DNA from: a virus
Lineage: Duplodnaviria; Heunggongvirae; Uroviricota; Caudoviricetes
Strand: one strand, 5' to 3'
IMG/VR virus record: IMGVR_UViG_2681813261_000023
DNA: 4,182 nucleotides
In this document: piece by piece, positions 1 to 4,182 of the stretch
Layout of the letters: every line of letters begins with the position of its first letter
Numbering within the stretch: the stretch's first letter is position 1
Notes under the pieces: generated by a model
The model's database searches: none
Seen by the model: only the letters and a program-made list of their open reading frames with translations
What the model was told of the DNA's origin: nothing
Position numbers and translations under genes: made by a program

Positions 1-135
1 GCAAACATGGGCTGGCAAAAGTGTAGCGGTATTAAGCGCAGCTATTTACATCAGGATCTAAACTAAAGTATTCTTCAGGTGATAAGCCTCTTTTGTTAAC
101 CATCTTACAAAAGTACTTTAATTCGATATCACCTC

Positions 136-435
136 TTACTTTTTTTCTACTTCATCTACAGGTTTCGCAGTATTGATTAAAGCAATAATTGCTGAGTAAA
201 TTTCATTCTGGATTACAAAATCAATAGAGTTAACATTAATTCGTCCATCAATATCTTCTTCTGCGAAGATAGGATCACCATTTTCATCTTTTACACATAG
301 GATTAGAGTTTTAGCCACATCAGTGCATTTCTGGAAATCCTGACCATTTGGACGATGAATAAAGATGATTTCACCCATTACTTCATGTGGTTTTAATTCT
401 GGTTGTAGTTTTTTCTTCAATTCGTTTAAATTCAT
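136..435 (-). CDS. hypothetical acidic protein (99 aa); position after the tube gene suggests a tail assembly chaperone-like protein
   Basis: The ORF track frame 136..447 begins at a TTG. GGAG (445..442) sits 6 nt upstream of ATG 435..433 and is too close to ATG 441, so start 435 is preferred (MNLNELKKKLQ...). The protein is small, Glu/Asp-rich, and its last sense codons form an A_AAA_AAG heptamer. No family motif recognised by eye. Confidence 0.6.
   Translation of the reverse strand: MNLNELKKKLQPELKPHEVMGEIIFIHRPNGQDFQKCTDVAKTLILCVKDENGDPIFAEEDIDGRINVNSIDFVIQNEIYSAIIALINTAKPVDEVEKK
139..145 (-). promoter_or_regulatory. candidate -1 ribosomal frameshift (or transcriptional slippage) site A_AAA_AAG immediately before the stop codon
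   Basis: The minus-strand reading is GAA AAA AAG TAA (147..136). The heptamer A AAA AAG is in the X_XXY_YYZ register of the zero frame (dnaX-type). The -1 frame continues for 35 codons (VRGDIELKYFCKMVNKRGLSPEEYFSLDPDVNSCA) to TAA at 34..32. Confidence 0.25.
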
Positions 436-445
436 TTTCATCTCC

Positions 446-478
446 AATAAAAAAGGGAAAGTTGAGCACCTTCCCTTT
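446..478 (-). terminator. probable rho-independent terminator/attenuator downstream of the tube-like gene
   Basis: On the minus-strand RNA, AAAGGGAAGGU (478..468) pairs with ACUUUCCCUUU (462..452) as an 11-bp stem with one G-U pair around the loop GCUCA. It is immediately followed by UUUAUU (451..446). It starts 8 nt after the TAA stop (489..487) and is directly followed by GGAG and the next start codon. Confidence 0.45.
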
Positions 479-486
479 ATTTATTA

Positions 487-966
487 TTATTCGCCCGATT
501 CTGGTTTTGGAGTAATCAGACCTGAATCAATTGCTTCACCATCAACTGCAAGGGTGAAAGTCTTAGTTACTACTTCATCTTTATCACCACCGATAGTGGT
601 ACTTGAAACAAAGCAGGTATAAATTACAAAGAAACCTTCTTTTTTAGTTGCATCGGTAAAATAGCTTAGTTTTACCTGACAACGTTTCTGATCGTCTGCA
701 AGTTGTTCTAAATTCTGATGTACTGCATTATCTGGTAAGTAGTTAACTGCAAGAGAAATGTCCGGGATTGACTTAGTACCCAATAGCTTACGATCATAAG
801 CATTATTGAATGTTTTTACGCTAATTACAGTACTTTCAAAGCCTGAAGTACTGAAGGTGTTTACCTCTGGTACTTCTACAAAGTCAGTAGCAACTGTTTT
901 ACCAGCACTTGAACCTACTTCTACAGTAAGGTTAGCACCGGAAAAAATATCCATAGCCATAGCCAT
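487..966 (-). CDS. major tail (tube) protein-like protein, 159 aa
   Basis: ORF with ATG 966..964 preceded by AAGGA (980..976) at 9-nt spacing. The N-terminus has three ATGs (MAMAMDIFSG); the third (954..952) matches the start of the paralogue. Sequence patterns (N-terminal beta-strand LTVEV, SLAVNYLPDN...HQNLEQL..., VVTKTFTLAV) resemble, from memory, the N-domain of lambda gpV-type siphovirus tail tube proteins. Size is also appropriate for a tube protein. Confidence 0.75.
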   Translation of the reverse strand: MAMAMDIFSGANLTVEVGSSAGKTVATDFVEVPEVNTFSTSGFESTVISVKTFNNAYDRKLLGTKSIPDISLAVNYLPDNAVHQNLEQLADDQKRCQVKLSYFTDATKKEGFFVIYTCFVSSTTIGGDKDEVVTKTFTLAVDGEAIDSGLITPKPESGE

Positions 967-979
967 AGTTTTATATCCT

Positions 980-1016
980 TATAAGAAAATTTTATTGGAG
1001 TGAATCCGTTCACCCC
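980..1016 (-). terminator. hairpin followed by a U-rich tract between the fiber gene and the tube-like gene (weak intrinsic terminator or RNA processing/stability element)
   Basis: On the minus-strand RNA, GGGGUGAA (1016..1009) pairs with UUCACUCC (1004..997) as an 8-bp stem with one G-U pair around the tetraloop CGGA. It is followed by AAUAAAAUUUUCUU. The U-tract does not abut the stem, hence low confidence. Confidence 0.3.
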
Positions 1017-1024
1017 GTTTATAT

Positions 1025-3676
1025 TTATTTATTATTTAATAGCTGTTGTACTAAATCTTTTAGCTGATTAATTTCTTCTTGTTGGGCTTGAATAGCTCCC
1101 ATCAAGTCCATCACTATTGGATTTAAATCAACACGTGGATGATCACGAGTGACAATCTCCCCTTCTATTTCAACTGTTTCTTCATCATGCTTAATGTACT
1201 GCGGAGCAGTCAACTCAGCATCTTCGGCGATAACACCAAACCTAACCCTTTCTTGTTCATCATCCTTGTAGATAAACGTTACTAAATCTTGTGACATTAT
1301 CCGATCTAATGCTTCAACTGGATTTGCTGGAGTTATGTCTCTTTTAAACTCACGACCTGATGTACCTTGAGCTTGCATTACTAACCATCCAAACCATGTT
1401 GTACCGTTCCCGCCTCGTACTCTTAAAGTACCACCACCGTCTATCTGAAGCTGAGAGCGATTTGCCCCTGGGTGTCTTTGCATGTGCAATAAAGGGGAAT
1501 ATTTTTCACTATAGTTAATACCTGAGTCACCTGGCCCTGCATACATACCGTTAAAGGTGATGGTATTGGCATCTGTCGGTCCCGAAACAGCGGTATTAGT
1601 CATCCATCCTGATTGAACATCAGTTAGGATCGTTCCAGTCGGCCCTTTTAGCCCCCATAGTTTATCCTCTGCACCATTTTCAGAAATAAAAAGGGTGAGA
1701 TCAGCCTGTCCAGTCTGTCCCATCGTTTTACCAACCCGAAAACCACCAGATATTTCAGTTGATGTACCAATGTTGCATATCGAACGAATACGCCCTCCAG
1801 TTACATAACTACCAATTGCCGTAGAGGAAGGGGAAGAAGCAATAACATCCCATTGAGGACTAACTGAAGTACGACTACTCAGCAAGTTTTCAACCCAGCG
1901 TTTGGTAGTCGCGTCAGAATCAGAGACAGGATCTCCTGCTAAAGAAGTTGCACCCGTAGGACGAATCGCAGGCCATAACTCAGCCTGAGTCTTAACACCA
2001 GTACCGCCCTGCGGAATTGCTAATGCTTTCCAGCCAGTGAAAGCACCCGCAATATATGTAGCTGAACCCCATTGCCCTCCATCATAAACCACTAATGCAG
2101 CGGAAGAATCAGCGGATTTAATAGTTGTTAAATTACTACCTTGATTAAAGCGATCCACCTGAAAGTTTAGGCGAGCACTCAAAGCATCTGTAGCCCCTGT
2201 CCCCCCCTGACCTATACCTAAAGCAATCCATCCAGTACCAGTACTTGCACCCCATGCCCCGTTATCCTGAATTCGGATACGGTTAGTCAGGTCATTACTC
2301 ATCAGATCGGTGTACGTAGCACCCTGAGTCAAACGGTTCACCTGTAGGTTAGTACGTGCTGTAGAGAGACTGGATAGATCAGAAAGGTTACTCGCTTTCT
2401 TCATGGAAGCGGAATCAAGGGAAGTAATACTGTCAGCTAAAGCCGTTACCTCTGCATCTACTTCATCCATTGAGTAAACAGCAAGGTTAATACGTGCTTC
2501 TTCCACGTCCCCCAGATCACTTAGATTACCTGCTATCGTAAGCTGGGCATCATCTGTAACCTTCCCTAAGCCAACATCAGTACTGGTAAGTACTACATCC
2601 TCACTGAGTACATGACCGTTGACCATACGTGTATCAGGTACTGAACCTGTATCTTCACTACTCAGTACTACATTTTCACTAAGTACATGACCGTTCACTG
2701 TACGCGTGTCAGGTACTGAACCTGTATCTTCACTACTCAGTACTATATCTTCACTGAGTACATGACCATTAACTGTCCGTGTATCTGGTACAGAGCCGGT
2801 ATCAGTACTGGTAAGTACTACATCCTCACTTAGAGGCTTACCATTCACAGTACGTGTATCAGGTACTGAACCTGTATCTTCACTGTTCAGTACTAAATTG
2901 GCCGTGAGTGCATGGCCGTTGATGGTACGTGTAAGGGGTACGTATCGCCCGTCCATCTGTGTAGCGGTATATATGCGTGTCCAGGCGGTTGTAGCGTTCT
3001 TTGCATAGATACTTAGAGTACCCGTCTTTGTCATCGCAAGAGAACTTACAGTAGTGCCATCTACAAGCCCTACTCCCATCAGATCCGCCCCGGCAGGATT
3101 GCCTGCTTGAGATGATGGTACTTTGATGAAGCTGTTACCCGTAGGTACTGATGGTGAGTACTGAGGTACATCCGTAGTGTTCGAACCTAAACCGTAGTCC
3201 CCCTGATAGATTGGCGATAGTGCGTTAATGGTCATTGCACGTGCGATCACATCATGTGGGGCAAAACTGTATGCCTTGGTTACTACTGAACCTTTATCAC
3301 CGTCCAACTTATAAGAGGTGATATAACCATTCACCATCGCATAAGTAATGGTATTTTCATCCTTATTCATCTGGTACTGAATGATGATCTGGAAAAGCTG
3401 CTGAGACTTAGCGGCATTATCCAAGAATTGATGTGTAGGATCATCAGGTAGGTAGTTAACTACAATATCAAATGGTGCTACTGATTTATCAGATAGTAGT
3501 ACTGTCCTGTAATCACTATCATACGTTTCAAAATTATTTGCTTCTGAATTTATTGTTAAGGTTGGAAAAGTATTAATCTGTTTAATTACTACATTGCCTG
3601 CTCCCTGTGGTGTTCTGTTACCAATATCAGCATTATACTGTACTGATAATTCTCTTCCTGAGAAAATATCACTCAT
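1025..3676 (-). CDS. tail fiber-like protein (883 aa) with N-terminal tail-tube-like domain, tandem fiber repeats and C-terminal intramolecular chaperone (peptidase S74-like) domain
   Basis: Uninterrupted 2,652-nt ORF. ATG 3676..3674 is preceded by AAGGA (3689..3685) at 8-nt spacing. Residues 1-145 align at about 30% identity with the adjacent 159-aa protein. Residues 249-373 are five tandem 25-aa repeats (TRTVNGHVLSEDVVLSSEDTGSVPD-like). Residues 374-575 carry recurring GGTG...AR.NL.V motifs typical of phage fiber shafts. Residues 771-883 (GTSGREFKRDITP...FGVIAEDAE...VDLNPIVMDLMGAIQAQQEEINQLK) match the pattern I recall for the self-cleaving C-terminal chaperone of tailspikes and fibers (Ser, then Lys five residues later, ...FGVIAqe..., C-terminal helical tail). 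Confidence 0.85.
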   Translation of the reverse strand: MSDIFSGRELSVQYNADIGNRTPQGAGNVVIKQINTFPTLTINSEANNFETYDSDYRTVLLSDKSVAPFDIVVNYLPDDPTHQFLDNAAKSQQLFQIIIQYQMNKDENTITYAMVNGYITSYKLDGDKGSVVTKAYSFAPHDVIARAMTINALSPIYQGDYGLGSNTTDVPQYSPSVPTGNSFIKVPSSQAGNPAGADLMGVGLVDGTTVSSLAMTKTGTLSIYAKNATTAWTRIYTATQMDGRYVPLTRTINGHALTANLVLNSEDTGSVPDTRTVNGKPLSEDVVLTSTDTGSVPDTRTVNGHVLSEDIVLSSEDTGSVPDTRTVNGHVLSENVVLSSEDTGSVPDTRMVNGHVLSEDVVLTSTDVGLGKVTDDAQLTIAGNLSDLGDVEEARINLAVYSMDEVDAEVTALADSITSLDSASMKKASNLSDLSSLSTARTNLQVNRLTQGATYTDLMSNDLTNRIRIQDNGAWGASTGTGWIALGIGQGGTGATDALSARLNFQVDRFNQGSNLTTIKSADSSAALVVYDGGQWGSATYIAGAFTGWKALAIPQGGTGVKTQAELWPAIRPTGATSLAGDPVSDSDATTKRWVENLLSSRTSVSPQWDVIASSPSSTAIGSYVTGGRIRSICNIGTSTEISGGFRVGKTMGQTGQADLTLFISENGAEDKLWGLKGPTGTILTDVQSGWMTNTAVSGPTDANTITFNGMYAGPGDSGINYSEKYSPLLHMQRHPGANRSQLQIDGGGTLRVRGGNGTTWFGWLVMQAQGTSGREFKRDITPANPVEALDRIMSQDLVTFIYKDDEQERVRFGVIAEDAELTAPQYIKHDEETVEIEGEIVTRDHPRVDLNPIVMDLMGAIQAQQEEINQLKDLVQQLLNNK
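1028..1357 (-). other. C-terminal intramolecular chaperone / autoproteolytic domain (aa 774-883), peptidase S74-like
   Basis: The putative catalytic Ser773 (TCA, 1360..1358) and Lys778 (AAA, 1345..1343) have the Ser-x4-Lys spacing I recall for endosialidase-type chaperone domains. They are followed by ITP...ALD...FIYKDD...RFGVIAEDAE...VDLNPIV..L.GAIQA.QEEINQLK, resembling the family consensus. Confidence 0.7.
1952..2266 (-). repeat. divergent internal duplication of a Gly/Trp-rich GGTG module (aa 471-575)
   Basis: The peptide segments DNGAWGASTGTGWIALGIGQGGTGATDALSARLNF and DGGQWGSATYIAGAFTGWKALAIPQGGTGVKTQAELWPAI align. DNA similarity is low, so this is an old duplication seen at protein level only. 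Confidence 0.45.
2558..2932 (-). repeat. five in-frame tandem repeats of 75 bp (25 aa) inside the fiber gene
   Basis: A 40-nt block (gtatcaggtactgaacctgtatcttcactactcagtacta) recurs on the plus strand at about 2631, 2706 and 2857, with a diverged copy at 2781. A second block (tactggtaagtactacatcctcact) recurs at 2581 and 2806, i.e. 3 x 75 apart. The encoded peptide units are residues 249-273, 274-298, 299-323, 324-348 and 349-373. Confidence 0.9.
3242..3676 (-). other. N-terminal tail-tube-like domain of the 883-aa protein (aa 1-145), paralogous to the 159-aa protein
   Basis: Pairwise alignment by eye: MSDIFSGRELSV vs MDIFSGANLTV; NTF; Y..LL.KS.PD; VNYLPDD vs VNYLPDN; HQ.L; GDKGSVVTKAYSFA vs GDKDEVVTKTFTLA. 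The VNYLPD codons are nearly identical at DNA level (3443..3460 vs 730..747, 16 of 18 nt). Confidence 0.65.
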
Positions 3677-3693
3677 CCTTTATATCCTTTTAG

Positions 3694-4086
3694 TTATCTT
3701 GTCTTTTCCGTAACTTGAATATTTATCGTAAAGGATAGGGAAACCGAGCCAGTTATAGGATCTGTGACAATATCGGATTGTTCATAAGAACACGAAAGCA
3801 TTATTAAACCTGCATCACTGAATGCTGAAGTTTTCTCTTTATCAAAAGTACTAATAATCTGATCATAAGTGATGGATGGGGCTGTATTACCTGATTCTGG
3901 TTTAGGGGAAATCAGATACTGAATTGCAAAGTTACCTGCCCGGCGTTCATTGCTGAAACTTAAACTCGTTAATGAGTAATCAAAAGCAATTTGTTCAAAT
4001 ACATCAACATCACGTGATACTGTCAGATTCTTAGTAGCATTGATAAGCTGCTTCATCGTATTCCGTACTTTTTGTACTAACATCAT
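3694..4086 (-). CDS. hypothetical small protein (130 aa); size and position suggest a tail terminator / tail completion-type protein
   Basis: The ORF track gives an open frame 3694..4158 (-) whose first codon is GTG at 4158 with no Shine-Dalgarno. The ATG at 4086..4084 is preceded by AGAGGA (4100..4095) at 8-nt spacing, so the 130-aa form MMLVQKVRNT... is preferred. Stop TAA 3696..3694 lies 17 nt upstream of the next start. No family motif recognised by eye; function is inferred only from size and position immediately upstream of the tube-like genes. Confidence 0.55.
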   Translation of the reverse strand: MMLVQKVRNTMKQLINATKNLTVSRDVDVFEQIAFDYSLTSLSFSNERRAGNFAIQYLISPKPESGNTAPSITYDQIISTFDKEKTSAFSDAGLIMLSCSYEQSDIVTDPITGSVSLSFTINIQVTEKTR

Positions 4087-4182
4087 ATTAGTAGTCCTCT
4101 GCAAATGAAGCACCAGCAGAATGGATTTGCCCCTATATTTCCAGACATCTGTTATCACTTAACCCATTACAAGCCCGCTGCC

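What the first reader, a model, noticed from the sequence alone, without database searches (positions are those of the whole stretch)
32..147. A_AAA_AAG slippery heptamer abutting the stop codon of the 99-aa gene
The last sense codons of the gene are GAA AAA AAG, giving a canonical X_XXY_YYZ heptamer in the correct register, then TAA. Tail assembly chaperone genes, which usually follow the tube gene in lambda-like tails, typically use a programmed -1 frameshift near their 3-prime end to make a longer fusion product. Here the -1 frame runs only 35 codons to a stop at 34..32, far shorter than a typical T-like extension. The site may be a minimal or degenerate frameshift, a transcriptional-slippage site at the seven-A run, or coincidental in an AT-rich genome.
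Basis: partly seen in the sequence, partly recalled or inferred. Interest (0 to 1): 0.5.

Follow-up and report, generated by a model that had tools for sequence, protein, structure and literature searches.

The report
IS-truncated phage tail-chaperone frameshift site
The slippery A AAA AAG at the end of this 99-codon gene is a conserved -1 frameshift signal of a phage tail assembly chaperone (the lambda G/GT type), and its extension is short here only because an IS630-family insertion sequence has cut the downstream reading frame in a decayed prophage.

Summary
On the minus strand, GAA AAA AAG TAA lies at window 147..136, the heptamer at 145..139 is in X_XXY_YYZ register, and the -1 frame runs 35 codons to TAA at 34..32.

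The extension is short because the locus is broken. Window 47..4121 is 99.8% identical to prophage copies with an intact 132-codon extension. Window 1..46 is the terminal inverted repeat of an IS630-family element, inserted at a TA (47..48). Only 31 extension codons are authentic. The last four (NSCA) and the stop are IS sequence. The other window end (4122..4182) is IS2.

A hairpin starts 4-5 nt after the heptamer. It is more stable than synonymous recodings (z -3.2), but it is lineage-specific, not family-wide.

Verdict: an ordinary G/GT-type programmed frameshift, unannotated in this prophage family and inactivated here by an IS.

The parts
136..435 (-). Tail assembly chaperone gene (G-like), 99 aa, ending ...DEVEKK*. 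A GGAG Shine-Dalgarno lies 6 nt upstream of the ATG at 435.
139..145 (-). Slippery heptamer A_AAA_AAG in X_XXY_YYZ register. P-site codon AAA is 144..142 and A-site codon AAG is 141..139.
   Evidence: It is conserved as A_AAA_AAG (42) or A_AAA_AAA (17) in 59 of 59 distinct contexts from 66 loci. AAG makes up 71% at this Lys codon against 16% elsewhere in the same genes.
136..138 (-). Zero-frame stop codon TAA immediately 3' of the heptamer.
   Evidence: TAA is present in 59 of 59 distinct contexts, although TGA would be synonymous in the -1 frame (GTG = Val).
47..139 (-). Authentic remnant of the -1 frame T extension: 31 codons, VRGDIELKYFCKMVNKRGLSPEEYFSLDPDV. The last codon GTA uses the TA target dinucleotide at 47..48.
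   Evidence: It is identical to the first 31 codons of the 132-codon extension in L011-L013. The extension is conserved at protein level in 57 distinct variants.
32..46 (-). Non-authentic tail of the -1 ORF (NSCA plus stop TAA at 34..32), encoded by IS sequence.
   Evidence: Homology to the intact prophage ends at window 47, and homology to the IS630-family end begins at window 48.
77..134 (-). Predicted extended hairpin. The outer stem AGGUGAUA (134..127) pairs with UAUCACCU (84..77). An inner stem CUUUUGU (113..107) pairs with ACAAAAG (96..90). It starts 4-5 nt 3' of the heptamer and lies entirely in retained phage sequence.
   Evidence: Searches give the structure. The MFE of the 70 nt after the heptamer is -15.2 kcal/mol, z -3.26 against dinucleotide shuffles and z -3.16 against synonymous recoding, with 0 of 150 recodings as stable (L011 = same sequence). 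It is not conserved in one register family-wide.
1..46 (+). Right end of an IS630-family insertion sequence. It comprises the last codons of the transposase (...KHGLAKV, stop TAG at 24..26) plus the terminal inverted repeat ...GCGCAGCTATT. The TA target is 47..48.
   Evidence: There are 0 mismatches to L003 5529-5576, which overlaps the 3' end of an annotated IS630 family transposase. In L003 the element has 20-nt inverted repeats and is flanked C-TA...TA-G. The 48-mer is found in 769 of 5426 E. coli genomes, where it is annotated IS630 family transposase.
4122..4182 (-). End of IS2 (IS3 family), inserted in the 3' end of the upstream 107-aa gene. It marks the other break of the prophage fragment.
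   Evidence: 100% matches to IS2 in many records. Prophage homology starts at window 4121.
487..966 (-). Major tail tube gene (159 aa), directly upstream of the chaperone gene.
   Evidence: PF08813 Phage_tail_3 E 2.8e-8, above the cut-off. phrog_158 major tail protein E 4.6e-20.

Best explanation
Window 136..435 (minus strand) encodes the tail assembly chaperone of a siphovirus-type prophage, the counterpart of lambda gpG. In the intact phage most ribosomes stop at UAA and make the 99-aa chaperone. A minority slip back one base on A_AAA_AAG. This could be tandem slippage of the two tRNA-Lys, or slippage of the P-site tRNA-Lys from AAG to AAA while the slowly decoded UAA sits in the A site. Both routes give the same peptide, ...EKK-VRGD.... 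The slipped ribosomes continue for about 132 codons in the -1 frame and make a G-T fusion of about 231 aa. By analogy with lambda, its G part binds the tape measure protein and its T part recruits the tube protein. The adjacent stop codon and, in this lineage, a hairpin starting 4-5 nt downstream are the likely stimulators. In the genome sampled here the system is dead. An IS630-family element inserted at a TA 31 codons into the T frame, so any frameshift product would be a 134-aa G-T' stub ending in four IS-encoded residues. An IS2 interrupts the module on the other side.

Shown here: sequence, register, conservation, synteny, fold and IS junctions. Inferred: that frameshifting actually occurs, its efficiency, and the roles of the stop codon and the hairpin.

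For: 2. Synteny in intact copies: the order is tube, 99-aa gene, -1 ORF, then a 737-aa tape measure protein (phrog_13674, E 5e-86).

3. Conservation: 66 of 68 loci from genome and viral collections, down to 41% protein identity, end in GAAAAAAA(G/A)TAA and have a -1 ORF of 126-135 codons, with one of 99. In 59 distinct contexts GAA, AAA and TAA are invariant while neighbouring codons vary freely; the codon before GAA has 10 different forms. The background usage of AAA is 84% and of GAA 85%, yet the Z-position Lys is AAG in 71%.

4. The -1 frame opens 0-3 codons upstream of the AAA AAA in 52 of 58 contexts, and exactly at it (TGA AAA AAA) in 29. The only possible shift window is therefore the heptamer.

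5. The T extension is conserved as protein from its very first codons, upstream of the internal Met. That Met is absent in one clade (L010, L067, L068, L071).

6. Truncation: window 47..4121 is 99.83% identical to L012/L013, which have the full extension. The window then switches to the IS630-family inverted repeat at a TA.

7. Structure: the 70 nt after the heptamer fold better than synonymous recodings (z -3.16 for this lineage; family mean -1.27 against -0.31 in a control region of the T ORF) and better than dinucleotide shuffles.

8. Established knowledge: A_AAA_AAG is the most shift-prone -1 heptamer in E. coli, and low-level G-T frameshifting is widely conserved in long-tailed phages (review PMC5009743).
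Against: No protein or reporter data exist for this family, so frameshifting is inferred only. The T extension matches no PHROG or Pfam family. No annotated fusion of about 231 aa was found in the protein collection. No single RNA structure is conserved across the family: RNAalifold found none, and the window's hairpin register gives 55-61% of cells paired against 52-60% in shuffles. About 14% of lineages show no excess folding. There is no upstream Shine-Dalgarno-like stimulator. The related sequences are phylogenetically non-independent, so the invariance counts overstate the statistical weight. One genome (L009 = L064) has the A run one base shorter, which puts T in the +1 frame.
Confidence: 0.85

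Rival explanations
1. Transcriptional slippage: RNA polymerase stutters on the A7 run (A8 in some relatives) and inserts one extra A. A fraction of mRNAs then encodes G-T in a single frame, and the ribosome does not shift.
For: The site is a homopolymeric A7/A8 run. One extra A would give exactly the same protein...EKKVRGD..., so peptide data cannot discriminate. Transcriptional slippage is used by some IS elements and by Shigella type III secretion genes (PMC5009743).
Against: None of 59 distinct contexts has a run longer than 8 A. From my own knowledge, productive bacterial slippage sites are usually 9 or more. Selection seems to act on the heptamer form. The last base is G in 71% of contexts against a 16% background for AAG, which shortens the run and is the opposite of what RNA polymerase slippage would favour. 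It does give the heptamer known to be shiftiest for E. coli ribosomes (PMC5009743). The register is strictly kept. The excess RNA structure lies downstream; from my own knowledge, a hairpin that stimulates polymerase slippage would be expected upstream in the nascent RNA.
Confidence: 0.08
2. There is no recoding. T is an independent gene translated from the internal ATG (MVNKRGL..., window 103..101), as gene callers annotate it (120 aa), and the heptamer is a by-product of a conserved Glu-Lys-Lys C-terminus.
For: Gene callers call a separate 120-aa ORF in all intact copies. The C-terminal EKK is conserved as protein. AAA and GAA are the preferred codons anyway, at 84-85%.
Against: No Shine-Dalgarno lies at a usable distance from that ATG; the GAGGTGAT is 27-34 nt upstream. 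The Met is replaced by Leu in one clade (L010, L067, L068, L071). The 12 codons upstream of the Met are conserved in the -1 frame and open right from the heptamer, often bounded by a -1 frame TGA immediately before it. The final Lys codon shows reversed codon preference, 71% AAG. The layout of chaperone, -1 ORF and tape measure gene is the canonical G/GT layout (PMC5009743).
Confidence: 0.05
3. A minimal, functional short extension: the 35-codon -1 product is the intended product in this organism.
For: A short extension is what is present in this window.
Against: The last 4 codons and the stop are IS630-family sequence. All 66 relatives with the site, including 99.8%-identical copies, have about 130 codons apart from one of 99. 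The same module is also hit by IS2, and the contig is unique in carrying this junction.
Confidence: 0.02

Closest known systems
Bacteriophage lambda G / G-T tail assembly chaperone -1 programmed frameshift (Levin, Hendrix & Casjens 1993; Xu, Hendrix & Duda 2004, 2013, 2014; as reviewed in PMC5009743)
   Same: The gene order is the same: tube gene, small chaperone gene, overlapping -1 ORF without its own start, then the tape measure gene. A slippery heptamer lies at the 3' end of the chaperone gene, and the extension is of similar size (about 130 codons). The presumed outcome is also the same, a minor fusion product alongside a major short product.
   Different: The heptamer is A_AAA_AAG or A_AAA_AAA rather than lambda's G_GGA_AAG (the lambda heptamer is from my own knowledge). 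The heptamer abuts the zero-frame stop, so the G/T overlap is essentially just the heptamer. There is no detectable sequence similarity of the T part to any catalogued family. In this window the T frame is destroyed by an IS.
HK97 tail assembly chaperone (PDB 2OB9)
   Different: The relation is by fold only, and the sequence families differ (phrog_344, with weak PF16459).
E. coli dnaX gamma/tau -1 frameshift
   Same: It uses the same heptamer, A_AAA_AAG, decoded by the single tRNA-Lys (mnm5s2U34), with a hairpin a few nucleotides downstream (PMC5009743).
   Different: dnaX also has an upstream Shine-Dalgarno-like stimulator, which is absent here. In dnaX the shift leads to early termination and a shorter product at about 50% efficiency. 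Here the shift bypasses the stop and makes a longer product, presumably at low efficiency.
'Shifty stop' frameshifting (Weiss et al. 1987, cited in PMC5009743)
   Same: A stop codon directly 3' of a slippery run can promote P-site tRNA slippage. Here UAA follows the heptamer in 59 of 59 contexts.
   Different: Whether the stop contributes here is untested. The heptamer can also support ordinary tandem slippage one codon earlier.

Membership tests
Lambda-type G/G-T tail assembly chaperone frameshift | A small chaperone gene located between the major tail tube gene and the tape measure gene | tested here: met
   The tube gene (PF08813, phrog_158) lies directly upstream in the window. In 99.8%-identical intact copies the tape measure gene (phrog_13674, E 5e-86) follows the -1 ORF. 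In the window itself the tape measure side is missing because of the IS.
Lambda-type G/G-T tail assembly chaperone frameshift | The protein is a tail assembly chaperone by homology or fold | tested here: met
Lambda-type G/G-T tail assembly chaperone frameshift | [quoted passage not shown] | tested here: met
   A_AAA_AAG at 145..139, in register.
Lambda-type G/G-T tail assembly chaperone frameshift | An overlapping -1 ORF of about 100-150 codons, without its own start signal, ending at or near the tape measure gene start | tested here: not met
   In this window there are only 31 authentic codons before the IS630-family junction. The feature is met in 65 of 66 relatives with the site, at 126-135 codons. 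In L012 the extension ends at 6695, overlapping the tape measure start at 6685. The window is thus a disrupted member.
Lambda-type G/G-T tail assembly chaperone frameshift | The slippery site and the -1 ORF are conserved among relatives beyond what protein coding requires | tested here: met
   GAA, AAA and TAA are invariant in 59 of 59 distinct contexts, AAG is enriched at the Z position, and the T extension is conserved as protein.
Lambda-type G/G-T tail assembly chaperone frameshift | A trans-frame G-T protein is actually made, in a low fixed ratio to G, and is needed for tail assembly | not testable with these tools
   This needs a reporter assay, mass spectrometry or genetics.
dnaX-like stimulated A_AAA_AAG cassette | An upstream Shine-Dalgarno-like stimulator about 10 nt 5' of the heptamer | tested here: not met
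   The window has no SD-like motif within 30 nt upstream, and 40 of 51 distinct contexts have none.
dnaX-like stimulated A_AAA_AAG cassette | A stable hairpin about 5-7 nt 3' of the heptamer | tested here: inconclusive
   In this lineage an 8-bp outer stem starts 4-5 nt downstream; the MFE is -15.2 kcal/mol and z is -3.2 against synonymous recodings. Across the family the mean z is -1.27 against -0.31 in a control region. There is no common register.
IS630 family insertion sequence (window 1..46) | Terminal inverted repeats and insertion at a TA with TA duplication | tested here: met
   In L003 the same end belongs to an element of about 1.1 kb with 20-nt inverted repeats, flanked C-TA...TA-G. 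In the window the inverted repeat abuts the TA at 47..48, which is the TA of GTAC in the intact prophage. Only one end is visible, so duplication in this genome cannot be checked.
IS630 family insertion sequence (window 1..46) | Encodes an IS630-family (DDE) transposase | tested here: inconclusive
   Only the last 8 codons are in the window. The identical 48-mer overlaps the 3' end of genes annotated 'IS630 family transposase' in E. coli RefSeq genomes.

The most novel reading that the evidence does not exclude
In this enterobacterial prophage family the recoding signal may be an unusually compact cassette. The G/T overlap is reduced to the heptamer itself, with a -1 frame stop immediately 5' in half the lineages and an invariant zero-frame UAA immediately 3'. 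Under this reading the UAA acts as a 'shifty stop' that drives P-site slippage. It would be helped by fast-evolving, lineage-specific hairpins in which the wobble positions of the T codons pair with each other (pairs 20-71, 23-68 and 26-65 in alignment A2). If so, the efficiency and the G:GT ratio would be tunable by release-factor activity. A still more speculative variant is that the truncated G-T' stub made in this isolate interferes with tail assembly of related infecting phages.
Probability: 0.25. Interest if true: 0.35.

Novelty: new member of a known kind. Interest (0 to 1): 0.25.

Why it matters
The result matters mainly for annotation and for the scan itself. The site is a genuine recoding signal in a widespread prophage family found in Shigella, Escherichia, Enterobacter, Scandinavium, Pluralibacter, Phytobacter, Buttiauxella and others. 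That family has no isolated-phage representative in GenBank phage records. Gene callers annotate its T frame as a separate 120-aa ORF, so the G-T fusion is missing from the gene calls inspected. The case also shows how IS elements in Shigella-type genomes can make a normal programmed frameshift look 'minimal or degenerate'. It does not open a new biological question. G/GT frameshifting and A_AAA_AAG slippage are textbook recoding.

Tried and rejected
1. Megablast and blastn of the window against GenBank phages and complete E. coli genomes matched only the two IS ends; the interior has no DNA match there.

2. tblastn of the G-T fusion against phages gave only one weak T-like hit, 36% identity, in a record labelled Escherichia phage DCP80. 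There is no A-run slippery site in the chaperone-like gene there, and I did not pursue it.

3. PHROGs and Pfam searches on the T extension, both single and with 15 diverse members, found no family.

4. A search for an annotated fused G-T protein found only T-sized proteins of 127 and 132 aa.

5. RNAalifold on 59 sequences gave no consensus structure. The window's MFE structure imposed on the alignment is not better than shuffles: 61.2% of cells paired against 60.1%. An extended outer stem is marginally better, at 55.1% against 52.1% and a covariation score of 0.132 against 0.099.

6. Rfam (E-value mode) on window 1..600 found nothing at the site.

7. Exact search for the phage/IS630 junction in viral and metagenome collections found nothing. 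Whether the IS is a simple insertion or the edge of a deletion therefore stays open.

8. A search for an upstream SD-like stimulator found none.

9. The idea that GAGGTGAT after the stop is a ribosome-binding site for T was rejected. It lies 27-34 nt from the ATG, it is the 5' arm of the hairpin, and it codes for R-G-D in the -1 frame.

Full report
**1. The observation**

All long ORFs of the window are on the minus strand. The ORF at 136..435 (99 aa from ATG; the mechanical ORF from TTG at 447 is 103 aa) ends ...GTA GAT GAA GTA GAA AAA AAG TAA. The heptamer A_AAA_AAG occupies 145..139 in X_XXY_YYZ register and is directly followed by TAA (138..136).

From GTA (139..137) the -1 frame reads VRGDIELKYFCKMVNKRGLSPEEYFSLDPDVNSCA, which is 35 codons, and stops at TAA 34..32.

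On its own the motif is not unusual for this AT-rich window. AAAAAAG occurs 3 times against 1.06 expected, and 14 of 200 shuffles reach 3. There is a single A7 run.

**2. What the window is**

The window is a complete 4182-bp draft contig, CXEK01000243.1 of GCA_001248175.1.

- *IS2 end.* Window 4122..4182 is the end of IS2.
- *IS630-family end.* Window 1..48 matches, with 0 mismatches, the end of an element annotated 'IS630 family transposase' in E. coli. In locus L003 that element is about 1.1 kb, has 20-nt terminal inverted repeats and is flanked C-TA...TA-G.
- *Interior.* The interior has no DNA match in GenBank phages or complete E. coli genomes. It is 99.83% identical over window 47..4121 to prophage contigs L012 and L013. 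The exact 99-aa protein occurs in 573 blocks of the assembly collection, including complete chromosomes such as HE616528.1. Close homologues are labelled Shigella sonnei by NCBI.
- *Junction.* Prophage homology ends at window 47 and IS homology begins at 48. The shared TA (47..48) is the TA of ...GATGTACTCAAT... in the intact copy.

Only the first 31 codons of the -1 ORF are therefore phage sequence. The last four codons (NSCA) and the stop are IS sequence.

**3. What the gene is**

- The upstream neighbour (487..966) is a tail tube protein: PF08813 above its cut-off, and phrog_158 at E 4.6e-20.
- The 99-aa protein hits phrog_344 'tail assembly chaperone' at E 1.6e-6. It hits PF16459 only weakly.
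- In intact copies the -1 ORF is followed, with a small overlap, by a 737-aa tape measure protein (phrog_13674, E 5e-86).

This is the canonical order: tube, G, T, tape measure.

**4. Is the heptamer functional or coincidental?**

*Protein level.* The 43 homologues found share a nearly invariant C-terminus D-E-x-E-K-K. The ten residues before it are highly variable.

*Loci.* I fetched 68 loci from genome and viral collections, down to 41% protein identity. In 66 of them the gene ends in GAAAAAAA(G/A)TAA and the -1 frame is open for 126-135 codons; one has 99.

*The exception.* The two exceptions, L009 and L064, are the same Phytobacter massiliensis JC163 sequence. There the A run is one base shorter, which places T in the +1 frame. 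This could be a homopolymer sequencing error or a real mutation.

*Codon choice.* Among 59 distinct contexts:
- GAA is 59/59, AAA is 59/59 and TAA is 59/59.
- The last Lys is AAG in 42 and AAA in 17.
- The preceding codons vary freely; the codon before GAA takes 10 forms.

Elsewhere in these genes AAG makes up only 16% of Lys codons. Its 71% share at the Z position is a reversal towards the heptamer known to be most shift-prone in E. coli (PMC5009743).

*The shift window.* The -1 frame is closed by a stop 0-3 codons before the AAA AAA in 52 of 58 contexts, and immediately before it in 29. The only place to change frame is therefore the heptamer.

*The T extension.* It is conserved as protein from its first codon (V/I-R/I/K-x-D/S..L.Y..KM[VI]NKRGL[ST]P.E...). 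The internal Met that gene callers use as a start is missing in one clade. It also has no Shine-Dalgarno at a usable distance.

These data rule out coincidence and make independent initiation unlikely. The sequences are related, so the counts are not independent trials. The synonymous variation around the site shows that there has been ample time for change.

**5. Stimulators**

*Upstream.* There is no upstream SD-like element.

*The stop codon.* The zero-frame UAA abuts the heptamer in all contexts. TGA would be synonymous in the -1 frame (GTG = Val) but never occurs. This fits, but does not prove, a contribution of slow termination ('shifty stop'; Weiss et al. 1987, as cited in PMC5009743).

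*The hairpin in this window.* Downstream, the window's sequence folds into an extended hairpin. The outer stem AGGUGAUA/UAUCACCU (134..127 with 84..77) begins 4-5 nt after the heptamer. The IS junction lies 3' of the hairpin, so it is intact here.

*Stability tests on the 70 nt after the heptamer:*

| Comparison | This lineage | Family (58 contexts) | Control |
|---|---|---|---|
| MFE | -15.2 kcal/mol | - | - |
| z against dinucleotide shuffles | -3.26 | mean -1.35, 31% below -2 | about 0 (windows in T/tape measure) |
| z against synonymous recoding of the T codons | -3.16 (0 of 150 as stable) | mean -1.27, 33% below -2, 86% below 0 | -0.31 (control T-ORF region) |

*Across the family.* Several other lineages have stronger stems at the same place but in different registers. 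Examples are CCGGUGA...UCGCCGG with CCACG/CGUGG in L053, at -26.9 kcal/mol, and GGCGAUAACC/GGUUGUCGCC in L006.

There is no single conserved structure. RNAalifold predicts none. The window's structure imposed on the alignment is barely better than shuffles. I therefore rate a stimulatory hairpin as likely in this lineage and suggestive, not demonstrated, for the family. Rfam has nothing at the site.

**6. Mechanism and rivals**

*Best explanation (0.85).* This is a lambda G/GT-type programmed -1 ribosomal frameshift at A_AAA_AAG, inactivated in this genome by the IS630-family insertion. Tandem slippage with AAG in the A site, and P-site slippage with UAA in the A site, give the same product and cannot be separated here.

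*Transcriptional slippage (0.08).* It would also give the same protein. However, no relative has more than 8 A, the preferred terminal G shortens the run, and the excess structure is downstream of the run.

*Independent T initiation with a coincidental heptamer (0.05).* The evidence against this is in section 4.

*A deliberately short extension (0.02).* The IS junction refutes this.

**7. Comparison with known systems and novelty**

The layout matches the conserved tail-chaperone frameshift reviewed in PMC5009743. The heptamer is that of dnaX, but the upstream SD is lacking.

The T part is a sequence orphan. No fused product turned up in the protein collection. Gene callers split G and T. No isolated phage in the GenBank phage set carries this module.

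This is therefore a new, unannotated member of a well-known kind. Its one mildly unusual feature is that the G/T overlap is reduced to the heptamer, which is pressed against an invariant UAA. Interest is low (0.25). The main value is correct annotation, plus the lesson that IS truncation explains the apparently degenerate extension.

Noticed in passing
window 1025..3676 (-): The 883-aa ORF is a fusion-like protein. Its first 140 aa or so are paralogous (31% identity, E 3e-19) to the 159-aa tail tube protein encoded just downstream. They are followed by 25-aa tandem repeats, a fibre-like region (several tail-fibre PHROGs) and a C-terminal Peptidase_S74 intramolecular chaperone domain. A tube-domain::fibre gene sitting next to the plain tube gene suggests tails decorated with fibres along or at the end of the tube.
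   Followed up: partly
window 2589..2895: There is a 75-nt (25-aa) tandem repeat, 4.1 copies at about 80% identity, inside the 883-aa gene. A sister genome (L076) has an 808-aa version, exactly 75 aa shorter, so repeat copy number varies between isolates.
   Followed up: partly
window 452..478 (-): A terminator-like hairpin (11-bp stem AAAGGGAAGGT...ACTTTCCCTTT followed by TTTTATT) lies between the tube gene stop (487) and the chaperone gene start (435). It may be a partial terminator that lowers expression of the chaperone and tape measure genes relative to the tube protein.
   Followed up: no
window 955..966 (-): The tube gene starts ATG GCT ATG GCT ATG GAT (MAMAMD; 159 aa), whereas all other copies have MAMD (157 aa). 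This is a 6-nt tandem duplication. The 159-aa protein is on record in this contig only.
   Followed up: partly
window 4087..4182: IS2 (end at 4122) is inserted 34 nt before the stop of the upstream 107-aa gene and 36 nt upstream of the start of the 130-aa gene (3694..4086). L079 carries an IS-type transposase (PF01527/PF00665) at a similar position between the same two genes. Other copies of the prophage carry further IS insertions, in the tape measure gene in L079 and in the tail-tip (Phage_Tail_Tip) gene in L073, L074 and L077. The prophage is decaying by IS bombardment.
   Followed up: partly
window 639..645 (-): A second AAAAAAG lies inside the tube gene. Its register is AAA AAA G (..T K K E..), not X_XXY_YYZ, so it is not a canonical -1 site.
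   Followed up: partly
L009 / L064 6280..6300 (Phytobacter massiliensis JC163): The A run at the chaperone gene end is A7 followed by T, where the closest relatives have A8. The chaperone frame then runs on for 13 more codons and T lies in the +1 frame. This is either a homopolymer sequencing error or a natural indel at the slippery run.
   Followed up: partly
L082 4073..7739 (record PQ671644.1, 'Escherichia phage DCP80'): A record classified as Straboviridae (T4-like) contains a siphovirus-style tail module: a gene of about 165 aa, one of 119 aa, one of 87 aa and one of 805 aa, all annotated hypothetical. The 87-aa product is 36% identical to the T extension here. The record may be chimeric or may carry an unusual module.
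   Followed up: no
window 77..84 and 127..134 (-): The 3' arm of the hairpin (UAUCACCU) resembles the 3' end of 16S rRNA (the anti-SD region), and the 5' arm (AGGUGAUA) is SD-like. This is probably a by-product of coding R-G-D and L-S-P, but it means an SD-like sequence sits 4 nt after the stop codon.
   Followed up: no

Follow-up and report, generated by a model that had tools for sequence, protein, structure and literature searches.

Gene content of the locus

The window, i.e., the whole analyzed stretch of 4,182 nucleotides, is flanked by IS2 and IS630 and belongs to a decayed prophage of Shigella sonnei. The stopper gene of this prophage is truncated by IS2, and the T-ORF of the tail assembly chaperone is interrupted by IS630. 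Megablast of the window against complete E. coli genomes gave no match. Both ORFs pointed out in the earlier note were found on the minus strand together with all other features described there (Table 1).

Table 1. Features identified in the window and their coordinates.
Feature	Coordinates	Strand	Remarks
Tail assembly chaperone, G-like, 99-103 aa	136..447	-	PHROG 344
Terminator-like hairpin and T-run directly past the TTP stop codon; 11-bp stem, then TTTATTGG	452..478	-	
Tail tube protein (TTP), 159-aa ORF	487..966	-	Pfam Phage_tail_3, PHROG 158
Shine-Dalgarno context AAGGATATAAA of the TTP gene, identical to that of the fiber gene	970..980	-	
883-aa fiber protein ORF	3676..1025	-	stop codon 1025-1027
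Peptidase_S74 intramolecular chaperone, residues 773-883	1028..1360	-	Pfam PF13884
Fiber shaft and distal, presumed receptor-binding part, residues 374-772; exchangeable between relatives	1361..2557	-	
Five tandem 25-aa fiber repeats (TRTVNGHVLSEDVVLSSEDTGSVPD), residues 249-373	2558..2932	-	
Residues 151-250: predicted disordered linker (155-175), then conserved small beta-sandwich middle domain (~180-240)	2927..3226	-	
TTP paralogue domain, residues 1-150 of the 883-aa protein; proposed virion anchor	3227..3676	-	
Shine-Dalgarno context AAGGATATAAA of the fiber gene	3679..3689	-	
Putative tail terminator, 130 aa, lambda gpU-like by predicted fold	3694..4086	-	

The small ORF encodes the TTP, which matched Pfam Phage_tail_3 (PF08813) with 34.0 bits at a cut-off of 24.2 and PHROG 158 with an E-value of 4.6e-20; matches to PF16460, PF16461, and PF06199 were weaker. 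The ORF is present as described earlier, but its length of 159 aa does not apply to the other prophage copies, which encode 157 aa (MAMDIF...). The longer start in the window, MAMAMDIF, is due to a 6-nt ATGGCT duplication at the beginning of the gene. No protein of the module is more conserved than the TTP (mean identity 74%). In all loci, its gene immediately precedes those of the tail assembly chaperone and the tape measure, and the fiber gene lies one gene further upstream. The chaperone was recognized by PHROG 344 (E 1.6e-6), and its match to Pfam Phage_TAC_13 was weak.

The upstream 130-aa protein had no match in Pfam, PHROG, or PDB sequences, and the PDB sequence search with a profile of the TTP-like domain of the fiber protein returned nothing meaningful; fold prediction was therefore needed for both. 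The 130-aa protein showed a terminator fold, and, judging only by this prediction and the gene position, we assign its gene as the tail terminator. A separate Dit-like (distal tail protein) gene of the lineage, coding for 185 aa (PHROG 1302, E 8e-17), is located past the tape measure gene.

Domain organization of the fiber protein

The N-terminal domain of the 883-aa protein and the adjacent TTP are paralogues. The identity of about 30% suggested earlier was reproduced by BLASTP (E 3e-19, 42 identities over 137 positions, 31%) with a single 2-residue gap. The codons for the VNYLPD motif proved to be near-identical as well: 730..747 and 3443..3460 read GTTAACTACTTACCAGAT and GTTAACTACCTACCTGAT, respectively, and agree at 16 of 18 positions. 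The initiation context common to both genes has exactly two occurrences, each 8-9 nt upstream of a start codon; 0.15 matches were expected by chance, and two were reached in one of 200 shuffles.

Alignment of a profile of 14 fiber N-terminal domains with a profile of 26 small TTPs by hhalign gave a probability of 99.9% (E 1.5e-32, 138 columns). Residues 1-150 of the fiber protein matched PHROG 158, major tail protein (E 1.3e-16). The HMM built from TTPs only matched every fiber N-terminal domain with E-values from 1e-18 to 1e-26 (5e-25 for that of the window). In the Pfam search, the N-terminal domain of the window had no match to a TTP family at E<=1, but, although the curated cut-off was not reached, the homology to TTPs is clear from these sequence profiles. 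The profile search proposed in the earlier note ended with the small protein in Phage_tail_3 and both proteins in PHROG 158.

The AF2 model of residues 1-261 contained the tube-protein fold, i.e., beta-sandwich, helix, and long hairpin, and pLDDT of the tube core was 85-94. Foldseek comparison of this model with PDB placed siphophage tube proteins first among solved structures: the top 22 matches were all siphophage or F-tailocin tube proteins (E 1e-7 to 1e-5), and those of 80alpha, NF5, lambda, Sf11, and monocin matched at E ~1e-7. Matches in BFVD were two-domain major tail proteins. The shared domain was not assigned to a non-tube family, and the similarity between the two proteins was significant, these being the points on which the earlier reading could have failed.

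The fiber N-terminal domain and the TTP are equal in length, apart from the one 2-residue gap, i.e., every tube-protein loop is retained. Motifs common to both families are the N-terminal DIFxG, the loop tip (E/K)T(Y/F)(D/N)SxY, VNYxPD, and GDKDxVVxK. In the lambda tube, the N-arm and the loop tip make ring-to-ring contacts (PMC10721106). Mean identity within the family was 39-47% for the fiber N-terminal domain vs. 67-74% for the TTP. The strands of the long hairpin of the fiber domain are not conserved, and neither is the C-terminal arm of the TTP; some tube contacts may therefore be missing in the N-terminal domain. The fiber protein is only 29-31% identical to the TTP and encoded by a separate gene, and the two form distinct clades in all loci.

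Two other identities of the N-terminal domain were rejected. A terminator was considered because few small genes are present between the capsid and tube genes; the terminator fold, however, belongs to the 130-aa protein. A Dit was ruled out by the separate Dit-like gene. Since terminator and Dit have genes of their own, the fiber N-terminal domain would be an additional tube-fold ring component.

Behind the linker, the AF2 model had strands at residues 182-237 (pLDDT about 70-78). Foldseek alignments continue through this middle domain, which pairs with the Ig/FN3 decoration domains of two-domain TTPs, e.g., lambda gpV, and full-length gpV was aligned over about 255 columns of the fiber N-terminal model. 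The middle domain had no match in Pfam or PHROG. The proposed anchor thus includes a second conserved domain at residues ~180-240. The repeats following it were detected by Tandem Repeats Finder with a period of 75 at 2589..2895 (4.1 copies, 80% matches). The shaft and distal part matched PHROG tail-fiber families (E 1e-34 to 1e-37) and, in tblastn, T5-like LtfB and lateral tail fibers of E. coli and Salmonella phages.

At the C-terminus, residues 774-822 matched Pfam PF13884 with 34.1 bits (gathering cut-off 22). Ser773 (codon 1358-1360) and Lys778 (codon 1343-1345) are located in TSGREFK at the start of this match, with Ser-x4-Lys at model position 1. The same spacing occurs in relatives (SDARLK, SDINTK) and fits the catalytic pair of K1F endosialidase, Ser911/Lys916, also Ser-x4-Lys. 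The fiber protein carries both hallmarks of S74, the catalytic pair and the C-terminal Pfam match. The core of the earlier reading, a tail-tube domain duplicated and fused to a long fiber with an S74 chaperone, presumably self-cleaving, at its end, agrees with Pfam, PHROG, and Foldseek.

Conservation and variation among related prophages

The exhaustive profile search yielded 108 long representatives (50% clustering level) of 468-1563 aa with the TTP-like domain at residues 1-150. The middle domain was present in 103 of them and the S74 tail of this kind in only 26. Members of the family are common among the prophages of Escherichia/Shigella, Klebsiella/Raoultella, Enterobacter, Serratia, and related genera; in databases, their fiber proteins carry no label more specific than "tail fiber domain-containing protein" or are listed as hypothetical. 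The record of phage DCP80, a candidate for an isolated relative, looks chimeric, and its genome size and taxonomy were not relied on.

The gene order is stopper, terminator, fiber (TTP-like domain, sandwich, and variable fiber), TTP, chaperone, tape measure, distal tail protein. The sample comprised 14 loci from genomes and 64 from IMG/VR, and synteny was invariant in it; every one of the about 70 related loci spanning the region had this order, with the fiber gene between the terminator and the TTP. No second long fiber gene was seen in the loci examined. The fiber gene was full-length in most of the ~70 loci and split or truncated in L008/L009, L026, L033, and L073. The intact fiber ORF of the window shares 99.8% identity with the copy carried by prophages that lack the IS elements.

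Divergence of the N-terminal and middle domains goes along with that of the tail core proteins (rho 0.6-0.85), whereas the fiber shaft and distal part show no such coupling (rho about 0.13), and the fiber C-terminus is freely swapped among relatives. The conserved N-terminal module of 250 residues therefore appears to anchor an exchangeable side fiber to the virion. Mirror-tree partial correlations of the N-terminal domain were 0.45 with the chaperone (5-95% range 0.30-0.57), 0.34 with the capsid, 0.25 with the Dit, and 0.09 with the terminator; these values are weak and noisy, that for the capsid is unexplained, and genetic linkage is a confounder. Expected pairs were recovered by the same analysis (terminator-stopper, 0.51; Dit-next tail gene, 0.62). 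For the N-terminal domain, we regard it as a hint against a terminator-proximal ring, not as evidence.

Proposed attachment of the fiber to the tail

In long-tailed phages, the known attachment sites of side fibers are baseplate, collar, or tip proteins. The 883-aa protein is probably the side (lateral) fiber of this lineage, anchored to the virion by its first ~250 residues, an ancient TTP paralogue plus an Ig/FN3-like sandwich, in tube-subunit positions. A fiber sequence beginning with an old TTP duplicate suggests that the fiber is built into the tube stack, and a location in or on the tube lattice instead of the baseplate or tip is plausible. By analogy with its family, the C-terminal S74 chaperone would drive trimerization and folding of the fiber and then cut itself off at Ser773. 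The trimer would bear three tube-type "feet" on flexible linkers of ~20 residues, and these feet would take the place of tube subunits within the stacked tube-fold rings. In the simplest layout, two trimers would form one hexameric ring, hence two fibers per ring. For stacking against ordinary TTP rings, this ring would use the retained N-arm, the tip of the extended loop, and core surfaces, with the sandwich domain and the fiber projecting outward.

Paralogy, tube fold, domain order, the constant gene position, and the pattern of a conserved anchor with a variable fiber were observed here, whereas incorporation of the fiber domain into the tube, its stoichiometry, and its axial position are inferred; the domain could form one ring at either tube end or be spread along the tube. 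Compared with fibers in or on the tube lattice away from the tip, a single specialized ring by the Dit, close to the tip, or by the terminator fits the evidence no worse. Of these positions, one next to the Dit is the most likely, at less than even odds; a position under the terminator, several rings, and a location outside the stack are each rather unlikely, and to a similar degree. Several points run counter to a tube ring: the N-terminal domain is much less conserved than the TTP, trimeric fibers on a hexameric ring need a 6-to-3 mismatch, the fiber gene adjoins the terminator gene, away from the tip genes, near which side-fiber genes are usually found, and the copy in the window lies in an IS-disrupted prophage. 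It is also rather unlikely that the fiber-bearing paralogue makes up one or more obligatory tail rings, e.g., the first one on the Dit, with the three pre-linked feet nucleating tube growth. In that case, fiber attachment and tube assembly would be one step, and either the conduit would carry the host-range determinant via the 6-to-3 mismatch or fibers would line the whole tail.

An unlikely arrangement is a distributed copolymer, in which fiber trimers occupy many tube positions, as the decorations of SPP1 gp17.1* or lambda gpV do, and fibers stand along the whole tail. The full tube-protein length and loop set of the N-terminal domain, the ribosome-binding context shared with the TTP gene, and the gpV-like outward domain speak for it. 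However, a subunit fitting anywhere would be expected to show a constraint similar to that of the TTP, and the N-terminal domain is far more divergent (47% vs. 74% mean identity), with unconstrained hairpin strands. Moreover, dozens of fibers of 500-1100 residues per tail would be bulky, and a pre-formed trimer has to set its three feet close together.

The relaxed constraint on the N-terminal domain would also agree with a docking or assembly domain outside the tube, i.e., a TTP mimic that no longer forms conduit rings and binds either externally to tube or tip or to a tail-assembly factor, e.g., the chaperone. Among the partial co-variation values, that for the tail assembly chaperone is the highest, and the domain of the window escapes detection by Pfam tube models. 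Nevertheless, we consider this quite unlikely: the N-arm and loop tip, which make ring-to-ring contacts in lambda (PMC10721106), are among the motifs common to the domain and the TTP, and the predicted fold is that of a complete tube protein.

That the fiber gene of this genome is decaying and has no present function, a question of the window's copy and not of the family identity, is very improbable; the IS elements in neighboring genes and the split or truncated fiber genes of some relatives would be in line with decay, but the near-identical intact ORF and the full-length gene in most loci argue against it. We give almost no credence to the large protein as the true major tube subunit with the small one minor or specialized, since, despite the tube fold and translation start context common to both, it is the small protein that reaches the Pfam TTP cut-off, directly precedes the chaperone and tape measure genes, is the most conserved of the module, and has a terminator-like hairpin after its gene, while the fiber C-terminus is swapped freely.

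No description of a tube-protein/fiber fusion was found in the full-text literature, the coverage of which is incomplete, and this is absence of evidence only. If the fiber is built into the tube stack, a fiber with a tube subunit as its own N-terminus would represent a different attachment principle and a new member among tube-fold rings, i.e., hub, distal tail protein, tube, and terminator. The border between the conserved 250-residue anchor and the swapped distal part marks a junction where host range could be re-engineered, and the anchor sequence is a signature for locating the host-range gene in such prophages.

Decorated TTPs with a C-terminal Ig/FN3-like domain include lambda gpV, SPP1 gp17.1*, and lactococcal TpeX. 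As in the gpV type, a tube-fold domain is followed here by an outward small beta-sandwich. In the gpV type, however, it is the major tube protein or its frameshift form that bears the decoration, and the appendage is one small domain, whereas here a separate diverged paralogue carries a presumably trimeric fiber of 300-1100 residues and the actual TTP is undecorated. The fiber protein does not belong to this class, as its chain comes from a separate gene and is neither the major subunit nor a frameshift product.

T5-type lateral fibers (pb1; DT57C LtfA/LtfB) share with the fiber protein a homologous distal fiber, 47% identical to DT57C LtfB segments in tblastn, the S74 chaperone, and presumed reversible host binding. 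Their N-terminus docks on a distinct collar protein encircling the junction of tube and tip (PMC10713586), in contrast to a fiber whose own N-terminus is a tube-protein paralogue.

The fiber domain would resemble the Dit as a tube-fold platform for host-binding appendages, but in sequence its close paralogue is the TTP and not the Dit, and the lineage has its own Dit-like gene. The Dit is a tube-fold hexameric ring, and "evolved" Dits carry carbohydrate-binding modules. Evolved Hcp of type VI secretion likewise combines a tube-fold subunit with C-terminal effector domains, and Hcp structures were distant Foldseek matches; its functional extension is, however, lumen-facing cargo or a delivered toxin, neither a receptor-binding fiber nor a phage component. 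Duplicated tube-fold proteins beside the main tube protein are also known from contractile systems, where T4 gp48/gp54 and Afp5/Pvc5 are tube paralogues without a fiber and form defined rings at the tube start; the fiber paralogue may likewise form a defined ring. Tube chains of eCIS were among the Foldseek matches of the fiber N-terminal model.

Tail tube protein and fibre-fused paralogue

The small protein of the window, treated in the earlier note as a possible tube subunit, is the tail tube protein (TTP). It passed the Pfam Phage_tail_3 cut-off and matched PHROG 158 (major tail protein). Its gene is followed by those for a tail assembly chaperone, a second chaperone ORF in the −1 frame, and a 737-aa tape measure protein, and then by genes for a Dit-like protein (Dit, distal tail protein; PHROG 1302) and a J-like tip protein. 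The ORF itself was present as described in the note, but its length of 159 aa was not that of other copies, which encode 157 aa, because the window contains a 6-nt tandem duplication of ATGGCT at the gene start (955–966). The protein therefore begins with MAMAMDIF vs. MAMDIF in the other copies (Shigella sonnei copies L002–L005 and intact prophage copy L021).

The 883-aa protein matched PHROG 158 over residues 2–150 (the N-domain) and tail-fibre PHROGs over residues 244–879. The Peptidase_S74 (S74) intramolecular chaperone domain was located at residues 774–822, with Ser773/Lys778. In public annotations, the protein is named "tail fiber domain-containing protein", "Peptidase S74 domain-containing protein", or hypothetical.

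The paralogy between the N-domain and the small protein, noticed earlier from the sequence alone, was confirmed by three comparisons. Over residues 3–139 of the 883-aa protein, the alignment with the 159-aa protein showed 31% identity and a single gap of 2 residues (E 3e-19), an HMM built from small tube proteins only matched the N-termini of all large proteins examined (E 1e-18 to 1e-26), and profile-profile comparison of the fibre N-domain with TTP gave 99.9% probability (E 1.5e-32). Two similarities reported at the DNA level also held: 16 of the 18 nucleotides in the VNYLPD codons were identical, and the common initiation context, the 11-mer AAGGATATAAA, was confined to the two start regions (0.15 matches expected by chance). 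The N-domain retains the full TTP length and loop set and shares with TTP the N-terminal DIFxG, the tip of the long hairpin, VNYxPD, and GDKDxVVxK.

Structure prediction of the fibre N-terminus agreed with the tube assignment. The AlphaFold model of residues 1–261 (39-sequence alignment, mean pLDDT 72) contained a confident tube-type core, a disordered segment at 155–175, and a five-strand beta-sandwich at 182–237, designated here as the middle domain. The top Foldseek matches in the PDB were siphophage tube proteins (80alpha, NF5, lambda gpV, YDC107, Sf11, and monocin; E ~1e-7), followed by contractile-system tubes and Hcp. Full-length lambda gpV, as well as two-domain major tail proteins in BFVD, aligned across both the N-domain and the middle domain, which suggests that the middle domain, as modelled, probably corresponds to an Ig/FN3-like decoration domain.

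Conservation of the locus

Starting from the small TTP, we gathered loci from four further assembly contexts, nine loci of the species-representative set, representing nine genera of Enterobacterales, and 64 IMG/VR loci. The gene order was the same in every locus covering the region: portal, protease-capsid fusion, stopper-like protein, terminator, fibre (TTP-like domain, middle domain, and a long variable C-terminus of 548–1351 aa), TTP, chaperone, tape measure, Dit-like protein, two small tail proteins, and J-like tip. A few copies were visibly degraded. The two paralogue clades (TTP and N-domain) were separate in every genome, which makes the duplication older than the radiation of this prophage lineage. 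When 1.84 billion cluster representatives were searched exhaustively with a profile, 178 matches were obtained, 108 of which were 468–1563 aa long with the TTP-like domain at residues 1–150. The middle domain was found in 103 of these long representatives, and an S74 tail like that of the window in only 26. The duplication and the fusion are real, ancient, conserved, and widespread.

The capsid gene of L006, L010, and other loci encodes a ~600-aa fusion of protease and capsid (Peptidase_S78 and Phage_capsid), and only two small genes, stopper-like (~105 aa) and terminator (~130 aa), lie between it and the fibre gene. The former weakly resembles lambda FII and head-closure proteins in the relatives. 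In the capsid-to-tube interval of these loci, no gene was recognised as resembling a lambda gpZ-type tail completion protein. In one E. coli sub-lineage (L008/L009, 4267–7918), the fibre sequence is divided between an 840-aa (or 588 + 259-aa) portion and a separate 254-aa ORF with the S74 chaperone, which reflects either gene decay or a fibre encoded by two genes. In L006, an 815-aa fibre without the S74 tail is followed by a 75-aa ORF (7716–7943), possibly a separate fibre assembly chaperone.

Attachment of the fibre to the tail

At 74% mean identity, TTP exceeded all other proteins of the module in conservation, and the N-domain, at 47%, ranked with the less conserved ones. In pairwise comparisons, the N-domain and middle domain diverged in step with the other tail proteins (rho 0.6–0.85), and divergence of the fibre part was uncoupled from theirs (rho 0.13). 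Such a pattern is the classic signature of a conserved attachment module with an exchanged receptor-binding part; judged by divergence, the protein would thus join a virion-attachment module to a horizontally exchanged receptor-binding part. The 250-residue N-terminal module (N-domain, linker, and middle domain) is very probably the anchor of the fibre.

Fibres of the S74 type are trimers; their folding is carried out by the chaperone domain, which is afterwards removed by cleavage. A fibre trimer bearing three tube-type domains on flexible linkers would thus be the unit of assembly. In lambda, ring-to-ring contacts are made by the N-terminal loop, the extended loop, and the C-terminal loop (PMC10721106); this and the retained TTP length, loops, and motifs suggest that the tube-type domains would take subunit positions in a stack of tube-fold rings. 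In the simplest arrangement, two trimers would form one ring, with the sandwich domain and the fibre pointing outward. Incorporation of the N-domain into the tube stack is the best-supported reading, and we consider it moderately probable. Constraint was lost in the hairpin strands of the N-domain and in the segment matching the C-terminal arm of TTP, which, together with its lower conservation, argues for a specialised ring position rather than general copolymerisation.

As for the axial position, the adjoining terminator gene suggests the head-proximal end, and the receptor-binding role, together with the example of tube-initiator paralogues from contractile systems, suggests the Dit-proximal end. 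Partial-correlation mirror-tree analysis recovered known neighbours (terminator and stopper, Dit and the next gene). Its values for the N-domain were weak and, with linkage as a confounder, partly uninterpretable (chaperone 0.45, capsid 0.34, Dit 0.25, TTP 0.19, and terminator 0.09).

The closest known systems include decorated tube proteins (lambda gpV and SPP1 gp17.1*), T5-type lateral fibres, which carry S74 chaperones and attach to a separate collar, tube paralogues of contractile systems, which form special rings, and evolved Hcp. A long trimeric fibre joined to a separate TTP paralogue is known in none of them, and no description of such a fusion protein was found in a full-text literature search.

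The window copy and the DCP80 record

Features of the window in transcription order, with the flanking insertion elements
Feature	Window position	Strand	Remark
IS2 end	4122–4182		100% identity
130-aa ORF (terminator)	4086..3694	−	first
883-aa ORF (fibre)	3676..1025	−	second
159-aa ORF (TTP)	966..487	−	third
99–103-aa ORF (tail assembly chaperone)	447..136	−	fourth
Further ORF	starts at 103	−	last; first codons only
IS630-family element end	1–46		junction TA at 47–48

All ORFs of the window are on the minus strand, and both ends are non-phage DNA. IMG/VR contigs L021 and L022 carry an intact copy of the same prophage (99.8% identity over 47–4121). By comparison with L021, IS2 entered the 107-aa stopper-like gene 34 nt short of its stop codon, 35 nt upstream of the terminator ATG; this is the point at which all S. 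sonnei contigs with the fibre gene break. The IS630 site lies ~19 codons into a 120-aa ORF following the tail assembly chaperone gene, presumed to be the −1 frameshift "T" part of the chaperone. The other S. sonnei copies (L002–L005) lack this insertion, which is thus specific to the strain of the window. Since the identical 883-aa protein is present on many S. sonnei assemblies and the region is disrupted by IS2 and IS630, the window copy is part of a decaying S. sonnei prophage, although the ORFs within the window are intact.

A strong terminator-like hairpin (11-bp stem and T-run; 452–478, minus strand) between the TTP and chaperone genes may ensure that tube protein is made at a high ratio to the tail proteins encoded downstream. 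An imperfect hairpin, GGGGTGAA-CGGA-TTCACTCC, followed by an A/T-rich run (997–1016, minus strand), was spotted by eye in the gap that separates the fibre stop codon from the start of the TTP gene; it was not reported by the terminator scan.

Among GenBank phage records, a related module was present in one only, Escherichia phage DCP80 (PQ671644; L001/L085), and that record looks chimeric. A siphovirus-type structural module occupies ~1–23 kb (terminator-like, TTP-like fibre, second fibre gene, TTP, tape measure, and Dit). The remainder of the record resembles T4 (motA, two copies of rIIA in opposite orientations, two of spackle, and gp41/44/59), and the taxonomy line reads Straboviridae. The second fibre gene (L001, 10899–13136), flanked by the genes for the TTP-like fibre and TTP, encodes a 745-aa protein with a glycine-rich N-terminal region and without the tube-like domain; by analogy with DT57C, it could contribute to a branched or two-component fibre.

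What the first reader, a model, noticed from the sequence alone, without database searches (positions are those of the whole stretch)
2558..2932. Five tandem 75-bp in-frame repeats in the fiber shaft
The units are similar enough at DNA level that long blocks are exactly repeated with a 75-bp period, and different units are mosaics of two block types. This suggests recent expansion or contraction by replication slippage or recombination. Each unit adds a 25-aa segment (TRTVNGHVLSEDVVLSSEDTGSVPD-like), reminiscent of the short repeats in side tail fiber proteins. Copy number is therefore a likely source of fiber-length variation between related elements, and a trap for short-read assembly.
Basis: seen in the sequence. 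Interest (0 to 1): 0.6.

Follow-up and report, generated by a model that had tools for sequence, protein, structure and literature searches.

The report
Repeat array in tube-anchored tail fiber
The five 75-bp repeats are real and encode a variable-length stalk in a phage tail-fiber gene of a decaying Shigella sonnei prophage; the repeats are ordinary for tail fibers, but the fiber is unusual in starting with a copy of the tail-tube protein.

Summary
Window 2558-2932 holds exactly five in-register 75-bp units. Match at lag 75 is 0.74 against 0.28 in codon shuffles (z=17). The units are in frame in an 883-aa minus-strand ORF (1025-3676), as residues 249-373, consensus TRTVNGxxLSxDxVLxSxDTGSVPD. 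The two-block mosaic is real.

Homologues carry 0-16 units, always starting at residue ~246-252. The closest non-sonnei relative has 3 units and lacks window units 3 and 4. One S. sonnei protein form has 4, though this may be an assembly collapse.

The core motif is a generic fiber-shaft module shared with Vibrio, Aeromonas and P2-gpH-like fibers. It has no Pfam family.

The more unusual point is the protein itself. Residues 1-150 have a tail-tube fold and are 31% identical to the adjacent 159-aa tube protein. A beta domain follows, then the array, fiber modules and a C-terminal S74 chaperone domain. This layout, always followed by a short tube gene, defines ~100 Enterobacteriaceae prophage protein clusters. 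Only one distant relative exists among 50,697 phage records.

In S. sonnei the prophage is IS2-disrupted and some strains carry pseudogenised copies. The repeat is ordinary. The tube-anchored fiber is a plausible new variant.

The parts
2558..2932 (-). Array of five in-frame 75-bp (25-aa) shaft units, aa 249-373
   Evidence: TRF period 75; lag-75 z=17; units in codon register
1025..3676 (-). 883-aa ORF: tail-tube-like N-terminus + beta domain + repeat array + fiber modules + S74 chaperone (stop included)
   Evidence: 100% identical to S. sonnei proteins P0001/P0121/P0122
3227..3676 (-). Tail-tube-fold domain (aa 1-150)
   Evidence: phrog_158 E 1.3e-16; 31% id, E 2e-20 to adjacent tube protein; Foldseek hits to lambda gpV, 80alpha, YDC107, NF5, monocin tubes, prob 1.0, TMt up to 0.68
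2957..3139 (-). [quoted passage not shown]
   Evidence: AF2 pLDDT ~83, five strands; full-length gpV 7t4f_A aligns over 245 columns
2240..2404 (-). 165-bp segment (aa 425-479) present once here but exactly tandemly duplicated in other S. sonnei assemblies
1973..1975 (-). Codon W568, TGG here, TGA in pseudogenised S. sonnei copies (622/567-aa products)
1028..1360 (-). Peptidase_S74 intramolecular chaperone domain (aa 773-883) with Ser773/Lys778
   Evidence: Pfam 34.1 bits vs cutoff 22; S773 and K778 invariant in 33-sequence alignment; 8hqz_d LtfB match E 2.8e-40
487..966 (-). 159-aa tail tube protein, paralog of the long ORF's N-terminus
   Evidence: Pfam Phage_tail_3 34 bits vs 24.2; phrog_158; follows the long ORF in all 10 related loci
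452..478 (-). Intrinsic-terminator-like hairpin plus T-run just after the short tube gene
   Evidence: 11-bp stem, -17.5 kcal/mol, z -4.5
136..447 (-). Tail assembly chaperone (gpG-like); likely true start ATG at 435 (99 aa as in relatives)
   Evidence: phrog_344 E 1.6e-6; Phage_TAC_13 below cutoff; 99-aa homologues in L001-L007
3694..4086 (-). 130-aa ORF of unknown family in the neck/terminator position upstream of the long ORF
   Evidence: conserved 130-aa gene in L002, L005-L007, L010; no Pfam/PHROG/NCBIfam hit
4122..4182 (.). Right end of an IS2 copy that lies beyond the window edge
   Evidence: 100% identity to IS2 in many records; absent at this site in S. sonnei contig L010
1..46 (.). 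Rearrangement junction: gpT-like ORF cut after ~19 codons and joined to a lambdoid-prophage fragment

Best explanation
The array is a stack of five 25-residue shaft modules in a lateral tail-fiber protein of a siphovirus-type prophage.

Inferred role of the units:
- Each unit (core TRxVNGxxLxxDxxLxxxDxG plus an SVPD/V joint) adds one fixed increment to a trimeric stalk.
- The stalk links a conserved virion anchor (aa 1-248) to exchangeable distal fiber modules and a self-cleaving S74 folding chaperone.
- Because the units are in frame and share 26-37-nt identical blocks, unequal crossing-over, slippage or gene conversion between units adds, removes or reshuffles whole units without breaking the frame. 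Related phages therefore differ in stalk length.

Inferred role of the anchor:
- The anchor is a duplicated tail-tube protein (tube fold plus an outer beta domain, like lambda gpV).
- The long protein probably joins or forms a tube ring through its N-terminus. Six C-terminal chains per ring would give two trimeric fibers.
- The adjacent 159-aa paralog builds the rest of the tube.

In S. sonnei the prophage is IS-disrupted and cannot make virions, so the array here is a relic evolving nearly neutrally.

Shown: the repeat, its frame, the domain order, the paralogy, the tube fold, copy-number differences and prophage decay. Inferred: the trimeric beta-structured shaft, a length increment per unit, ring incorporation and stoichiometry.
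For: Repeat and frame.

Fiber identity:
- Tail-fiber PHROGs and Pfam Peptidase_S74.
- Ser773/Lys778 are invariant.
- Match to DT57C LtfB, 8hqz.

Unit is a fiber module:
- tblastn hits in annotated tail fibers of Vibrio, Aeromonas and Microbacterium phages.
- The same core motif recurs 6-14 times, at 25-66-aa spacings, in unrelated giant fiber proteins, one with a P2-gpH-like N-terminus.

Copy-number variation:
- 0-14 units in 120 homologues and 16 in Cedecea.
- 3 in L009 and 4 in S. sonnei P0129.
- The array always begins at aa 246-252.

Recombination: mosaic units and breakpoints inside identical blocks.

Oligomer-dependent fold: the AF2 monomer model has pLDDT 28-42 across aa 240-490, while the tube and S74 domains are confident.

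Anchor:
- 31% identity to the adjacent tube protein.
- Foldseek tube hits.
- All 120 homologues share aa 1-248 at 42-100% identity.
- About 106 representative clusters score E<1e-30, nearly all 700-1560 aa with the module at residues 1-262.
- The long ORF is followed by the short tube gene in 10 of 10 loci.

Prophage context and decay.
Against: - No structure or experiment shows that the units form a trimeric shaft. No solved structure matches the unit convincingly: the best is E 0.095 to a gp12-type short fiber, 9f4b.
- Pfam reports a GldM_2nd hit above its cutoff on the repeat region (32.4 bits). This could mean a beta-sandwich-like fold rather than a fiber shaft.
- Within S. sonnei the number is almost fixed at five. 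The single 4-unit form may be an assembly artefact, so ongoing variation in this lineage is not demonstrated.
- Units 3 and 4 differ at 8 of 75 nt, so the last duplication is not recent.
- Ring incorporation, fiber number per ring and position along the tail are untested.
- The long protein's N-terminus hits no Pfam tube family directly.
Confidence: 0.7

Rival explanations
1. The five-copy count is an assembly artefact, with a collapsed or expanded repeat, and the real locus has another number.
For: Exact blocks of 26-37 nt recur with a 75-bp period. A de Bruijn assembler with k<=37 could loop or skip here. An 858-aa form with exactly one unit missing exists on 2 contigs.
Against: Every pair of units differs at 8 or more of 75 positions, so reads of 100 nt or more resolve them. 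The 883-aa, five-unit form occurs on more than 230 independent S. sonnei contigs, including one of 4,988,504 bp. The five-unit pseudogene form occurs on a 4,984,129-bp contig.
Confidence: 0.04
2. The units are not a trimeric shaft. They form autonomous beta-sandwich or Ig-like adhesion domains, about two units per domain, that decorate the tail and bind surface carbohydrate, as the Ig-like domains of gpV, pb6 and gp17.1* do.
For: Pfam GldM_2nd (a beta-sandwich domain) is hit at E 1.4e-7, 32.4 bits against a cutoff of 24.4, on aa 20-72 of the repeat segment. TRF also sees a 150-bp super-period. The array follows directly after a gpV-like tube plus beta-domain module.
Against: AF2 with an alignment gives pLDDT about 30-40 and almost no secondary structure for the array, which is unlike autonomous Ig-like domains. 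Odd unit numbers (1, 3, 5) are common. The same core motif occurs in classical trimeric fibers and upstream of an S74 trimerisation chaperone. The GldM hit is probably driven by repeat bias: the ncbifam GldM model scores 20.5 against a cutoff of 180.
Confidence: 0.1
3. The long protein is not confined to one ring. It co-polymerises with the short tube protein along the whole tail, as SPP1 gp17.1/gp17.1* do, giving a tail bristling with fibers. The repeat then sets how far they project.
For: Both genes have the same translation-initiation context (AAGGATATAAA 8-9 nt before the ATG, read). Both lie upstream of the strong terminator at 452-478. The N-terminal domain is a close paralog of the tube protein.
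Against: A separate short paralog is conserved in every locus, which argues for division of labour. T5 offers a precedent for a dedicated tube-paralog ring at the fiber-anchoring position (PMC10038345). Dozens of 770-residue trimeric fibers per tail would be costly. No data on stoichiometry exist.
Confidence: 0.15

Closest known systems
Ur-lambda side tail fiber Stf (PMC12617516)
   Same: A trimeric lateral fiber on a lambda-like flexible tail. Several chains per fiber are tethered to the tube by flexible linkers. It has a modular shaft and an exchangeable distal part.
   Different: Stf attaches non-covalently. Twelve N-terminal six-stranded beta-sheet domains form a collar around the gpV/gpM junction. 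Here the N-terminus is itself a tube-protein paralog, and no stf-like gene lies after the gpJ-like gene in L005/L007 within the 10 kb examined.
T5 p140 / p132 / pb1 and DT57C LtfC/LtfA/LtfB (PMC10038345, PMC10713586, PDB 8hqz)
   Same: A duplicated tube protein (p140) forms a dedicated ring where the lateral fibers are anchored. The fibers end in an S74 chaperone. The window protein matches LtfB at aa 563-607 and 767-878.
   Different: In T5 the ring, the collar (p132) and the fiber (pb1) are three separate proteins, and p140 lacks a decoration domain. Here the tube paralog, outer beta domain and fiber are one polypeptide.
Tail tube proteins with C-terminal decoration: lambda gpV, T5 pb6, YSD1, SPP1 gp17.1* (PMC8718954)
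   Same: An N-terminal tube fold followed by an outward-facing beta domain. Lambda gpV aligns over 245 columns.
   Different: Known decorations are single Ig-like or FN3 domains. None carries a fiber of about 630 residues with an S74 chaperone.
Fiber shafts built from short sequence repeats (P2 gpH-like fibers with TRKVNGKxLxxDIxL motifs; gp12-type short fiber 9f4b; adenovirus fiber shaft, from my own knowledge)
   Same: A short beta-rich motif is repeated in frame, and the repeat number scales shaft length. The same core motif is found in such fibers.
   Different: This family uses the tightest spacing (25 aa), placed directly after the virion anchor. No curated family or solved structure covers the unit. 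The adenovirus comparison is by analogy only.

Membership tests
Tail fibers/spikes with C-terminal Peptidase_S74 intramolecular chaperone | C-terminal domain matching Pfam PF13884 above the gathering score | tested here: met
   34.1 bits vs cutoff 22, aa 774-822
Tail fibers/spikes with C-terminal Peptidase_S74 intramolecular chaperone | Catalytic Ser and Lys five residues apart at the cleavage site | tested here: met
   S773 and K778 are invariant in 33 aligned homologues. They align to the DT57C LtfB motif TSGIEYKK.
Tail fibers/spikes with C-terminal Peptidase_S74 intramolecular chaperone | Trimerisation-dependent autocleavage releasing the chaperone | not testable with these tools
   Needs protein expression or virion mass spectrometry.
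Siphovirus tail tube protein (lambda gpV-type fold) | Tube-protein fold (bent beta-sandwich with flanking helix) | tested here: met
   AF2 model of aa 1-262 has pLDDT 74.9. The top 22 Foldseek PDB hits are phage or tailocin tube proteins (80alpha, lambda gpV, SaPI1, NF5, YDC107, Sf11, monocin), followed by Hcp.
Siphovirus tail tube protein (lambda gpV-type fold) | Sequence match to a curated tube family | tested here: inconclusive
   No Pfam or NCBIfam tube model hits the long ORF. However, phrog_158 'major tail protein' scores E 1.3e-16, and identity to the adjacent Phage_tail_3 protein is 31%.
Siphovirus tail tube protein (lambda gpV-type fold) | Gene lies between neck genes and the tail assembly chaperone / tape measure | tested here: met
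   Gene order in L005-L007, L009, L020 and the window.
Siphovirus tail tube protein (lambda gpV-type fold) | Assembles into hexameric rings of the tail | not testable with these tools
   Needs a virion structure or a multimer prediction.
Pfam Phage_fiber_2 (PF03406) or other curated tail-fiber repeat | Unit matches the curated repeat profile | tested here: not met
   No such hit at E<=10 on the repeat segment or E<=0.1 on the whole protein. Only PHROG tail-fiber families phrog_17472, phrog_23008 and phrog_23426 cover it.
Simple-sequence contingency (phase-variation) locus | Unit length not divisible by three, so copy changes switch the frame | tested here: not met
   The unit is 75 bp, and all variants keep the frame.
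Anti-phage defence system component | Match to a PADLOC model | tested here: not met
   No hit for any of the four ORFs.

The most novel reading that the evidence does not exclude
This protein family represents a third, undescribed way of mounting lateral fibers on a flexible phage tail. Lambda uses a collar made of fiber N-termini, and T5 uses a separate collar protein around a tube-paralog ring. Here a duplicated tube subunit is covalently fused to the fiber. One hexameric ring would directly display two trimeric, S74-matured fibers, and the 25-aa repeat array would act as an evolvable length adjuster next to the anchor.
Probability: 0.5. Interest if true: 0.6.

Novelty: new variant of a known kind. 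Interest (0 to 1): 0.4.

Why it matters
The repeat array is a clean natural example of how phage fiber length is tuned in whole-unit steps by recombination. It is also a practical warning for short-read assemblies of S. sonnei prophage regions. The surrounding protein matters more. If a tube paralog really carries the fiber covalently, it gives a simple, genetically compact anchor for engineering receptor-binding fibers onto siphovirus tails or F-type tailocins. It would also define a temperate-phage lineage of Enterobacteriaceae that has essentially no cultured or structurally studied member.

Tried and rejected
- megablast of the window against phages and 5,426 complete E. coli genomes matched only the IS2 end and a 48-nt lambdoid fragment. 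Distant blastn of the N-terminal module plus array found only 2 E. coli genomes at about 67% identity.
- Sequence searches of PDB gave nothing useful for the short tube protein or the N-terminal profile: no hit for the former, one chance hit at E 0.4 for the latter. The unit profile gave only E 0.095 to 9f4b.
- The full-length AF2 monomer was uninformative for the array, with pLDDT about 30-40. It was not used for fold search.
- The Pfam GldM_2nd and ThiS-like hits on the repeat were judged to be repeat-bias artefacts.
- Five literature searches for a tube-fiber fusion found nothing, and one search for PDB entry 9f4b did not identify its paper. The library lacks most subscription journals, so absence is not proof.
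- DNA for the 4-unit S. sonnei form could not be obtained.
- I first read window 1-48 as the 3' end of a tfa gene. This was wrong. It matches a segment upstream of an AraC-type regulator, and the tfa fragment lies next to the IS2 end in that E. coli genome.
- A defence-system reading was rejected. A phase-variation reading was rejected because the unit is divisible by three.
Full report
OBSERVATION

The window encodes an 883-aa ORF on the minus strand, 1025-3676. Residues 249-373 are five consecutive 25-residue units:
- TRTINGHALTANLVLNSEDTGSVPD
- TRTVNGKPLSEDVVLTSTDTGSVPD
- TRTVNGHVLSEDIVLSSEDTGSVPD
- TRTVNGHVLSENVVLSSEDTGSVPD
- TRMVNGHVLSEDVVLTSTDVGLGKV

Tandem Repeats Finder reports period 75, 4.1 copies and 80% matches, plus a 150-bp super-period.

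Units share 48-67 of 75 nucleotides. The match fraction at lag 75 is 0.737, against 0.276 +/- 0.027 in 2000 codon shuffles of the same ORF (z=17). No other lag between 60 and 90 exceeds 0.33.

Exact in-register blocks of 37 nt (units 3/4), 34 nt (units 1/4) and 30 nt (units 2/5) exist. The 3' halves fall into two types, units 1, 3 and 4 against units 2 and 5. The observation, including the mosaic of two block types, is therefore correct. The only correction is that the coding strand is minus.

WHAT THE GENE IS

Pfam finds a C-terminal Peptidase_S74 intramolecular chaperone domain (34.1 bits, cutoff 22). PHROGs finds tail-fiber families over aa 388-879 and 'major tail protein' phrog_158 over aa 2-150. 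The S74 Ser773 and Lys778 are invariant in 33 homologues. The only solved relative by sequence is the DT57C lateral fiber protein LtfB (8hqz), which covers aa 563-607 and 767-878.

The first 137 residues are 31% identical (E 2e-20) to the next gene downstream. That gene is a 159-aa protein matching Pfam Phage_tail_3, a tail tube protein.

An AlphaFold2 model of aa 1-262, built from 26 homologues, has pLDDT 74.9. Its top 22 Foldseek hits in PDB are tube proteins of siphophages and F-type tailocins: 80alpha, lambda gpV, SaPI1, NF5, YDC107, Sf11 and monocin (probability 1.0, TM-score on the target up to 0.68). Hcp proteins follow. Full-length lambda gpV (tube plus Ig-like domain) aligns over 245 columns.

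The architecture is therefore:
- tube-fold domain, aa 1-150
- low-confidence linker, aa 151-179
- beta domain, aa 180-240
- five-unit array, aa 249-373
- helical and GGTG-type fiber modules
- distal domain
- S74 chaperone, aa 773-883 (coordinates)

WHERE IT COMES FROM

The protein is 100% identical to Shigella sonnei proteins (P0001). The cluster has 92 distinct member sequences, all from S. sonnei among those read. The 883-aa forms were seen on 131, 101 and 3 contigs, one of them 4.99 Mb long.

Intact relatives in E. coli (L005-L007) show a complete siphovirus-type morphogenesis module, in this order:
- small terminase and lambda-type large terminase
- portal
- fused S78 protease-capsid
- 107-aa and 130-aa neck genes
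- the long tube-fiber gene
- the short tube gene
- chaperone pair
- 736-aa tape measure
- distal tail genes
- a 1067-aa gpJ-like tip protein

No other long fiber gene follows within the region fetched.

In S. sonnei the element is degraded. IS2 sits upstream of the 130-aa gene in the window and in L001-L004, but not in L010. The tape measure is truncated by another IS. The window's own left end is a junction to a lambdoid-prophage fragment.

The lineage is almost unknown among cultured phages. Of 50,697 phage records, only PQ671644 ('DCP80') has relatives: the N-terminal module at 25% identity, the capsid at 29% and the short tube protein at 40%. It has the same gene order. Only 2 of 5,426 complete E. 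coli genomes show even distant DNA similarity.

COPY NUMBER IN RELATIVES

All 120 listed homologues share aa 1-248 at 42-100% identity, and they are mosaic downstream of that point. A profile of the unit finds 0 to 14 units per protein, the first always starting at residue 246-252. Reading the Cedecea lapagei gene directly shows 16 units in perfect 25-aa register. These share only 29-62 of 75 nt, so the array is old and diverged.

In eight further species-representative genomes the count is 0-4. They belong to Scandinavium, Pluralibacter, Buttiauxella, Phytobacter, Pseudescherichia, Enterobacter and Pseudocitrobacter. Identity between units is 40-55 of 75 nt. The window's 67/75 pair is thus unusually similar.

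The closest non-sonnei relative (L009/P0003) is 95% identical over the first 932 nt and has three units. These correspond to window units 1, 2 and 5, so it lacks exactly units 3 and 4. Its unit 2 has window-unit-2 ends and a unit-5-type middle, which points to exchange between units.

Within S. sonnei, P0129 (WP_052975044.1, 858 aa, 2 contigs) differs from the window protein by one substitution and a clean 25-aa deletion. The deletion fuses units 3 and 4 inside their 37-nt identical block. This is either a true unequal-exchange product or a k-mer collapse in a short-read assembly. I could not get its DNA.

S. sonnei itself is essentially fixed at five.

WHAT THE UNIT IS

No Pfam or NCBIfam repeat family covers it. 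Phage_fiber_2 is not hit. The Pfam GldM_2nd hit (32.4 bits) is probably repeat bias, because the corresponding NCBIfam model scores 20.5 against a cutoff of 180.

tblastn finds the unit in annotated tail-fiber genes of Vibrio, Aeromonas and Microbacterium phages. The exhaustive profile search shows unrelated proteins of 438-2102 aa matching only the unit part of the profile, in 6-21 stretches. In these the core TRKVNGKELxxDIxLTAxDV recurs at spacings of 25-66 aa or more. One of them has a P2-gpH-like N-terminus.

The best PDB hit of a unit profile is a gp12-type short tail fiber, 9f4b (TRRINGKTLDNDITITNND), at E 0.095, which is weak. The full-length AF2 monomer has pLDDT 28-42 over aa 240-490, while the tube and S74 domains are confident. 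That pattern is what oligomer-dependent fiber shafts give, and it argues against autonomous Ig-like domains.

I therefore read the unit as a generic fiber-shaft module used here at its tightest spacing. The trimeric beta-structured shaft and a fixed rise per unit are inferences.

HOW IT MOST LIKELY WORKS

Established knowledge of S74 fibers is that the C-terminal domain drives trimer folding and then cleaves itself off. The conserved Ser/Lys pair supports the same here. The tube-fold N-terminus, its conservation as the only invariant part of the family, and the universal pairing with a short tube paralog (10 of 10 loci) suggest that the long protein enters the tail as a tube subunit. The fiber would thus be anchored covalently. 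A hexameric ring would give six chains, enough for two trimers, with the 30-residue low-confidence linker absorbing the symmetry mismatch.

Known solutions differ. In Ur-lambda, twelve Stf N-terminal domains form a collar at the gpV/gpM junction, with three collar domains per trimer joined by ~10-residue linkers (PMC12617516). In T5, a tube paralog ring (p140) is wrapped by a p132 dodecamer that holds three pb1 fibers (PMC10038345). A review of major tail proteins lists only Ig-like or FN3 decorations on tube proteins (PMC8718954). Five text searches found no description of a tube-fiber fusion. The library is incomplete, so this is not proof of novelty.

It is open whether the long protein forms one dedicated ring or co-polymerises along the tail. 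Both genes share the same ribosome-binding context (read). Both also lie upstream of a strong terminator-like hairpin at 452-478.

STATE IN S. SONNEI

The window carries the intact allele. Other assemblies carry TGG to TGA at W568: 567-aa products on 22 contigs. On 15 contigs, including a 4.98-Mb one, there is in addition an exact 165-bp tandem duplication of window 2240-2404. Together with the IS2 insertions, this shows a decaying prophage. The array has no present function in this host and is a relic.

VERDICT

An in-frame shaft repeat with variable copy number is an ordinary feature of phage fibers. The added value is that the fiber belongs to a coherent family with no structural or experimental study. 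The family comprises about 106 representative clusters at E<1e-30, nearly all 700-1560 aa with the module at residues 1-262. Its anchor is a duplicated tail-tube protein. I rate this a new variant of a known kind, of moderate interest.

Noticed in passing
window 2240-2404 (aa 425-479); L001 11273-11602: This 165-bp segment of the fiber gene occurs once in the window. It is an exact tandem duplication in other S. sonnei assemblies: 15 contigs, including one of 4.98 Mb. This is a second, very recent in-frame repeat polymorphism in the same gene.
   Followed up: yes
window 1973-1975 (codon W568): TGG in the window is TGA in other S. sonnei strains. The change splits the gene into 622 + 286 aa products, or 567 aa without the duplication (22 contigs). 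The nonsense allele also occurs without the duplication (P0123).
   Followed up: yes
window 4122-4182: This is the right end of an IS2 copy, 36 nt upstream of the 130-aa ORF. S. sonnei contig L010 has the same intact fiber gene without this IS2, so the insertion is polymorphic.
   Followed up: partly
window 1-46: This is a rearrangement junction. The gpT-like ORF after the chaperone is cut after about 19 codons and joined to 48 nt. In E. coli DSM 103263 that sequence lies about 250 nt upstream of an AraC-type regulator gene, and in phage mEp332 about 240 nt upstream of a transcriptional-regulator gene; phages ev099 and PhiR70_1 also match. Other S. sonnei contigs continue with gpT-like and truncated tape-measure genes instead. 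The origin of the junction is unresolved.
   Followed up: partly
window 452-478 (minus strand): A strong terminator-like hairpin (11-bp stem, -17.5 kcal/mol, z -4.5, T-run) lies immediately after the short tube gene and before the chaperone gene. A weaker hairpin without a clear T-run follows the long gene (about 990-1015).
   Followed up: partly
window 3677-3690 and 967-981 (minus strand): The long and short tube paralogs have the same translation-initiation context, AAGGATATAAA 8-9 nt before the ATG. This suggests the duplication included the ribosome-binding site.
   Followed up: no
L008 (PQ671644.1 'Escherichia phage DCP80') 1-16768: The record is labelled Straboviridae/Gaprivervirus (141 kb). 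It nevertheless contains a siphovirus-type module (terminase, portal, capsid fusion, 698-aa tube-like protein, 745-aa protein, 164-aa tube, chaperones, tape measure) distantly related to this prophage lineage. It may be a chimeric or mislabelled assembly.
   Followed up: no
L005 16317-16937, L006 16196-16936, L007 15249-15869: A reverse-strand DUF6216 gene sits between the tape-measure gene and the distal tail genes in the intact E. coli relatives. By position it looks like a moron or accessory gene.
   Followed up: no
L020 (Cedecea lapagei) 3754-4953: A 16-unit array in perfect 25-aa register alternates between two unit types (TRTVNGKALSSNITL.. and TATINGKVVKDNPVL..). This gives a 150-bp super-period and is the longest array seen in the family.
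   Followed up: partly

What the first reader, a model, noticed from the sequence alone, without database searches (positions are those of the whole stretch)
1028..1378. C-terminal intramolecular chaperone domain with putative Ser773/Lys778 autoproteolytic dyad
Residues 771-883 follow the pattern of the self-cleaving C-terminal chaperone of endosialidase-type tailspikes and L-shaped fibers: Ser, Lys five residues later, ...FGVIAEDAE..., and a C-terminal helical segment AIQAQQEEINQLKDLV. In that family the domain drives trimer folding and is then cut off after the catalytic Ser. The prediction here is a mature fiber ending at Ser773 and a released ~110-aa fragment.
Basis: partly seen in the sequence, partly recalled or inferred. 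Interest (0 to 1): 0.55.

Follow-up and report, generated by a model that had tools for sequence, protein, structure and literature searches.

The report
Self-cleaving chaperone on prophage tail fibre

Summary
Window 1028-1378 (minus strand) encodes residues 767-883 of an 883-aa ORF (1025..3676).

The domain is a real Peptidase_S74 / intramolecular chaperone, on four lines of evidence:
- Pfam PF13884 scores 34-38 bits against a cut-off of 22.
- The region is 60% identical to the chaperone domain of the DT57C L-shaped fibre (E=1e-33).
- A family profile hits MyRF ICA, S16 gp37 and GA-1 gp12.
- The only significant fold matches of an AlphaFold model (pLDDT >90) are MyRF ICA, the endoNF chaperone and GA-1 gp12.

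One correction is needed. In T5 pb1 and MyRF the bond cut lies before the catalytic Ser. The predicted products are therefore 1-772 (81.5 kDa, ending ...QGT) and 773-883 (111 aa, 12.8 kDa). Cleavage itself is untested. The residue after Ser is Gly instead of the usual Asp; this variant is shared with DT57C LtfA, where cleavage is also only predicted.

Two points of context:
- The N-terminal 250 residues are a tail-tube (gpV-like) module. It is conserved across about 100 protein clusters from Enterobacteriaceae prophages.
- In this genome the prophage is damaged, by an IS2 insertion upstream and a truncation downstream.

Interest is low.

The parts
1025..3676 (-). Tail-fibre gene, 883 aa plus stop. 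In order: a tail-tube-like anchor, a beta-sandwich, 5 x 25-aa repeats, the shaft, a variable tip and the S74 chaperone.
   Evidence: ORF list. PHROG tail-fibre families score E up to 1e-37. The exact protein is named 'tail fiber domain-containing protein [Shigella sonnei]'.
1028..1360 (-). Residues 773-883: the Peptidase_S74 intramolecular chaperone, predicted to be released as a 111-aa, 12.79-kDa fragment.
   Evidence: Pfam PF13884; PDB sequence hits; AlphaFold pLDDT 87-96 across this stretch; Foldseek hits 7dc3, 3gw6 and 3gud; fragment mass.
1358..1363 (-). Codons for Thr772 and Ser773: the predicted scissile bond T772|S773, with Ser773 as nucleophile.
   Evidence: Ser773 aligns with residue 1 of 3gud and with the S587A position of 7dc3. 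The cut lies before Ser in T5 pb1 and MyRF.
1343..1345 (-). Codon for Lys778, the predicted general base of the Ser-Lys dyad.
   Evidence: This Lys is an invariant column (K45 of alignment A1) in 21 diverse family members. It is equivalent to K916 of endoNF and K592 of MyRF, per PMC8326128.
1214..1240 (-). Residues 813-821, FGVIAEDAE: the conserved G-[VF]-I-A-[QE] core motif of the S74 body.
   Evidence: G81 is invariant and I83 nearly invariant in A1. The motif aligns with rrGvIAqq in the PDB profile alignments.
1130..1195 (-). Residues 828-849: a predicted long beta-hairpin, the counterpart of the 'tentacle' seen in T5 pb1.
   Evidence: The AlphaFold model has strands at model residues 95-104 and 107-116 with pLDDT >90. 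The tentacles are described in PMC4690869.
1034..1126 (-). Residues 851-881: the C-terminal amphipathic helix, predicted to form the trimeric coiled coil.
   Evidence: The AlphaFold model has a helix at model residues 118-148. Of the ten a/d heptad positions, 8 are hydrophobic (V/I at a, L at d). The QQxQIDELKxLVQxLL motif is conserved across the family.
1361..1951 (-). Residues 576-772: the hypervariable distal tip, presumed to be the receptor-binding part that the chaperone folds.
   Evidence: Only 8 of 118 homologues share this stretch, whereas 118 share the N-terminus. The nearest phage match is 46.7% identical (SDYTW1-F1-2-2_3).
2558..2932 (-). Residues 249-373: five tandem 25-aa repeats (TRTVNGHxLSEDVVLxSxDTGSVPD), 75-nt period.
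   Evidence: TRF finds period 75, 4.1 copies, 80% matches. The repeats are listed at protein level.
2927..3676 (-). Residues 1-250: the conserved anchor. Residues 1-150 have a tail-tube-protein fold and are a paralogue of the adjacent TTP; residues ~180-240 form a beta-sandwich.
   Evidence: phrog_158 major tail protein, E=1.3e-16. 31% identity, E=1e-20, to the neighbouring TTP. Foldseek hits lambda gpV, 80alpha, NF5 and YDC107 tubes. All 120 homologues share it starting at residue 1.
487..966 (-). Tail tube protein gene, immediately downstream of the fibre gene.
   Evidence: Pfam Phage_tail_3, 34 bits against a cut-off of 24.2; phrog_158 E=4.6e-20.
136..447 (-). Tail assembly chaperone gene (gpG-like).
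   Evidence: phrog_344 E=1.6e-06. Pfam Phage_TAC_13 scores below its cut-off.
3694..4086 (-). 130-aa gene upstream of the fibre gene, of unknown family. By position it is a neck or tail-terminator candidate.
   Evidence: No Pfam, PHROG or NCBIfam hit. It is 59-88% identical and syntenic in 8 related loci.
4122..4182 (.). Terminal 61 nt of IS2, inserted in the 3' end of the 107-aa head-tail gene that normally precedes the 130-aa gene.
   Evidence: 100% match to annotated IS2 copies. Comparison with the intact E. coli prophage L007 shows that only the last 11 codons of the 107-aa gene remain.
1..46 (.). Foreign sequence resembling a lambdoid tail-fibre-assembly gene. The tail module breaks off here, inside the second (gpT-like) chaperone ORF.
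   Evidence: Other S. sonnei contigs are colinear only from nt 47 and continue into the tape-measure and J-like genes. The junction is shown base by base.

Best explanation
Residues 773-883 are a C-terminal intramolecular chaperone of the Peptidase_S74 family, at the end of a prophage tail-fibre protein. The likely mechanism is as follows. Three chains associate through the C-terminal amphipathic helix (851-881), which forms a trimeric coiled coil. The alpha/beta body and the long hairpin (828-849) template folding of the variable distal tip (about 576-772). Once the trimer is correctly formed, Ser773, activated by Lys778, attacks the Thr772-Ser773 peptide bond. This releases a 111-aa (12.8 kDa) fragment that starts SGREFK and leaves an 81.5-kDa mature fibre that ends ...MQAQGT. 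Shown here: family membership, the alignment of the dyad, the fold, and the C-terminal position. Inferred from homologues: trimerisation, the chaperone role, the self-cleavage, and the exact bond.
For: Pfam PF13884 scores above its gathering cut-off. The region is 60% identical over 111 residues to the chaperone domain of DT57C LtfA, E=1e-33. A profile of 21 family members hits MyRF ICA (6e-14), S16 gp37 (8e-13), 8jov (2e-12) and GA-1 gp12 (1e-5). In these alignments Ser773 falls in the column of the first residue of the crystallised GA-1 chaperone and of MyRF S587. The AlphaFold model has pLDDT >90 for the domain, and its only significant PDB fold matches are 7dc3, 3gw6 and 3gud. Lys at +5 is invariant, and Ser is nearly invariant, across the family. 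Within the close QGTSGxx[FY]K subclade, 13 of 14 fragments that still carry the motif keep both Ser and Lys while the residues between them vary. The C-terminal helix has 8 of 10 hydrophobic a/d positions. The bond position comes from T5 pb1 (Thr1263|Ser1264) and MyRF (P586|S587). A natural swap supports the chaperone role: in a syntenic Enterobacter prophage the fibre lacks S74, and a separate 125-aa Caudo_TAP (Tfa-type assembly chaperone, 27.2 bits against a cut-off of 22.1) sits between the fibre and tube genes.
Against: There are no experimental data for this protein or for its closest relative; DT57C LtfA cleavage is only predicted. The residue after the nucleophile is Gly. It is Asp in 82 of 120 homologues and in at least 90% of alignment A1, and the effect of this change on catalysis is unknown. 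The stretch just upstream of the cut (734-770) was modelled at low confidence as a monomer. I could therefore not check for an upstream trimer 'sensor' like Arg1250/Asp1239 of T5. In this genome the prophage is damaged, so the protein may never be made or assembled here.
Confidence: 0.82

Rival explanations
1. The S74 domain is present and helps folding or trimerisation, but it is not cleaved, or only poorly, because the Ser-Gly variant of the motif has lost efficient autoproteolysis. The domain would then stay on the fibre as a permanent cap.
For: Gly774 replaces the Asp found in 82 of 120 homologues and in at least 90% of A1. No member of the SG subclade has documented cleavage. One subclade fragment, P0130, has Ala at the Ser position, which suggests non-cleaving variants exist.
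Against: Ser and Lys are kept in 13 of 14 motif-bearing SG-subclade sequences while the residues between them vary, as expected if the dyad is under selection. In T5 the uncleaved chaperone blocks receptor binding (PMC4690869), so a permanent cap would probably disable the fibre. MyRF mutagenesis found only S587 and K592 indispensable among the residues tested. The Asp was not among those mutated, so nothing shows that it is required.
Confidence: 0.1
2. In this particular genome the gene is a recently stranded relic. The domain is intact in sequence, but the prophage cannot build tails, so no chaperone-assisted fibre maturation takes place here. This is compatible with the best explanation for what the domain does.
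For: IS2 sits inside the 3' end of the upstream 107-aa head-tail gene, both in the window and in other S. sonnei contigs. The window's tail module stops after 20 codons of the gpT-like ORF and joins unrelated tfa-like DNA, so the tape-measure and tip genes are absent at this locus. Another S. sonnei allele, P0002, is truncated at about residue 567 and carries a 55-aa duplication. No complete E. coli genome carries the module.
Against: The 883-aa ORF is intact and identical on at least 24 contigs read, and it is indexed in 130 blocks of the collection. Other S. sonnei contigs keep the full tail module downstream. The 46/47 junction could be an assembly artefact; it was not found in species-representative genomes.
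Confidence: 0.5
3. The resemblance to S74 is a chance match of a short Ser-x4-Lys motif and a helical tail.
For: None beyond the shortness of the motif itself.
Against: Four independent tests agree: Pfam above its cut-off, E=1e-33 to a PDB chain, profile hits to four solved chaperones, and fold matches restricted to this family.
Confidence: 0.01

Closest known systems
DT57C / DT571/2 LtfA C-terminal domain (T5-like L-shaped tail fibre; sequence of PDB 8hqz chain d)
   Same: 60% identity over 111 residues. It has the same QGT-SG-x-E-[FY]-K motif, the same FGVIAE core, hairpin region and terminal helix, and it sits at the C-terminus of a fibre.
   Different: The rest of the protein is unrelated. 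LtfA is anchored by an N-terminal lasso in the LtfC collar of a virulent T5-like phage, whereas the anchor here is a tail-tube-like domain in a temperate siphophage. Cleavage of LtfA is only predicted.
Phage T5 pb1 intramolecular chaperone (residues 1264-1396)
   Same: A C-terminal self-cleaving chaperone of a siphophage side fibre, with a Ser/Lys dyad, a Thr|Ser scissile bond, a central trimeric coiled coil and beta-hairpin tentacles. Removal of the chaperone unmasks receptor binding (PMC4690869).
   Different: Sequence similarity is too low for phmmer or the family profile to find it. The domain is 133 aa rather than 111. An equivalent of its upstream Arg1250/Asp1239 sensor could not be identified here.
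Endosialidase endoNF (phage K1F) C-terminal intramolecular chaperone domain, PDB 3gw6
   Same: This is the founding member of Peptidase_S74, with the S911/K916 dyad. The fold matches (Foldseek prob 1.00, E about 2e-3).
   Different: It caps a tailspike enzyme with a triple beta-helix stalk, not a long fibre. Only the fold search finds it, not sequence search. TM-scores are modest (0.41-0.47), because 3gw6 includes stalk residues and the model is a monomer.
MyRF ICA domain (mammalian myelin regulatory factor), PDB 7dc3
   Same: It is the best structural match (TM 0.60-0.66, E=3e-06) and a strong profile hit (6e-14). It has the same Ser-x4-Lys dyad and cuts before Ser.
   Different: It is part of a eukaryotic membrane-bound transcription factor, and cleavage there releases a DNA-binding domain rather than maturing a fibre.
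Tfa / Caudo_TAP trans-acting tail-fibre assembly proteins (lambda Tfa type)
   Same: They do the same job, folding the distal fibre tip. One occupies the same locus position in a syntenic Enterobacter prophage whose fibre lacks S74.
   Different: It is a separate polypeptide of an unrelated family, and no autoproteolysis is involved.
Lambda gpV (tail tube protein with C-terminal Ig-like domain); comparison for the N-terminus only
   Same: Residues 1-150 have the tube-protein fold. Full-length gpV aligns over about 260 columns, including the second beta-domain. The gene lies next to the true tube gene and is its paralogue.
   Different: gpV ends after the Ig-like domain, whereas here about 630 further residues of fibre and chaperone follow. 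Pfam tube families do not reach threshold on this N-terminus.

Membership tests
Peptidase_S74 / C-terminal intramolecular chaperone domain (CIMCD/ICA) | Match to the curated family profile (Pfam PF13884) above its gathering score | tested here: met
   34.1 bits for the whole protein and 38.1 bits for the domain, against a cut-off of 22. Residues 774-822 match model positions 2-51 of 58.
Peptidase_S74 / C-terminal intramolecular chaperone domain (CIMCD/ICA) | Nucleophilic Ser at the start of the domain, homologous to endoNF S911, T5 pb1 S1264 and MyRF S587 | tested here: met
   Ser773 occupies the profile column matched by residue 1 of 3gud (SDERHK) and by the S587A position of 7dc3. The column is at least 90% Ser in A1.
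Peptidase_S74 / C-terminal intramolecular chaperone domain (CIMCD/ICA) | Lys five residues after the Ser (the general base of the dyad) | tested here: met
   Lys778. This column is invariant in 21 diverse members and present in every S74-bearing homologue surveyed.
Peptidase_S74 / C-terminal intramolecular chaperone domain (CIMCD/ICA) | Asp immediately after the Ser (a highly conserved 'SD' motif; not shown to be essential) | tested here: not met
   Residue 774 is Gly. SD occurs in 82 of 120 homologues and SG in 2, plus DT57C LtfA and the close fragments. This is a subclade trait, not a criterion the family is defined by.
Peptidase_S74 / C-terminal intramolecular chaperone domain (CIMCD/ICA) | Characteristic fold: an alpha/beta body, a long beta-hairpin and a C-terminal helix able to form a coiled coil | tested here: met
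   The AlphaFold monomer has pLDDT 87-96 for residues 773-883. All Foldseek hits with E<0.01 are 7dc3, 3gw6 or 3gud. Heptad periodicity is shown.
Peptidase_S74 / C-terminal intramolecular chaperone domain (CIMCD/ICA) | Located at the extreme C-terminus of a trimeric phage fibre or spike | tested here: met
   The domain ends at the stop codon. The upstream part matches PHROG tail-fibre families and phage fibre genes. The trimeric state itself was not tested.
Peptidase_S74 / C-terminal intramolecular chaperone domain (CIMCD/ICA) | Trimerisation-dependent autoproteolysis that releases the domain | not testable with these tools
   This needs expression with SDS-PAGE or mass spectrometry, and S773A and K778A mutants. 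No multimer prediction tool was available.
Siphophage tail tube protein (lambda gpV-like); N-terminal domain only | Sequence and fold relationship to tail tube proteins | tested here: met
   phrog_158 E=1.3e-16. 31% identity, E=1e-20, to the adjacent TTP. Foldseek prob 1.00 to lambda gpV, 80alpha, NF5, YDC107 and monocin tubes. No Pfam tube family reaches threshold on this domain.
Siphophage tail tube protein (lambda gpV-like); N-terminal domain only | Assembles as a hexameric ring within the tail tube | not testable with these tools
   This needs cryo-EM or virion proteomics of an intact relative.

The most novel reading that the evidence does not exclude
The fibre may be attached by a gpV-like tube module (tube fold plus beta-sandwich) rather than by a collar or tip adaptor. 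This module would form, or join, a hexameric ring in the tail tube, so that six chains give two trimeric fibres, each matured by its own S74 chaperone. That would be a mode of side-fibre attachment I did not find described. The module defines a compact family of about 100 clusters at 50% identity, nearly all 400-1560 aa long, in Enterobacteriaceae prophages. The gene order is always 130-aa gene, fibre, tube protein, assembly chaperone.
Probability: 0.3. Interest if true: 0.55.

Novelty: new member of a known kind. Interest (0 to 1): 0.2.

Why it matters
For the finding as given, little changes. S74 chaperones are common on phage fibres and spikes: a 2024 fibre-structure atlas calls the domain common across several fibre classes. 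Databases already tag this protein with PF13884, and NCBI already names relatives 'S74 family peptidase'.

The practical gain is a precise boundary. The mature receptor-binding fibre should end at Thr772. This matters for anyone who wants to express or engineer the tip, because an uncleaved chaperone blocks receptor binding in T5.

The more interesting by-product is the tube-like N-terminal anchor. If confirmed structurally, it would add a new way of mounting side fibres on a siphophage tail.

Tried and rejected
- Megablast of the whole window against phage genomes and 5,426 complete E. coli genomes matched only the two ends (IS2 and tfa-like DNA). No sequenced phage or complete E. coli genome carries the module.
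- NCBIfam gave no hit for the fibre.
- phmmer and the family profile did not retrieve T5 pb1 or endoNF from the PDB by sequence. endoNF came up only by fold.
- A protein search with the C-terminal 124 residues alone returned only short gene fragments. These were useful for motif conservation and nothing else.
- Literature searches for a tube-anchored fibre found nothing relevant. A search for phage YDC107, whose tail tube was a fold match, also found nothing on fibres.
- An exact search for the 46/47 junction in species-representative genomes found nothing.
- GC and GC3 differences between modules are mostly explained by amino-acid composition. I do not use them as evidence for module exchange.
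- Rfam gave no hits.
- A tailocin origin was considered and rejected. The related E. coli locus has terminase, portal and protease-capsid genes directly upstream.
Full report
**What is there.** The window's longest ORF runs 1025..3676 on the minus strand and encodes 883 aa. The finding's coordinates, 1028-1378, cover residues 767-883.
- Ser773 and Lys778, in the context QGT-S-GREF-K
- FGVIAEDAE at residues 813-821
- AIQAQQEEINQLKDLV at residues 861-876

Nothing else competes for this stretch. The opposite-strand ORFs are 40-52 aa with no support, and Rfam finds nothing.

**Is it an S74 chaperone?** Yes, by four independent tests.
1. Pfam PF13884 (Peptidase_S74, 'chaperone of endosialidase') scores 34.1 bits on the whole protein and 38.1 bits on the isolated C-terminus, against a curated cut-off of 22. 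Residue 774 aligns to model position 2, which puts Ser773 at position 1.
2. phmmer against all PDB sequences gives E=1e-33 to chain 8hqz_d, the 1076-aa L-shaped tail-fibre protein of the T5-like phage DT57C. Identity is 60% over 111 residues, and the motif QGTSG-x-E-[FY]-K is the same.
3. A profile built from 21 diverse C-termini of homologues (alignment A1) hits four other solved chaperones: MyRF ICA 7dc3 (6e-14), Salmonella phage S16 gp37 6f45 (8e-13), 8jov (2e-12) and Bacillus phage GA-1 gp12 3gud (1e-5). In these alignments the Ser column is matched by the very first residue of the crystallised GA-1 chaperone (SDERHK...) and by the S587A position of MyRF.
4. An AlphaFold model of the last 150 residues has pLDDT 87-96 from residue 773 onward. 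It shows a small alpha/beta body, a long beta-hairpin (828-849) and a 31-residue terminal helix (851-881). In a Foldseek search of the PDB, every hit with E<0.01 is an intramolecular chaperone: 7dc3 (TM 0.60-0.66), 3gw6 (endoNF) and 3gud.

The terminal helix has hydrophobic residues at 8 of 10 a/d heptad positions, as expected for the trimeric coiled coil that drives assembly in this family.

**The dyad and the cut site.** Lys at +5 is an invariant column and Ser a nearly invariant one. Among 120 full-length homologues, 82 read S-D-x3-K, 11 read C-D-I-[KR]-L-K, and 2 read S-G-x-[ED]-[FY]-K, namely the query's own cluster and a Salmonella protein. Close fragments of the SG subclade keep Ser and Lys in 13 of 14 motif-bearing cases while the residues between them vary. 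This argues that the dyad is under selection.

The experimental record says otherwise:
- In T5 pb1 the bond is Thr1263-Ser1264, and Ser leaves with the chaperone. The same is reported for K1F. Only phi29 is ambiguous (PMC4690869).
- In MyRF, mass spectrometry places the cut at P586|S587 (PMC8326128).

By homology the bond here is Thr772|Ser773. The products would be residues 1-772 (81.49 kDa) and 773-883 (111 aa, 12.79 kDa).

**What remains unproven.** Cleavage, trimerisation and the chaperone role are all inferred.
- The nearest relative, DT57C LtfA, has only a predicted cleavage site (PMC4728585).
- Gly774 replaces an Asp that is otherwise highly conserved. The Asp was not among the residues mutated in the MyRF study, so its importance is unknown.
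- The stretch upstream of the cut was modelled at low confidence as a monomer. I could therefore not look for a trimer-sensing residue like T5's Arg1250.

**Comparative support for the chaperone role.** Eight syntenic loci from Scandinavium, Pluralibacter, Buttiauxella, Phytobacter, Pseudescherichia, Enterobacter and E. coli all share one gene order: 130-aa gene, fibre, tube protein, assembly chaperone. The flanking genes are 54-89% identical to those in the window.

Six of these fibres end in an S74 domain. One (L014) ends in a Phage_tail_C_2 domain. One (L015) ends in neither, and there a separate 125-aa Caudo_TAP (Tfa-type fibre assembly protein, 27.2 bits against a cut-off of 22.1) is wedged between the fibre and tube genes. 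So a trans-acting chaperone appears where the built-in one is missing.

**Architecture of the whole protein.** Coverage by homologues shows a typical mosaic fibre:

| Residues | Shared by (of 118 homologues) | What it is |
|---|---|---|
| 1-250 | all | conserved anchor |
| 249-373 | about 95-110 | five 25-aa repeats |
| up to about 550 | most | shaft |
| 576-750 | 8 | variable tip |
| S74 domain | 44 | chaperone |

The N-terminal 150 residues are a paralogue of the adjacent tail tube protein (31% identity, E=1e-20) and match phrog_158 'major tail protein'. They are predicted to have the tube fold. Full-length lambda gpV, including its second beta-domain, aligns over about 260 columns.

An exhaustive HMMER scan of 1.84 billion representatives finds only 141 proteins with E<=1e-3. 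About 100 of these are long proteins (400-1563 aa) that carry this module from residue 1. INPHARED holds a single distant relative, phage DCP80, which has two such genes in tandem upstream of its tube gene.

I found no paper describing this anchor. How and where it joins the tail is unknown. A hexameric ring bearing two trimeric fibres is geometrically plausible but untested.

**Genomic setting.** The exact protein is catalogued as 'tail fiber domain-containing protein [Shigella sonnei]' with PF13884 already attached, and relatives are named 'pyocin knob domain-containing S74 family peptidase'. It occurs on many S. sonnei contigs.

A related E. coli prophage shows the intact layout: small and large terminase, portal, a protease-capsid fusion, a 107-aa gene, the 130-aa gene, the fibre, the tube protein, the assembly chaperones, the tape measure and a J-like tip. 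This is a siphophage, not a tailocin.

In S. sonnei the prophage is damaged in several ways:
- IS2 is inserted in the 3' end of the 107-aa gene, leaving only its last 11 codons (window 4122-4182).
- In the window, the tail module also breaks off after 20 codons of the gpT-like ORF and joins tfa-like DNA (nt 1-46).
- Another S. sonnei allele is truncated at about residue 567.

The domain is therefore intact in sequence, but it probably sits in a defective prophage.

**Verdict.** This is a new, uncharacterised member of a well-known domain family, already annotated automatically. Interest is low (0.2). The tube-like anchor is the only part that might repay further work.

Noticed in passing
window 2927-3676 (-), residues 1-250: The fibre's N-terminus is a tail-tube-protein fold plus a beta-sandwich (gpV-like) and is a paralogue of the adjacent tube gene. 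It is conserved from residue 1 in all 120 best homologues and defines about 100 clusters of long proteins in a 1.84-billion-protein library. I found no published description of a fibre anchored this way.
   Followed up: partly
window 4122-4182; L001 ~480-545; L007 9556-9590: The right end of IS2 abuts the last 11 codons (SAGASFAEDY*) of the 107-aa head-tail gene that precedes the 130-aa gene in the intact E. coli relative. That gene is therefore interrupted in S. sonnei.
   Followed up: yes
window 1-47: The tail module stops 20 codons into the gpT-like assembly-chaperone ORF and continues as DNA that matches a lambdoid tail-fibre-assembly gene fragment. Other S. sonnei contigs run on into the tape-measure and J-like genes. 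The junction was not found in species-representative genomes, so a deletion or recombination cannot be told apart from an assembly artefact.
   Followed up: partly
homologues P0073, P0075, P0080-P0083, P0088, P0093, P0097, P0100, P0103; locus L013: Eleven of 120 family members have Cys in place of the catalytic Ser (PNCDI[KR]LK), with the Lys retained. This could be a Cys-Lys version of the self-cleaving dyad.
   Followed up: no
L015 8414-8791: In an Enterobacter prophage the orthologous fibre has no S74 domain. A separate 125-aa Caudo_TAP (Tfa-type) chaperone gene sits between the fibre and tube genes. This is a natural swap of a built-in chaperone for a trans-acting one.
   Followed up: yes
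window 2558-2932 (-), residues 249-373: Five tandem 25-aa repeats (TRTVNGHxLSEDVVLxSxDTGSVPD; 75-nt period, about 80% DNA identity). They resemble the phage fibre repeat seen in lambda-type side fibres. No Pfam repeat family reached threshold.
   Followed up: partly
window 951-966 (-): The tube gene starts MAMAMD here but MAMD in other S. sonnei contigs. A 6-nt ATGGCT tandem duplication accounts for the only length difference between the window and those contigs.
   Followed up: yes
P0002 (S. sonnei, 622 aa): This allele of the same gene, from a 4.98-Mb S. sonnei contig, has a 55-aa internal duplication (residues ~425-479) and ends at about residue 567. It lacks the tip and the chaperone.
   Followed up: partly
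window 452-478 (-): A terminator-like hairpin (11 pairs, followed by a T run) lies between the tube gene and the assembly-chaperone gene. It may attenuate transcription after the abundant tube protein.
   Followed up: no
L006 (phage DCP80) 8763-13705: DCP80 is the only phage record with a relative of the anchor. It carries two tandem genes (698 and 745 aa) with the tube-like N-terminus, directly upstream of its tube gene. The 141-kb record is classified as a T4-like Gaprivervirus, which seems at odds with a siphophage-type tail module.
   Followed up: no
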